Part shown: positions 1-40,464 of the stretch, one piece after another
Layout of the letters: each line of letters begins with the position of its first letter
Position numbering within the stretch: position 1 is the first letter of the stretch
Virus record (IMG/VR): IMGVR_UViG_3300028413_000003
Span: 1 to 40,464 of that record
DNA: 40,464 nucleotides
Reading direction: 5' to 3' (one strand)
Source: a virus
Lineage: Duplodnaviria > Heunggongvirae > Uroviricota > Caudoviricetes
Program-made: the position numbers and the translations under genes
Notes under the pieces: model-generated
Database searches by the model: none
Told to the model about the DNA's origin: nothing
The model's input: only the letters and a program-made list of their open reading frames with translations

Positions 1-178
1 TATTATGAAGAGAACACGTAACGCACTAACCATTTTTAACAAACAAGGAACCCTGCAATGGTAAGAATTAGCTTAAATTTACCATTGCTTCAACAGATAG
101 TAATCAACAGACTTCGATTGATTAATTAATGATGCTCTATAATGCGATAAATACTTCTAGTAAGCTAGGAGCAACATA

Positions 179-1771
179 ATGGCAATAATTCAGATCTCAA
201 AGATTCAGCACAGACGCGGAAGAGCAGAGGGTATAGCATTGCCACAACTTGCGTCAGGTGAAATTGGGTGGGCAATCGATACACAAGAACTATATATCGG
301 TAATGGTAGTGTTAGCGAAGGTGCTCCGGCTGTTGGCAATACACGGATACTTACCGCAAGTACCGACATATTTAAACTAGCAGAGCAATACACTTACAAG
401 CCGCAGAGTAATTTTTGGAATGGTATGCCATTTGCAAGAAGCCTACAAAGCAAGCTAGATGACAAGGCAAATATTTTTGATTTCGGTGCAACTGGTGACG
501 GCACAGATCAAACAACTGCCATTCAAAGTGCAATTGATAAGCTTTATAAGAATGCTGCTGTATCCAACAGGGTTATACTTTGGATACCTGCTGGCAACTA
601 TACCATTACTTCACCTCTTGTAATTCCTCCGTATACCACACTCCGAGGCGCAGGCAAAGGCAAGACCGTGATACTAGCAGATAATTGTGATCTATTTACA
701 ACAACGCACTACGACCCATCTGATCCAAATGCACCGTCGCCTACTTCAAATACTCAAGCAAGATACATTGAAATATCCGAAATGAGTTTAGTAGTCAACT
801 CTGTTGATCATAAAGCAATGGTACTAAATTCTGTAAAACACAGTGTATTTAAAAATATACGCATTAACGGCGTGTTTCCTGAAAACAAAAACTTCCTCAC
901 TGCTGAATCAATCTATGGCGCTCACAGTGCAATTGAGTTGAATTCTTCAAATAACACAGTCATTTGTCAAAACAATGTATTTGATAATATAGAGATTGAC
1001 AGTTTCTATTATGGAGTGTACAGTGATTATGACACAATGCACAACAGTTTTTCGTTGTGTAGTTTTTATCTATTAAGCAATGCATTTAGATTTGGTAAGA
1101 ATACCAACATTGGTGCCATTGCTATGAAGTTTGGGCCAAAGTTTAATACCATTGAAAATTCTTACTTTGACAGAATTGACAAGGAAGCAATACGTCTTGA
1201 TTACGGAGATTACAATACAAGCAGACAAAACAGGTTCTTTAATGTTGGCAACTTTGGCGGACCCGAAGGACTAGATGCTGTGGCAATCATTGACTTCTCT
1301 TCTCATACAAATGTAGAGGATGGAGATTATTTTGAAAGATCCGATGCCTTGTCAACCAACACTGGTGTTTCATACGTGCCAGAGGTATCTGGTAGAGTCT
1401 TCTTCAAAGGGGCTTACTTGAACACAACCAGCATCGGAACTTTGCCAACCGATACTGAAATATTACAGTTCCCAGTTGTTGAGGGCACTATGTTTATAGA
1501 TTATGTTTACACCGAACGCACCGGAAGCACCGTAAATGTGTTAAGAGAAGGCACGATTGAAATTGTATGTGCTGCTGATGCAGATACACCAGAGATTATG
1601 ATAAACGACGAATTCAACTTCATTGGGGATGAATTGTTAGTGAATGCATTGAGTTTTGATGCTGGGTATACTGTTGACAACACAATAGTCACAGTTAACC
1701 TATTGGCCAAGAACACCAGGACTGTGGACACAGACAGTTTCCTTTACAATTTAAGAGTTAAAGCTAATTAA
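179..1771 (+). CDS. Virion structural/tail-fibre-like protein with a pectate-lyase-like beta-helix
   Basis: N-terminal MAIIQISKIQHRRG...LASGEIGWAIDTQELYIGNG resembles phage fibre attachment domains; DFGATGDG..DQTTAIQSAI..WIPAGNY is a pectate_lyase_3-type start. Confidence 0.6.
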   Translation: MAIIQISKIQHRRGRAEGIALPQLASGEIGWAIDTQELYIGNGSVSEGAPAVGNTRILTASTDIFKLAEQYTYKPQSNFWNGMPFARSLQSKLDDKANIFDFGATGDGTDQTTAIQSAIDKLYKNAAVSNRVILWIPAGNYTITSPLVIPPYTTLRGAGKGKTVILADNCDLFTTTHYDPSDPNAPSPTSNTQARYIEISEMSLVVNSVDHKAMVLNSVKHSVFKNIRINGVFPENKNFLTAESIYGAHSAIELNSSNNTVICQNNVFDNIEIDSFYYGVYSDYDTMHNSFSLCSFYLLSNAFRFGKNTNIGAIAMKFGPKFNTIENSYFDRIDKEAIRLDYGDYNTSRQNRFFNVGNFGGPEGLDAVAIIDFSSHTNVEDGDYFERSDALSTNTGVSYVPEVSGRVFFKGAYLNTTSIGTLPTDTEILQFPVVEGTMFIDYVYTERTGSTVNVLREGTIEIVCAADADTPEIMINDEFNFIGDELLVNALSFDAGYTVDNTIVTVNLLAKNTRTVDTDSFLYNLRVKAN

Positions 1772-2196
1772 TGTTTGAAAAAGATTACGTTGACCGTCTT
1801 CGTGAATGGTCAGCTTTTAGAAGTACGCTGGAGACATCGGCGTATCCTATTCAGGACGCCGTTGACTTCTACAATACTGCACCGCTGGTCGGCATATCTT
1901 GTGATCCGTATGCCGACAAGTTATGGCCAAACGCATGGGAACTGGTTTACGAAAATGTATACTGCGAGTTTTCCATTATTCTGGGAATATGCTACACTTT
2001 GCAGTTAACTAATCGCTTTTCGGAATCAGTTTTTGAGATATATATCTGTGCAGATAGAGCAAAGTCGGAGATAAAATATCTACTGTATGTTGACGACATG
2101 GTAATTGGTTACCATGCAGATTGTGCAGTAGACAGACAACAAATACCTGTGCATATCACAGTTGAAAAACAATTTACTCCACAAAAACTACAATAA
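1771..2196 (+). CDS. Hypothetical phage protein
   Basis: 141-aa ORF translationally coupled (TAATG) to the upstream gene. Confidence 0.6.
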   Translation: MFEKDYVDRLREWSAFRSTLETSAYPIQDAVDFYNTAPLVGISCDPYADKLWPNAWELVYENVYCEFSIILGICYTLQLTNRFSESVFEIYICADRAKSEIKYLLYVDDMVIGYHADCAVDRQQIPVHITVEKQFTPQKLQ

Positions 2197-2242
2197 ATAC
2201 CTAGCTGTTTTACAGTTACCGTACACATTTAAAGGAAAAAGA

Positions 2243-4306
2243 ATGATTCAAGTCACTAAGAGGAGTGGTTCGTTGGAGCCACTGGACATCGAAAAGTTGC
2301 ACAAAGTTGCATTTTACGCATGCGAAGGCATAACAGGAGTTAGTCCAAGCGAAGTTGAAATTAAAAGCAAGCTGGAGTTTTTCAATGGCATCAAAAGCAA
2401 AGAAATACAAGAAACATTGATCAAAGCAGCAGCAGATCTGATCACAGAAGAAACGCCAAACTATCAATATGTTGGAGGAAGACTCATCAACTACGGGTTG
2501 CGAAAAGAAGTATACGGCGGGTTTGATCCTTTTCATATTAAGAAATTGGTGGACTTGAACACCGCCCGCGGCTACTATGATCCAGAATTAAAAGATACTT
2601 ACACCAACGACGAATGGGATAAAATAGACAGTTTTATCAAACACGACCGTGACGAACAGTTAACTTATGTCGCAATGGAGCAGCTTAGAGGCAAGTACTT
2701 GGTGCAGAACAGAGTCACTGGAGAAATCTTTGAAACCCCACAAATGTGTTATGCATTGATTGCTGCTACCTTGTTCTCGTCGTATCCAAAAGAAACTCGA
2801 TTAACGTGGATTAAAGAATACTACGACGCAATCAGCCTCCACGACATCAGTCTTCCTACGCCAGTTATGGCAGGTGTGCGCACACCACAACGTCAATTCA
2901 GTAGTTGTGTGCTTATTGAAACAGATGACAGCCTTGACAGCATCAGCGCTACTTCTGCGTCGATTGTCAAGTATGTGAGTCAAAAAGCAGGCATCGGCAT
3001 TGGCGCAGGGAACATCCGCGCCATTAACTCGCCAATACGCAAAGGCGATGCATATCACACTGGTATCATTCCATTCTACAAGCATTTCCAGTCAGCAGTT
3101 AAAAGTTGTTGTCTAACTCCGGATACAATTGTTGAAATAATTAACGAAGACGGGCTAGAAACAAAAAAAATCCGCATTGCAGATCTTACTACTGGAATGA
3201 AAATTAAATCCTACGAAGACGGCAAGATTGTATACCGAAAAGTTATTAACAAATGGGATACGCTGGTAACAGAAGATCAGCAGGTTAGGCTGGAATTTAC
3301 AAACGGAACAGTGATAAATTGTAGTATAAATCATCCAATTATGATTCTAGACAACAATGTCGTAACACAAAAGTATCCTCAGGAACTTACAGAATACAAC
3401 AATATTATTTCAGAAAATGGCACTGTATATCTATATTCGATTACAGTCGGTCAACAAAATCCAACAGGATACGTTGACATTACAGTGGAAGACACCAATA
3501 CGTTTTTTGCAAGTTCGTTGATGTCTGACTCAATGGTGTTAACTCACAACAGTCAAGGTGGTGTACGCGGCGGCGCCGCTACTATCTATTATCCAATATG
3601 GCATCTAGAAGCAGAAGAATTGCTGGTGTTGAAAAACAACAAAGGAACTGAAGAAAACCGTATCCGTCACATGGACTACGGAGTACAGTTCAACAAGCTG
3701 ATGTACGAAAGATTAATCACAGGCGGCAACATAACACTATTCTCACCCAGCGACGTACCCGGGTTGTATGAAGCATTTTTTGCAGACCAAGACAAGTTCC
3801 GCGAACTATATGAAAAAGCAGAACGCACTACAAAACTACGCAAGAAAACTGTTAAAGCAAGCGAACTATTCAGTAAGTTTATGGAAGAGCGCAAGTCCAC
3901 AGGTAGAATCTATCTGCAGAATGTTGACAATGCAAACGACCATGGAAGTTTTATTCCGGAGTTTGCTCCTATCCGCCAGAGTAACTTATGTCTAACAGGC
4001 GACACTAAGATTGAAGTAATATTCAATAATGAAAAATTAATTATTAATCTCGACGAAATCGGAACGTTAATGGTTCAGGACGAAGATCTGTTAGTTAAAT
4101 CTTACAATATACTTGATAATAAAACAGAGTATAAAAAGGTTGAAGCATTTGCAAAGACCAACCCGGATGCAGAAGTTATTAGTATCTTTGACGAAGATTC
4201 CGGAAAGACTATAGAATGCACACCTGAGCATAAAATTTATACATTGAACCGAGGGTATGTAGAAGCGCAAGAATTAACGGAAACTGACAGACTTTTAATA
4301 TCGTAA
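2243..4306 (+). CDS. nrdA: Class Ia RNR alpha subunit, fragment a (ATP cone, first redox Cys, cis intein, split-intein N part)
   Basis: MIQVTKRSG ATP cone, TPQRQFSSCVL, SQGGVRGGAA, IRQSNL; start moved to ATG 2243 after AAGGA. Confidence 0.95.
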   Translation: MIQVTKRSGSLEPLDIEKLHKVAFYACEGITGVSPSEVEIKSKLEFFNGIKSKEIQETLIKAAADLITEETPNYQYVGGRLINYGLRKEVYGGFDPFHIKKLVDLNTARGYYDPELKDTYTNDEWDKIDSFIKHDRDEQLTYVAMEQLRGKYLVQNRVTGEIFETPQMCYALIAATLFSSYPKETRLTWIKEYYDAISLHDISLPTPVMAGVRTPQRQFSSCVLIETDDSLDSISATSASIVKYVSQKAGIGIGAGNIRAINSPIRKGDAYHTGIIPFYKHFQSAVKSCCLTPDTIVEIINEDGLETKKIRIADLTTGMKIKSYEDGKIVYRKVINKWDTLVTEDQQVRLEFTNGTVINCSINHPIMILDNNVVTQKYPQELTEYNNIISENGTVYLYSITVGQQNPTGYVDITVEDTNTFFASSLMSDSMVLTHNSQGGVRGGAATIYYPIWHLEAEELLVLKNNKGTEENRIRHMDYGVQFNKLMYERLITGGNITLFSPSDVPGLYEAFFADQDKFRELYEKAERTTKLRKKTVKASELFSKFMEERKSTGRIYLQNVDNANDHGSFIPEFAPIRQSNLCLTGDTKIEVIFNNEKLIINLDEIGTLMVQDEDLLVKSYNILDNKTEYKKVEAFAKTNPDAEVISIFDEDSGKTIECTPEHKIYTLNRGYVEAQELTETDRLLIS
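3110..3550 (+). mobile_element. Contiguous mini-intein (147 aa, no endonuclease) in nrdA
   Basis: KSC|CLTPD...VLTHN|SQGG; removal restores the conserved KSCSQGG. Confidence 0.9.
3989..4303 (+). mobile_element. Split intein 1, N part (105 aa)
   Basis: QSNL|CLTGDTKI...CTPEHKIYTLNRGYVEA..L..TD.LLIS-stop; block A and block B (TxxH) present, no block G. Confidence 0.9.
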
Positions 4307-4370
4307 CTAAATTAATCTCCGTATCGAATATAAACAAAAAATCTCCAATATACTCAAGGAAAAAAAATAA

Positions 4371-4670
4371 ATGCTAAAAATTACAAGACAAAATAAAAGA
4401 GAAGCAGTGTACGATATCACAGTGTTGGGCAATGAAAATTTCTTTGCAAACGGAATACTAGTACACAATTGTGCCGAAATTACTTTACCCACCAAGCCGC
4501 TGAAAGATCTCAATGACGGCGCTCACCGACGTAAAATAAGAATTCCCAAAAACAAATATAATGAATATTTAGAATATAAAAAGTCAGTAGATGGCATTTT
4601 ACGATTAGACAAAGAGAAATTTAATGGCAAAAAAGTACATAAGGTAGCAAGGAATAACAATGGAAAATAA
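4371..4670 (+). CDS. nrdA: NrdA fragment b: split intein 1 C part (33 aa), CAEITLPTKPLKDLND with the catalytic Cys/Glu, and a basic tail
   Basis: VYDITV..NENFFANGILVHN|CAEI; AAGGA upstream. Confidence 0.9.
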   Translation: MLKITRQNKREAVYDITVLGNENFFANGILVHNCAEITLPTKPLKDLNDGAHRRKIRIPKNKYNEYLEYKKSVDGILRLDKEKFNGKKVHKVARNNNGK

Positions 4671-5613
4671 TTGGTTATATGAAGTAGTAGAAAACGAAAA
4701 CAATATTCGAGAAGATGAAGAATACATATATGTAGACGAAATGGTAGAAGACTATGACGGTGCTGCTATCAGCTTGTGTACGCTCTCAGCAATTAATTGG
4801 GGCAATATTAAGACTCCTGCTGATTTTGAAAGAGTTTGTCGCCTTGCAGTACGTGGACTGGACGCACTACTAAGCTATCAACATTATCCAATTCTAGCTG
4901 CACAACTATCAACCGACAAGCGTCGACCACTTGGAGTTGGTATTATCAACTTTGCATATTGGCTTGCTAAAAACAATCTCAATTACCAAGACATTGACAG
5001 CGACGGACTTGCATTAATTGACGAATGGGCAGAAGCCTGGAGTTTCTATCTCATCAAAGCCAGCGCAGACCTAGCAACAGAATTTGGCGCGCCTACCGGA
5101 AACATGGAAACTAAGTACGGACACGGTATTACCCCTAACCAGACATACAAGAAAGATTTGGATCAACTAATTCCACATGTTGAACGTATGGACTGGCAAG
5201 GACTGAGAACGCAGCTTAAAGACACGGGCATAAGAAACTCTACACTAATGGCCCTTATGCCCGCCGAATGTCAAAGCTTGGCAAATGAAATGAGGCTAAA
5301 AGATGGAACAGTTGTAACGCTCGCCGAAGTTATTCAAGATTACGGAAAAATTGATATTAACACTGTTCACGAAAAATTCATGATAGGTCAGAGATTTCCA
5401 TTCCTTAAACCAGTTGAATTGTCAGATAGTATAGCATATGAATGTTATTATAATGGCCCTCAATCTGTTACAGAAATTGAATTAGAAGACGGATCAGTAT
5501 ATAAATTTACTAATAATCACAAACTTCTTGTATTACGAAATAACATAAAAGAATGGATTGAAGTTAAAGATTTATTAGAAGATGACGATATTGTTAGCGT
5601 TAATGATAAATGA
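4660..5613 (+). CDS. nrdA: NrdA fragment c: acidic tail, catalytic core (SLCTLSAINWG, RPLGVG, RNSTLMALMPAE) and split intein 2 N part (5269-5610)
   Basis: RNR core motifs followed by CQSLANE...FTNNHKLLV...DLLEDDDIV-stop; AAGGA at 4649-4653. Confidence 0.9.
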   Translation: MENNWLYEVVENENNIREDEEYIYVDEMVEDYDGAAISLCTLSAINWGNIKTPADFERVCRLAVRGLDALLSYQHYPILAAQLSTDKRRPLGVGIINFAYWLAKNNLNYQDIDSDGLALIDEWAEAWSFYLIKASADLATEFGAPTGNMETKYGHGITPNQTYKKDLDQLIPHVERMDWQGLRTQLKDTGIRNSTLMALMPAECQSLANEMRLKDGTVVTLAEVIQDYGKIDINTVHEKFMIGQRFPFLKPVELSDSIAYECYYNGPQSVTEIELEDGSVYKFTNNHKLLVLRNNIKEWIEVKDLLEDDDIVSVNDK

Positions 5614-5766
5614 CTAGATCATAAATTTTCAATATCTCGAGGATTTATTGAAGGAATTAATCCTGCGCTATTAGGAAGCTTGCAAAATTTAGAATTTATT
5701 CCCTGGGAAGATAACGTGTCAAAACAAGGAAAATGTTCAATTACAAAAGAGGAATTATTAAAATGA
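5614..5766 (+). pseudogene. C-terminal remnant of an HNH-type homing endonuclease between the halves of split intein 2
   Basis: In frame after TGA 5611-5613: LDHKFSISRGFIEGINPALLGSLQNLEFIPWEDNVSKQGKCSITKEELLK. Confidence 0.65.
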
Positions 5767-6314
5767 AAATTAAACGTATTACAAGAGACGCAGGAACAGA
5801 ACACACTTGGGATGTTTCAACTGACAACGAAACTTATACCTTGTCAAATGGATGCATTAGTCATAACACTAGTGCGCAAATTGCAAATGCAACAAATGGC
5901 ATCGAGCCGCCGCGTGCATTTATTAGTGTAAAGCAAAGCAAGCACGGAGTACTAAAGCAAGTAGTACCGGAATACAAGCGCCTTAAAAACAAGTACGATC
6001 TGCTCTGGACACAAAAGTCGCCCGAAGGATATCTAAAAATTATGTCTGTGCTACAAAAGTACATAGACCAAGGCATCAGTGTTAACACCAGCTACAATCC
6101 TGAGTTTTACGAAGATGAAAAGATTCCAATGAGTGTAATGCTGCAACACATGGTGATGTTCTACAAATATGGCGGCAAGCAGCTTTATTATTTCCAAACA
6201 AACGATGGTCAAGGAGAACTTGACGTTAACAAGATGCTAGGTGAAGAAGACTTGCCAGAACTCGAGCAAGTTGATGCAGATGACGACTCAGATTGCGAAT
6301 CCTGCAAGCTTTGA
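5763..6314 (+). CDS. nrdA: NrdA fragment d: split intein 2 C part (35 aa) plus C-terminal extein with the CxxC swinging arm
   Basis: TWDVST...SHN|TSAQIANATNGIEPPR, GGKQLYY, CESCKL; AGAGGA RBS, ATGA overlap. Confidence 0.92.
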   Translation: MKIKRITRDAGTEHTWDVSTDNETYTLSNGCISHNTSAQIANATNGIEPPRAFISVKQSKHGVLKQVVPEYKRLKNKYDLLWTQKSPEGYLKIMSVLQKYIDQGISVNTSYNPEFYEDEKIPMSVMLQHMVMFYKYGGKQLYYFQTNDGQGELDVNKMLGEEDLPELEQVDADDDSDCESCKL

Positions 6315-6331
6315 TCCACACTATATAACCA

Positions 6332-6360
6332 TTGACACGCCCAACGGGGCGTGTTACACT
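6332..6360 (+). promoter_or_regulatory. sigma70-type promoter for nrdB with a palindromic spacer
   Basis: TTGACA-N17-TACACT; ACACGCCC/GGGCGTGT inverted repeat at 6335-6354. Confidence 0.6.
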
Positions 6361-6384
6361 CGTAGATACAACAGAGGATATTCA

Positions 6385-7515
6385 ATGAGCGTTTTTGACA
6401 TAAACAACAAAGTCGACCACACTAAAGTAACAGCATTTTTAGACCCAAGTGGTGGCCCAACTATACAACGATACGACACACTAAAATACAAACAATTTGA
6501 GCAGTTAACTGAAAAACAGCTTGGATTCTTTTGGAGACCAGAAGAAATTGATGTCACACAAGATTCAAAAGACTTCAAAGATTTAACTGACCACGAACAG
6601 CACATCTTTACTAGCAATCTCAAGCGCCAAATTCTTTTGGACAGTGTGCAAGGGCGCGCACCTATGGAAGCATTTAGCCCAATTGTAAGCTTGCCGGAGA
6701 TTGAAAACTGGATCACCACATGGACGTTCTCTGAAACAATTCACAGCCGCAGCTACACGCACATCATACGCAATATCTACACAAATCCTAGTAAGATCTT
6801 TGACGAGTTGCTGGACATCAAAGAGATTGTCGAATGCGCAGAAGACATCTCCAAGTATTATGATAATTTGATTGAAATGTCTTCGTATTACAATCTTCTA
6901 GGCGTGGGCACGCATACAGTCAACGGCAAAAAAGTTGTTGTGGACTTGTACGAACTTAAGAAGCTGTTGTGGCTAACACTAATGAGTGTGAACATCCTCG
7001 AAGGCGTAAGATTTTACGTTAGCTTTGCATGCAGCTGGGCATTTGCTGAAATCAAGAAGATGGACGGCAATGCCCAAATCATCAAGCTTATTGCACGTGA
7101 TGAAAACTTGCACCTTGCCTCGACCCAGATGTTGCTGAAAATCCTTAAGAAAGACGATCCAGACTTTGCAAAAATTGCAGAAGAAACAGAAGACGAATGT
7201 GTGCAAATGTTTGTTGATGCAGTTGATCAAGAAAAAGCATGGGCCGATTATCTGTTCAAGGATGGATCAATGCTGGGTATCAATAGAGAGCTGCTGGACA
7301 ACTATATTGAGTGGATTTGTGCCAAGCGTATGCAAAACGTATATTTGCCGTGTCCATACAAAACCCCGAGAGATAATCCATTACCGTGGACACAAAAGTG
7401 GATCAGTGGGGCAGACGTACAAGTGGCTCCACAAGAAACACAAATTACCAGTTATGTCAACGGCGGCACCAAGCGCGATGTTGACGGTGACACTTTCAAA
7501 GGCCTGAGCTTGTGA
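6385..7515 (+). CDS. nrdB: Class Ia RNR beta subunit
   Basis: FFWRPEEID, ETIHSRSYT, EGVRFYVSF, RDENLH, VAPQE; AGAGGA before ATG 6385. Confidence 0.97.
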   Translation: MSVFDINNKVDHTKVTAFLDPSGGPTIQRYDTLKYKQFEQLTEKQLGFFWRPEEIDVTQDSKDFKDLTDHEQHIFTSNLKRQILLDSVQGRAPMEAFSPIVSLPEIENWITTWTFSETIHSRSYTHIIRNIYTNPSKIFDELLDIKEIVECAEDISKYYDNLIEMSSYYNLLGVGTHTVNGKKVVVDLYELKKLLWLTLMSVNILEGVRFYVSFACSWAFAEIKKMDGNAQIIKLIARDENLHLASTQMLLKILKKDDPDFAKIAEETEDECVQMFVDAVDQEKAWADYLFKDGSMLGINRELLDNYIEWICAKRMQNVYLPCPYKTPRDNPLPWTQKWISGADVQVAPQETQITSYVNGGTKRDVDGDTFKGLSL

Positions 7516-7769
7516 ACACTGTTATATGGACCAAAGACAGTTGTGATTTTTGCGTTAAAGCAAAATCTATGCTGACAAGCAAAGGCATCGAGTTCGAAGA
7601 GAGAAATCTTTCTAGCAATGTATGGAATAAGGAGCAGCTATTAGAAGCTGCTCCTACTGCAAAAACAGTGCCACAAATATGGCTTTACGGAAAGTACGTA
7701 GGCGGCCACGACAACCTATGTAGGTATTTTGACGACCACAATATGTGGACAGGCGATTGCGAACTTTAA
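7512..7769 (+). CDS. Glutaredoxin (CDFC)
   Basis: CxxC, TVPQIW..GKYVGG. Confidence 0.9.
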   Translation: MNTVIWTKDSCDFCVKAKSMLTSKGIEFEERNLSSNVWNKEQLLEAAPTAKTVPQIWLYGKYVGGHDNLCRYFDDHNMWTGDCEL

Positions 7770-7795
7770 CAACATAAATTATAAAGGAAATATAA

Positions 7796-8086
7796 ATGAT
7801 TATTGAAATCCCAGTATCTTCGGGCGATATTGTTACTATTAAGATGACCACAGGCGACGAAATTATTGCTCGCTTATTAGAGGTAAGCGAGACACAGTAC
7901 ATTGTTGCCAAGCCGCAAGCATTGATGGCAACTGAAAACGGCATGGGCCTTGGACCATTTGCATTCACAGTCAGTCCCGAAACAAAGATACCAATTAATC
8001 GAGCTACTGTTGTGTTTTGTGTCAAAACAGACCCCGACACAGCCAAAACTTACATCGGAAGCACTAGTTCGCTGGCGGCGATATAA
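7796..8086 (+). CDS. Hypothetical protein, possibly Sm-like fold
   Basis: GDIVTIKMTTGDEIIARL pattern; AAGGA RBS. Confidence 0.6.
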   Translation: MIIEIPVSSGDIVTIKMTTGDEIIARLLEVSETQYIVAKPQALMATENGMGLGPFAFTVSPETKIPINRATVVFCVKTDPDTAKTYIGSTSSLAAI

Positions 8087-8536
8087 ATGGCAACTGTATT
8101 AACAACACAAATAATTACTAACGATAATTCATCCGAAGAGCTAGTAGTAGTAATCGGCGAAGATGCAGCACTGCAAAGCAGTTCTATTGCAATTGATTAT
8201 TCAGCTAAACTTACTCGACTAGCTGATGCATTTGATTTACACAACAGCTATCTTGTACAAATAAAAGACGACGTTGAACGACTTAGGTATCTTTCTGACC
8301 CTGACAGTGTTGATAACGGAGACGAAAATCACGGCACTGGTTTGAGAGTCTCTCAACCGTATGGTATAATAAATTCTGCATTGCTACATGGGTCTTTGGT
8401 AAAAGCGGCTACTGCTCTTGATTTGGACAACGCCATCAATAATACAGATGCAACCAGAGAAGCTTCTGCAATATCTGCACTCGAAGCACTTTTACAACAG
8501 TTACGAAACTCTGCATTTTTTCAAGATAATAAGTAA
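8087..8536 (+). CDS. Hypothetical protein
   Basis: 149-aa ORF abutting the previous gene. Confidence 0.6.
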   Translation: MATVLTTQIITNDNSSEELVVVIGEDAALQSSSIAIDYSAKLTRLADAFDLHNSYLVQIKDDVERLRYLSDPDSVDNGDENHGTGLRVSQPYGIINSALLHGSLVKAATALDLDNAINNTDATREASAISALEALLQQLRNSAFFQDNK

Positions 8537-8565
8537 TTGACACTGTGCTGCTTATATGCTATAGT
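8537..8565 (+). promoter_or_regulatory. sigma70-type promoter
   Basis: TTGACA-N17-TATAGT with TG extension. Confidence 0.75.
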
Positions 8566-8586
8566 TTAGTATAGAGAGGAAAAATC

Positions 8587-9159
8587 ATGAAAATATTAAC
8601 AGATTGTGACGGAGTGTGGCTAAATTGGATATGGCCTTTCCACAAACACATGCACAACCTGGGCCATTGTCGAAGTAACAGTACTTCTTACGACATGCAA
8701 GTTAGTTATCCGGAATTGCAACGAGAAGAAATCCAACAAGCAGTTTTGGATTTCAATAACAGCGACAATATTAGTCGATTGCCTGCATTTAGAGATGCAG
8801 TTACTGGAGTCAAACGGTTGCTGGAAGCAGGCTACACGTTTGACATGATAACCAGTCTCAGTGATCAGGTGTCGGCAAAAGAATTCCGACAACAAAATAT
8901 CGATACTGTGTTTGGTACTAATTGTGTTGAACAACTTATTTCAATAGCCTGCGGAGCCGATAAGGACGAGGAACTGGTCAAGTATGAAGGTACTGGGCTT
9001 TGGTGGATCGAAGACAAGCCCGAAAACTGTGATGCTGGGTTAAAATACGGATTGCGGCCAATTCTCATTGACGATCCAACTAATCAGTGGTATAACAACA
9101 ATAATGTAATTAGAGTGTCCAACTGGGAAGAGTTGTGCGGAGTAATACTAAGTGAGTGA
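8587..9159 (+). CDS. HAD-family 5'(3')-deoxyribonucleotidase-like protein
   Basis: ILTDCDGV motif I; WIEDKPEN motif. Confidence 0.8.
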   Translation: MKILTDCDGVWLNWIWPFHKHMHNLGHCRSNSTSYDMQVSYPELQREEIQQAVLDFNNSDNISRLPAFRDAVTGVKRLLEAGYTFDMITSLSDQVSAKEFRQQNIDTVFGTNCVEQLISIACGADKDEELVKYEGTGLWWIEDKPENCDAGLKYGLRPILIDDPTNQWYNNNNVIRVSNWEELCGVILSE

Positions 9160-9331
9160 CACGCATGAACAGTTAAAATTAACCTGGGCTATATATCTTC
9201 GAGAAAGTGAAAAATTCGACGAAGATAGCGTTAAGGTTAGTGCTGTTCGTGCAAGACAAGCACTACACGATATGAAAGAATTGTTAGTTATTCGCCGACG
9301 AGAAATCCAAGAAAAGAAAATCGATCAGTAA
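9152..9331 (+). CDS. Small Hc1-like (histone H1-like) phage protein, 59 aa, GTG start
   Basis: Not in the ORF track; MSDTHEQLK..YLRESEKFD..SVKVSAVRARQAL..RRREIQEKK matches my recollection of this phage family. Confidence 0.6.
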   Translation: MSDTHEQLKLTWAIYLRESEKFDEDSVKVSAVRARQALHDMKELLVIRRREIQEKKIDQ

Positions 9332-9377
9332 TAAATACTGTGCGGGATGAATATTTAAACCCAGAAACGAGGAATTA

Positions 9378-9713
9378 ATGGACAAAAATAACGTAGACTA
9401 CTTATACGGCATCGTTGCTCGTGTTGAATACTATTATTCAATTAGAAAAAAAGCTATTCGATACATTATGGAAAACCATATTAAAAACGCAGAGTTGGGT
9501 ATTAATCTTGTGTTAATGAGCGCAGTGTGGGCTTCTCACCAACGAAACGAGTTCTTAACTGAAGAAGACTTGTTAATATTATTTGGACTTAGTAGAGCCG
9601 AGGAGACAGCAGAACTTGATATGGAGGAGAGCGAAGTTTTAAAATTAAATCCTATTCACTTTGAACTCACACTAGACGAAATATTTGACCAAACAGTAGA
9701 AAGCTTTAAATAA
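9378..9713 (+). CDS. Hypothetical protein
   Basis: GAGGA RBS, 111 aa. Confidence 0.65.
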   Translation: MDKNNVDYLYGIVARVEYYYSIRKKAIRYIMENHIKNAELGINLVLMSAVWASHQRNEFLTEEDLLILFGLSRAEETAELDMEESEVLKLNPIHFELTLDEIFDQTVESFK

Positions 9714-9877
9714 TGGCAGACCGAACAGTAAATAATACATCACAAGAGCTTATTGACGCGTTCTTTAAAAAAGGCGGCGAAGTTGAAACACTGCCGCCGG
9801 GTGCTCGATCAGAAGACATTGTGTACACTGGTGGCTTTTACGGACGCCGAAAGAAGAAGAAAGAGGACGAAACATAA
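9713..9877 (+). CDS. Small hypothetical protein, 54 aa (LIDAFFKKGGEV motif)
   Basis: TAATG-coupled ORF; paralog at 13210. Confidence 0.55.
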   Translation: MADRTVNNTSQELIDAFFKKGGEVETLPPGARSEDIVYTGGFYGRRKKKKEDET

Positions 9878-9915
9878 GCAACGTTACCGAACCAAACAAG
9901 GATTAAAAGAGCCCA

Positions 9916-10110
9916 ATGGTAATGAAGAGAAAACCGGCAGCACATGTCGATATTGAAGATTTAGCAGTAACGTTGGACCAAATGATAGATGCTGGCCATG
10001 CAATTGGTGTTCAGTTTCATCACGTTGAAAGTGCTGCAAAGCAACTGCGCCACTTATCTAATCTGCTTGATTCATATCAGTCTGAACGAATGCAGCATAA
10101 CAAAAATTAA
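9916..10110 (+). CDS. Hypothetical protein
   Basis: ORF in a packed + strand run. Confidence 0.45.
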   Translation: MVMKRKPAAHVDIEDLAVTLDQMIDAGHAIGVQFHHVESAAKQLRHLSNLLDSYQSERMQHNKN

Positions 10111-10165
10111 AGGAGAAGTTAATGCATGAAGATTTAGACAAGTGTAACCGACTGAGAGATACAAC

Positions 10166-10399
10166 GTGAGTAAATTTACAATCGAACAAATTAATCACTG
10201 GTGCCGGTGCCTTTGTATATGCTTTATGTTGTTTATAGTAGCATTTACAACAAAAAGTTGCGCCGACGAATTAGGAACAGGCATCGGAGTTACAACTTAC
10301 ACTGGCTTTGATCAAAAATGCGAAGCTGCGGGTGGCATTCGACACAGCGGCTTGCGCCTTAGCACGCTTAACCTTATTGAACTTGATTTAGCAGACTAA
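10166..10399 (+). CDS. Hypothetical membrane protein
   Basis: Hydrophobic segment CLCICFMLFIVAF. Confidence 0.4.
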   Translation: MSKFTIEQINHWCRCLCICFMLFIVAFTTKSCADELGTGIGVTTYTGFDQKCEAAGGIRHSGLRLSTLNLIELDLAD

Positions 10400-10536
10400 T
10401 GGATTATTTTTTGCAAAAATTATATTGTGCGTTAAATAGGCACCAATGGAAGTGGGCAAAGACATCTGGCACTTACACTAGGATTACCCGAATGCGGCAA
10501 CGATGTTCATGCTGTGGAAAACAACAATCATTTTAA
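10399..10536 (+). CDS. Small Cys/His-rich protein, 45 aa
   Basis: YCALNRHQW...RCSCCGK; not in the ORF track. Confidence 0.4.
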   Translation: MDYFLQKLYCALNRHQWKWAKTSGTYTRITRMRQRCSCCGKQQSF

Positions 10537-10566
10537 CACCAAATCAATAGACAAAAGGAAAGTAAC

Positions 10567-10758
10567 ATGGAATTTTTACTAGGAGTTGTGTTTGGCGCCT
10601 CTTTGGTATACATATCTTATCATGGACGCAACACACAACTAAAACGGGTATTAACTGCTTTTGTAGAAGCAGAAGTTGAATACATGATAGTAAACAAACT
10701 CGGTGATGCTGAAAAACAACACAACATAAAGTGGGCACGTAGAGTGTTGGACGCTTGA
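10567..10758 (+). CDS. Hypothetical membrane-anchored protein
   Basis: AAGGA RBS, N-terminal hydrophobic helix. Confidence 0.5.
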   Translation: MEFLLGVVFGASLVYISYHGRNTQLKRVLTAFVEAEVEYMIVNKLGDAEKQHNIKWARRVLDA

Positions 10759-10810
10759 CAGTGGTTGGTGTGTGTGCTACTGTGAACTATAAACAATGCA
10801 GGACTGTACA

Positions 10811-11209
10811 ATGAGAGCGTTTGCACCATTTTATACACCATACCAGATGCTGGAAATTGGAGTATTTGACGGGGGCTATTTTAATAGTTCTCCTGAAGAT
10901 TTAATTGAAGACATTGAGATTGCACCAGTAAATTTTTATGCCAGCAATGTCGGACTGTCGGCTCAACGTTGGGGTGAGAAAGGATGGATCACGCCCGAAG
11001 ATCCCCTGGGCTGGTTTCAATGGTATATTAGATATTATCACGGTAGACGCATCGAAGCACTGGACCGTTGGCAAATTGGGCGGTGGAGTTCCTTTGGTGC
11101 AAGACACGGTGCGCAGGTACGCAAAAGCGGGTTTGGTAACATTACCAAACGTCCTAGGCAACGTCAAGGATTGTTACACTGGGCACATAACCCTGAACCA
11201 GATGTATAG
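10811..11209 (+). CDS. Conserved uncharacterised protein (TP.QMLE.GVF.G.YF / DP.GWFQWY.RYY.GRR / RQ.LLHWA family)
   Basis: Recognisable motif set; promoter TTGACA-N17-TACTGT at 10755-10783. Confidence 0.7.
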   Translation: MRAFAPFYTPYQMLEIGVFDGGYFNSSPEDLIEDIEIAPVNFYASNVGLSAQRWGEKGWITPEDPLGWFQWYIRYYHGRRIEALDRWQIGRWSSFGARHGAQVRKSGFGNITKRPRQRQGLLHWAHNPEPDV

Positions 11210-11220
11210 TGAGGTAAGCA

Positions 11221-11448
11221 GTGATCAAAGTAAAAGCACACATGGTCAGCATTGGCTCGGCCAGGGTTGCAGACACAAACCTCTGCTGCGAGATTGCATT
11301 GCCAAAGCCAGTTGCGCTTATGGAACCCAAACATATTATACTGCTGAGGATTTCAGGAGTACCGGTCTTTGACATCACAGAAAGTCTAGGTTCTGAACCA
11401 GAGCTAGTAAACAAAGAAGATTGTTATCATGTTCATGCAAATAATTGA
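11221..11448 (+). CDS. Hypothetical protein
   Basis: GAGGT RBS, GTG start. Confidence 0.45.
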   Translation: MIKVKAHMVSIGSARVADTNLCCEIALPKPVALMEPKHIILLRISGVPVFDITESLGSEPELVNKEDCYHVHANN

Positions 11449-11656
11449 TAAGTTTATAGATTGGTGGTGCATTGATAATTGCGAGCCGAACCGTGAATTC
11501 GAAAACAGCATAGACAGTACATGCTGTTGGAGCGACGATGGAATGTCCTCAGTTTCATTAGTAAAAGATGGCCCTCAGTTTAAAGTTAACGTTGATGCAC
11601 ACAATTGTTGTTATATTGTAAATCACGGCGTTATTACTTATTTAATATATGCATAA
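11429..11656 (+). CDS. Hypothetical protein
   Basis: Overlapping + strand run. Confidence 0.45.
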   Translation: MFMQIIDKFIDWWCIDNCEPNREFENSIDSTCCWSDDGMSSVSLVKDGPQFKVNVDAHNCCYIVNHGVITYLIYA

Positions 11657-11665
11657 GGTATTATT

Positions 11666-11923
11666 ATGAAAAAATGGCAGTCGCAAATACCAACCATTCC
11701 CAAAGTTAAGAATTGTATACACTGCTTTGTAACTACAATTGATTTGTTTACTGGACCATATAGCCGTGTAATCTGGTTATCCAGCAAGCAATATTTATTG
11801 TTTAGTATACGTTACCCAAATGAGCATGCGGATAAAATACTCGAATCCGACGCCCTACAATATTTTAGAGAAAAACTTTCAGATCAAACATACAACAACA
11901 TTCTTGAACCTCATGAACAGTGA
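11666..11923 (+). CDS. Hypothetical protein
   Basis: AAGGT RBS. Confidence 0.5.
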   Translation: MKKWQSQIPTIPKVKNCIHCFVTTIDLFTGPYSRVIWLSSKQYLLFSIRYPNEHADKILESDALQYFREKLSDQTYNNILEPHEQ

Positions 11924-12122
11924 AAAGCGTTGCTACACCCAGTGGACAGATTTCCGGCTGGGCTTTAAGGCTGGCGGAAAAATCGTTTGGCTGACCGACA
12001 ACGAACTGTTGATGCACCAATTAGATGGCGAATATTTGTTCGTAGAAATAACCAACGTTGCTATTAAAAAAGTAAACGAAGTCTACATGCATCAAACTGT
12101 AGGCCCGGCGGTAGACGGATGA
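11913..12122 (+). CDS. Hypothetical protein, tandem paralog A
   Basis: SEKRCY..VWLTDNELL..VEITN..IKK..E.YMH.TV. Confidence 0.6.
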   Translation: MNSEKRCYTQWTDFRLGFKAGGKIVWLTDNELLMHQLDGEYLFVEITNVAIKKVNEVYMHQTVGPAVDG

Positions 12123-12337
12123 GTGAAAAGAAATGTTATGCCACGCATTACAAAAAGCATAGCTGCCACGGAACGACAAACGTGTCAGGCCTTGTAATAT
12201 GGCTAACAGACCAAGAACTTTTATTACTAACGATAAAAGGCCGCATCCATTGTGTGGAAGTTGTTAATGCCGATATTAAAAAACGTTACGAAATATTTAT
12301 GCACCGTACAGTTGACGAAATTAACGGCAATGATTAA
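12119..12337 (+). CDS. Hypothetical protein, tandem paralog B
   Basis: SEKKCY..IWLTDQELL..VEVVN..IKK..E.FMH.TV. Confidence 0.6.
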   Translation: MSEKKCYATHYKKHSCHGTTNVSGLVIWLTDQELLLLTIKGRIHCVEVVNADIKKRYEIFMHRTVDEINGND

Positions 12338-12387
12338 AATGAAATCAGAGCTTAATACTAATTTACAAACATTGTATAAATATTAGT

Positions 12388-12587
12388 ATGAGCGCAAATG
12401 GTATATCACAACTAACAAACAAGCAAAGCAAGAAGCAAAGCTTGCTCTTGCAGCAAACGACCGTACAGCAGCAGGCAACCCTCGAGATACATCCAACATT
12501 GAACTGTTGCCTACAAAATATGCAGGCAACGAGGTCGTCGACAATGAAAATGCTGGCGGACTGCAACCAGGTCGTCCCTGGGTCTAA
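12388..12587 (+). pseudogene. Small phage gene with a frameshift near 12426
   Basis: MSANGISQLTNKQ continues as QEAKLALAANDRTAAGNPR...LPTKYAGNEVVDNENAGGLQPGRPWV only in another frame; TATAAATA at 12375-12382. Confidence 0.6.
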
Positions 12588-12595
12588 AATAAAAC

Positions 12596-12626
12596 TTGAC
12601 ACTTCGCACGTTATAGTGTATAAATA
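12596..12626 (+). promoter_or_regulatory. tmRNA promoter: sigma70 type overlapping a TATAAATA late-type motif
   Basis: TTGACA-N17-TATAAA(TA). Confidence 0.7.
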
Positions 12627-12630
12627 TATA

Positions 12631-12965
12631 CATGCAGCAGAGAGTAATCGGTTGTTGCATTATTGATGATTGTAATAAATGAAACGGACCTGGGGGCGGT
12701 ACCCAGATCGTCCACCAAAAGTTTAGACGGGTGATTGACATCTTCAAGGTAGTGCTTGTAAACAACTAAATGATGAACGTTACGGGCGATAAATAGGATC
12801 GACGTGCAGGAAAAACAATTATTAGGATACCCGGATTTAAGCTCGGTTAATGCGATCAAACTACTAAATGCAACCGATAATGCAAACACTGTGGAAATGG
12901 CCCTAGCGGCTTAATTCACTGGCGCCCGGGGAGAGCGTAGCAACAGAATCTCCTCACTTGCAGCC
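12631..12965 (+). ncRNA. ssrA: Two-piece (circularly permuted) tmRNA; tag (A)ATDNANTVEMALAA
   Basis: Acceptor piece with T-arm (loop GGCGGTA) and ATCGTCC-A-CCA ending 12717; coding piece starts GGGCGAT at 12784 (7-bp stem with G3:U70); AGGATCGAC; resume codon GCA 12870, stop 12912-12914. Outer ends approximate. Confidence 0.93.
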
Positions 12966-13016
12966 TAAATTGGGCTACTAGGGTTGACAACTTACCTAGT
13001 AATAGAAAAGTTGCTC

Positions 13017-13053
13017 GCGTACAAGATAGGTATTTCTTACCTTGTACGCTTTT
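13017..13053 (+). terminator. Intrinsic terminator downstream of ssrA
   Basis: GCGTACAAG/CTTGTACGC stem followed by TTTT. Confidence 0.55.
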
Positions 13054-13209
13054 AATAACAGACTGTAAAACGCCCTCGAGACATAGTCTGGGCCGCTGGG
13101 CAAATAATGATGTACTTCTTAAACTTTTAGTACTAGTAGATTGCAAATAGTGGGATACAAAACGCACCACTCAGAAACTGTTATATAATTTTTAACCCAG
13201 GGATAAGCA

Positions 13210-13386
13210 ATGTCTTTAAATAACCCACCTAAGCCAAACACAGAACAAAGTTTGATTGATGCGTTTTTAAAAGGAGGAGGCAAAGTTACCAAAGGCAAAA
13301 CCAAGCCAATGGCCTCTGAATTAGGCATTAGCAACAACAGCTGGAATCAAAAACTTACCAAAGACGAAAAAGCAGCAAAGAAGTAG
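13210..13386 (+). CDS. Small hypothetical protein, 58 aa (LIDAFLKGGGKV motif)
   Basis: Not in the ORF track; paralog of 9713-9877. Confidence 0.6.
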   Translation: MSLNNPPKPNTEQSLIDAFLKGGGKVTKGKTKPMASELGISNNSWNQKLTKDEKAAKK

Positions 13387-13421
13387 TTGTTGTAAATTTA
13401 CAACAACATTGACATTATTTA

Positions 13422-13469
13422 AGCAAAGCGTATCCAGTACTTGACTGGGTGCGCTTTTTGCTGTATAAC
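13422..13469 (+). promoter_or_regulatory. Terminator-like hairpin overlapping the porin promoter
   Basis: AAAGCG..CCAGT/ACTGG..CGCTTT stem; TTGACT(13441)-N17-TATAAC. Confidence 0.55.
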
Positions 13470-13537
13470 TAGTATTGTTAAGGAGCAATAATCAGTATTG
13501 CTCCTACGTTACAATGCATAACCAAAAGGAATTCAAT

Positions 13538-14353
13538 ATGCGTACACTACTCTTAACTACAATTGCCACTATGGCCATCGGAACATCGGCATCTGCTCAA
13601 GGAACAAGCGCCACACTTGACACATTTGCTACAAAATCCGGAAACGCAGACACAGTATTTGCAATGGACGCAACTGCTGACTTTAGCTTCGGTATTACAC
13701 CAACAGTTGACATGCTAGTAGGCGGCGAGTTGTTGTTTACAGACTTTCCAGATTCGGAAGAAGTTGAACTAGCCAAATGGTATATTGGTGTTGATTTTGG
13801 TGCTGTTGCTGCCACTGCTGGTAAGCAGAAAGACTTGTTCACCGGTTCACTTATGCGCGAACTCGGCGGAGACGCGCTTGCGAATCCAACTAGTGGAGAA
13901 TATTCGTTGATTGCTAGTGCATCATCGGGCGCAGCATATGTTGGATATGACAATGTGACTGACAATTGGACCAACATCCAGGTTGCAGCATACTTTACAC
14001 CAGCTGTAATGCTTGCACAAAACGTTGCTGTTGTACTCGACTATCAAAACGTAAGCAACGACTTTGCAATTGCCGCCGAAGTTAACGGCTCGTTCAACCA
14101 ACTGAACACAGGCGCAGTTGCAACTTATTCAAGCACAACAGACGCGGTTGGATACGAAGCCATGATTGGATGGTCCATGGCAACCGTTGATATTGCTGGG
14201 TTTGCAGGTGGATCATCTGACACCGACTTGGTGGATTATGTAGGCGCAGGCGCAAGCATGATGTTCAATACTATTGAATTGTGGAGCGAAGTTGCTTACA
14301 ACATCAACTCCACAGATTCGGACATTGCAGCAGGTGTAAGCTTTAACTTCTAA
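13538..14353 (+). CDS. Outer-membrane beta-barrel (porin-like) protein
   Basis: Signal peptide MRTLLLTTIATMAIGTSASA, alternating amphipathic strands, C-terminal ...GVSFNF (BAM signal). Confidence 0.8.
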   Translation: MRTLLLTTIATMAIGTSASAQGTSATLDTFATKSGNADTVFAMDATADFSFGITPTVDMLVGGELLFTDFPDSEEVELAKWYIGVDFGAVAATAGKQKDLFTGSLMRELGGDALANPTSGEYSLIASASSGAAYVGYDNVTDNWTNIQVAAYFTPAVMLAQNVAVVLDYQNVSNDFAIAAEVNGSFNQLNTGAVATYSSTTDAVGYEAMIGWSMATVDIAGFAGGSSDTDLVDYVGAGASMMFNTIELWSEVAYNINSTDSDIAAGVSFNF

Positions 14354-14380
14354 TAGTTAAAACAACTATAACATCTAAAA

Positions 14381-14406
14381 GAGACAGGGAAACCTGTCTC
14401 TTTTTT
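14381..14406 (+). terminator. Intrinsic terminator
   Basis: GAGACAGG-GAAA-CCTGTCTC-TTTTTT, followed by promoter TTGACA(14408)-N17-TATAAA. Confidence 0.9.
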
Positions 14407-14485
14407 CTTGACAGCAGTACAAAAACGTTGTATAAACAAGTATGCAAACATGCAAACACGCAAATACATAAGAGGACTACACACC

Positions 14486-14737
14486 ATGGGTAAGAAAAAG
14501 AGCAACTCCACTTCGTACGTTTCAAAAGGCATTCACAGCAATGTTGCTAATTCTACAATGCGATTAGTTCGCGAAGGTTATCTTGCCAGCGGCAATCGGA
14601 CGATTAATCAACGCGCAGCGTTTGATGCAGGCAAAAACGTGATGGTTACTATTCCAAACCCAAATTTCAGTGAGACTAATAAGCCGTACTTGCGGGTAAA
14701 TGCCAAGACTATTTGGAAGTCGGCGACCAAGAAGTAA
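14486..14737 (+). CDS. Hypothetical protein
   Basis: AGAGGA RBS before ATG 14486. Confidence 0.65.
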   Translation: MGKKKSNSTSYVSKGIHSNVANSTMRLVREGYLASGNRTINQRAAFDAGKNVMVTIPNPNFSETNKPYLRVNAKTIWKSATKK

Positions 14738-14797
14738 TACACATGACATTGTCAACGACAGCGATGCTGTCGTTGATTTTAATTAAAGGTATAATTT

Positions 14798-15163
14798 ATG
14801 AGTATGCATCTTATACGAGGTATGTCCTCGCTTACTACAAAAAAACGCAAAGGCAAAAAGAAGACACAAAGTCTTATTGCTGCCGAAGCACTGCACGAAG
14901 CAACACTTGCTCGACTCGGAGTTGGTAAGGTCAAGCTTCCTACTAATGCCAGGGGACAGCGTGTTGGTATCAACAAGATTCCAGATTACAAAGTCAAACG
15001 TGTAACCAGTGACACTATTCCTGCGCACGGTCCAGCAAAAGAACAATCAGTGTATACTGGAAATGAGATTGCTGGAATTGTTACAACACACAAATCAAAC
15101 CTCATGCCCATCCGTCGCGACAACAAGACCGCTGCAACAGACGCAGCAACTATGCGACGATGA
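14798..15163 (+). CDS. Conserved phage hypothetical protein (YTG..IAGIVTTHKSN)
   Basis: Motif recalled from T4-like phages. Confidence 0.6.
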   Translation: MSMHLIRGMSSLTTKKRKGKKKTQSLIAAEALHEATLARLGVGKVKLPTNARGQRVGINKIPDYKVKRVTSDTIPAHGPAKEQSVYTGNEIAGIVTTHKSNLMPIRRDNKTAATDAATMRR

Positions 15164-15197
15164 GTAAACACTCTTGAAAACAACAACTTAAATTAAA

Positions 15198-15500
15198 GTG
15201 AAAAAACACAACATGAAGCACCCAGTACAACAAATCATCATGGACGCCAACGGTACACCGCGATTTCGTGCCAACGCAATTGTAGAGTGGCTACTAGAAA
15301 CCGGCAATGCAGACATGAACGCCATTGCTGTTCAGAACTTCTCAAAAGCTGACCGTCGGCAGTTTGCCCAATTGATAGGATACAGCACTTCGGCCTATGG
15401 CGGATTATCATATGCAGAAGGCAGTAAGTCTGCTAACATTGCAGACAAGAAATCTTTGCAAATGTTAGATACGACCAGCACCGATGCTACAGAACAATAA
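15198..15500 (+). CDS. Hypothetical protein
   Basis: 100-aa ORF. Confidence 0.55.
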   Translation: MKKHNMKHPVQQIIMDANGTPRFRANAIVEWLLETGNADMNAIAVQNFSKADRRQFAQLIGYSTSAYGGLSYAEGSKSANIADKKSLQMLDTTSTDATEQ

Positions 15501-15502
15501 CA

Positions 15503-15778
15503 ATGTCTATTCACAGTGACTTAGAACAGCCATATCATGATGCAAGAATTGCAGCATACAACATTCTTGAACTGTATGTTGAAAAGAAACTCCTCAAAGA
15601 TTACATACTTGTATTAGCAGTCGGTTAGGGATGGATTGTGTATAAGCCCAACGGTACTACTTTTTCGGAGATGGATTATCCAGAAGCACCGAACTTCAAA
15701 CACTTGCGAGAAGTCATTAAAACGTTCGACGACACCTACGGGTTTGGAAATGAACGCATCACTGGAAAAAATAGATAA
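15503..15778 (+). pseudogene. ORF interrupted by an in-frame TAG at 15626-15628
   Basis: The frame stays open for 49 more codons after the TAG. Confidence 0.3.
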
Positions 15779-16022
15779 ATACGTAACGAAGTTAAAAAGT
15801 AGACTATAAAAGCAGAGTGATGCTTTATCAACAGGAGGTAGGTGATGACTCATCTAATAGACATAATGAACCGAGCACAGCCGGTAACAGAAATAGTAGC
15901 AGTAGCAATAAAACCAAAAATGCCAAACACTCCTATAACTGCGGAATATCTATGTGCAATGTTAGGATCGTTAGAGCCACCAGTTCTAGAAGAGGTGTGG
16001 CATTTTAGTAAGACACCACCTG

Positions 16023-16406
16023 ATGAATGATATTACAATAATTACGCCTCCGGATGTATTGCCAAACGACACATTTGGTCTTTTATTAATATTTCCGAGT
16101 GCAATACTAAAGTCACAGGTACAACAAATATTAACAACCGCCGGTTTGCCAGTAAATGTGTTTTTATACGAAGCACTAGAAGAAAATTTAGAATGGCTTC
16201 TACAATTAGTAAAAACAGTTAACATAACTATTATGGATGTTGATAACTCCTGCCCGGCAACACGGGCGTTTACGTCACACATAATTGCGCAACCATCTAC
16301 TTTTTACTTGACAAACAACGGGTCAACCCCGTATAATATAATAAGCAAGAACAGAATTTTTGATGTATCTTGGTTAGAAAATATCCTAAGAGGAAATAAT
16401 GAGTAA
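16023..16406 (+). CDS. Hypothetical protein
   Basis: 127-aa ORF in the operon leading to rpsU. Confidence 0.65.
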   Translation: MNDITIITPPDVLPNDTFGLLLIFPSAILKSQVQQILTTAGLPVNVFLYEALEENLEWLLQLVKTVNITIMDVDNSCPATRAFTSHIIAQPSTFYLTNNGSTPYNIISKNRIFDVSWLENILRGNNE

Positions 16407-16626
16407 ACACCAAAAGTCCGACAGACATCAAGGTATGTCAGTTGAAGTTCGAGGAAACGATGTACCAAAGGCACTTCGCAAGTTAAAGAAGAAGCTAGCT
16501 GATGACGGATTATTCCAAGAGATCCGGCGGCGCGAGAGTTTTGAAAGCAACGGTACTAAAAACCGCAAAGCAAAGAAGGCTGCCATCAGCAGACTTAAAA
16601 AAAGTCAACTCAAATCAGATATCTAA
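16399..16626 (+). CDS. rpsU: Ribosomal protein bS21
   Basis: SVEVRGNDVPKALRKLKKKL..DGLFQEIRRRESFES. Confidence 0.9.
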   Translation: MSKHQKSDRHQGMSVEVRGNDVPKALRKLKKKLADDGLFQEIRRRESFESNGTKNRKAKKAAISRLKKSQLKSDI

Positions 16627-16635
16627 GAGGGTAAT

Positions 16636-16935
16636 ATGAGCACAGAAATTAAAATTGAAGAAAAAGTAAAAGCCAAGTTTAAAGAACCCAGTCAATACAA
16701 AGTTGTCTTCTTAAATGACGACTCAACACCGATGGATTTTGTTGTAATGTTAATGGTAGAATTGTTCAAGCACACGCCAGAAACAGCTCACAATCTTACC
16801 ATGCAAATTCATGAAGAAGGCAGCGGAGTTGTTGGTGTATTCAGTCACGAAATTGCAGAACAAAAAGCAGCCGAGTCAACATCCATGTGTCGAGACAACG
16901 GCTTTCCTCTAAGAGTTAAGATAGAGGAAAACTAA
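16636..16935 (+). CDS. clpS: ATP-dependent Clp protease adaptor
   Basis: YKVVFLNDDSTPMDFVV, IHEEGSGVVG, FPLRVKIE. Confidence 0.95.
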   Translation: MSTEIKIEEKVKAKFKEPSQYKVVFLNDDSTPMDFVVMLMVELFKHTPETAHNLTMQIHEEGSGVVGVFSHEIAEQKAAESTSMCRDNGFPLRVKIEEN

Positions 16936-17465
16936 TGAGCCTAAAAGATCTTACGTGGAAATACCACCAAGATGCTGAACGTACAGCACATGCTCGCAAA
17001 TTACTTGCGGGCATGACCCCTGATGAATATCACAAATACCTGTTTAACCAATATCACATCTACGTTGCATTGGAATATTATGCCACAAAACGCGGGGTAC
17101 TAACCGGCATCGAAGAGATTTGTAGAAGCAGCAGTATTCATGATGACATCGAAGAGCTTAATAAGTTATATAAACTCAGCGCGCCAGTAGTATGTAACGT
17201 TGTAGCCGAATACATTAACTACGTCGAAGCACTAACAAACCCTATTGACATTCTTGCCCACATCTATGTGCGCCACTTTGGCGACATGTATGGAGGCCAG
17301 ATAATCTCCAAGCGAAATCCAGGCAGTGGTAAGATGTACAAGTTCGACAATGTAGAAGAACTAAAGACAACTGTACGCGCAAGGTTGTCTGAAGATATGG
17401 CAGACGAAGCAAATCGGTGTTTTCAGTTTGCTATACAACTATTCATGGAACTAAGCAATGAGTAA
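16935..17465 (+). CDS. hemO: Heme oxygenase
   Basis: H..AE proximal His, LAHIYVRHFGDMYGGQII. Confidence 0.9.
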   Translation: MSLKDLTWKYHQDAERTAHARKLLAGMTPDEYHKYLFNQYHIYVALEYYATKRGVLTGIEEICRSSSIHDDIEELNKLYKLSAPVVCNVVAEYINYVEALTNPIDILAHIYVRHFGDMYGGQIISKRNPGSGKMYKFDNVEELKTTVRARLSEDMADEANRCFQFAIQLFMELSNE

Positions 17466-18144
17466 GGTATGGACTGCACTATTAGGAATACAACAAGAAC
17501 TGACTAGAAGCTTTGAGCAATCCGGTACAGAAATATTTGAACCAGGCATGGCCAAGTTCAATCAACCAGGGTGGATCAATCAAGTGTGGACTGGAGAAAA
17601 ATATCGCCGTGCCCACATAGATGTAGTCGATGCAAGAGAAACCAAAGGGTTATGGATGATGCATTGTTGTATTTTTCCTCACCTGCACAACAATGGGCCT
17701 ATCTTTGGCCTAGACGTTATTGCAGGTAAGAATAAAATTACAGGATTCTTTCATGACTATTCTGCAACCATTGATCCAGCACACGACATGATAGAAGCGT
17801 TTGGAGATGAAGCAGCAGCACTAGAATGGAAAAAGAAAAGAGCACTTCCTAAGTGGGCAGAAGCTATTTTCAGCGAACATATGATTGCAGCAGGAAACGT
17901 ACAGAAGACAGAAGAGCTTGAGCAAATAGTTCAATTAAGTACAGATAGTATTTTTTCATATTTGGACCTAATTGGTGATTATAACTTTGCCGGAGACCAC
18001 GACGAGATCAAATCTGCACAAAACAAATATGCACACTATCAAAAGCAAAACCCCCACACTCCAAAAACAATGACAAGTCTCGGACTCAGTGAGGATGATG
18101 TTACAGCTTTTGTACAAGATTGCCTATTTCCTGAAGTCAAATAA
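17458..18144 (+). CDS. Ferredoxin-dependent bilin reductase (PcyA/PcyX clade)
   Basis: RRAH, MMHCCIFP, PIFGLDVIAG, FHDYS, LPKWAEAIFS, QKQNPHT. Confidence 0.88.
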   Translation: MSKVWTALLGIQQELTRSFEQSGTEIFEPGMAKFNQPGWINQVWTGEKYRRAHIDVVDARETKGLWMMHCCIFPHLHNNGPIFGLDVIAGKNKITGFFHDYSATIDPAHDMIEAFGDEAAALEWKKKRALPKWAEAIFSEHMIAAGNVQKTEELEQIVQLSTDSIFSYLDLIGDYNFAGDHDEIKSAQNKYAHYQKQNPHTPKTMTSLGLSEDDVTAFVQDCLFPEVK

Positions 18145-18146
18145 AT

Positions 18147-18815
18147 ATGTATATGGATTGGTCATTTAATTTTTTAAAAAAGACTCCTAAGATAGAATCA
18201 AAGGAATTGCATCAGAAGTCTGCACATGTTGGCCCTAATATTGTTTGGCTTCATGGTGCTGGGCAAACCAGTACAAGTTTTAATTATCTAAGATTGGTAC
18301 TACCGGATTGGCCAGCAACACTTATTGACTACTCCAGTGAAAACAGCTTCTATGATAATTTAGATCTTATACACTCCTCTGTTTGTAGCAAAGAGCCTCT
18401 ATTTGTAATAGGTCACAGTTTAGGAGGAATTTACGGATTGCACCTAACTCAACATTGCAACGTAGTGGGCGGAATAAGTATTAGTACACCATTTAATGGT
18501 TCTGTTATTGCCGATTGGGCCAAGTATATTATTCCAAGCTATCCGCTGTTTAGAGACGTTGGTTCAAAGAGTCGTCCTATAACAGAGGCTAATAGCATGC
18601 CAATTAATATTCCGTGGACCCAGATAATAAGCACCACTGGAACTGTTCCATACATAAAGGCGCCAAATGACGGTGTTGTAACAATAGCAAGTATGGAACA
18701 AAGAAAGGATGACATGGAATGCGTCTATGTTGAGAACACGCACTACGAAGTTATGTGTTCTAATGACGTAGCCCACATCATCCAACCACGATATGAAGCC
18801 CTCATGCTCCAATAG
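18147..18815 (+). CDS. Alpha/beta hydrolase
   Basis: WLHGAG, GHSLGG nucleophile elbow, NDGVV, terminal His. Confidence 0.85.
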   Translation: MYMDWSFNFLKKTPKIESKELHQKSAHVGPNIVWLHGAGQTSTSFNYLRLVLPDWPATLIDYSSENSFYDNLDLIHSSVCSKEPLFVIGHSLGGIYGLHLTQHCNVVGGISISTPFNGSVIADWAKYIIPSYPLFRDVGSKSRPITEANSMPINIPWTQIISTTGTVPYIKAPNDGVVTIASMEQRKDDMECVYVENTHYEVMCSNDVAHIIQPRYEALMLQ

Positions 18816-18992
18816 TATTTAGCTAAAGGAATGAGATATGAAATACCTAGAAGAAAAAATGTTGATGTATTCAATGCTGGCGCAGGGAAAACTTAAAAAA
18901 GCCGAAAAGCTTAAAAGACATTTGTTAGAACGAACACTAAAACGAAAAAAGAATGGCAAAAACTTTGCGTCAAAACACATAATAAAATAAGA

Positions 18993-19021
18993 TTGACAAC
19001 TTGTTAGTTGTGTAATACAAT
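18993..19021 (+). promoter_or_regulatory. sigma70-type promoter upstream of the infA leader
   Basis: TTGACA-N17-TACAAT. Confidence 0.75.
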
Positions 19022-19030
19022 AAAGACTAT

Positions 19031-19158
19031 GTAGTAGAGTGCCGCGCTTCGCCCGTCGCGGTCTACTGCTAAAACACTAAGTCCTAATGTATTTAATTAA
19101 TATGCATTAGGGGTTACAAGCAGGAGTCCAACCCTGTGTAGCTAACGGGCGTCCACCA
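19031..19158 (+). ncRNA. Structured leader or ncRNA upstream of infA (three hairpins plus a possible pseudoknot)
   Basis: Stems at 19031-19069, 19083-19111 and 19112-19143; loop CGCCCGT (19050-56) complementary to ACGGGCG (19145-51). Confidence 0.5.
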
Positions 19159-19168
19159 AAGGTAGAAA

Positions 19169-19384
19169 ATGACAAAAGAAGAAGTAATCGAGATTGAAGG
19201 GAACATTGTAGAGGTGCTCCCTAATCAAACATTTAAAGTTGAACTTGACAACGGACATTATGTTACGTGTTACACTGGCGGAAAAATGAGACAATTTAGA
19301 ATTAGGCTAGTACAAGGTGACAGGGTCAAGTTAGACATGACACCTTACGACCTATCCAAAGGACGGATAACATTTAGATTGTAG
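19169..19384 (+). CDS. infA: Translation initiation factor IF-1
   Basis: [23 protein letters not shown]...[16 protein letters not shown]...[12 protein letters not shown]. Confidence 0.97.
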
Positions 19385-19455
19385 CTTAACAATTAGAGGT
19401 TGACTCTGTTGCGTGTAATTGTTATAGTAATGCATAAGCAACAACGGAGAGTTAC

Positions 19456-20169
19456 ATGGGCCAGTTTAGTTATGCATTTGACGATATACTTAACATTTCA
19501 TTTGCTGCACACCGCATAAACAATGGGTATGAAAAGATTTCTTGTAACTATGCGGCTGATGCACATCGTTACAGCAACAGAGATATTGTAGCTCTTACTG
19601 CGGCTGCAACCCTTACGGCTGCAACCGAAGCCTACCGGCCTGCAATGCCTAATGGTTTTGTGCCTGCTGTTGTTACAGAGCAGGACAGGTTGCAGACACA
19701 GGCTACACACAAATTCTTCCGGCGCTTTACTATGTTGATACTTGGGGACAGCCTTACAGAATTTCAAAAAGACATGTATACTGCATACCTCCAAGAAGAT
19801 GTAACTTCGCAAAACCTCGGGCTGCTGGCATACATTCCGTCATTTATTGAAAACGAAGCTGCCACAATTGCATACAAGCAGAATCTCAAAGACAACTATT
19901 ACAACAGCCAAGACATTGCAGTAGGAAAATGGATCAACGGGGACGTAGAAGTACTCAAGCGCATTTACCTTAAACATCACGATCTTTATTTGTACTTTGT
20001 AGGGTTGGGCGGCGATCTTATTAGCTTTGTTAAAGACGAAAAGTACAATATAGGCGAAGTTGTTAGATTAAGAGCAAAGTCTAAGAAACGTGAAACCGAG
20101 AGAGATTCCGGGTTGACAATGACAGCCGTCAACTATGCGAAAATACAAAAACTGGAGAAGAACACATGA
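19456..20169 (+). CDS. Hypothetical protein
   Basis: GGAG RBS; promoter TTGACT(19400)-N17-TATAGT. Confidence 0.7.
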   Translation: MGQFSYAFDDILNISFAAHRINNGYEKISCNYAADAHRYSNRDIVALTAAATLTAATEAYRPAMPNGFVPAVVTEQDRLQTQATHKFFRRFTMLILGDSLTEFQKDMYTAYLQEDVTSQNLGLLAYIPSFIENEAATIAYKQNLKDNYYNSQDIAVGKWINGDVEVLKRIYLKHHDLYLYFVGLGGDLISFVKDEKYNIGEVVRLRAKSKKRETERDSGLTMTAVNYAKIQKLEKNT

Positions 20170-20384
20170 GCACAGAAGTATACATCTATCTGTTTATAAC
20201 AGCGGTGATTTTCACCATTGTTGGATTCTCAAATGGTGTTAAAAAGATCTCAGACGCACAAAGAAAGTTTGTTATTGCATCAACCATTGAAAGTCTAATC
20301 AACGATGGGTACATAGCGACCTCTAAGGTCGATGGGAAAGTAGAAGATATCCTCACGATTGCAGAATATGACAAAACCCATTGA
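20166..20384 (+). CDS. Hypothetical membrane protein
   Basis: ATGA overlap, N-terminal TM helix. Confidence 0.55.
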   Translation: MSTEVYIYLFITAVIFTIVGFSNGVKKISDAQRKFVIASTIESLINDGYIATSKVDGKVEDILTIAEYDKTH

Positions 20385-20628
20385 AGTCAGCCACCAAAAC
20401 TTTGAAAGGTTCATAACCAAGCTCAAAGAAGATCATCCGCCTAGTGTGTTTTTGTTGCGCCGCAGGATGAAAGAAAAACTAGGGTTTACGTGGAGAGACC
20501 ACACGGACTGGAATCAACATGAATCGCGTTACAATAAGAAATGCATCATGCTTGATTTTTACAGCGAGAAGAAGAGAACATTCCTTATTATGAAATACAG
20601 CGAGTACTTCCTAGGAGGTGATACCTGA
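20359..20628 (+). CDS. Hypothetical protein
   Basis: Packed + strand run. Confidence 0.5.
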   Translation: MQNMTKPIEVSHQNFERFITKLKEDHPPSVFLLRRRMKEKLGFTWRDHTDWNQHESRYNKKCIMLDFYSEKKRTFLIMKYSEYFLGGDT

Positions 20629-20975
20629 TGTCTGATAAAGCACACAAATTTGTCACGTTGTTTGATTCACTTGGATTTGAGTGCATTGTTGATATAACAA
20701 CATACGAAAACCAAGTGTTATTAGCAACTCTCAGAGACATAAATGAACATGTTCGTAGTCCGGTTGATATAAGGCTCCTAGTTATGCGAGCACAGGCAAA
20801 TCCACAGCGCTCACCAGAAATTTGGACGTTTACGGCCAAAGCAGGGATCAACGAAGGCATACTACTCGAGCTTGCAACAGATTCACCGCAGGGATTAGCA
20901 GATCTAATACGGAAGCACGGTACTTGTGTTTGGAGAATAGAACAAACACAACCAACAAAAAGAGTGATAATATGA
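20628..20975 (+). CDS. Hypothetical protein
   Basis: AGGAGG RBS. Confidence 0.65.
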   Translation: MSDKAHKFVTLFDSLGFECIVDITTYENQVLLATLRDINEHVRSPVDIRLLVMRAQANPQRSPEIWTFTAKAGINEGILLELATDSPQGLADLIRKHGTCVWRIEQTQPTKRVII

Positions 20976-21325
20976 CTATGTATATTGACTTCGAAGTAGG
21001 GCAATCGCGGACAACACAAAGCGCCTCTGACTATTTGATGTTTGGATGCATGCCCGGAGGATTTCTAGAGGCGGTGCTGTGCAACGACTTGTTTAGAGCT
21101 TCCAACAACGCAGATCATCAAAACAGAGAAATACTTGCTAATATTGCATTTTCAGTATTTCAAAACTTTCCAAACGGCAGTTTTGGAAATGAGCAAATTA
21201 TGATGGATTGGGTAAGAGATGTAGATGGCAGACGGGCCGCCTGGGCCCTAGCTGCTGAGAAGGCGTATACATGGAGAGTGTTAAAAGGAGAAGAAGATGA
21301 AAACGCGCCGCGCCCTACGTTTTGA
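20972..21325 (+). CDS. Hypothetical protein (PGGFLEAVLCNDL)
   Basis: Start moved to ATG 20972 (ATAA overlap with the upstream stop). Confidence 0.6.
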   Translation: MTMYIDFEVGQSRTTQSASDYLMFGCMPGGFLEAVLCNDLFRASNNADHQNREILANIAFSVFQNFPNGSFGNEQIMMDWVRDVDGRRAAWALAAEKAYTWRVLKGEEDENAPRPTF

Positions 21326-21767
21326 AGTAAGCCTTGACCATCGACTCAAACAACGAAAAGATGCGTGTGATGCATATCGCATGCCGAGACTGGGCTATGC
21401 AAAATGCCTAGTGTTTCCTGTTCCGGAAAAGTCAAAGATTGTTGATTATGTGTTTCCAAACGTGCCAATCCAAGGTGGCACATTGGTGACCAAACCGACT
21501 AGTTCAAGTCTCTATAGTACAAGTCTCTATGGTGTACAATCTATTGGACGGGCACTGCGGCCCAACAACAGCTACGGCCAACTTGGTATACACGCTGCTG
21601 GGCGATTATCGGGTAAGTCTACATATTTGAGTTGGCAACTAGCAGCATATTTCTTCAATAACAATGACATTGTTATTCCTTGTATGAGTATTTCTGAAAC
21701 AAAATGGCTCAAGCCCAAGCATGTGACCATGCTGGAGTTAAAAGGACATAAGGTAGTACCAGAATGA
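21297..21767 (+). CDS. Hypothetical protein
   Basis: AAGGAG RBS. Confidence 0.45.
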   Translation: MKTRRALRFEVSLDHRLKQRKDACDAYRMPRLGYAKCLVFPVPEKSKIVDYVFPNVPIQGGTLVTKPTSSSLYSTSLYGVQSIGRALRPNNSYGQLGIHAAGRLSGKSTYLSWQLAAYFFNNNDIVIPCMSISETKWLKPKHVTMLELKGHKVVPE

Positions 21768-22057
21768 CAAGGTACATTGAATATTACGAGTATACCAAAA
21801 ACACTTATATTACTAGTCCAATTCAGTATTACTACATGCCAGTGAACAAAGAGTGTGTTGACAAAATAAATATAGATTACGGAAGTGATAGAATTTGGAG
21901 ATTTGATACAAAAACTGACAGACGAGTTTGTATCAAGGACAGATACAAAAGCGGCGACGTTAGCAATGCCGAGTTTTTAAAGATTCAACTTACATCAGTA
22001 CCGGTGCCATACAACAGTATATATCATTATAAGAAGTACAAGGCCGCAAAGAAATGA
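21764..22057 (+). CDS. Hypothetical protein
   Basis: ATGA overlaps at both ends. Confidence 0.55.
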   Translation: MTRYIEYYEYTKNTYITSPIQYYYMPVNKECVDKINIDYGSDRIWRFDTKTDRRVCIKDRYKSGDVSNAEFLKIQLTSVPVPYNSIYHYKKYKAAKK

Positions 22058-22647
22058 TCAAGTTGCAAGGCAAACTTCCTCGAGATATTTATCTAGCATG
22101 CTCTGGCGGAATTGATAGTATGGCAGCACTAGACTTTCTGCGTCGAAATCACAAAGTAACAGTGTTGCACTATCATCACGGCACCCCGCATGGAGATACG
22201 GCTTATCGGTTTTTATCCGAGTATTGCCGTACAAGAGACATTGATTGGTATCCATGTGTACAAGAATTAGATGTGCCTGTGTCTAATAAGGAAGCAGAGT
22301 GGAGAACACGAAGATACAAGTTTTTTGACAGGTTTACTGATATGCCAATTATCACATGTCATCACCTAGATGATTGTGTAGAAACTTGGCTGTTCAGCAG
22401 CATACACGGCACAGGCAAAATTATTCCACGTACACGAGGAAATGTCTTACGTCCATTTAGACTCAATCGCAAGAGAGATCTAGAATTATGGGCAGCAATG
22501 CACAATGTGCCACACATCGAGGATGACAGCAACAAAGATACATGCTATAGTAGAAACTATATTAGACACACAATGATGCCTCATGTGCTACGGATTAATC
22601 CGGGCATTCATAAAACAATTGCAACAAAGGTAAGACAAGATGGATAA
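22054..22647 (+). CDS. tilS: tRNA(Ile)-lysidine synthetase, PP-loop domain only
   Basis: LACSGGIDSMA, EAEWRTRRY, TCHHLDDCVET, DDSN.D..YSRNYIRH. Confidence 0.88.
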   Translation: MIKLQGKLPRDIYLACSGGIDSMAALDFLRRNHKVTVLHYHHGTPHGDTAYRFLSEYCRTRDIDWYPCVQELDVPVSNKEAEWRTRRYKFFDRFTDMPIITCHHLDDCVETWLFSSIHGTGKIIPRTRGNVLRPFRLNRKRDLELWAAMHNVPHIEDDSNKDTCYSRNYIRHTMMPHVLRINPGIHKTIATKVRQDG

Positions 22648-22858
22648 AGACTTTGAATACGAAGAGTTCGTAGACTTCATAAACTCTATGAAATCGTACA
22701 TTTCAACAGACCAATACTTTGCTGAGTTTTCCCAGCAAACAAAAGATCCGCGAGTTTTAGCAATAGAAAACAGTCATGACAAATTAGAAGTTGACGTAGC
22801 ATCAAGGCCGTGTTACAGTAGTGTTGAAAATCTACTTAGTGCAATCAGAGAGACATAA
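22640..22858 (+). CDS. Hypothetical protein
   Basis: Overlap-coupled ORF. Confidence 0.5.
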   Translation: MDKDFEYEEFVDFINSMKSYISTDQYFAEFSQQTKDPRVLAIENSHDKLEVDVASRPCYSSVENLLSAIRET

Positions 22859-22867
22859 TACTCCAGC

Positions 22868-23101
22868 TTGGGCAGCAGAGAAAGAATTACCCACATGATT
22901 ACCAGAGAACAAATTATGTTACTGTATCTTGCATTAGACAAGTACCCAACTGCTGACACGGTTATAATTAAATATGAAGAGAACGGCAGCGGACTTGGTC
23001 CTAATGAGATTGCTATCTTTCAGGACCGTGGTAATCTGTTTAAACAAATTGCGCCAAAAGAATTAGGCCGCGAAGATATCACTGATGTAAGCACATGGTA
23101 A
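22868..23101 (+). CDS. Hypothetical protein
   Basis: Packed + strand run; start uncertain. Confidence 0.45.
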   Translation: MGSRERITHMITREQIMLLYLALDKYPTADTVIIKYEENGSGLGPNEIAIFQDRGNLFKQIAPKELGREDITDVSTW

Positions 23102-23478
23102 GGAAAACTATGACCAACCAACTAAAACCACAAACTCCAGCAACTGGTATTATCAAAAATCTTGATTACGGCGACAGTATGTTTTATACAGTTGTATGTG
23201 ATTGTGGACAGCAGGATTGCGCGCATGAACTTACGATCGAAGCCGACGACATGGCTGTTATCGTTACCACATACGTGCGCGCAACATCGTGCTGGTCAGA
23301 AAAGAATCGGTGGAAACAACTTTGGCAGATTCTCACAAAAGGGTACGTTGACGTAGAAGCTGTAATTTACATGGAAGAGCAGACTGCTCTTAATTATGCT
23401 GCAACTCTCGAATCTGCTGTGCAAGATGTTGGAAAATTTAGAAATGCAAGACTCTCAAAAACTAACAATAACAATTGA
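23095..23478 (+). CDS. Hypothetical protein (CDCG..DCAH)
   Basis: Packed + strand run. Confidence 0.6.
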   Translation: MVRKTMTNQLKPQTPATGIIKNLDYGDSMFYTVVCDCGQQDCAHELTIEADDMAVIVTTYVRATSCWSEKNRWKQLWQILTKGYVDVEAVIYMEEQTALNYAATLESAVQDVGKFRNARLSKTNNNN

Positions 23479-23752
23479 TCCCCCGGAGGCTGGAAGTATG
23501 GATTTCCCAAGACAGTGTTGATAAGCATTGTACAAAACCCAAGTCTACTATCATTGTGGCTACTAGCTCAGGGATACCCTGGAGAGATGCTCGAGCTAGC
23601 AATGAAACACAGTCGCTATATTGGCAGCGAAGATGCAATGGTCGCAATGGCCTTTGGGAATGATAGAGAATGAATAACCTTTGTACACAAGAAAACGAAG
23701 ACAAAGCACGTAAAATATTAGGCAACGTTGTCTGGTACAGTGGACGGATAAA

Positions 23753-24007
23753 ATGATACGCAAAACAAAAGATAGATATTGCTGGAAAACAGGCTTTGCA
23801 TTTTTCGGTGCAAAATTAGACGATGGTTACTCCATATTTTTCCGTCGGTTTAATTATCGGGAATCGCCCATGCGTCGCCGTATGGAATCATGTAGATTTG
23901 GAATGACTGCGGAGTACGAAGCTGTATCAGCAAGCCGCCAAAAACGCATCAGGCCACAGGCACCTATGCCATATACACGTAGAAAAGGAGACAACAATGA
24001 AAGTTAA
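23753..24007 (+). CDS. Hypothetical protein
   Basis: Packed + strand run. Confidence 0.4.
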   Translation: MIRKTKDRYCWKTGFAFFGAKLDDGYSIFFRRFNYRESPMRRRMESCRFGMTAEYEAVSASRQKRIRPQAPMPYTRRKGDNNES

Positions 24008-24713
24008 GATAGGCGGTTATCCAAGGTGGTTCGGTCCATACCAATTGGCTGATGCTATTTGCTTCTGGGTCAAGGAAGTCAAAGACGAAGATGGAATGAC
24101 TTGCAAGCCCAACTGGGTCCACAAATTTGGTGAATTACTTGCACACGGCAGTATTGAGCCAGAAACCCAAGTTGGAGAAAGAAAAAAGTTTAGTGACCAT
24201 ACTCGTCATAACACTGTGTTGTCCAAATTTCTAAGCTGGATACACAGCAAGCAACACCGAAAGATCGACGTTCGCATTGACCACAGCGACACCTGGAGCA
24301 TGGATCACACACTTTCTTATGTGATTCTTCCTATGCTAGAACATCTCAAAGAACATCAACAAGGCGCATGTCTTGTTGATGACAGTGATGTTCCAGAAAA
24401 TCTTTGGAGTACAAATGCAGAACCCAAAGAGGACAAATGGGACATCGACAGCAACCACTTTAAACGCTGGGACTGGGTGCTGGATGAAATGATCTTTGCC
24501 TTTCAAACCAAGCAAGACGACAATTGGGAAAACCAATTCTACAGTGGCGAGCATGACACCTATTTGGAAAAGTTAGAATCCGGAAACAGTGAGATGATCA
24601 AAGGGCCCCGCGACACTTTTAAAATTGACACAGTGGGCAGAGATGCATTCCAGGCCCGCATCACCAACGGCTTTAGATTGTTTGGCCGCTACTACGAAAA
24701 TTTGTGGTCTTAA
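23997..24713 (+). CDS. Conserved phage hypothetical protein (DTWSMDHTL, RWDWVLDEMIFAF, NGFRLFGRYYENLW)
   Basis: AAGGAG RBS; motifs recalled from T4-like phages. Confidence 0.8.
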   Translation: MKVKIGGYPRWFGPYQLADAICFWVKEVKDEDGMTCKPNWVHKFGELLAHGSIEPETQVGERKKFSDHTRHNTVLSKFLSWIHSKQHRKIDVRIDHSDTWSMDHTLSYVILPMLEHLKEHQQGACLVDDSDVPENLWSTNAEPKEDKWDIDSNHFKRWDWVLDEMIFAFQTKQDDNWENQFYSGEHDTYLEKLESGNSEMIKGPRDTFKIDTVGRDAFQARITNGFRLFGRYYENLWS

Positions 24714-24719
24714 TATAAT

Positions 24720-25484
24720 ATGCCACATTTAAATAAAGATTTTTATAATCCGGTTGCTGATGTGACTTGCACACCGGAGGCCAAATTACAACCACAAAAC
24801 CCCGAGCCAAAGTTATTTGAATTTGCAGAGGATCCGATAGCTTTAATTTGTTCAATACTGCGCACTGCAAAGCAACCTGACCTATACAAAATACACCAGA
24901 AACTGGAGTTAATTGGTAAAACATCGCCAGATTCTCATCAACATGATGTTGATATTTCAATGGATGATCAGGCGTTAGCTGACAAAATTAGGTCGCATTT
25001 TATCAACACTATTCTGATGCGTCGAATCAAAGACATGCACATAAGCCAGTTTATGACCGATCTCGAAGAAGCGTTGGACATTGCTACACCTGTCAATCAA
25101 GAACACATTAAAATGTTAGTTAAGCTACCAGCATTCTACGATGAATTTTTGCAAACCGAAGCAATTCTTAAGGGACGAAAGAGCCTCCCTGAGGATCAGT
25201 ACGGAGAGACGGTTATAATCGACGAGATACTAACATTTGCCGGAACTGTTAAGCGGGCAAGTAAAAATGAAAAAGAAAGACGCTTTTACTTTGTAACTCA
25301 AGACAATGCTATACTTTCAGTGTTTGTTAAGAACTTTACGCAAACACAACCACTGTGGAACTATATTTCAAAAAAAGACAAGTTCCGCATAACAGGACAG
25401 GCCATAGTGTCGTCACAACCAGGCTACGATACAGTCTTTTACAAATTAGGATACGAATATGAAATCACAGATGTTAACAGTTGA
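24720..25484 (+). CDS. Hypothetical protein
   Basis: 254-aa ORF. Confidence 0.7.
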   Translation: MPHLNKDFYNPVADVTCTPEAKLQPQNPEPKLFEFAEDPIALICSILRTAKQPDLYKIHQKLELIGKTSPDSHQHDVDISMDDQALADKIRSHFINTILMRRIKDMHISQFMTDLEEALDIATPVNQEHIKMLVKLPAFYDEFLQTEAILKGRKSLPEDQYGETVIIDEILTFAGTVKRASKNEKERRFYFVTQDNAILSVFVKNFTQTQPLWNYISKKDKFRITGQAIVSSQPGYDTVFYKLGYEYEITDVNS

Positions 25485-25707
25485 CCAACTAGCAAGTATT
25501 GCGCAAGAGGTAGAACTCAAGGATCCAATTGACTGGACAAAGATGGCAGTTAACAAAGAAACTGCATACCAATTGATGGCGTCTAGCGTAGTTGAGCAAT
25601 TTGCAGGACTAAAAGAAGATGAAAAAATGTTGATTGCACAAGGAACAATTACAAAGTTGCTCGTTGAAAACTTTGTATTAAATATTAGGCTGGAAAGTAA
25701 CAAATGA
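25459..25707 (+). CDS. Hypothetical protein
   Basis: Overlap-coupled ORF. Confidence 0.6.
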   Translation: MKSQMLTVDQLASIAQEVELKDPIDWTKMAVNKETAYQLMASSVVEQFAGLKEDEKMLIAQGTITKLLVENFVLNIRLESNK

Positions 25708-26102
25708 AGGTAGGAACAAGTTTAAGTCGTTGCGTAAGAGATATCGTCGACGGTACTATAAATAGAGATGATGTAATGGTCGTTGTGGCCCGTACTAATT
25801 TTGATCCAGAAGACGACAGCCAGTGGAGTAACATTTGGGCAGCATATTGCGGCATCGGGCAGCATGGCCACACTTCCATGCCCGAATGGTTTGGTTACGC
25901 CGACCAGGAAGAAAAATTTCGAGAAACTTGTGTCTGGTTAAAAGTTTCTGGCAAGCTTCATCAGCCGCGCCAGTTTGGTGCATTTGCATCTCGCCAACTC
26001 GAATATTGGTACGACTTGATTCTCACAGCCGAAACACACGAAGACAATCCTGCTATCAAGAAGTCATATGAAAATTACAAAATACTTGCAGGACTTATGT
26101 AA
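25704..26102 (+). CDS. Hypothetical protein
   Basis: ATGA overlap, 132 aa. Confidence 0.7.
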   Translation: MKVGTSLSRCVRDIVDGTINRDDVMVVVARTNFDPEDDSQWSNIWAAYCGIGQHGHTSMPEWFGYADQEEKFRETCVWLKVSGKLHQPRQFGAFASRQLEYWYDLILTAETHEDNPAIKKSYENYKILAGLM

Positions 26103-26110
26103 ATTAGAGG

Positions 26111-26230
26111 TTGACACAGTGGTTTAACTACTGTACTATATAAACAAGTAGACAAATTAAACAACTAGCTTAATTATTTCAAAAGAGATAAATAAAACTA
26201 GTTGACAGATAAATAAGTATGTGTTAAGTT
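26111..26230 (+). promoter_or_regulatory. Tandem sigma70-type promoters at the head of the tRNA region
   Basis: TTGACA(26111)-N17-TACTAT and TTGACA(26202)-N17-TAAGTT. Confidence 0.7.
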
Positions 26231-26263
26231 AAACACAACAACATAAACAGGACGATTAAAAGA

Positions 26264-26365
26264 ATGACTCACATTTTTAAACATATGTATATTATGATAG
26301 AAAGCATTAAAGAATGCTATGAGTATCGCTTTGGATTTTCTGAAGGTTGGGGTGGAGGAAATTAA
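26264..26365 (+). CDS. Putative leader peptide, 33 aa
   Basis: MTHIFKHMYIMIESIKECYEYRFGFSEGWGGGN, lying between the promoter and a terminator. Confidence 0.45.
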   Translation: MTHIFKHMYIMIESIKECYEYRFGFSEGWGGGN

Positions 26366-26397
26366 ACAGTTTCCTTAATACAAACATCTAATTAAAC

Positions 26398-26434
26398 AGC
26401 CTCCAGTAGCAATACTAAGAGGCTTTTAGTTTAT
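26398..26434 (+). terminator. Terminator/attenuator hairpin
   Basis: AGCCTC..AGTA-GCAA-TACT..GAGGCT followed by TTTAGTTTAT. Confidence 0.6.
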
Positions 26435-26435
26435 A

Positions 26436-26660
26436 GCGTTGTTGGGAAATATACTCCCAACCTGATTCAGGTATTGTGAAAACAATGTCTCATATAGAGA
26501 AAAAAGTAGCTGACATTTAGTTGTGGTAATTGTATATTGAGCATGTGGATATACTTTGATGGAGACAACATCAAAGAGAAGACATGAGTAAGTGAAGGCT
26601 TACTTGCGGGAAATTCTGAAATGTCAGAAAACATATCTCGCAAGAACAAAAGACTAACTA
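26436..26660 (+). ncRNA. Unidentified multi-hairpin structured region
   Basis: At least 7 stems, e.g. GTTGGGA/TCCCAAC, CTTTGATG/CATCAAAG, AGTAAGT/GCTTACT, CTTGCGGGA/TCTCGCAAG. Confidence 0.45.
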
Positions 26661-26675
26661 TAAAGGATTATACTA

Positions 26676-27236
26676 ATGTTTATACGTAAAAAATTTGTAA
26701 ATACACAAATAAAAAGAAATAAGGCAAACAAAAAAGTGTTAATGAGAACATTAGGAATTTTTCAATTACAAGAATTAGCAAAAAACAGTTATGAAAATTT
26801 TAGTAACGGTAAAACTATAGATAAGATTTTACAAGATCATGCAGTAGCAAAAAAGCACAAGAAAGATATACAAATATTACTGTTGAATGAATTTTTAAGA
26901 AGATTCAATGGAAACATAGATTTTTTAGATAAAGATTCTCTAAAGGTATTGGATCGATTTATAAATCTTTCTAAGATAAACGAAACATTAAATCTAGGAT
27001 ATCTTTATTGCATTGAAGTACATGACAAAATAAAGATAGGAAAAACTACAAACATAACAAATAGATTGGGTAATTATAAAACTCATAATGGAATAGATGC
27101 AGTTATATTAGCTTTAAACCTATTACCTTTTCATAATGAAGAAGAAACAAAACTAATCAAAGAACTTTCTGCTATTTCTATAACTAAAGAATGGTTTTCT
27201 TGTAAAAACAAAGAAACTATTTTAAATCTATTTTAG
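26676..27236 (+). CDS. Putative GIY-YIG-superfamily (T5orf172/MUG113-like) free-standing endonuclease
   Basis: GYLYCI..KIKIGKT.N..NRL..Y...E..KEWF; markedly AT-rich. Confidence 0.7.
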   Translation: MFIRKKFVNTQIKRNKANKKVLMRTLGIFQLQELAKNSYENFSNGKTIDKILQDHAVAKKHKKDIQILLLNEFLRRFNGNIDFLDKDSLKVLDRFINLSKINETLNLGYLYCIEVHDKIKIGKTTNITNRLGNYKTHNGIDAVILALNLLPFHNEEETKLIKELSAISITKEWFSCKNKETILNLF

Positions 27237-27333
27237 AAGATTGTCGATGGTCACAAATGTTTACGTGCTGATTACACAAAGACAGGCGTTATCAGATGGT
27301 GAAGCAAGGGTTGATTCCTTGGACAATCTTCTA
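27234..27333 (+). ncRNA. tRNA-like four-way-junction RNA with no CCA
   Basis: 12-bp terminal stem TAGAAGATTGTC/GACAATCTTCTA; T-arm-like CAAGG-GTTGATT-CCTTG. Confidence 0.45.
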
Positions 27334-27343
27334 AAATAGATTT

Positions 27344-27432
27344 ATTCAAGTGGCAGAATGGTTATGCAACGGATTGCAAATCCGTGGACAGTAGTTAGTC
27401 TTACGTCGGTTCGATTCCGACCTTGAATTCCA
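27344..27432 (+). tRNA. tRNA-Cys(GCA) with a long variable arm
   Basis: Cloverleaf, loop TTGCAAA, U73, CCA. Confidence 0.88.
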
Positions 27433-27437
27433 ATTTT

Positions 27438-27514
27438 GGTGCATTAGCTCATTGGGTTAGAGTATACCGCTCATAACGGTAAGGTGCGTGGTTCGAATCC
27501 ACGATGCACCACCA
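27438..27514 (+). tRNA. tRNA with CAT anticodon, probably Ile2
   Basis: TACCG-CTCATAA-CGGTA arm, CCA; tilS is in the window. Confidence 0.88.
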
Positions 27515-27519
27515 AATAA

Positions 27520-27595
27520 GGCGCCATCGTCTATCGGTTTAGGATACTAGGTTTTCGCCCTGGAGAGACGGGTTCAACTCCTGTTGGCGCTTCCA
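27520..27595 (+). tRNA. tRNA-Glu(TTC)
   Basis: Cloverleaf, loop TTTTCGC, CCA. Confidence 0.82.
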
Positions 27596-27712
27596 CTTCC
27601 ACTATAACTATTGACAACATCGTGTATGCATGTTACAACATAAGCTTACACACAAGCAGAAAGAGAATACAATGAAACAAAAACACAAACACAAGCATCG
27701 TGATAAACAAAT

Positions 27713-27787
27713 GCGCCGGTAGCTCAGAGGTAGAGCAAGGAACTTTTAATTCCAAGGTCGTGGGTTCGATCCCCTCCCGGCACACCA
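27713..27787 (+). tRNA. tRNA-Lys(TTT)
   Basis: Loop CTTTTAA, CCA; promoter TTGACA(27611)-N17-TACAAC upstream. Confidence 0.85.
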
Positions 27788-27789
27788 AC

Positions 27790-27893
27790 ATTGTTTTAGT
27801 GATGTACTAGATGTGATTCGATTTCACAAGGCGCGCCAGACGTTGCCTGCAGGTTTGCTCGTACTGGCCAGATAGTACATCTTTTAAACAATG
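27790..27893 (+). ncRNA. Circularly permuted tRNA-like RNA (Y RNA/YrlA-like architecture)
   Basis: Terminal stem GATGTACTA/TAGTACATC, then T-arm TGTGA-TTCGATT-TCACA, loop-closed acceptor-like stem AGGCGCG/CGTTGCCT, D-like arm GCA-GGTT-TGC. Confidence 0.55.
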
Positions 27894-27898
27894 AATAT

Positions 27899-27930
27899 GG
27901 TCAATTAGCTCAATAGTAGAGCACCGAGCC
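27899..27930 (+). pseudogene. 5' half of a tRNA
   Basis: GGTCAAT-TA-GCTC-AATAGTA-GAGC, then truncated. Confidence 0.6.
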
Positions 27931-27964
27931 GAGCTTAATGCTAAATAAGCATAGGAGAACTATT

Positions 27965-28612
27965 ATGCTTATATGCCAACACTGTAGTAAAGAATGCAAA
28001 AATAAAAATAGTCATACAAACCATGAAAGAACCTGTCCTTCAAATATTAACAGAATATACAAAAATGGAATGACTGGTAAAACAGCATGGAATAAAGGTA
28101 AAACACTACTTACTTGCGAAGTGACTAAAAAACAGTCGATGCAATCTAAAAAAGACTTTAAATTAGGAAAAAGAAAAGTTACAGGAAGAGCGGCGACGTT
28201 AACAGTTGAAGAAAGGTCAAGACTAGCAAAAAAGCAAGGATTTGGAGGCTACCGCGAAGGCGCAGGCAGAAGTAAAAAATTTTATTATAACGATTCTTTT
28301 GGTAAGCAAGTTTGCTTGCAATCAACGTACGAATTAAGATGTGCTGAGATATTAGATACACTAGGGATTAAATGGATTAGACCCAAGTACATTAAGTATA
28401 ATATAAATAAAAAATACTTTCCTGATTTCTATCTTGTAGATTACGACATTTATTTAGATCCAAAAAACAATTTTTTAGCAATTCAAGACGAAGAAAAAAT
28501 AACTTGTGTTTGTGAACAGAATAATGTAATAGTATTGATATTAACAGAAGACAAACTAAATGAAGAATATATAAAATCGTTACAGAGTCCGAAAAGTGAG
28601 GGCCTCAGCTGA
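27965..28612 (+). CDS. Putative free-standing homing endonuclease: Zn-finger, AWNKG repeat, PD-(D/E)xK nuclease
   Basis: CQHC..H..C, QSTYE, YFPDFYL..DIYLDPK; AGGAG RBS. Confidence 0.75.
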   Translation: MLICQHCSKECKNKNSHTNHERTCPSNINRIYKNGMTGKTAWNKGKTLLTCEVTKKQSMQSKKDFKLGKRKVTGRAATLTVEERSRLAKKQGFGGYREGAGRSKKFYYNDSFGKQVCLQSTYELRCAEILDTLGIKWIRPKYIKYNINKKYFPDFYLVDYDIYLDPKNNFLAIQDEEKITCVCEQNNVIVLILTEDKLNEEYIKSLQSPKSEGLS

Positions 28613-28653
28613 TAACTGAGTGGTAGAAGGAGCGTTACCTTCCTGTAGCACCA
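28579..28653 (+). tRNA. Atypical tRNA-Ile(GAT) with T-loop AGCGTTA, overlapping the nuclease stop codon
   Basis: 7-bp acceptor GTTACAG/CTGTAGC, CTCAG-CTGATAA-CTGAG, A73, CCA. Confidence 0.7.
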
Positions 28654-28654
28654 A

Positions 28655-28694
28655 TAAAGAGAGGTAGTGGGTTCAATACCCACCGCGACTACCA
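28655..28694 (+). pseudogene. 3' half of a tRNA
   Basis: TAAAGAGAGGTA-GTGGG-TTCAATA-CCCAC-CGCGACT-A-CCA. Confidence 0.55.
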
Positions 28695-28787
28695 AGTTTC
28701 GGTATATTGTGTTGAAAATGATATCAACGTCAACACGAAAATGTGGAATGGTTGGGGCTAATGCAAATGACCCACCTCGACTACCAA
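28678..28787 (+). repeat. 18-nt direct repeat (1 mismatch) of a tRNA 3' end
   Basis: ACCCACC[G/T]CGACTACCAA at 28678-28695 and 28770-28787. Confidence 0.8.
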
Positions 28788-28898
28788 AGATATGCGAATC
28801 CGGGCGCATCCAAGAATTTTCCGGCTGAATAACGGTACCAGTTATGGCTGACTGGTTAAATCGCGCCGCTGTAGCGTTGAGCCAACCACACACCCAAT

Positions 28899-29147
28899 TT
28901 GTGTAATAGGATTAAAATGGAATTTAACAAAAACGACCTTAGACTAGTACGCAAACGAATAGAGCCTAGTTTGCCTATTATAGCGGGTGCAGCGGTCATG
29001 TTAAACAGCGGAGGTCCTAATATGCTTGTGCAAAACATCGTTAACAACATTTGCGAGTGCGTATGGATTTCTAACAAAACTGTTGAATATAAGACTTTTC
29101 CAGTTTCTTGTTTAACCCTGATAGGCGACGTAAACGTTTACATTTAA
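28899..29147 (+). CDS. YodC/DUF2158-like small protein
   Basis: GAAVMLNSGGPNMLV...CECVW..F. Confidence 0.65.
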   Translation: MCNRIKMEFNKNDLRLVRKRIEPSLPIIAGAAVMLNSGGPNMLVQNIVNNICECVWISNKTVEYKTFPVSCLTLIGDVNVYI

Positions 29148-29167
29148 TAATAATTACACAGAATAAT

Positions 29168-29253
29168 GTGTCGCATGCTCTAAGGTGGGGCAGGGGATTG
29201 TAAATCCTCCGGGTGAGAGCCCATGCTTGGTTCGATTCCAAGGCGACTCACCA
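29168..29253 (+). tRNA. tRNA-Tyr(GTA)
   Basis: Loop TTGTAAA, long variable arm, CCA. Confidence 0.88.
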
Positions 29254-29259
29254 AATACT

Positions 29260-29336
29260 GCTTTTGTAGCTCAATTGGATAGAGTACCGGATTTCGAATC
29301 CGTTGGTTGTAGGTTCGAGTCCTACCAAGAGCACCA
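29260..29336 (+). tRNA. tRNA-Arg(TCG)
   Basis: Loop TTTCGAA, CCA. Confidence 0.9.
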
Positions 29337-29342
29337 AATAAC

Positions 29343-29419
29343 GCACACGTAGCTCAGTCTGGTGGAGCACTGGTTTGAAGAACCAGGTGTCGGAGGTTCA
29401 AATCCTTCCGTGTGCACCA
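29343..29419 (+). tRNA. tRNA-Phe(GAA)
   Basis: Loop TTGAAGA, CCA. Confidence 0.9.
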
Positions 29420-29543
29420 AATTGTCTATTAGCATAAGCTGTGAAGCAGACCGGGTAACTTCCCACTGTGAATGGATGCACCGGATAGGCACCGGATGGT
29501 AAGCAGACTAGTGTCCTGCATAGATAATATAATAAATACTGTT

Positions 29544-30254
29544 ATGCAAAGATTAATATCAAATCGGGGCCTCGAACAGGCAATTTCTAAAAATTTCAGT
29601 CCAACCGACACCGAAAAACTTTTTAAAAAAAATAAGAAAAGACTAGGAAAAGACTGGGTTTATCAAAACAAAAAAATCTCATATAGTCAAAATCAGGAAG
29701 GATTTCGACACGGCGAGTTTGCCAGCACAGATTGGAAAAATTCCATAGTTGTGCTAGGATGTTCAAATGTGTACGGAATTGGCCTGGCCAACGAGGATAC
29801 TGTTTGTTCGCAGCTGGAAAAACTTCTAAACATTCCTACAGTTAATCTAGGAATTGCAGGAAGTGCAATTGACGTTAGTTCTTGGAATTCTCTTATTCTG
29901 CACGAACACTATCCGCACCCAAAAGCAATCGTGCAAATTTGGACTGGGCCACATCGATATAGCAATATCTCCAAACCTGGATTTATATGCTGTTACTTGC
30001 CTCAGTCTCCTGGGTATTGTGCTAGGCACAATTGGCAAGGTACGTCGGAATTTTATATGATGGCCGATCGAGCATTATGGAGAAACAAAACGTTATATTG
30101 CGAAGGGAGTTTCTTCAGTGACCATGCTGGAATTACTCCATTTAAAAACGTTGATCACGCAAGAGACCTAGCACACCCAGGGATCAAGACCAACGCTGCT
30201 GCCGCAGAAAAAATTGCTGAGGATTTAATACAACGAGGCATAAAAATTAGTTGA
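29544..30254 (+). CDS. SGNH/GDSL-like hydrolase-fold protein
   Basis: VVLGCSNVYG block I, ARDLAHPG block V; AATAAATA upstream. Confidence 0.6.
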   Translation: MQRLISNRGLEQAISKNFSPTDTEKLFKKNKKRLGKDWVYQNKKISYSQNQEGFRHGEFASTDWKNSIVVLGCSNVYGIGLANEDTVCSQLEKLLNIPTVNLGIAGSAIDVSSWNSLILHEHYPHPKAIVQIWTGPHRYSNISKPGFICCYLPQSPGYCARHNWQGTSEFYMMADRALWRNKTLYCEGSFFSDHAGITPFKNVDHARDLAHPGIKTNAAAAEKIAEDLIQRGIKIS

Positions 30255-30286
30255 CATACTAGTATAGACATAGTACGTTGTTTTAG

Positions 30287-30407
30287 TAAGCTGTCGTCTA
30301 ATAGAAGGACACCTTGACGTTGGAAATTGGGTTCAAATCCTACTAGTCGTCTAATCTGGAAGGACACCAAGACTGAGGAAATGCAGTCAGCAAATGCTGC
30401 CAGCTTA
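30287..30407 (+). ncRNA. Fused double pseudo-tRNA
   Basis: One acceptor stem TAAGCTG/CAGCTTA encloses two D-arm/anticodon-arm/T-like units; promoter TTGACA(30251)-N17-TACGTT. Confidence 0.5.
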
Positions 30408-30433
30408 TTAAACATTATTTAGAAAGAAATACA

Positions 30434-30805
30434 ATGCTCGAACTATTCAAAACTGATGTACTTGTAATGCGCAAGGAAAAGAATCCACTTGCAAGTGTAA
30501 TGGTGTTTCACTTAGATGAAATTCAGAAAATTGGCAAGAATGATAATACCCGAGAAACCTCCGCTGACGAAGCAGTCCAGTATGTCAAGAAAGCTGTGCA
30601 GAAGCTAAAGGAGAACAAGTTTGCTGATCCACAAGAGATCGCAATCCTTTCCAAGTATCTTCCTGCTATGGCAACTGAGCTACAACTGCGAGCTGTGATT
30701 GAGCCAATTCTGCAATCCGGCGGCAACATCGGACAAGTGATGAAAGCTGTAAAATCAGAGTTTGGTACCAGTGCTGATATGGCATTGGTTCGCACACTTT
30801 GCTAA
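30434..30805 (+). CDS. GatB/YqeY domain protein
   Basis: EIAILSKYLP...IGQVMKAVK..FG..AD...V. Confidence 0.8.
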   Translation: MLELFKTDVLVMRKEKNPLASVMVFHLDEIQKIGKNDNTRETSADEAVQYVKKAVQKLKENKFADPQEIAILSKYLPAMATELQLRAVIEPILQSGGNIGQVMKAVKSEFGTSADMALVRTLC

Positions 30806-30932
30806 CACAGGGAAGAGTATTTGTACATCCACAAGGCGGCACATTGTTTATTAATAATCAAAGAGTTTATTACAGAAACCATCGAAATGCTAGAAACTGC
30901 AAAAACATTGAAACAGGAAAAAGAGTTATAAT

Positions 30933-31934
30933 ATGGGATGCTGGAATAAAACATGCGGACTAACCAATCTACCAATTTTCGAAGGCGAAGAAGTCTACGT
31001 ATTTCCGCTTATGGAAAACGGCACTGATTCCAGTTTCTGCAAAAGTTCAGCATTATGGAAACCTGTGCTTACTCCGTTTGTAGCAGAATACGACGACTAC
31101 GGTGGTGGCACCAATGCCTCTGGCGTGGCACTGCCTCTAATTCTTGCTGGAATCAAAGAGATACTAGTCGAAACTGAGGTTGGCGACAATGAGGTTCATG
31201 ATATTGCAGTCAAACGTGATAATTTTGACATCGACTTGTTCTTTGAGGCCACGCACGAACGCAGACTTTTTGCCAAAGAATACGGATCAATGCCGCCTTG
31301 TGAAATCAACTATGTAATGATGCGCAAAGACTTTGTAGACGATCTGTGGTCTAACTATAAATTTGATCAATACACCGGCAAGGGAAAAGGACTTGATCCC
31401 ACTGAAGATTATGATCGTGATGTAACCTATGCACAGCTAGCAGAAACATTACCCAGCTTTATTGAAAGTTATTTTGAAAATAAGTGTTGGTCAGATGAAA
31501 ATCTCACAGATGAAGAATTTGTAGAAAAATGGGTTACTGACAAAACAGTCGATGTAGAAAAAATTGCCAAGGTAAAAAGTATTCTTAGGACCGTGGATAA
31601 TGGTGGATTTAGTGATGGTATAGTACTAGACCAAAATTCTTCGCACCCACTTAAAAACACATTTCGTCGCTATGGTGCCGGCACCGAGCTTGACATATTT
31701 CGTCTACGATCTAAAGTAAGTGATGCATATGCAGCAGGCGATACCAACCGGGTACTTGAATTGTTGCAACTGGCGTTGGTAGGAAATTGCATTGAAAGAT
31801 TTATGGATAGTACCCGAAAAGCATGGATCCCAGGGCTTCACGAAGGAAGTCAAGGTCAAGATCATGATGCGTATCGGTTCTTGGTTAACGGAATCACCAA
31901 GATTATTGACGAATACGAGGTTGAACATCATTAA
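30933..31934 (+). CDS. Hypothetical protein (MGCWNKTCGLTNLPI, YDDYG)
   Basis: 333-aa ORF. Confidence 0.75.
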   Translation: MGCWNKTCGLTNLPIFEGEEVYVFPLMENGTDSSFCKSSALWKPVLTPFVAEYDDYGGGTNASGVALPLILAGIKEILVETEVGDNEVHDIAVKRDNFDIDLFFEATHERRLFAKEYGSMPPCEINYVMMRKDFVDDLWSNYKFDQYTGKGKGLDPTEDYDRDVTYAQLAETLPSFIESYFENKCWSDENLTDEEFVEKWVTDKTVDVEKIAKVKSILRTVDNGGFSDGIVLDQNSSHPLKNTFRRYGAGTELDIFRLRSKVSDAYAAGDTNRVLELLQLALVGNCIERFMDSTRKAWIPGLHEGSQGQDHDAYRFLVNGITKIIDEYEVEHH

Positions 31935-32163
31935 CATGCTTGACAGTACTGTATTAGTCTGCTAATATAGTTACACAACACAACAAACAGGGACGTTACA
32001 ATGGCTAAGATTGTTATTTCAGAAGAATTTTCAGAACAGCTCAGAGCATGGGATAAAACATCTTCAGAGAGCCTTGCAAAATTAGGATTGGATGAATTGC
32101 CAGTTGGCCTCCCAACAATCGAATCTTGGAATAAAGTCACCAAAATTATAAAAGAGATCAACA

Positions 32164-32613
32164 ATGAAGATTGAATATCGAAACGGCGACATGTTTAAAA
32201 CTGATATCAAAGTGCTTGCACACGGCTGCAATGCACAAGGTGTTATGGGTAGTGGCGTGGCAAAGATTGTACGAGACGACTTTCCGTTGGCGTACAATGC
32301 ATATTTAAACCAGTATGCTGCAATTACTATTGGTCTTGCAATGGGCTGTATTATTCCTGTAGAAGAAAACGACAAAGTTTTGATCAATGCAATTACACAG
32401 CAGTTCTATGGCGGCGAAAAAAAGCGATACGTTAGCTACGATGCAGTATCCGATGCAATGCGCAACATCAATGAATTTTGCGAATGCAGGGGCCATTCTC
32501 ATGTTGCAATGCCGCAGATTGGCGCTGGCCTGGGTGGCGGCAATTGGAATGTTATTGCTACCATTATTGAGAGTGAATTCACCAATGTAAAACCGGTTGT
32601 GTACATTTATTAA
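32164..32613 (+). CDS. Macro domain (ADP-ribose-binding/hydrolase) protein
   Basis: GDMF, AHGCNAQGVMGSGVA, MPQIGAGLGGGNW. Confidence 0.92.
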   Translation: MKIEYRNGDMFKTDIKVLAHGCNAQGVMGSGVAKIVRDDFPLAYNAYLNQYAAITIGLAMGCIIPVEENDKVLINAITQQFYGGEKKRYVSYDAVSDAMRNINEFCECRGHSHVAMPQIGAGLGGGNWNVIATIIESEFTNVKPVVYIY

Positions 32614-32625
32614 AGGAATAAAATA

Positions 32626-32844
32626 TTGCCAAAACACGACGGAGCCCTACTAGCTGTGATGTTTATACTCTTGTCAGTTGCGATGATCTTTTTTGTTGTT
32701 GCAGTAGTACATCAAGAATTCTTGAAAACAGCGACAGAAACTTTGGAAACAATGACGCAAGAATCCATTAGCCGAGGCTATGCATTGTTTTGCCCTAATA
32801 CCGGAGAGCTTGCATGGGTTGGCGAATGCGATAAGGAACAGTAA
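32626..32844 (+). CDS. Small membrane protein
   Basis: TM helix; AAGGA RBS, TTG start. Confidence 0.5.
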   Translation: MPKHDGALLAVMFILLSVAMIFFVVAVVHQEFLKTATETLETMTQESISRGYALFCPNTGELAWVGECDKEQ

Positions 32845-32854
32845 ATTTTATTAC

Positions 32855-32935
32855 GGACTACGTAGCTCAGATTGGAAGAGCGCCTATGCTTTGTCGCGTG
32901 GGAGGTCGTTGGTTCAAGTCCATCCTAGTCCAACA
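32855..32935 (+). tRNA. Aberrant tRNA: expanded anticodon arm, ACA 3' end, identity unclear
   Basis: Normal D- and T-arms; arm CCTATG-CTTTGTCG-CGTGGG. Confidence 0.5.
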
Positions 32936-33058
32936 ATAGCTTGCGAGAAAGATTAACTTCCTTCCTGGTTTAAAGACTAGGATAGCAAGCTTAGGCAGCA
33001 ACGACTGCCTTATCCAAGGTCCTGCATACAACCACTTCGTTGAGAGGTTGTATGCAGA

Positions 33059-33128
33059 TTCTGTATCGTCTACTGGATAGGACGCTAGCAGTCAGCTAGA
33101 AAAACGGGTTCGATTCCTGTTGCAGTAA
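33059..33128 (+). tRNA. Aberrant tRNA-Asp(GTC)-like, A at position 33, no CCA
   Basis: CTAG-CAGTCAG-CTAG arm; T-arm ACGGG-TTCGATT-CCTGT. Confidence 0.5.
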
Positions 33129-33148
33129 TGACGTTGGATAGAAATTAC

Positions 33149-33252
33149 GGAGAGGTAGCTCAGAGACGAAGGAGTTCTGCAGAACGAATTTGTTGAGGTA
33201 GAGCACGGGCAAGAGCCTGGTGTCAGTGGTTCGATTCCATTTCTCTCCACCA
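33149..33252 (+). tRNA. Aberrant tRNA with a ~30-nt D-loop insertion and a 4-nt anticodon loop
   Basis: Acceptor GGAGAGG/TCTCTCC-A-CCA, canonical T-arm, arm CGGGC-AAGA-GCCTG. Confidence 0.65.
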
Positions 33253-33256
33253 ATAT

Positions 33257-33331
33257 GCGCCGGTAGCTCAGCGGTAGAGCAGCGGTCTCTTAAACCGAAG
33301 GTCATGGGTTCGAATCCCATCCGGCACACCA
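33257..33331 (+). tRNA. tRNA-Lys(CTT)
   Basis: Loop CTCTTAA, CCA. Confidence 0.88.
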
Positions 33332-33419
33332 AAATACACGTTGACATGTCAGCAACACTCTGCTACATTTACATATAGACACGATGCACAATGCATAGAC
33401 ACACAGGATAGGAACTAAC

Positions 33420-33644
33420 ATGAAGCGTAAATGCAATGACTTTACCATCACTCCAAACACACAATCCGAACGAGTGCAAACAAACTTGTGGAATGTCATA
33501 GTTGGCGGCAAGCAATATACCACTGTGGTAGGGCAAGAAAAAGCACAACGCACTGCCGATGCACTGAACCTTGATCCCGATGCGCTGGAACGTGGCGAAA
33601 CGCGAGCAGCGCGTGCGGCTGGCCAAACCAGCACACTTGACTAA
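33420..33644 (+). CDS. Hypothetical protein
   Basis: AGGA RBS; promoter TTGACA(33341)-N17-TACATT. Confidence 0.55.
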   Translation: MKRKCNDFTITPNTQSERVQTNLWNVIVGGKQYTTVVGQEKAQRTADALNLDPDALERGETRAARAAGQTSTLD

Positions 33645-33875
33645 CATGCAAAAGCTTCTTGAACAGTGGATGAACAATCAAGACTCTAAGAACAGTAACG
33701 AGATTGTCCGTCGTGTGCGCAAATACTGGTCTGCACACAATCGCAAGGAATTTGTAGCCGAACTAATCTTCAATATGGATTACTCCAATGACGAGTTAGT
33801 AACGCTAGCAAACGAAATTGGTCGTCTAGCACATGAAAGAGAACGTGTGCTAGACACTATTAAAAGAGAAAATAT

Positions 33876-33952
33876 GCCGGTTTAGCTCAGTTGGTTAGAG
33901 CGCTAGTTTGTGGAACTGGAGGTCCTTGGTTCAATCCCAAGAGCCGGTACCA
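33876..33952 (+). tRNA. tRNA-His(GTG), A73 and no G-1
   Basis: Loop TTGTGGA; 3' end AGCCGGT-A-CCA. Confidence 0.9.
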
Positions 33953-33977
33953 AATATAAAAATCAAAGGATAAAGTT

Positions 33978-34400
33978 ATGGAAAGCAAGCATATAACATA
34001 CAACAGATTGGTAGGGCCAGTCAAAACATTTGAAGGTCTGCTGGGCCGTGTGTTGAGTGCTGTAACCGCCGACGACGATTCTCTGACATTGTACGTTACA
34101 GAAAACAACTTTGTTACACTAGAACATGATCAAGATTGTTGCGAAAGTGTGTACATCGAAGACATCGTCGGAGACTTAGAAGATCTAGTCGGTACTCCTT
34201 TGTTGTTGGTTGAAGAAGTTTCAAACTACGACCCGGGTCCAACTACACATAGCAACGACAGCCATACATGGACCTACTACAGATTCCGCACCATCAAAGG
34301 ATCAGTCGATGTTAGGTTCTATGGAAGCAGCAACGGTTATTACTCCGAAGGTGTGAGTGTCAAAATCTTCAACGACGACAAGAAGGTCGGCAATGAGTAG
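33978..34400 (+). CDS. Conserved phage hypothetical protein (HDQDCCESVYIED, SNGYYSE)
   Basis: Motifs recalled from many phages; AAGGA RBS. Confidence 0.75.
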   Translation: MESKHITYNRLVGPVKTFEGLLGRVLSAVTADDDSLTLYVTENNFVTLEHDQDCCESVYIEDIVGDLEDLVGTPLLLVEEVSNYDPGPTTHSNDSHTWTYYRFRTIKGSVDVRFYGSSNGYYSEGVSVKIFNDDKKVGNE

Positions 34401-34623
34401 TATTTCCAACAAAGCGTTGCTTGCATTGTTATCTGAGTCTGCACTAGACCAACTCAAGGATGCCGTTGCAGAAGAGCTTGACGGCGCAATGTATTGCACA
34501 CGGTGCTGGAGCGCATGGAGTGTCGGTACTATGTCAGCCAATGACTTTGTGCCAGCCAACGAAGAGGATGTTGTAGAGGATATGGTAATATTAATTCTCA
34601 AGGCACTGGCACAAAATGAGTAA
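34357..34623 (+). CDS. Hypothetical protein (AMYCTRCWSAW)
   Basis: Packed + strand run; start probably later. Confidence 0.55.
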   Translation: MSKSSTTTRRSAMSSISNKALLALLSESALDQLKDAVAEELDGAMYCTRCWSAWSVGTMSANDFVPANEEDVVEDMVILILKALAQNE

Positions 34624-34822
34624 AGTTGTAAACGAGTACGACGAACCAGAGGCGATTGCGTGTGCAGAATATGAAAAACAACGCAAGGCACGCGAATGGG
34701 GCCACGTTCACACTGAATCAACTTCTTATCACAAGTGGATGAGATTAGTATCACTTTCAACAGCAAGGCAGGCCGTAACAAGCCCAGCGTAGACTTGACT
34801 ACGAAATAAGAAGGAATAAACC

Positions 34823-35005
34823 ATGACAACGTTTGCCAAGATAGACGGCTGTTGGTGTTGCGTGGTAACATACCATAAATTTGAAGCAGATTATTATCGC
34901 CCAGCAGAGTGTCATCTTTGCGGAATGAATCAGGAGGCGCACATTAAATACACTGGTATTGCGCTATCCGACAAAGATGCACTCTTAAATGCGCAAAAGG
35001 AATAA
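34823..35005 (+). CDS. Hypothetical Cys-rich protein
   Basis: AAGGA RBS. Confidence 0.5.
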   Translation: MTTFAKIDGCWCCVVTYHKFEADYYRPAECHLCGMNQEAHIKYTGIALSDKDALLNAQKE

Positions 35006-35008
35006 ACC

Positions 35009-35215
35009 ATGAACCTTTACTTTGTGCCAGGAAAGCCCCTGCCTTTTATTCTTAGCGTAGTTGAAAAATCAAAGCCGACTTTCGATATGCACGGAGATAT
35101 TTTGCAAAATGGCGGCGAAGATATTGGTGTATTTGTTCGTACAACACCGTCTGGCAAGGGCATTACAGTTCGCCGCAAGATGTCTGATGTAACGCCGCAT
35201 ATAAATAACACTTAG
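35009..35215 (+). CDS. Hypothetical protein
   Basis: AAGGA RBS. Confidence 0.5.
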   Translation: MNLYFVPGKPLPFILSVVEKSKPTFDMHGDILQNGGEDIGVFVRTTPSGKGITVRRKMSDVTPHINNT

Positions 35216-35235
35216 TAGACAAGGATATTAAGAAA

Positions 35236-35418
35236 AACTATTAGGAAGTTGGCTTCGAGGCAGCCATCTTATAATGAGTGGAACGAAGTACCCTAGACGC
35301 GAGAGAAACCTTGTCGGGCTAGCAATAGTGGCAAGGCTAGAGCGCCAAGGGAAAAATATGGATAGTAGCCTGCGTTATAGACCTGGTTTTCCTTTGGCGT
35401 AACAGCACACTATTAGTT
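35236..35418 (+). ncRNA. ncRNA mimicking 23S rRNA H42-H44 (GTPase-associated centre) with a 117-nt insert
   Basis: AGGAAGTTGGCTTCGAGGCAGCCATCTTATAATGAGT...GCGTAACAGCACACTA; closing stem AACTATTAG/CTATTAGTT; TATAAATA at 35200-35207. Confidence 0.75.
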
Positions 35419-35485
35419 ATAATAAATACGTTGCACATATAAACTTTTGTGTTATAGTTGCAGTAAGAAGTGGTAAAAATAAACA

Positions 35486-37042
35486 ATGACCAAGAAATTT
35501 GATGATGTTGAATGGGACAAACAGCCCAGTGGCTATATCGAGCATAGTAAAAACAACTGCGACAAGATGCAAGAATTACTCAACGAAACTGGTCCGGGCT
35601 TTTGTTTGGCAAAATGGACACAAGTTACTATGCACTTGGGATCAGGGTTAACACACAGTTGTCACCATCCCACTGCACATAAAATTCCGTTGAACGAACT
35701 CGAAGTCAATCCTAGTGCATTGCACAACACAGAGCATAAAAAGACAGCCCGCAAGCAAATGCTCAACGGCAAAAGACCATCAGAATGTGACTTCTGTTGG
35801 CGCATCGAGGACAACACCAATGAGACCAGCGATCGCACGTTAAAAAGTTTGGATCCGTACAGTGTGCATAACTTTGATGAAATTGCTGCACTAAAGGGCG
35901 ACGAGAATGTATTTCCAAAATATATGGAAATTAGTTTCAGTAATGTATGCAATTTTAAATGTGCATATTGTGGGCCAAGCTTCAGCAGCAAATGGGTAGA
36001 TGAAATAACAGAACACGGTGCCTATTTATTCCCGGGCGTACAGTACAACGGCAATCCAGCAGAGCAAATTAAAAATCGAGAAGACAATCCATACACTGAT
36101 GCATTCTGGAAATGGTTGCCCGAAGCACTGCCGCATCTGCACACATTGCGTGTCACAGGCGGAGAACCGTTGATGAGCAAACACACTGTCAAACTAATGG
36201 AATACATGCTGGAACATCCAAATCCCAACATGGAGTTTGCCATCAACAGCAACGGTTGCCCGCCCGACAAGTTGTGGAAACAGTTTACCAAGTTGTCAAA
36301 TCAATTGGTTGATGAAAAATGTGTCAAGCGAGTTACGTTATTCCTCAGTGCCGAAAGTGTCGAGGGTCAGGCCGAATACAGCCGAGACGGTATGAATTGG
36401 AACATGCTCAAAGAAAATTTAACATACTTTCTTGGGAACACAACCGATACTCGCGTTACATTTATGGCAGCGTTTAACTTGTTCAGTCTCCCAACCTTCC
36501 TAGACTTTTTAGAATATGTGCTGTCATTGAAGAAGACGTACAACAAACACCACATATTTCAGCAATTAGACCAAAGTGGAGTCAACTTAGACAACACAGT
36601 AAACCTCGGGTTGACAAAATACAAAACATCCGGGTATACCAACACGCATCGTTCATACAATCGGATTGGCATTGATATTCCTTATGTTAGACACCCAGAG
36701 TTTTTGGATGTGGCGTTGTCAACCAAGGAACTGGTTGCTGAATTCTTGCTGCCTTCTGTGAATTTTATGTACGCAAATGCTGCCGACGAGTGGAACGGTA
36801 ATACAGGGTTTTTAAGCAACGAATCGCTTAAATTAAAAAGAATCTTATTGGATGTAATGACTGCATGTGACCTTCATCCTACAGATATCAAAACTAAAAA
36901 AATTACCCACGGAAGAAGTTCGTTCTACCAGTTTGTAAATGAATACGACCGCAGACGCGGCAAGGATTTCCTCAATACATTTCCAGAAATGACAAACTTT
37001 TATGCAACCTGCAAAGCAGCGTATGAAGAATTAAATCCGTAA
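35486..37042 (+). CDS. Radical SAM protein (with an N-terminal twitch/SPASM-like Cys cluster)
   Basis: CNFKCAYC, VTGGEP, C.FCW..E. Confidence 0.9.
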   Translation: MTKKFDDVEWDKQPSGYIEHSKNNCDKMQELLNETGPGFCLAKWTQVTMHLGSGLTHSCHHPTAHKIPLNELEVNPSALHNTEHKKTARKQMLNGKRPSECDFCWRIEDNTNETSDRTLKSLDPYSVHNFDEIAALKGDENVFPKYMEISFSNVCNFKCAYCGPSFSSKWVDEITEHGAYLFPGVQYNGNPAEQIKNREDNPYTDAFWKWLPEALPHLHTLRVTGGEPLMSKHTVKLMEYMLEHPNPNMEFAINSNGCPPDKLWKQFTKLSNQLVDEKCVKRVTLFLSAESVEGQAEYSRDGMNWNMLKENLTYFLGNTTDTRVTFMAAFNLFSLPTFLDFLEYVLSLKKTYNKHHIFQQLDQSGVNLDNTVNLGLTKYKTSGYTNTHRSYNRIGIDIPYVRHPEFLDVALSTKELVAEFLLPSVNFMYANAADEWNGNTGFLSNESLKLKRILLDVMTACDLHPTDIKTKKITHGRSSFYQFVNEYDRRRGKDFLNTFPEMTNFYATCKAAYEELNP

Positions 37043-37103
37043 CATTAGGAAAGATGATAAATTACTGGTCGACACAGCATACAAAATAATGTAGTATAGC
37101 AAT

Positions 37104-37352
37104 ATGATGACAAATGATGAACAAAAAACGTTTTATGTGCAATGTAGTGAAATACTTGGCATTGAACATGAGTGGAACGATCCAGTTCCGCGTAGAACAC
37201 GATGGAACACAAGGTTACTGGGTAACGGTAGGTTCAAAGGCTTTGGCCTGATCCGCTGTTACGACAAGCAGATTATGGTAACAAGTAGACAACAAGGTAC
37301 TAAAATGTTTGCATCCGCTGATGCAGTATACGAATTTTTGAAAGGCTTATAA
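37104..37352 (+). CDS. Hypothetical protein
   Basis: Promoter TCGACA(37069)-N17-TAGTAT upstream. Confidence 0.6.
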   Translation: MMTNDEQKTFYVQCSEILGIEHEWNDPVPRRTRWNTRLLGNGRFKGFGLIRCYDKQIMVTSRQQGTKMFASADAVYEFLKGL

Positions 37353-37393
37353 TGGAAAATAATACTATACACCGAATAAGAATAGTCTGCGTC

Positions 37394-37506
37394 GAGTTAT
37401 AATAAATCTGCCGATCACAGTGCAGTTGTAACTTGTTGGACTTAGCAGGGCGGCGTCAGAAACCTCGAGGGGACGGCTCATTATCGTCTACGCCCTGCGA
37501 CCAATA
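37394..37506 (+). ncRNA. Unidentified structured RNA immediately 5' of a pseudo-tRNA
   Basis: GCAGGGCG/CGCCCTGC 8-bp stem enclosing two hairpins; TGTTGG/CCAATA outer stem. Confidence 0.45.
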
Positions 37507-37510
37507 ATGT

Positions 37511-37586
37511 GTGGCCCGTAGCTTAGTAGGTAGAGCAGCTGAAGTTTAATCAGTGGTCGGGGGTTCAAGTCCTTCCGGGCGCACCA
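37511..37586 (+). tRNA. Aberrant tRNA with loop AGTTTAA (TTT anticodon, no U33)
   Basis: GCTGA/TCAGT stem, T-arm, CCA; imperfect acceptor. Confidence 0.5.
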
Positions 37587-37602
37587 CTATAAGGAGACTA
37601 AC

Positions 37603-37803
37603 ATGCCAAGATCCCCAGTGCCAAGAGGAGCAGGCAACATCAACATGAAGGGCAAAAAGTCCAAAAGAATGGCATGTGGCTGTTGTGATTGTATTGACTT
37701 TAGAGAAAAAGTACTGTACACTGAACATACAAAAGACATTAATGAAGCAATAAAGGACAGAGAAGATGATGACACGCAAATACTTGGTATTCTTAGACAT
37801 TGA
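37603..37803 (+). CDS. Hypothetical protein (CGCCDC)
   Basis: AAGGAG RBS. Confidence 0.55.
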   Translation: MPRSPVPRGAGNINMKGKKSKRMACGCCDCIDFREKVLYTEHTKDINEAIKDREDDDTQILGILRH

Positions 37804-38284
37804 CGGCGTGTTTACATCTGCGCGGGTAAATTATGCGCACAATGCTTCGTATGACATGTGGCACCGGTTTGACCCAGTTGCTGTGGACTTTATGAACAAA
37901 ATACACGACAAGTATCCTGTAGAATTTGTTCTAATGTCAACATGGAAGAACTTCATTGATGCAACTAGCAACCAAGCAGAGCACTGGGTAAAGGCTGCAT
38001 TTGGTAACTCGGGCTTCAGAGGTACAATTGCAAATCCATGGAAGACAGATCCAAAAGAATCGTGGATTAACAACAAAGGAATGCAGCGTGGCGACGAAGT
38101 GAGAATGTACTTAGAAGAGTACGGTGCTGATATCGCTGACTTTATCCTTTTTGACGACAACCGGTACAACTTCAAAGAAGCACTAGGAAAAGGTCGTCAC
38201 GTGTGGACAGACTCTGATGAGGGTCTGTTGTACAAGCATATGTTGGTAGCACAATCACTAATGGGAACATGGGAAAAGAAATGA
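37766..38284 (+). CDS. HAD-domain protein (Swiss-army-knife RNA-repair-like)
   Basis: VFLDIDGV, STW, RGDEV..YL, ILFDD, TDSDEGL. Confidence 0.8.
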   Translation: MMTRKYLVFLDIDGVFTSARVNYAHNASYDMWHRFDPVAVDFMNKIHDKYPVEFVLMSTWKNFIDATSNQAEHWVKAAFGNSGFRGTIANPWKTDPKESWINNKGMQRGDEVRMYLEEYGADIADFILFDDNRYNFKEALGKGRHVWTDSDEGLLYKHMLVAQSLMGTWEKK

Positions 38285-38520
38285 CAAACGAAAAATTAAT
38301 CCAACAAATTGCTACTATGGAAAATACCATTGCTGAATTAACAGAACGTATTGCCCAGGGCGAACTTACTGAAGTAATTCCATCAAACACTTCGTTGTCT
38401 GATCAGTCCGGTACTATGATCGCCAACGCAGGCGGCGTAGCAAACCTACAAGAAGACTTAGAAGTTATGATAAAAATGATGAACAAGCGCAAGCAACAAC
38501 TCAACGAACAAAAGAAGTAG
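38269..38520 (+). CDS. Hypothetical protein
   Basis: Coiled-coil-like ORF. Confidence 0.5.
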   Translation: MGKEMTNEKLIQQIATMENTIAELTERIAQGELTEVIPSNTSLSDQSGTMIANAGGVANLQEDLEVMIKMMNKRKQQLNEQKK

Positions 38521-38525
38521 GATAA

Positions 38526-38738
38526 ATGACCAAAGCAACCATGGAGCAAATGTTGGACACATATTTATTTATGTCCAAAGAAGAGCGCAATCAAAACTGT
38601 TTAGACGAACAAATATACAGTGGCAAGTTTGATACGCCTGATAAAGTTGCTCGATTGGTACATCTATCATTTGAGGCAGGATATCTTAGAGCCAGAGGAA
38701 AGTACGAAACAACCCCAACTAAGGAAAATAATGTGTAA
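38526..38738 (+). CDS. Hypothetical protein
   Basis: AGGA RBS. Confidence 0.5.
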   Translation: MTKATMEQMLDTYLFMSKEERNQNCLDEQIYSGKFDTPDKVARLVHLSFEAGYLRARGKYETTPTKENNV

Positions 38739-39294
38739 ACTAATATTCTACTATTCATCCATGAACTCTGGAAAGAGTCTTGCTGTTCTAACTAAAAACT
38801 ACATGCTGGAGGAGAAAGGATTTAAAACAGTTCTCTTAAAGCCAAGCGTAGATACTAGAACCACAGGCAGCATTTCTACAAGACTAGGCATCGAAAAAGA
38901 CTGTATAACAATCTTATCTGATGAATTACCCAGTAGTAGAATACTAAAGAGTGCAAACAACAAACCACAATTTGTGTTAGTTGACGAAGCCCAATTCTTT
39001 ACCGAAGAACAAATATGGGACCTAGCCAACTTGGTTGACAACTGGGATATCAACGTGTACTGTTATGGACTAAAGCTGGACTGGCAAGGCAACTTCTTTT
39101 TGGGGTCCGAGACACTGTTTAAAATTGCAGACAGCTTGGAACCTGTAGAAAATCTTTGCCAGTACAACAAAGGCGCACCTGCTTTCTTCCACATCAAAAA
39201 AGGTGGAAATGCTGAAAGCGTAGAAGTAGGTGCAGAAGACTTGTACGAATCTGTATCGAGAAAAAAATGGCGTGAATGGTGGAATCAAAAATGA
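38731..39294 (+). CDS. tdk: Thymidine kinase
   Basis: YSSMNSGKS P-loop, VLVDEAQFF, YGLKLDW..F.GS..L..AD. Confidence 0.95.
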   Translation: MCKLIFYYSSMNSGKSLAVLTKNYMLEEKGFKTVLLKPSVDTRTTGSISTRLGIEKDCITILSDELPSSRILKSANNKPQFVLVDEAQFFTEEQIWDLANLVDNWDINVYCYGLKLDWQGNFFLGSETLFKIADSLEPVENLCQYNKGAPAFFHIKKGGNAESVEVGAEDLYESVSRKKWREWWNQK

Positions 39295-39926
39295 CCAAAA
39301 CAAGAATCATAGGGGACATTCATGGGAACGTGCATGCATACAAAACAATCCTGGAGAACTGGAAAGGACCTAGTGTTCAAATAGGGGACTTTGGCATTGG
39401 CTTTGCTGGAGCTAGCTGGCACGACAGTGTCAACGGGTATCACACAGAAAACCCGCAGCATCGCTTTATTCGAGGCAATCATGACGATCCTGATATGTGC
39501 AAGAACGATATGCTGGGTTACATCAATGACGGCACAGTAGAAGGCGACGTGATGTACGTAGGTGGTGCATGGAGCATCGACTACCAACAGCGCACCAGGG
39601 GTCTAGATTGGTGGGAAGACGAAGAACTCAGCTATGAAGAATTATCTAACATGATAGTGTTGTACAATAAAGTCCGTCCGCGAGTGATTATTACTCACGA
39701 CTGTCCTACCAGTGTTGCATACGAGATGTTTATTTCTAAAAATCGTTCAATGAGCGGAACATTTCAATTCAAAACTAGAACAGCAGAAGCGTTTGAGCAA
39801 ATGTTTGCATTTCACAAGCCCGATCATTGGTTGTTTGGGCACTGGCACCACTCAGTCAATCAAAACATTCTGGGCACCCAATTTCAGTGCATTGACATCA
39901 ACGACTTTGTAGACATTGAATTATAG
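39291..39926 (+). CDS. Calcineurin-like metallophosphoesterase
   Basis: IGDIHG, IGDFG, RGNHDD, THDCP, FGHWH. Confidence 0.92.
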   Translation: MTKTRIIGDIHGNVHAYKTILENWKGPSVQIGDFGIGFAGASWHDSVNGYHTENPQHRFIRGNHDDPDMCKNDMLGYINDGTVEGDVMYVGGAWSIDYQQRTRGLDWWEDEELSYEELSNMIVLYNKVRPRVIITHDCPTSVAYEMFISKNRSMSGTFQFKTRTAEAFEQMFAFHKPDHWLFGHWHHSVNQNILGTQFQCIDINDFVDIEL

Positions 39927-40295
39927 TTCAATGTCGTTAGAAATGGCTATACTTAATGGTATCAATCTGTTGATAATTATGCTATCCGTTTGGAGCAGTA
40001 TTTGCAGTAGACGAACATTGCAACAGCGAAAAACAATGCTGGCCCAGTCAATACTCGATAATCAATAGATTACACTTAATTCAATGGATAAAGTTGATTT
40101 TAAACGTCGTGTAGTATCATTGATAACTTTTAAAAATCTATGGAGATTGTATAAGTTAGTGGTTGACACAAATAATAAGTACTAAAATTCAAGGCGCGGC
40201 AGTCGCAGCCCAGAATTCAACAGTTGAATTAGGATCGATTTGTCGAGTTACAGTAATAACCAGAGAATGGACATCTATCAATGAAAGAATATAAC

Positions 40296-40464
40296 ATGAA
40301 TCAAAAAGTAATCGATCCACGACTGTATATCATTATGAGAGAAGATCTACAAGACATGAATCCTGGAAAAGGCATGGCGCAAGCTGCTCACGCACAAGCC
40401 GAAATGCTGGCGCACATGGACGAAATCGACGAGGTTAGCGAAACTGACTTGCACAATGCATTTG
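40296..40464 (+). CDS. Peptidyl-tRNA hydrolase 2-like protein (truncated by the window end)
   Basis: LYIIMREDLQDMNPGKGMAQAAHA resembles the Pth2 N-terminus; not in the ORF track. Confidence 0.7.
   Translation, partial: MNQKVIDPRLYIIMREDLQDMNPGKGMAQAAHAQAEMLAHMDEIDEVSETDLHNAF

Follow-up and report, generated by a model that had tools for sequence, protein, structure and literature searches.

How can one enzyme be made from a gene that comes in four pieces? The question is raised by nrdA of an uncultured T4-like giant phage, which occurs as four separate genes in the window (the whole stretch of 40,464 nt analysed here, IMG/VR record IMGVR_UViG_3300028413_000003). The four plus-strand ORFs, a to d (window 2243-6314), together hold all NrdA parts in order (Table 1). 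Their sequences point, with a probability that we put at about 0.8, to a working class Ia nrdA in which elements driven by homing endonucleases inserted on four occasions and from which all the endonuclease genes have since disappeared.

Anatomy of the four fragments

The ORF check and the alignment to E. coli NrdA placed the four fragments where the original prediction had put them. Three of the four interruptions are inteins, namely a contiguous mini-intein and two split inteins whose splicing motifs are complete; the fourth is an intein-free break. As had been predicted, fragment a contains the cis mini-intein and ends in IntN1 (E. coli NrdA alignment, Pfam), fragment b consists of IntC1, 17-18 RNR residues (18 had been proposed) and a tail, fragment c closes with IntN2 and fragment d opens with IntC2 (sequence, alignment). 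The catalytic motifs are distributed as claimed, with FSSCV on a, CAEI on b, SLCTL on c and CESC on d, and the +1 residues are indeed Ser for the cis intein, Cys for split intein 1 and Thr for split intein 2. For fragment d the proposed ORF lies on the correct strand, but its start is most likely the second ATG, at 5763, because of the better Shine-Dalgarno sequence there (GAGGA); independent gene calls also begin fragment d at 5763 (183 aa).

Table 1. Coordinates of the nrdA pieces and the adjoining genes in the window
Feature	Position	Strand	Remarks
Fragment a	2243-4306	+	687 aa
Extein 1 (a)	2243..3109	+	ATP-cone, all-alpha domain, barrel start; Cys225 equivalent (FSSCV); ends KSC
Cis mini-intein (a)	3110..3550	+	147 aa, a 290-436; site E. 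coli C292/S293
Extein 2 (a)	3551..3988	+	146 aa; ends RQSNL including Asn437 equivalent
IntN1 (a)	3989..4306	+	N-half of split intein 1, 105 aa; Pfam Intein_splicing
a-b spacer	4307..4370	+	64 nt; probable scar of deleted HNH-type homing-endonuclease gene; ribosome-binding site of b
Fragment b	4371-4670	+	99 aa
IntC1 (b)	4371..4469	+	33 aa, ends ILVHN; Pfam Intein_splicing positions 125-155
Extein 3 (b)	4470..4523	+	about 17-18 aa; +1 Cys = Cys439 equivalent (CAEI)
Basic tail (b)	4524..4670	+	48 aa; 16 K/R, 5 D/E; pI 10.4
Fragment c	4660-5613	+	317 aa
Acidic head (c)	4660..4761	+	34 aa; 13 D/E, 1 R; pI 4.05
Extein 4 (c)	4762..5268	+	169 aa; Cys462 equivalent (SLCTL); ends MPAE
IntN2 (c)	5269..5613	+	N-half of split intein 2, 114 aa; from Cys204 of c
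c-d spacer	5614..5762	+	149 nt; 3' remnant of deleted ~335-aa endonuclease-like gene; ribosome-binding site of d
Fragment d	5733 or 5763-6314	+	two candidate ATGs
IntC2 (d)	5763..5867	+	35 aa from ATG at 5763; ends CISHN
Extein 5 (d)	5868..6314	+	148 aa; +1 Thr (TSAQIANATNGIEPP), YY radical-transfer pair, C-terminal CESC
nrdB	6385-7515	+	Pfam Ribonuc_red_sm on identical contigs
Glutaredoxin	7512-7769	+	Pfam Glutaredoxin on identical contigs

The Shine-Dalgarno sequence AAAGGAAA precedes the ATG of fragment a, and Pfam found ATP-cone, Ribonuc_red_lgN and Ribonuc_red_lgC in this fragment. Residues 1-289 and 437-582 of a align with E. coli (Ec) 4-292 and 293-438, and residues 31-203 of c with Ec 454-623; the Ribonuc_red_lgC positions matched were 214-397 in c and 390-523 in extein 5. 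The Glu441 equivalent of extein 3 comes after Cys439 and is followed by LPTKPL, in agreement with NLCAEI.LPTKPL..ISLCTL of uninterrupted relatives and with E. coli 439-441. Continuity of the exteins and the catalytic residues agree overall with E. coli NrdA and with the uninterrupted relatives, in which MPAETSAQ is also unbroken.

The cis mini-intein has Cys1, block B SINH, a terminal THN and +1 Ser437 (Ec S293); in the intein-less relatives KSCSQGG runs uninterrupted. Its AF2 model had a pLDDT of 80.5, and the best Foldseek matches were all inteins or HINT domains (TM 0.75-0.79). Shewanella phages Thanatos-1/2 have homologues at this site. IntN1 lies directly before Cys439, starts at Cys583 with CLTGDT, carries block B TPEH and is followed by a stop codon; among solved structures the NrdJ-1 split intein is closest to it (8ubs, E 1.4e-13). 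IntN2 has an atypical start, CQSLANE, then block B TNNH and a stop codon. Matches of split intein 2 to known inteins were weak, with a best PDB E of 0.02 and a Pfam Intein_splicing E of 1.8e-4 for IntN2, under the family cut-off.

Proposed maturation of the enzyme

The junction peptides named in the original prediction (KSCSQGG, QSNLCAEI, MPAETSAQ) can be deduced from the sequence, and its scheme, in which splicing takes place once in cis and twice in trans and a single junction stays non-covalent, is supported by the anatomy and the relatives. The cis intein would first leave fragment a, joining KSC to SQGG. IntN1 and IntC1 would then pair, and trans-splicing would link QSNL to CAEI, so that the thiyl-radical Cys439 itself would act as the +1 nucleophile; the product would be a 501-aa chain with the basic tail at its end. 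Pairing of IntN2 with IntC2 would link MPAE to TSAQ and give a 351-aa chain, acidic head first. Finally, the two chains would bind non-covalently, like NrdA-a and NrdA-b of Aeromonas phage Aeh1, to rebuild the barrel, with Cys225 and Cys439 on one chain and Cys462 and the C-terminal CxxC on the other. The rebuilt NrdA would act together with NrdB and glutaredoxin, whose genes are intact and lie directly downstream. Enzyme activity is likewise predicted, as is mutual orthogonality of the two split inteins.

Occurrence of the breaks on other contigs

Since the window is a metagenome-assembled viral contig, false breaks could in principle have come from assembly or binning. We consider this practically negligible. 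The same region was found in four samples from two sources, on JGI contigs from 3300028364, 3300028363 and 3300028402 and on an ENA contig from ERZ27315564 (L162-L165), at 100, 99.83, 99.90 and 97.2% identity, respectively; all four have the same four ORFs and match the window exactly in all three junction strings, and among them is a recombinant strain with the same arrangement. Moreover, intein halves or tails that are conserved and in frame are present at every break, and an artefact would not make these. The breaks are therefore real.

The break between fragments b and c

At this break the ATG of fragment c overlaps the stop codon of fragment b (ATGGAAAATAA). The frame of c is +1 relative to b with an overlap of 11 nt, and loss of one A would join them, which raises the alternative that translation yields a joint b-c polypeptide, by +1 ribosomal frameshifting at AAA-TAA or because of an unnoticed 1-nt error, with three products in all. 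One relative (L166/P0031) does carry this scar, likewise without an endonuclease gene and with small indels, and there a single ORF reads through from tail to head; the lineage thus does not strictly require separate chains. However, the junction string is unchanged on the four further contigs, which come from two assemblers, fragment c is equipped with an AAGGA sequence and an ATG of its own, and no frameshift-stimulating signal was identified at the b/c junction. The same ATGGAAAATAA overlap joins an endonuclease gene to c in relative L007, and in Aeh1, where the downstream start likewise overlaps the preceding stop (mobE/nrdA-b), the chains are separate and active. A single b-c polypeptide is thus very unlikely, and we keep to two chains.

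The basic tail also ends the N-fragment, with no intein there, in L005, L007, L137, L138 and L142, and the tails of L098, L140 and L146 scored above 2000 of 2000 shuffles. The acidic head is conserved in nine relatives (L005, L006, L007, L009, L137, L138, L142, L098 and L141). Might tail and head be what remains of a third split intein, now dead and serving only to dock the halves? A dead-intein origin of Aeh1-type tails was raised by Crona et al. (2010; PMC3045599), and tail and head complement each other in charge much as the halves of a split intein do. Yet hhalign of tail only and head only against IntN/IntC alignments of the same loci gave probabilities below 1% in all pairings, Pfam found no HINT signal in either, and together they measure only ~82 aa, without Cys1, TxxH or HN motifs. 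We regard a dead intein as unlikely, and the break as intein-free.

[quoted passage not shown] The intein-free break of the window falls in the same loop, the basic tail has a pI of 10.4 in both, the acidic heads have pI 4.05 (window) and 3.8 (Aeh1), and the products are 501 + 351 aa versus 473 + 323 aa. Aeh1 has mobE in the gap, whereas the window has no endonuclease gene there, and unlike in Aeh1 the N-chain would need cis- and trans-splicing first. Similarity to the Aeh1 sequences was not significant, with 224 of 2000 shuffles scoring as well for the tail and 874 of 2000 for the head, so the parallel is one of position and charge, not homology. By this analogy the 501-aa and 351-aa chains are predicted to assemble as in Aeh1.

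Origin of the breaks and selection on the pieces

Comparison with relatives suggests that each break was left by a homing-endonuclease cassette, whose endonuclease gene is kept in relatives and deleted here. At the a-b junction, 886 nt of L085 are missing in the window; window 4315-4517 aligns with the last ~50 nt of a 311-aa ORF of L085 plus IntC1, and this ORF matches PHROG 655 "homing endonuclease" at 2.5e-21, with weak Pfam HNH matches. At the c-d junction 861 nt are missing. In L085, L006, L007 and L008 an ORF separates IntN2 from IntC2, and the spacer matches its final ~150 nt at 99% identity. The full ~335-aa ORF had no Pfam match; it matches phrog_5104 (unknown function) and is HNH-like by eye. 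The 64-nt and 149-nt spacers thus represent the 3' ends of endonuclease genes that were deleted, rather than neutral DNA. As read from the deletion junction, the last ~7 codons of the basic tail also derive from such a gene. In relatives the gene in the tail/head gap belongs to PHROG 314, is GIY-YIG-like by eye and is not a mobE homologue. Three separate deletions would have removed the endonuclease genes, each sparing the 3' end with the downstream Shine-Dalgarno sequence and, for c, also the overlapping start.

The relatives show various combinations of these elements. L085/L135 have three split inteins and three endonuclease genes in one nrdA, L005/L007/L009 have an endonuclease gene between tail and head, and L141/L098 have both kinds of break with endonuclease genes. 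L098, L140, L141 and L146 share a split intein at Cys439 and, ~16 residues downstream, a further break that is bridged by tails instead of being spliced, which leaves a b-like mini-ORF; compared with their layout, the window adds the cis intein and the second split intein and has lost all endonuclease genes.

Exteins of the window and relatives are 72-80% identical where intein DNA is 93-100% identical, from which the inteins appear to have spread recently. IntN1 is 100% identical (312/312 nt) to that of L085/L135, whose exteins are 74-78% identical. At the nucleotide level IntC1 is 93% identical to that of L085 (allelic sequences occur in >15 relatives), IntN2 99% to those of L085, L135, L005 and L006, and IntC2 100% to those of L085, L005, L006 and L007. 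More diverged alleles gave dN/dS of 0.12 for the cis mini-intein (L129, 87% nt identity), 0.12-0.17 for IntN2 and 0.04 for IntC2 (L008). Divergence at the tail/head break is like that of the host gene.

With all three endonuclease genes deleted, the locus could also be a decaying pseudogene, destroyed by mobile elements, its pieces no longer joined and the phage using the host RNR, which could compensate; intein-bearing nrdA genes of Campylobacter phages were interpreted as degenerating (PMC3653736). This is the only RNR large-subunit copy in the 251-kb record, and no nrdD was found there; the record is ~71% complete, so the rest of the genome may encode another RNR, or the phage may use that of the host. 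Against decay, exteins and intein halves have no frameshift or stop, catalytic residues and splicing motifs are all intact, the four-piece arrangement is kept across four contigs including the recombinant strain, and the adjoining nrdB and glutaredoxin genes are intact. The dN/dS values (0.04-0.17 for intein halves, 0.05-0.06 for exteins) also indicate purifying selection on the intein halves. Decay is therefore quite improbable, and the reading of a working gene is preferred. Because their endonuclease genes are deleted, the split inteins would no longer be able to home and would be retained only because the enzyme needs them.

Comparison with fractured genes and phage KP13-7

Fractured genes of ocean metagenomes, including NrdA-1 to -7, NrdJ-1/2 and gp41-1 (Dassa et al., 2009; PMC2677866), are phage DNA-metabolism genes that a split intein interrupts; as in the window, successive ORFs on one strand encode the two halves. 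The original prediction had likened split intein 1 to these NrdA-type inteins, rightly: it occupies the site of GOS NrdA-1 to -7, "directly N-terminal to the thiyl radical" Cys (PMC2677866), and IntN1 is a clear sequence relative of NrdJ-1. As in the fractured genes, a free-standing endonuclease gene is still present in relatives of the window, and its start is preceded by a hairpin. The published loci have one fracture each with the endonuclease gene inside (PMC2677866), whereas the window combines two split inteins, a cis intein and an intein-less break in one gene, with the endonuclease genes deleted; the sites of the cis intein (C292/S293) and of split intein 2 (ahead of the Thr in ETSAQ) are different ones.

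Each device is already known in kind, from fractured genes (Dassa et al., 2009) and Aeh1 tails (Crona et al., 2010); with all of them in one gene and every selfish nuclease gene deleted, this is an unusually complete case. The original claim of an "extreme case" holds only in relative terms, given the three split inteins and three endonuclease genes of L085/L135 and the four coding pieces of nrdA in the cultured jumbo phage KP13-7 of Klebsiella (OP617745). The KP13-7 region is annotated as nrdA_1, nrdA_2 and hypothetical proteins, and our literature search found no paper describing it. Its split inteins lie at the two sites of the window, before Cys439 and before Thr of ETSSQ, and the halves at the latter are homologous to split intein 2 (E 2e-15). 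Unlike the window, KP13-7 keeps three endonuclease-like ORFs in the gaps and lacks the tail/head break, and the interruption that comes first in its gene, after KSCSQG, is intein-free and perhaps an intron.

Anatomy of the four-piece nrdA gene

Four co-oriented ORFs, called a, b, c and d in their order along the strand, jointly encode a complete class Ia NrdA, with nrdB and then a glutaredoxin gene directly 3' of the nrdA pieces. The ORF boundaries were set by alignment to E. coli NrdA and to uninterrupted relatives. Both the ORF set and these alignments bear out the division of nrdA into four ORFs made in the original prediction, and its residue assignments and three junction peptides were all correct. 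Two small corrections apply: IntN1, the N-half of split intein 1, starts at residue 583 of a, and d most likely starts at 5763. The latter start has the better Shine-Dalgarno sequence and agrees with independent gene calls on sister contigs (183 aa).

Segments of the four-piece nrdA gene, its neighbours, and related loci from metagenomes and a cultured phage
Feature	Location	Length	Description
nrdA locus (a, b, c, d)	window 2243-6314 (+)		complete class Ia NrdA
a, first extein			E. coli NrdA 4-292
a, cis insert	a 290-436	147 aa	Cys first, His-Asn last, then Ser
a, second extein			E. coli NrdA 293-438
IntN1	a 583-687	105 aa	Cys583 start; CLTGDT; block B TPEH
b		99 aa	33-aa IntC1 (VHN end); ~17 RNR residues with CAEI (Cys439 and Glu441 equivalents); 48-aa basic tail
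c			34-aa acidic head; E. coli 454-623 including Cys462 equivalent; 114-aa IntN2 (Cys204 start; block B TNNH)
d			35-aa IntC2 ending SHN, then Thr; YY pair; C-terminal CESC
IntN2 start, CQSLANE	window 5269-5290
C-extein start, TSAQIAN	window 5868-5888
ORF upstream of nrdA	window 179-1771	530 aa	Mtd_N and pectate-lyase-like Pfam matches (on identical sister contigs)
ORF beside nrdA	window 1771-2196	141 aa	kept in all close relatives; no family match
L085 (IMGVR_UViG_3300025425_001250)	L085:1362-7833		three split inteins
L009	L009:1769-1781	~10 nt between ORFs	loss of IntN2-IntC2 endonuclease gene
L165 (JGI 3300028402)	L165:2784-5659		sister strain; compared with window 5763-7515
L166 (JGI 3300042952)	L166:45-1757		encodes P0031, tail and head fused
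L167 (phage KP13-7)	L167:378-5908		OP617745 30877-36407

The window makes up the first 40 kb of an IMG/VR viral record that is linear, 251 kb long and estimated to be ~71% complete. Neither a second RNR large subunit nor nrdD was found within these 251 kb. A search of positions 2000-6600 against Rfam (E <= 1) gave no match, hence no group I or II intron. A promoter and terminator scan gave matches at shuffle level and is silent on joint versus separate transcription of the pieces. The 530-aa ORF upstream of nrdA probably encodes a tail fibre or a protein for receptor binding.

Recurrence of the breaks on independent contigs

The exact c protein was present on nine contigs. Four fetched contigs (three from JGI samples and one from an ENA assembly) carried the entire 4,072-bp region at 100, 99.83, 99.90 and 97.2% identity, and on all four the three junction strings were letter-identical to those of the window. 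The 97% contig is a recombinant in which a, b and c are identical, 35 residues of the d extein are changed, and the four ORFs are open. Since these contigs are independent and include a recombinant with all four ORFs open, an assembly artefact, i.e., an error hiding a continuous ORF, is excluded for practical purposes, and the finding is real. A search of IMG/VR with the exact b/c junction string returned nothing beyond the window's own record.

In the sister strain L165 fragments a, b and c are the same as in the window, and divergence sets in directly after IntC2, the C-half of split intein 2 (35/148 extein residues), which places a recombination boundary at the intein edge. Its nrdB and glutaredoxin genes are separated by a 377-aa GIY-YIG/NUMOD3 ORF; the window is without it.

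Inteins at three sites

Class 1 inteins were recognized by Cys or Ser at position 1, a (T/S)xxH block B, a C-terminal His-Asn and a +1 Ser, Thr or Cys. The cis insert of a, at site 1 (E. coli C292/S293), has Cys290, SINH, THN and +1 Ser437, and interrupts a conserved host motif in frame; in relatives without this intein KSCSQGG is uninterrupted. Its AF2 model (pLDDT 80.5) has the HINT fold, with the top 25 Foldseek PDB matches all in the HINT superfamily and mostly inteins (TM 0.75 for TvoVMA and 0.79 for Pab PolII). Shewanella phages Thanatos-1/2 are among those with homologues at this site. In the metagenomic relative L085 an inserted gene divides this site-1 intein in an atypical way, ~24 residues from its start. 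Given this split form, the contiguous intein of the window would be ancestral or else a healed copy.

For split inteins we looked for an N-half closing one ORF and a C-half opening the next, for blocks A, B, F and G jointly, and for continuous extein flanks. Pair 1 (IntN1 and IntC1, at site 2, before Cys439) has CLTGDT, TPEH, VYDITV..NFFANG, VHN and +1 Cys, and its exteins would rejoin as QSNL-CAEI, which corresponds to E. coli 435-441. The original prediction likened this pair to phage NrdA-type split inteins; IntN1 is indeed a clear relative of the known fractured-gene intein NrdJ-1 (E 1.4e-13), and the position of the pair is the one published for NrdA split inteins. Pair 2 (IntN2 and IntC2, at site 3, before Thr of ETSAQ) has Cys204, TNNH, WDVST, SHN and +1 Thr. 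Its exteins would rejoin as MPAE-TSAQ, as uninterrupted relatives read, and its alleles are conserved (dN/dS 0.04-0.17). By profile and fold, pair 2 is a candidate member of the HINT family: its Pfam Intein_splicing score is 21.8 bits, against a family cut-off of 35.8, and its best PDB sequence match, to a DnaE intein, is weak (E 0.02).

Identity between the two pairs is 23% for the N-halves and 38% for the C-halves. They can reasonably be predicted to be mutually orthogonal, because mis-pairing would delete b and c. Judged from sequence, the proposed combination of cis splicing, two trans-splicing events and non-covalent joining is the best-supported mechanism; the predicted mature products are one 501-aa chain and one 351-aa chain.

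In tblastn searches, extein matches of intein-less relatives ran ~25 residues into IntN2 (rows matching residues 37-231). The CQSLANE start of IntN2 loosely resembles the TSAQIAN start of the C-extein, which may be chance.

The unspliced break between b and c

The nrdA gene of Aeromonas phage Aeh1 is split in the same loop, and its (NrdA-a/NrdA-b)2-NrdB2 enzyme is fully active; the Aeh1 tails, one basic (pI 10.4) and one acidic (pI 3.8), are essential for assembly and activity (PMC3045599). The b/c break appears to be of this type: it has no intein, and the Cys439 and Cys462 strands are predicted to lie on separately translated chains. Fragment b ends after LPTKPLKDLNDG and the tail, i.e., its basic C-terminus, while c has its own Shine-Dalgarno sequence and ATG, with SLCTL at residue 40. 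The tail has a net charge of +11 (pI 10.4) and the head, the acidic N-terminus of c, a net charge of -12 (pI 4.05).

The position and charge of these segments are like those of Aeh1, but the tail and head sequence similarity is not significant. Homology to the Aeh1 tails, for which the patterns LYEV.E and EEY..V had been picked out by eye, was rejected, with the Aeh1 head and tail profile scores matched by 224 and 874 of 2000 composition-preserving shuffles. The gap genes differ as well: in Aeh1 this gene is mobE (HNH), in the relatives of the window it belongs to PHROG 314 and is not similar to mobE, and the window has none. For the tails of the metagenomic loci L098, L140 and L146 and for the L141 head, similarity to the window clade is significant, with equally high scores in 0-2 of 2000 shuffles. 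This similarity, together with the lack of it to Aeh1, makes the tail/head module a family of its own. The module occurs with different gap genes. Neither the tail nor the head of the window was found in any cultured phage of the 'phages' collection.

An origin of tail and head from a dead intein was also rejected (hhalign against IntN/IntC alignments, probability < 1%).

The protein P0031 of L166 has the same endonuclease-less b/c scar, with small indels that bring tail and head into one frame. The fusion (..KFNGKK-GTQGTT-MENDWLYEIV..) gives one unbroken NrdA chain that carries an insert of ~85 aa; it comes from one 3-kb contig, where a sequencing error is possible. The fused arrangement suggests that the tail and head ends are close together in the assembled enzyme. 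Prediction of the tail-head complex with two alignments, run without controls, gave ipSAE of 0.30 and 0.19, both under the mark of 0.32, and speaks neither for nor against pairing. The AF2 model of fused P0031 had a mean pLDDT of 50 (24-57 in the insert) and, at low confidence, a strand-helix / two-strand pattern, which was disregarded.

We would give roughly one chance in three to the reading that two naturally occurring and mutually orthogonal split-intein pairs operate side by side in a single enzyme, along with a clasp, conserved and portable, made of the basic tail and the acidic head. Under this reading, pair 2, with its +1 Thr, would represent a family without a close solved relative, and the clasp would be a small folded module, not an intein relic, present in several phage lineages with different endonucleases and tolerated once as a fused insert. 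If true, the locus would be a natural blueprint for building one protein from four chains via three joining chemistries. Two co-evolved and presumably non-cross-reacting split-intein pairs, with a candidate non-covalent clasp, are of interest for protein engineering.

Relatives and the loss of endonuclease genes

About 160 loci came out of scans of IMG/VR and of JGI metagenomes. The survey of 133 loci is a biased sample with partly wrong automatic site calls (e.g. L005 at site 3) and is unfit for frequencies. Many relatives have an uninterrupted nrdA of ~765 aa; others have the four interruptions of the window singly, the gap usually being occupied by a separate endonuclease-like gene. For example, sites 1 and 2 are free of inteins in L005, L007 and L009, whose N-fragment closes with the same basic tail. 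The gap then holds a ~260-aa ORF (PHROG 314 'homing endonuclease', 1.7e-18), whose stop codon overlaps the ATG that opens a c-type gene bearing the same acidic head. In L006, L007 and L008 a ~335-aa ORF lies between IntN2 and IntC2. The L098-type loci, L140, L141 and L146 combine the site-2 split intein with the tail/head break, hence a b-type mini-protein, and L085 and L135 have one nrdA with three split inteins, three inserted genes and no tail/head break.

In both L085 and L135 an endonuclease-like ORF is located at each of the three split inteins. Their site-1 intein has an N-half of ~24 aa and a C-half of ~133 aa with a 293-aa ORF between (DUF7487 / phrog_3339), and inverted repeats are found just 5' of two inserted ORF starts, as described for fractured genes.

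The mark of a fractured gene sensu Dassa et al. 2009, a homing-endonuclease gene standing free between the split-intein halves, is present in L085, L135, L006, L007, L008 and L141 and absent from the window, whose spacers of 64 and 149 nt hold only 3' ends of endonuclease-type genes. The a-b spacer consists of 17 nt past the stop of a and the last ~50 nt of the HNH-type ORF of L085, with 886 nt deleted. The longer c-d spacer matches the final ~150 nt of the 335-aa ORF at 99% identity, with 861 nt deleted. Where b meets c, the tail runs in frame into the final ~7 codons of the gap gene, and the original stop/start overlap of that gene with c is kept, ATGGAAAATAA, as in L007. Each surviving stub holds the ribosome-binding site of the next fragment, which explains its survival and speaks against an error as the source of the b/c frame change. 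Judged from these remnants, all three endonuclease genes are gone from the window. Compared with its relatives, the locus looks like the end of the homing cycle, with the endonuclease genes gone and the split inteins and tails not losable without killing the enzyme.

An independent loss of the IntN2-IntC2 endonuclease gene was observed in L009, with ~10 nt between the ORFs compared to 149 nt in the window.

Divergence and selection

DNA identity and dN/dS by segment (identity is to L085, L135, L005 and L006; dN/dS is against more distant alleles)
Segment	DNA identity	dN/dS
Exteins	72-80%	0.05-0.06
Tail and head	76-79%	0.17-0.35 (head)
Cis intein		0.12
IntN1	100% (312/312)
IntC1	93%
IntN2	99%	0.12-0.17
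c-d spacer	99%
IntC2	100%	0.04

This mosaic of identities indicates that the split inteins, together with their endonuclease genes, spread recently between diverged phages. The tail/head break has diverged together with the host gene. Intein DNA near-identical across phages with host genes 20-28% diverged documents that inteins have moved recently within a population of aquatic phages. The dN/dS values indicate purifying selection on all segments measured, a pattern that would be expected of a splicing-dependent functional gene and not of a pseudogene.

Extent of fragmentation

The locus unites two published phenomena, the split-intein fractured genes and the tail-assisted, genes-in-pieces RNR of Aeh1. 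What is new is the degree of fragmentation, in that a single gene has four breaks of three mechanistic kinds, and also the endonuclease-free state with intact halves under selection. No paper on a natural gene that contains two or more split inteins was found in the literature, which is weak evidence given incomplete coverage. The gene of an essential enzyme shows here the extent of fragmentation compatible with kept selection: four translation products would together supply the active site (Cys225, Cys439/Glu441, Cys462 and the C-terminal CxxC). The sole apparent job of the 99-aa b would be to deliver ~17 residues, including the radical cysteine, and a docking tail.

Among cultured phages, Klebsiella phage KP13-7 carries a split intein at each of sites 2 and 3 and endonuclease-like gap genes, mostly annotated as hypothetical proteins. 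In this jumbo phage nrdA is in four coding pieces, and the ORFs between them are an HNH, a GIY-YIG and a 323-aa HNH-like ORF. At the first break (KSCSQG stop ... MWHLE) ~12 conserved residues are missing and there is no intein; this break may be an intron.

Follow-up and report, generated by a model that had tools for sequence, protein, structure and literature searches.

[quoted passage not shown] 2010, PMC3045599; Friedrich et al. 2007, as cited in PMC3045599), so the kind of system is already known. The Aeh1 nrdA gene is split in the loop between Cys439 and Cys462, and its products still form a fully active (a/b)2-beta2 enzyme (PMC3045599). The upstream piece ends in a basic tail (pI 10.4) and the downstream piece begins with an acidic one (pI 3.8). 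Both are essential, and their deletion abolishes activity; they are dispensable for the NrdA-a/NrdA-b heterodimer and needed for dimerisation of the heterodimer and for assembly of the holoenzyme (PMC3045599). We counted 10 K/R and 4 D/E in the basic tail of Aeh1, and 1 and 11, respectively, in the acidic tail.

Three other groups of split phage genes are relevant. The fractured genes described by Dassa et al. (2009, PMC2677866) combine split inteins with free-standing endonucleases; the end of the endonuclease gene overlaps the downstream start, a hairpin covers the endonuclease ribosome-binding site (RBS), and one locus, gp41-7, is without an endonuclease. The T4 topoisomerase genes gp39/gp60 are split by mobA and encode oppositely charged extensions (PMC3045599). 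Finally, nrdJ-a/nrdJ-b of Thermus phage phiYS40 and nrdA of Listeria phages A511 and P100 are divided by spacers of 12 nt and 210 nt, respectively (PMC3653736). In the open-access literature, we found no description of a tail-bearing nrdA split without an endonuclease, or of a family of such tails.

A 251-kb virus record from IMG/VR begins with the stretch of DNA analysed here (40,464 nt, the first 40 kb of the record; below called the window). Its nrdA consists of four co-oriented ORFs, a to d, separated by three breaks (Table 1). Pfam model Intein_splicing covers residues 3-33 of ORF b, which align with other intein C-halves, and the extein residues that follow are collinear with those of two uninterrupted relatives, L004 and L005, reading ..LPTKPLNDLNDPDGEISLC... 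The first 34 residues of ORF c match nothing in NrdA; Pfam places Ribonuc_red_lgC at residues 27-210 of this ORF and Intein_splicing at residues 264-312. The tails and whatever lies between them, referred to below as the cassette, are flanked in the window by a direct repeat, GACGG(C/T)GCT.

Table 1. Features of the split nrdA gene, numbered from the first nucleotide of the window.
Feature	Coordinates	Strand	Content or basis
ORF a	2162-4306		Pfam: ATP-cone, N-domain, start of the barrel, one entire mini-intein, N-half of a split intein
ORF b	4371-4670	+	intein C-half of 33 aa, 17 extein residues, 49 further residues
Split-intein C-half, 33 aa, joining ORF a to ORF b	4371..4469	+	ends VHN before the +1 Cys
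NrdA extein, 17 residues CAEITLPTKPLKDLNDG, with the equivalents of Cys439 and Glu441	4470..4520	+	translation
Left copy of the direct repeat, GACGGCGCT (Asp-Gly-Ala), at the cassette boundary	4515..4523	+	read from the sequence
Core of the basic C-terminal tail of the N-fragment, 38 aa, AHRRK..FNGKK	4521..4634	+	alignment A3, pN/pS, profile search
Lineage-specific tail extension of 11 codons, VHKVARNNNGK (4635-4667), and stop	4635..4670	+	codon comparison with L019 and L003
Deletion junction	4646..4648	+	AGC, matching neither L019 flank
Remnant of the predicted homing-endonuclease ORF (last six sense codons and stop), including the RBS of ORF c	4649..4670	+	comparison with L019
ORF c	4660-5613	+	acidic tail, NrdA barrel, then the N-half of the second split intein
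Acidic N-terminal tail of the C-fragment, 34 aa, M..WLYEVVE..EYIYVDEMVEDYDG	4660..4761	+	alignment A4, 26 clusters, pN/pS
Right copy of the direct repeat, GACGGTGCT (Asp-Gly-Ala), at the cassette boundary	4756..4764	+	read from the sequence
NrdA barrel extein of ORF c, from AAISLCTLSA (equivalent of Cys462)	4762..5277	+	Pfam
ORF d	5733-6314		C-half of the second split intein; remainder of NrdA

An earlier reading of this DNA, the original prediction, had singled out the break between ORFs b and c, and its description of the break proved accurate in most respects. From His52 (nucleotide 4524) onwards, ORF b ends in 48 residues with 16 K/R and 5 D/E, and the first 33 residues of ORF c (to 4758) contain 13 D/E and a single Arg before continuing as GAAISLCTLSA. 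ORF c has its own RBS (AAGGA, 4649-4653, 6 nt before the ATG at 4660), and the stop codon of ORF b (4668-4670) overlaps ORF c by 11 nt in a different frame. The Cys439-x-Glu441 equivalent lies in ORF b (CAEI) and the Cys462 equivalent in ORF c (ISLC), which places the break, as predicted, in the interval that mobE occupies in Aeh1 (PMC3045599). Not only an endonuclease gene, but any ORF at all, is missing between b and c.

The window shares with Aeh1 the site of the split in this loop, the absence of an intron or intein at the break, the predicted separate translation of the pieces, and a basic upstream tail facing an acidic downstream one. It differs in that the free-standing endonuclease gene is gone apart from 22 nt, and its N-fragment, unlike that of Aeh1, additionally needs intein splicing both in cis and in trans. 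The a/b and c/d breaks are of the fractured-gene type, and the window resembles the fractured genes also in being a metagenomic phage nrdA broken by free-standing GIY-YIG or other endonucleases (PMC2677866); the b/c break, in contrast, has no intein halves, and therefore its pieces cannot be ligated and must associate non-covalently. T4 gp39/gp60 is likewise an endonuclease-associated split of an essential enzyme with charged extensions, but it concerns a different gene, its endonuclease is still present, and the function of its tails is putative. The RNR genes of phiYS40 and A511/P100 resemble the window in that the catalytic subunit is encoded by two adjacent ORFs with a short spacer; neither tails, nor the remnant of an endonuclease, nor a set of relatives some of which have the endonuclease and others not, have been described for them.

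We traced the origin of the b/c break by comparing the window with its relatives. On an extein tree (757 columns; inteins and tails left out), the window was sister to L019, a locus with both tails and an endonuclease gene, with support of 100/100 and 97% identity. In a nucleotide alignment (blastn), the left-hand match ended at window 4645 and L019 2727, and the right-hand match began at window 4649 and L019 3496. The 768 nt missing from the window (L019 2728-3495) cover most of the L019 endonuclease ORF (2756-3517), leaving only the last 22 nt of the gene, with the RBS and stop codon included. ORF b ends AGG AAT AAC AAT GGA AAA TAA and the L019 endonuclease ends AGG AAT GAA AAT GGA AAA TAA. 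As the two are in one frame, ORF b stops at the codon that once ended the endonuclease. By the same codon comparison, the 11-nt overlap of ORFs b and c is the original overlap of endonuclease and C-fragment.

The window also differs at the end of the basic tail. In L019, L026, L022, L027 and L035, the tail has the ancestral ending ..NGKKST-stop. This stop is bypassed in the window because the run of A at 4629-4634 is one base shorter (A6, versus A7 in L019; A6 is also found in L003), and the extension VHKVARNNNGK results from the shorter run combined with read-through over the deletion junction into the last codons of the endonuclease. The A6 run could be an assembly error, which would alter only the last residues and the 11-nt overlap. 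Part of the net charge of +11 given for this tail in the original prediction is an accident of the deletion, the value typical of the family being about +5 to +9. That the tails persisted after the invader was lost, also part of that prediction, is strongly supported by the endonuclease codons at the end of ORF b and by the gene kept in the sister locus. Elsewhere in the 251-kb record (estimated completeness, 71%), no endonuclease paralogue was detected.

Most relatives, including L019, keep the endonuclease gene between the tails. A gap of 769-813 nt holding an ORF of 237-260 aa was present in L003, L006/L013, L019, L022-L028 and L030-L035. The ORF matched PHROG 314 'homing endonuclease' (E 6e-18) and carries a GFIY..(9)..YIGSH motif. 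Pfam returned no match at the default threshold, and weak matches to SegE_GIY-YIG, GIY-YIG and I-HmuI NUMOD-like models in a lenient scan of six members. Over its C-terminal ~140 aa, the product shares 33% identity with the second half of Aeh1 MobE, the C-terminal one (E 3e-17); a search of PDB sequences with the endonuclease profile gave no meaningful match. The PHROG, motif, weak Pfam and MobE matches therefore identify the predicted product as a free-standing homing endonuclease, in which a GIY-YIG-type head appears to sit on a MobE-like DNA-binding body. The relatives have a homologue of the C-terminal DNA-binding half of MobE and, in common with Aeh1, a downstream start that overlaps the end of the endonuclease gene, whereas their nuclease domain is GIY-YIG-like and that of MobE is HNH. 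The RBS and ATG of the C-fragment sit within the last codons of the endonuclease, and every member retains these signals as well as the stop codon of the N-fragment. An inverted repeat covers the endonuclease RBS (L019 2727-2758; L003 4184-4210; e.g., AATATATAAGGAGTATATATT), resembling the translational hairpins of Aeh1 mobE and of the fractured-gene endonucleases (PMC2677866). A programmed frameshift fusing b to c within their 11-nt overlap was considered and dropped, given that the endonuclease gene intervenes in most relatives and that ORF c has a conserved RBS.

Judging from gene remnants, the endonuclease was lost independently in at least four other lineages, that is, at least five times counting the window. 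L020 and L021 (17.7-kb and 253-kb contigs, their protein being found also on a 335-kb contig) have a 60-nt spacer; the same 60 nt form the 3' end of the endonuclease gene in L031, a close relative. L029 and L036 retain 105 nt and 73 nt of the endonuclease 3' end, respectively. In P0033, a metagenomic protein of 110 aa, an intein C-half, a 17-residue extein and the basic tail run on in frame into the final 22 endonuclease residues (..SATDLSMYKLRKLKEAK). The three endonuclease-less rows on the extein tree require three separate changes. AAGGA or AAAGGA before the ATG of the C-fragment was retained in all five loss variants, and we infer that deletions removing this RBS were not viable.

Two loci, L004 and L005, are uninterrupted at the split site (..LNDLNDPDGEISLC..). 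L004 is sister to the cassette-bearing L003 (100/99), and their flanking DNA is 92-100% identical. As such near-identical alleles differ in the presence of the cassette, it must have been gained or lost as a unit, as would be expected of homing, and L004 and L005 show the state before insertion or after reversion.

The mobile elements of nrdA differ between these loci. L004 has a split intein at the catalytic Cys and is without the tail cassette; L003 has the cassette 17 codons downstream and is without the intein; the window and L019 have both. In the window, the spacer between ORFs c and d (5614-5732) encodes the C-terminal portion of an 85-aa product whose ORF is complete in L003 (5940-6197); the L003 version holds ..HLDHKF.. 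and ..IPWEDN.., which look HNH-like. A second endonuclease-like gene of this nrdA has thus likewise been reduced to its 3' end. No more than 64 nt (4307-4370) separate the two halves of the first split intein in the window, at a place where L019 has a 274-aa ORF (1634-2458) with weak HNH matches. With both of these breaks also emptied, all three nrdA breaks of the window are without endonuclease genes that relatives still have. Elsewhere in the window, Rfam models detected an alphaproteobacterial-type permuted tmRNA and at least 10 tRNA genes (12599-12958 and 27344-37583).

The original prediction had pointed to other phage nrdA genes as the place to look for the same split. Words from the first 45 residues of ORF c, used as search seeds, recovered at least 26 clusters of metagenomic NrdA C-fragments that have the acidic tail, and the matching basic tail was present in every upstream fragment that could be read. 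At the level of sequence, this recurrence confirms that the two tails are not a product of chance. A search of 1.84 billion representatives with a profile of the basic tail (HMMER) matched NrdA pieces only. Unsplit NrdA carrying both tails as a loop insertion was found neither in that search nor among the proteins of 271-863 aa that share words with the basic tail, and no phage in the cultured-phage collection had these tails.

Conservation within the tails was assessed from alignments of 23 acidic tails (A4) and 15 basic tails (A3). Invariant positions were W5, L6, Y7, E8, V10, Y24, V29, E30 and D31 in the former, and R7, P9, K10, E15, Y19, K20, K21 and L27 in the latter. They are largely hydrophobic or aromatic (W, L, Y and V in the acidic tail; Y, L and P in the basic tail), while acidic positions interchange and shift among relatives. 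The basic tail is conserved in relatives only over its first 38 residues (4521-4634). Net polarity is maintained throughout the family: basic tails of other members contain 11-15 K/R and 4-8 D/E, and acidic tails 0-3 and 13-15, respectively. Because the invariant positions are mostly aromatic or aliphatic and the acidic ones shift, the pattern points to a putative specific packed interface with charge steering in preference to a pure charge zipper. The proposal that an 'electrostatic zipper' holds the composite active site together finds no support as worded. Structure prediction contributed little: AlphaFold2 gave a poor model of the intein-free C-fragment P0020 alone (A5; mean pLDDT 52, about 25 for tail residues 1-41), and a complex prediction of the two tails alone (A3 and A4) scored 0.30 against a mark of 0.32, in a run without controls.

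Selection on the tails was estimated by Nei-Gojobori counts for both tails combined. Values of pS ranged from 0.35 to 0.92 and those of pN from 0.05 to 0.32, and dN/dS was 0.08-0.22 where dS was unsaturated. The excess of pS over pN was also seen between endonuclease-less lineages (L020 versus L029; window versus L020). Translation of the tails therefore proceeds in the frames of the adjacent exteins, and purifying selection acts on them.

The tails of this family are longer than those of Aeh1, and their left boundary lies six residues further into the loop. By eye, the acidic tails look alike (..IYEVYEDEEY.. versus ..LYEVVE..EDEEY..), but this likeness failed to beat composition-matched shuffles: 336 of 5000 shuffles reached at least the real score for the acidic tail, and 2043 of 5000 did so for the basic tail. 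As no homology was detectable, the similarity in charge polarity between the family and Aeh1 may be convergent, and the case for a function of the tails draws on analogy and on signatures of selection.

Could the tails nevertheless be inert leftovers, not cleanly removable from barrel halves that assemble by their own interface? We regard this as improbable. The Aeh1 heterodimer does form without its tails, but activity is abolished when they are deleted (PMC3045599). In the present family, a dN/dS of ~0.1-0.2 is maintained over saturated synonymous divergence, also after loss of the endonuclease, and although shifts of the stop or start codon could shorten the tails, cores of 38 aa and 33 aa are kept in every lineage.

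We give somewhat less credit still to the tails being a degenerate split intein, either still trans-splicing or a non-splicing relic that mediates association. An intein origin was raised for Aeh1 by Crona et al. (PMC3045599), and a true split intein lies 17 codons upstream in the same gene. The tails themselves speak against it: the N-tail starts Ala/Val-His/Ser-Arg (AHRRK in the window) without block A or B, and the C-tail ends Asp-Gly before Ala (DYDG), without His-Asn or a +1 Cys/Ser/Thr. Pfam intein models matched the genuine intein halves only and gave no hit in the tails, and hhalign of the tail profiles against the intein halves of the same gene gave a probability of 0.1%. Together, the two tails amount to only ~73 aa. 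Known mini-inteins are well longer than this.

It is highly unlikely that the nrdA gene of the window is a decaying pseudogene and the arrangement functionless. Four ORFs, three breaks and a mini-intein may give that impression, but all four ORFs are open, the catalytic residues, intein splice junctions and RBSs are intact, intact nrdB and glutaredoxin genes follow downstream, and the same endonuclease-less split occurs in several other lineages from many samples.

Scarcely credible, lastly, is a small self-splicing intron at 4524-4758, with the ~1-kb version in relatives being an intron with an endonuclease ORF: its excision would keep the frame (removing 235 nt, not the 241 nt originally stated), and group I introns that contain GIY-YIG or HNH ORFs are frequent in nrd genes of phages (PMC3653736), but Rfam gave no intron match at E up to 10 (window 4200-5100; L003 3900-5200), the RNA fold of 4500-4780 was no stabler than shuffles (z +0.93), both tails change in the manner of protein, with pN << pS in the exon frames, and the N-fragment stop and C-fragment RBS and ATG are conserved in all members. 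The Rfam, Pfam and hhalign searches agree with the original description of the break as intein-free, and gave no intron signature either.

We therefore favour, as the probable explanation, that the window is an endonuclease-less descendant of a mobile tail-endonuclease-tail cassette that split nrdA, with the pieces assembling via the tails. The cassette comprises a basic upstream extension of ~40 aa, the gene for a GIY-YIG-type/MobE-like endonuclease and an acidic downstream extension of ~33 aa, and would have broken nrdA in the loop that joins the Cys439/Glu441 strand to the Cys462 strand. In the window, the 768-nt deletion has taken the endonuclease gene, and the NrdA pieces are still separate ORFs with their tails. 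Each piece would first be completed by intein splicing (a with b; c with d); by analogy with Aeh1, the two separately translated polypeptides would assemble non-covalently and require the tails for an active enzyme. Most likely, the tails would form a small heteromeric module with a hydrophobic and aromatic core steered by opposite charges, placed next to the dimer interface, and would thereby add stability to the (N/C)2 large subunit. With nothing short of a precise excision of 235 nt able to rejoin the gene, losing the endonuclease at random would lock in both the split and the tails.

A more tentative suggestion is that the tails make up a portable heterodimerisation module, complete in itself, that is carried along with a homing endonuclease in a single cassette and becomes a permanent part of the enzyme once the endonuclease decays. 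If true, this would be a natural path, taken repeatedly, for selfish elements to convert a single essential gene into two, and the sole constraint on decay would be survival of the 3' end of the endonuclease gene, which carries the downstream translation start. Should the module bind alone, it would be a compact natural 'glue' for split proteins unrelated to inteins. The tail pairs could be used to test reassembly of enzyme halves, and their practical value would lie in split-protein design.

Aeh1 has so far been the single studied case of an essential enzyme reassembled via tails introduced by a homing endonuclease. The present locus and its relatives show that such cassettes form a wider family, with a different nuclease domain and unrelated tails. 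They provide a series of states before, during and after gene fission by a selfish element, of which the window supplies the 'after' state, its deletion mapped and a relic of the endonuclease still in place; this state appears to have arisen several times and to be stable. The series bears on why the nucleotide-metabolism genes of phages tolerate so much fragmentation.

Follow-up and report, generated by a model that had tools for sequence, protein, structure and literature searches.

The window considered here (the whole 40,464-nt stretch of DNA analysed) belongs to a jumbo phage and covers a nucleotide-metabolism and tRNA region, in which the genes for ribonucleotide reductase, thymidine kinase and a radical-SAM protein, as well as 12 tRNAs and a permuted tmRNA, all lie on the + strand. 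Among the tRNA genes, a non-coding RNA gene of about 180 nt occupies positions 35236-35418 (+ strand), within the gap between an ORF at 35009-35215 and the radical-SAM ORF at 35486-37042.

Some of the surrounding genes show unusual features of their own. Specifically, the large subunit of ribonucleotide reductase is found in two ORFs (2162-4306 and 4660-5613), separated by about 350 nt and matching positions 57-347 and 503-671 of PHROG 84; this split could be due to an intron, to an intein or homing-endonuclease remnant, or to a frameshift. The permuted tmRNA (12599-13005) is a two-piece molecule of the alphaproteobacterial type, with the tag peptide ATDNANTVEMALAA. In addition, at 32855-32932 ARAGORN reports a tRNA whose anticodon has four bases (ttgt), and at 33149-33249 Rfam gives a tRNA-like match of 101 nt (35.8 bits) not listed by ARAGORN; the two may be unusual or intron-bearing tRNAs.

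The GTPase-associated centre (GAC) of bacterial 23S rRNA comprises the end of H42, H43 and H44 (E. coli 1051-1108), that is, the 58-nt domain bound by uL11 and thiostrepton; few RNA domains are as highly conserved or have been studied as thoroughly. An earlier note on this DNA had claimed that the element copies this domain in two separate halves. By comparing the window with the E. coli K-12 rrlH gene, we found both sequences exactly where the note had placed them. The segment 35242-35279 corresponds to 23S 1053-1090 (29/38 identical) and is the top match of the whole window on both strands, the runner-up reaching 22; the segment 35397-35412 corresponds to 23S 1091-1106 (13/16 identical). Joined together, the two halves are identical to E. 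coli 1053-1106 at 42/54 positions, precisely the figure estimated in the earlier note.

Eight of the 12 differences from E. coli are accounted for by four double changes, each of which leaves the pair intact: C-G to U-A at 1053/1106, U-A to A-U at 1058/1080, U.A to A.U at 1082/1086 and A-U to U-A at 1090/1101. Two pair-keeping changes had been claimed, and both are real, but the actual total is four. The remaining four differences are A1067C, A1070G, A1089G and U1097C, so that the equivalent of A1067 is indeed a C (C35256). Helix 44 is divided between U1090 (35279) and G1091 (35397) by a 113-nt insert followed by a UUUG linker, and the whole element is closed by a stem, 35236-35244/35410-35418, whose nine positions give eight pairs and one U.U mismatch (35241/35413), matching the 8/9-bp stem of the earlier note. 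Table 1 reports the parts of the element.

Table 1. Parts of the GAC-like RNA element in the window (E. coli 23S numbering in brackets or after the equals sign)
Feature	Position	Strand	Remarks
Closing stem, 5' strand, standing in for H42 (E. coli 1047-1055)	35236..35244	+	Pairs with 35410-35418
G1056 equivalent, unpaired junction base facing A1103 (35409)	35245	+	Among 94 unique cores, G in 58 and A in 35; A1103 faces it in every case
H43 mimic (1057-1081)	35246..35270	+	Stems 35246-35248/35268-35270 and 35251-35253/35263-35265; loop 35254-35262
H43-mimic bases C35256=1067, G35259=1070, G35260=G1071, C35261=C1072		+	G1071 and C1072 are tertiary-contact bases
Junction mini-hairpin (1082-1086)	35271..35275	+	Closed by A35271.U35275; A35273 and A35274 are the stacked adenines A1084 and A1085
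H44, 5' strand GAGU (1087-1090)	35276..35279	+	G35276-C35408, U35279-A35407; invariant in family
113-nt insert dividing H44	35280..35392	+	Closing helix GGAA/UUCC, 35280-35283 with 35389-35392
Insert subgroup motifs: CGAAGUACC (35284-35292), GGGAAAAAU (35349-35357), hairpin (35309-35336)		+	
Alternative-pairing segment in insert	35343..35355	+	13 bp with 35387-35399; MFE fold
UUUG linker from insert to H44 hairpin	35393..35396	+	Signature of the family, not seen in rRNA
H44 hairpin and 3' strand (1091-1103)	35397..35409	+	G35397-C35406, C35398-G35405; loop GUAACA
H44 bases A35401=A1095, A35407=A1101 (U in rRNA), then C35408, A35409		+	
Closing stem, 3' strand (1104-1112)	35410..35418	+	Same basis as the 5' strand

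The bacterial LSU model of Rfam matches 35242-35295 (model positions 1094-1147) below its gathering score, with 18.5 bits and an E-value of 9e-4 that refers to the 351 nt searched; in Rfam 15, no family other than LSU rRNA matches the element at or near the gathering score. A continuous H44 and the flanking parts of 23S rRNA (H41, H45 and beyond) are absent, only about 54 nt matching the LSU model. No other rRNA-like sequence was found elsewhere in the window and the element is flanked by phage ORFs, which agrees with the earlier statement that this is not an rRNA operon.

The window copy belongs to a large family. A covariance model built from 19 other members, leaving the window copy out, scores it at 90.9 bits over its full length (E 8.8e-25); the model has no other hit in the window, nor in the rest of the 251-kb phage record, which is estimated to be 71% complete. 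The split architecture recurs on over 200 distinct viral contigs, and cultured phages that infect many different hosts carry it as well. Specifically, the 3' motif TTTGGCGTARYAGCACAC occurs at no fewer than 118 IMG/VR loci, 107 of its 121 viral occurrences have the 5' half 73-397 nt upstream, and a variant 3' motif with U1092-A1099 adds 108 further loci. When the 5' half alone was used for sampling, all of the unique hits (95/95) continued into an insert and then a phage-type 3' half, the uninterrupted rRNA type being found in 0/95. In cellular genomes (596 Gb), the 69 hits of the 3' motif are at chance level, and only 36 of them, mostly on MAG contigs of many phyla, have both halves.

The same halves were recovered by blastn in unannotated DNA of unrelated cultured phages. 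The carriers include Aeromonas 4_4572, Serratia BF, Cronobacter GAP32, Pectobacterium CBB, Acinetobacter ME3 and Ralstonia RSP15, together with the Erwinia pEa_SNUABM phages and Kaldavass, Xanthomonas XaC1/XbC2/XacN1, Pseudomonas pf16/Milchi/Astolliot and a Vibrio jumbo phage. The site is unannotated in every cultured-phage record inspected, and for this reason the family merits an Rfam entry. Searches of the full-text literature, outside most subscription journals, yielded no description of a phage GAC, L11-site or rRNA mimic, which is not proof of absence. We could not find this phage RNA family described, nor a corresponding Rfam 15 family, and we define it here.

Members share a set of signatures, all of them present in the window copy. 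The 5' half (35244-35279) resembles 23S 1055-1090 and carries GUUGGCUUAGAAGCAGCC and UAA(A/G/U)GAGU; the 3' half (35393-35410) reads UUUGGCGUAACAGCACAC, in line with the family pattern UUU(G/A)-GCGUAAYAGC-ACAC with A1101; a helix-closed insert lies between 1090 and 1091; and a closing stem extends outside 1055/1104. In the 5'-half-only sample, the linker is U in 94/95, U in 94/95 and U in 89/95 copies at its first three positions, followed by G (75) or A (20), and the A1101 opposite U1090, a signature absent from rRNA, is found in 94/95. A fixed signature of this kind (A1101, UUU(G/A) linker, helical insert) in a very large family rules out a recent capture from host rRNA. A functionless relic of host rRNA, an assembly chimera or a chance resemblance, each of which has only the resemblance itself in its favour, is likewise refuted: hundreds of independent contigs carry family signatures that rRNA lacks, compensatory and tertiary covariation is seen (below), the score against a model that excludes the window copy corresponds to an E-value of about 1e-24, and the flanks are phage genes. 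The probability left to these explanations is close to nil.

Secondary structure was assessed on the homologues. RNAalifold, run unguided, finds the closing stem, the two stems of H43 and the helix that closes the insert. Among 94 unique cores, the positions 1057-1081 (A-U 84, C-G 10), 1058-1080 (U-A, G-C, A-U and C-G all seen) and 1054-1105 are paired in 94/94, while 1082-1086 appears as U-A in 50, C-G in 29 and A-U in 13, the window copy being one of the latter. The first three pairs closing the insert are formed in 94/94, 93/94 and 87/94 cores, with many pair types. Across the family, the closing-stem pairs include all four Watson-Crick types, and 7/8 of them are changed on both sides. One pairing proposed by RNAalifold, between the linker G and C1102, was rejected, this G being A in 20/95 copies; since the last linker base varies in this way while C1102 is fixed, C1102 pairs with G1087, just as it does in rRNA, and not with the linker.

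On an alignment of 99 members made with the model, 90.4% of the cells are paired, compared to 67.5% in shuffles, and the covariation score is 0.571 against 0.149, a value reached by 0/500 shuffles; sliding the partners lowers it to 0.05-0.14. Changes on both sides affect 19/24 pairs, compared to about 15 in shuffles. The selection on structure suggested by the earlier note is therefore strongly supported by covariation in the homologues, and it reaches a tertiary base triple.

In rRNA, the H44 pair C1092-G1099 is contacted by C1072 from the loop of H43, and the pair G1091-C1100 by G1071; a mini-hairpin is closed by U1082-A1086, and its two adenines engage in A-minor contacts (PMC2952862). Among 201 unique phage copies, position 1072 is C in 132/132 copies with C1092-G1099 and U in 67/69 copies with U1092-A1099. 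At least four clusters of related inserts hold both states of the triple (C/C-G and U/U-A), which are also spread across the 113 unrelated singleton inserts; read from these insert clusters, the switch between C and U happened several times. In the 94 unique cores, U1060, G1071, A1088 and G1089 are invariant or nearly so, and A1084/A1085 are kept in 94/94. The window copy has U1060, G1071, the C1072 triple, A1084, A1085, A1088, G1089 and the mini-hairpin. We consider the covariation of the triple, together with the invariant core bases, as the strongest evidence that the RNA would take the three-dimensional fold of the uL11-binding domain. All together, the family, the fold and the covariation bear out the claim of a non-coding phage RNA built on H42-H44 of the GAC, and the locus almost certainly encodes a real structured RNA with this fold.

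The element overlaps a 42-aa ORF (35274-35402), which was rejected as a coding sequence. The inserts range from 37 to 365 nt, their lengths showing no frame bias (residues modulo 3 of 29/34/31), and the ATG of the window ORF is kept in only 13/94 members; on these grounds the element is non-coding.

Sequence comparison of the inserts yielded no motif common to all, and 113/144 insert clusters are singletons. Some motifs recur nonetheless: CACCCC..GGUAAGG is present in the inserts of 24/105 members, and the insert of the window copy shares CGAAG(U/C)ACC, GGGAAAAU and the hairpin at 35309-35336 with L065, L035, L113, L120 and L027, across which the hairpin shows compensatory changes. These recurrences, along with the presence of an insert in every member found, including 95/95 of the 5'-half-only sample, would fit a scaffold function, in which the GAC-like domain is a very stable, uL11-protected fold that presents an active variable insert. 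Such a role appears improbable to us, as the inserts differ widely in length, hold no universal motif and are mostly unique, and it is the GAC core that is under the strongest selection, which extends to bases irrelevant to mere stability. As a separate observation, 11/94 unique cores (about 12%) carry a second insertion, a hairpin of 20-57 nt located after A1077 in the 3' strand of H43 (for example in the 5' halves of L043, L010, L115, L067 and L113), which marks a second permissive site in the fold.

In the MFE fold of the window copy, a 13-bp helix (35343-35355/35387-35399) would sequester the linker and G1091-G1093. The family (GAC) fold is 24.5 kcal/mol worse than the MFE in this copy and 9-19 kcal/mol worse in other members; nearest-neighbour energies thus disfavour the GAC fold in all members, which is what one expects when tertiary contacts and ions hold a fold together. 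The alternative helix is not conserved and was rejected as a family feature. Being private to the window copy and in competition with H44, it may represent a conformational switch or may be coincidental, and on the basis of this energy model the window copy might fold differently or switch.

As to how the RNA is made, the motif TATAAATA, a T4-type late promoter sequence, is present upstream of the element at 35200-35207, as the earlier note had observed. It occurs five times in the window, compared to 2.5 expected, and 13/100 shuffles reach five; given this chance-level frequency it was rejected as evidence of a promoter, and the late expression that the note had proposed is unsupported. Another occurrence lies at the 5' end of the tmRNA (12619-12626). 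No intrinsic terminator was found on the + strand after the element. A tRNA gene lies within 1 kb at 66/109 family loci, and at all 66 it shares the strand of the element. By analogy with tRNAs, the RNA is probably excised from a longer transcript.

The neighbouring protein genes do not point to a dedicated partner. Comparison of 222 loci yielded no protein family that goes along with the RNA: an HNH homing endonuclease, the most frequent neighbour, is present at 25/222, and next come TerD, RNase H, a CCA-adding enzyme and DUF2828/DUF7788. The DUF2828/DUF7788 proteins recur near family members at 6 loci. In the window, the 518-aa radical-SAM ORF starts 68 nt downstream of the element, and a sigma-70-like match (35394-35423) overlaps the 3' end of the element. 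This arrangement, by analogy with the leaders of ribosomal-protein operons that imitate rRNA, would be compatible with a cis-acting leader controlling the radical-SAM gene. We regard this as very improbable, since the downstream genes vary between phages and are often tRNAs, radical-SAM homologues lack the RNA at 12 loci, and no ribosomal-protein gene is nearby. Synteny with the radical-SAM gene was rejected on the same 12 loci.

The window phage also encodes a 128-aa protein with a domain resembling the C-terminal part of ribosomal L7/L12 (G000:C1:74149-74535, that is, L124:1300-1686), which matches Pfam PF00542 with 37 bits at profile positions 10-40 and is devoid of the L12 N-terminal, uL10-binding part. 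Such a domain is found in only 5/50 RNA-bearing records (2/22 of the near-complete ones), and on these raw counts the bL12-like protein was rejected as a partner of the family. No homologues of uL11, uL10 or RelA/SpoT were found in the phage record, which is about 71% complete.

The loop bases that contact factors and thiopeptides are less constrained than the core fold. In the 94 cores, 1067 is A in 80, G in 11, C in 2 (the window copy among them) and U in 1; 1068 is G in 74 and A in 20; 1070 is A in 76 and G in 18. Position 1096 is A in 70 copies and G in 23. In the 5'-half-only sample, G1093 and A1098 are kept in 95/95 copies, U1094 in 94-95/95 and A1095 in 88/95. According to the Rfam consensus, A1067, G1068, A1070, A1095 and A1096 are highly conserved in bacterial rRNA; in the phage copies these positions are looser. 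Furthermore, the H42-like stem shows no conserved sequence past its first two pairs and behaves as a generic helix. Judging from A1067 mutants, the C at this position is expected to give the window copy weak thiostrepton binding.

The C-terminal domain of uL11 binds the folded GAC domain. The strict conservation of the fold, combined with looser factor and drug loops and a generic H42 stem, indicates uL11 first among the possible ligands; similarly, the relaxed positions 1067, 1068, 1070 and 1095-1097 and the generic H42-like stem favour uL11, or another ligand that recognises the fold, over binding of GTPases or uL10. Starting from these features, we propose the following mechanism. The ends of the element RNA would join to rebuild the 58-nt uL11-binding domain (the end of H42, H43 and H44), tertiary fold included, with the variable helical insert leaving H44 between 1090 and 1091. 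The RNA, presumably made together with the neighbouring tRNAs, would work with a host component, most likely the host uL11. Acting as a decoy of the ribosomal stalk base, it could draw uL11, or any factor that recognises the uL11-RNA surface, away from ribosomes, and this could, for example, blunt the uL11-dependent activation of RelA; a different pay-off might come from offering the RNA as a substitute target for an attack directed at the GAC.

A free-standing uL11 decoy is the favoured candidate, which we put forward tentatively, just short of calling it probable. Several points weigh against it. Nearest-neighbour folding disfavours the GAC fold, most of all in the window copy with its private 13-bp helix. 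A1067 and A1095 are still about 85-93% conserved, above the need of uL11 C-domain binding alone, and a simple uL11 sponge would not account for an insert in every member. Moreover, the stoichiometric titration of an abundant ribosomal protein by a phage RNA is doubtful. It is also conceivable, though we hold it still more tentatively, that the replica, made by phages of many bacterial phyla, joins the host uL11 in a small off-ribosome 'stalk-base' particle that reprogrammes a uL11- or GAC-dependent host process; the candidate processes would be signalling in the stringent response, the recruitment of factors, or a defence by which the GAC is read or attacked. With respect to the decoy or sensor proposed in the earlier note, the structured GAC mimic stands, and its list of ligands (uL11/uL10, GTPases, RelA, toxins) keeps the rank of a proposal.

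The residual conservation of A1067 and A1095 could be read in another way, namely as a trap or platform: a translation GTPase, RelA or a release factor would dock on the RNA and uL11 in the way it docks on the stalk base of the ribosome, and the L12-like protein of the window phage would suit such an arrangement. We give this reading little credit. A copy of the sarcin-ricin loop (AGUACGAGAGGACC, H95) was sought with up to two mismatches and found in 0/105 inserts, nor is there one in the window, and LSU hits outside model positions 1084-1153 were absent from 20 loci, so that no other rRNA-like module is associated with the element. In addition, the L12-like domain is restricted to a few records, no uL10, uL11 or RelA homologue was found in the record, estimated to be 71% complete, and the window copy is without A1067.

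The substitute-target pay-off deserves consideration as an explanation in its own right: the free RNA might soak up an effector of the host or of a competitor, or a thiopeptide, by which the H43/H44 surface is modified, cleaved or bound, and so spare the ribosomes during infection, in parallel with phage tRNAs that replace or shield host tRNAs hit by defence nucleases. Tre23 ADP-ribosylates H44 at bases 1095-1098, which makes the GAC RNA a proven toxin target (PMC8661411). The well-kept H44 loop (G1093, U1094 and A1098 in 94-95/95 copies, A1095 in 88/95), the location of the RNA in islands shared with other RNAs of translation, such as tRNAs, tmRNA and Y-RNA-like genes, and its spread over phages of very different hosts are all consistent with this possibility. 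We nevertheless deem it unlikely, because Tre23 is an interbacterial weapon, our literature searches yielded no anti-phage system aimed at the GAC, positions 1067, 1096 and 1097 vary (the window copy having C1067), and a decoy must compete with tens of thousands of ribosomes. A smaller share of probability goes to mechanisms outside those discussed here.

By comparing the phage RNA with the 23S GAC itself, it appears that all the helices are kept at 42/54 identity to E. coli, together with the 1082-1086 mini-hairpin and its two adenines, G1071/C1072 with their H44 partners, U1060 and A1088, and that the triple covaries. Unlike the rRNA domain, the phage RNA is a free-standing gene and not a part of a 23S gene; it has a closed generic stem in place of H42, an H44 split by an insert that is followed by the UUU(G/A) linker, and A in place of U at 1101, while 1067, 1068, 1070, 1095 and 1096 vary more than the Rfam bacterial consensus suggests.

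Leaders of ribosomal-protein operons imitate rRNA sites as well, as in the L10 leader and the L1 site in the L11 operon. The phage RNA resembles them in being an extra-ribosomal RNA that copies a protein-binding site of rRNA, to which the same ribosomal protein is expected to bind. However, those leaders are cis-regulatory, located upstream of ribosomal-protein genes, and loose mimics, whereas the phage RNA is near-exact, has a full tertiary core and occurs in varied contexts, the downstream gene in the window being radical-SAM.

If confirmed, these RNAs would represent a new class of viral RNA, namely a trans-acting mimic of an rRNA domain. With a free-standing, virus-encoded copy of the GAC, kept by selection down to a tertiary triple, hundreds of phages would possess a novel kind of device for host take-over or counter-defence, and the phage copies would amount to a natural experiment on the capabilities of the isolated domain. 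The hypothesis is directly testable, because cultured carriers exist (GAP32, CBB, BF, ME3, 4_4572, pf16, RSP15 and XacN1).

Among RNAs supplied by phages, tRNA sets, tmRNA and Y-RNA-like RNAs share the genomic islands of the element, and the tRNA genes its strand; these translation RNAs, like RNA decoys such as pseudo-ToxI (PMC3475682), illustrate how a virus supplies or imitates a host RNA, but none of them imitates an rRNA domain. With regard to such neighbours, two YrlA-like (Y-RNA-like) matches below the gathering score were observed on the minus strand beside the GAC-mimic RNA of a 376-kb viral contig (L079:1253-1479).
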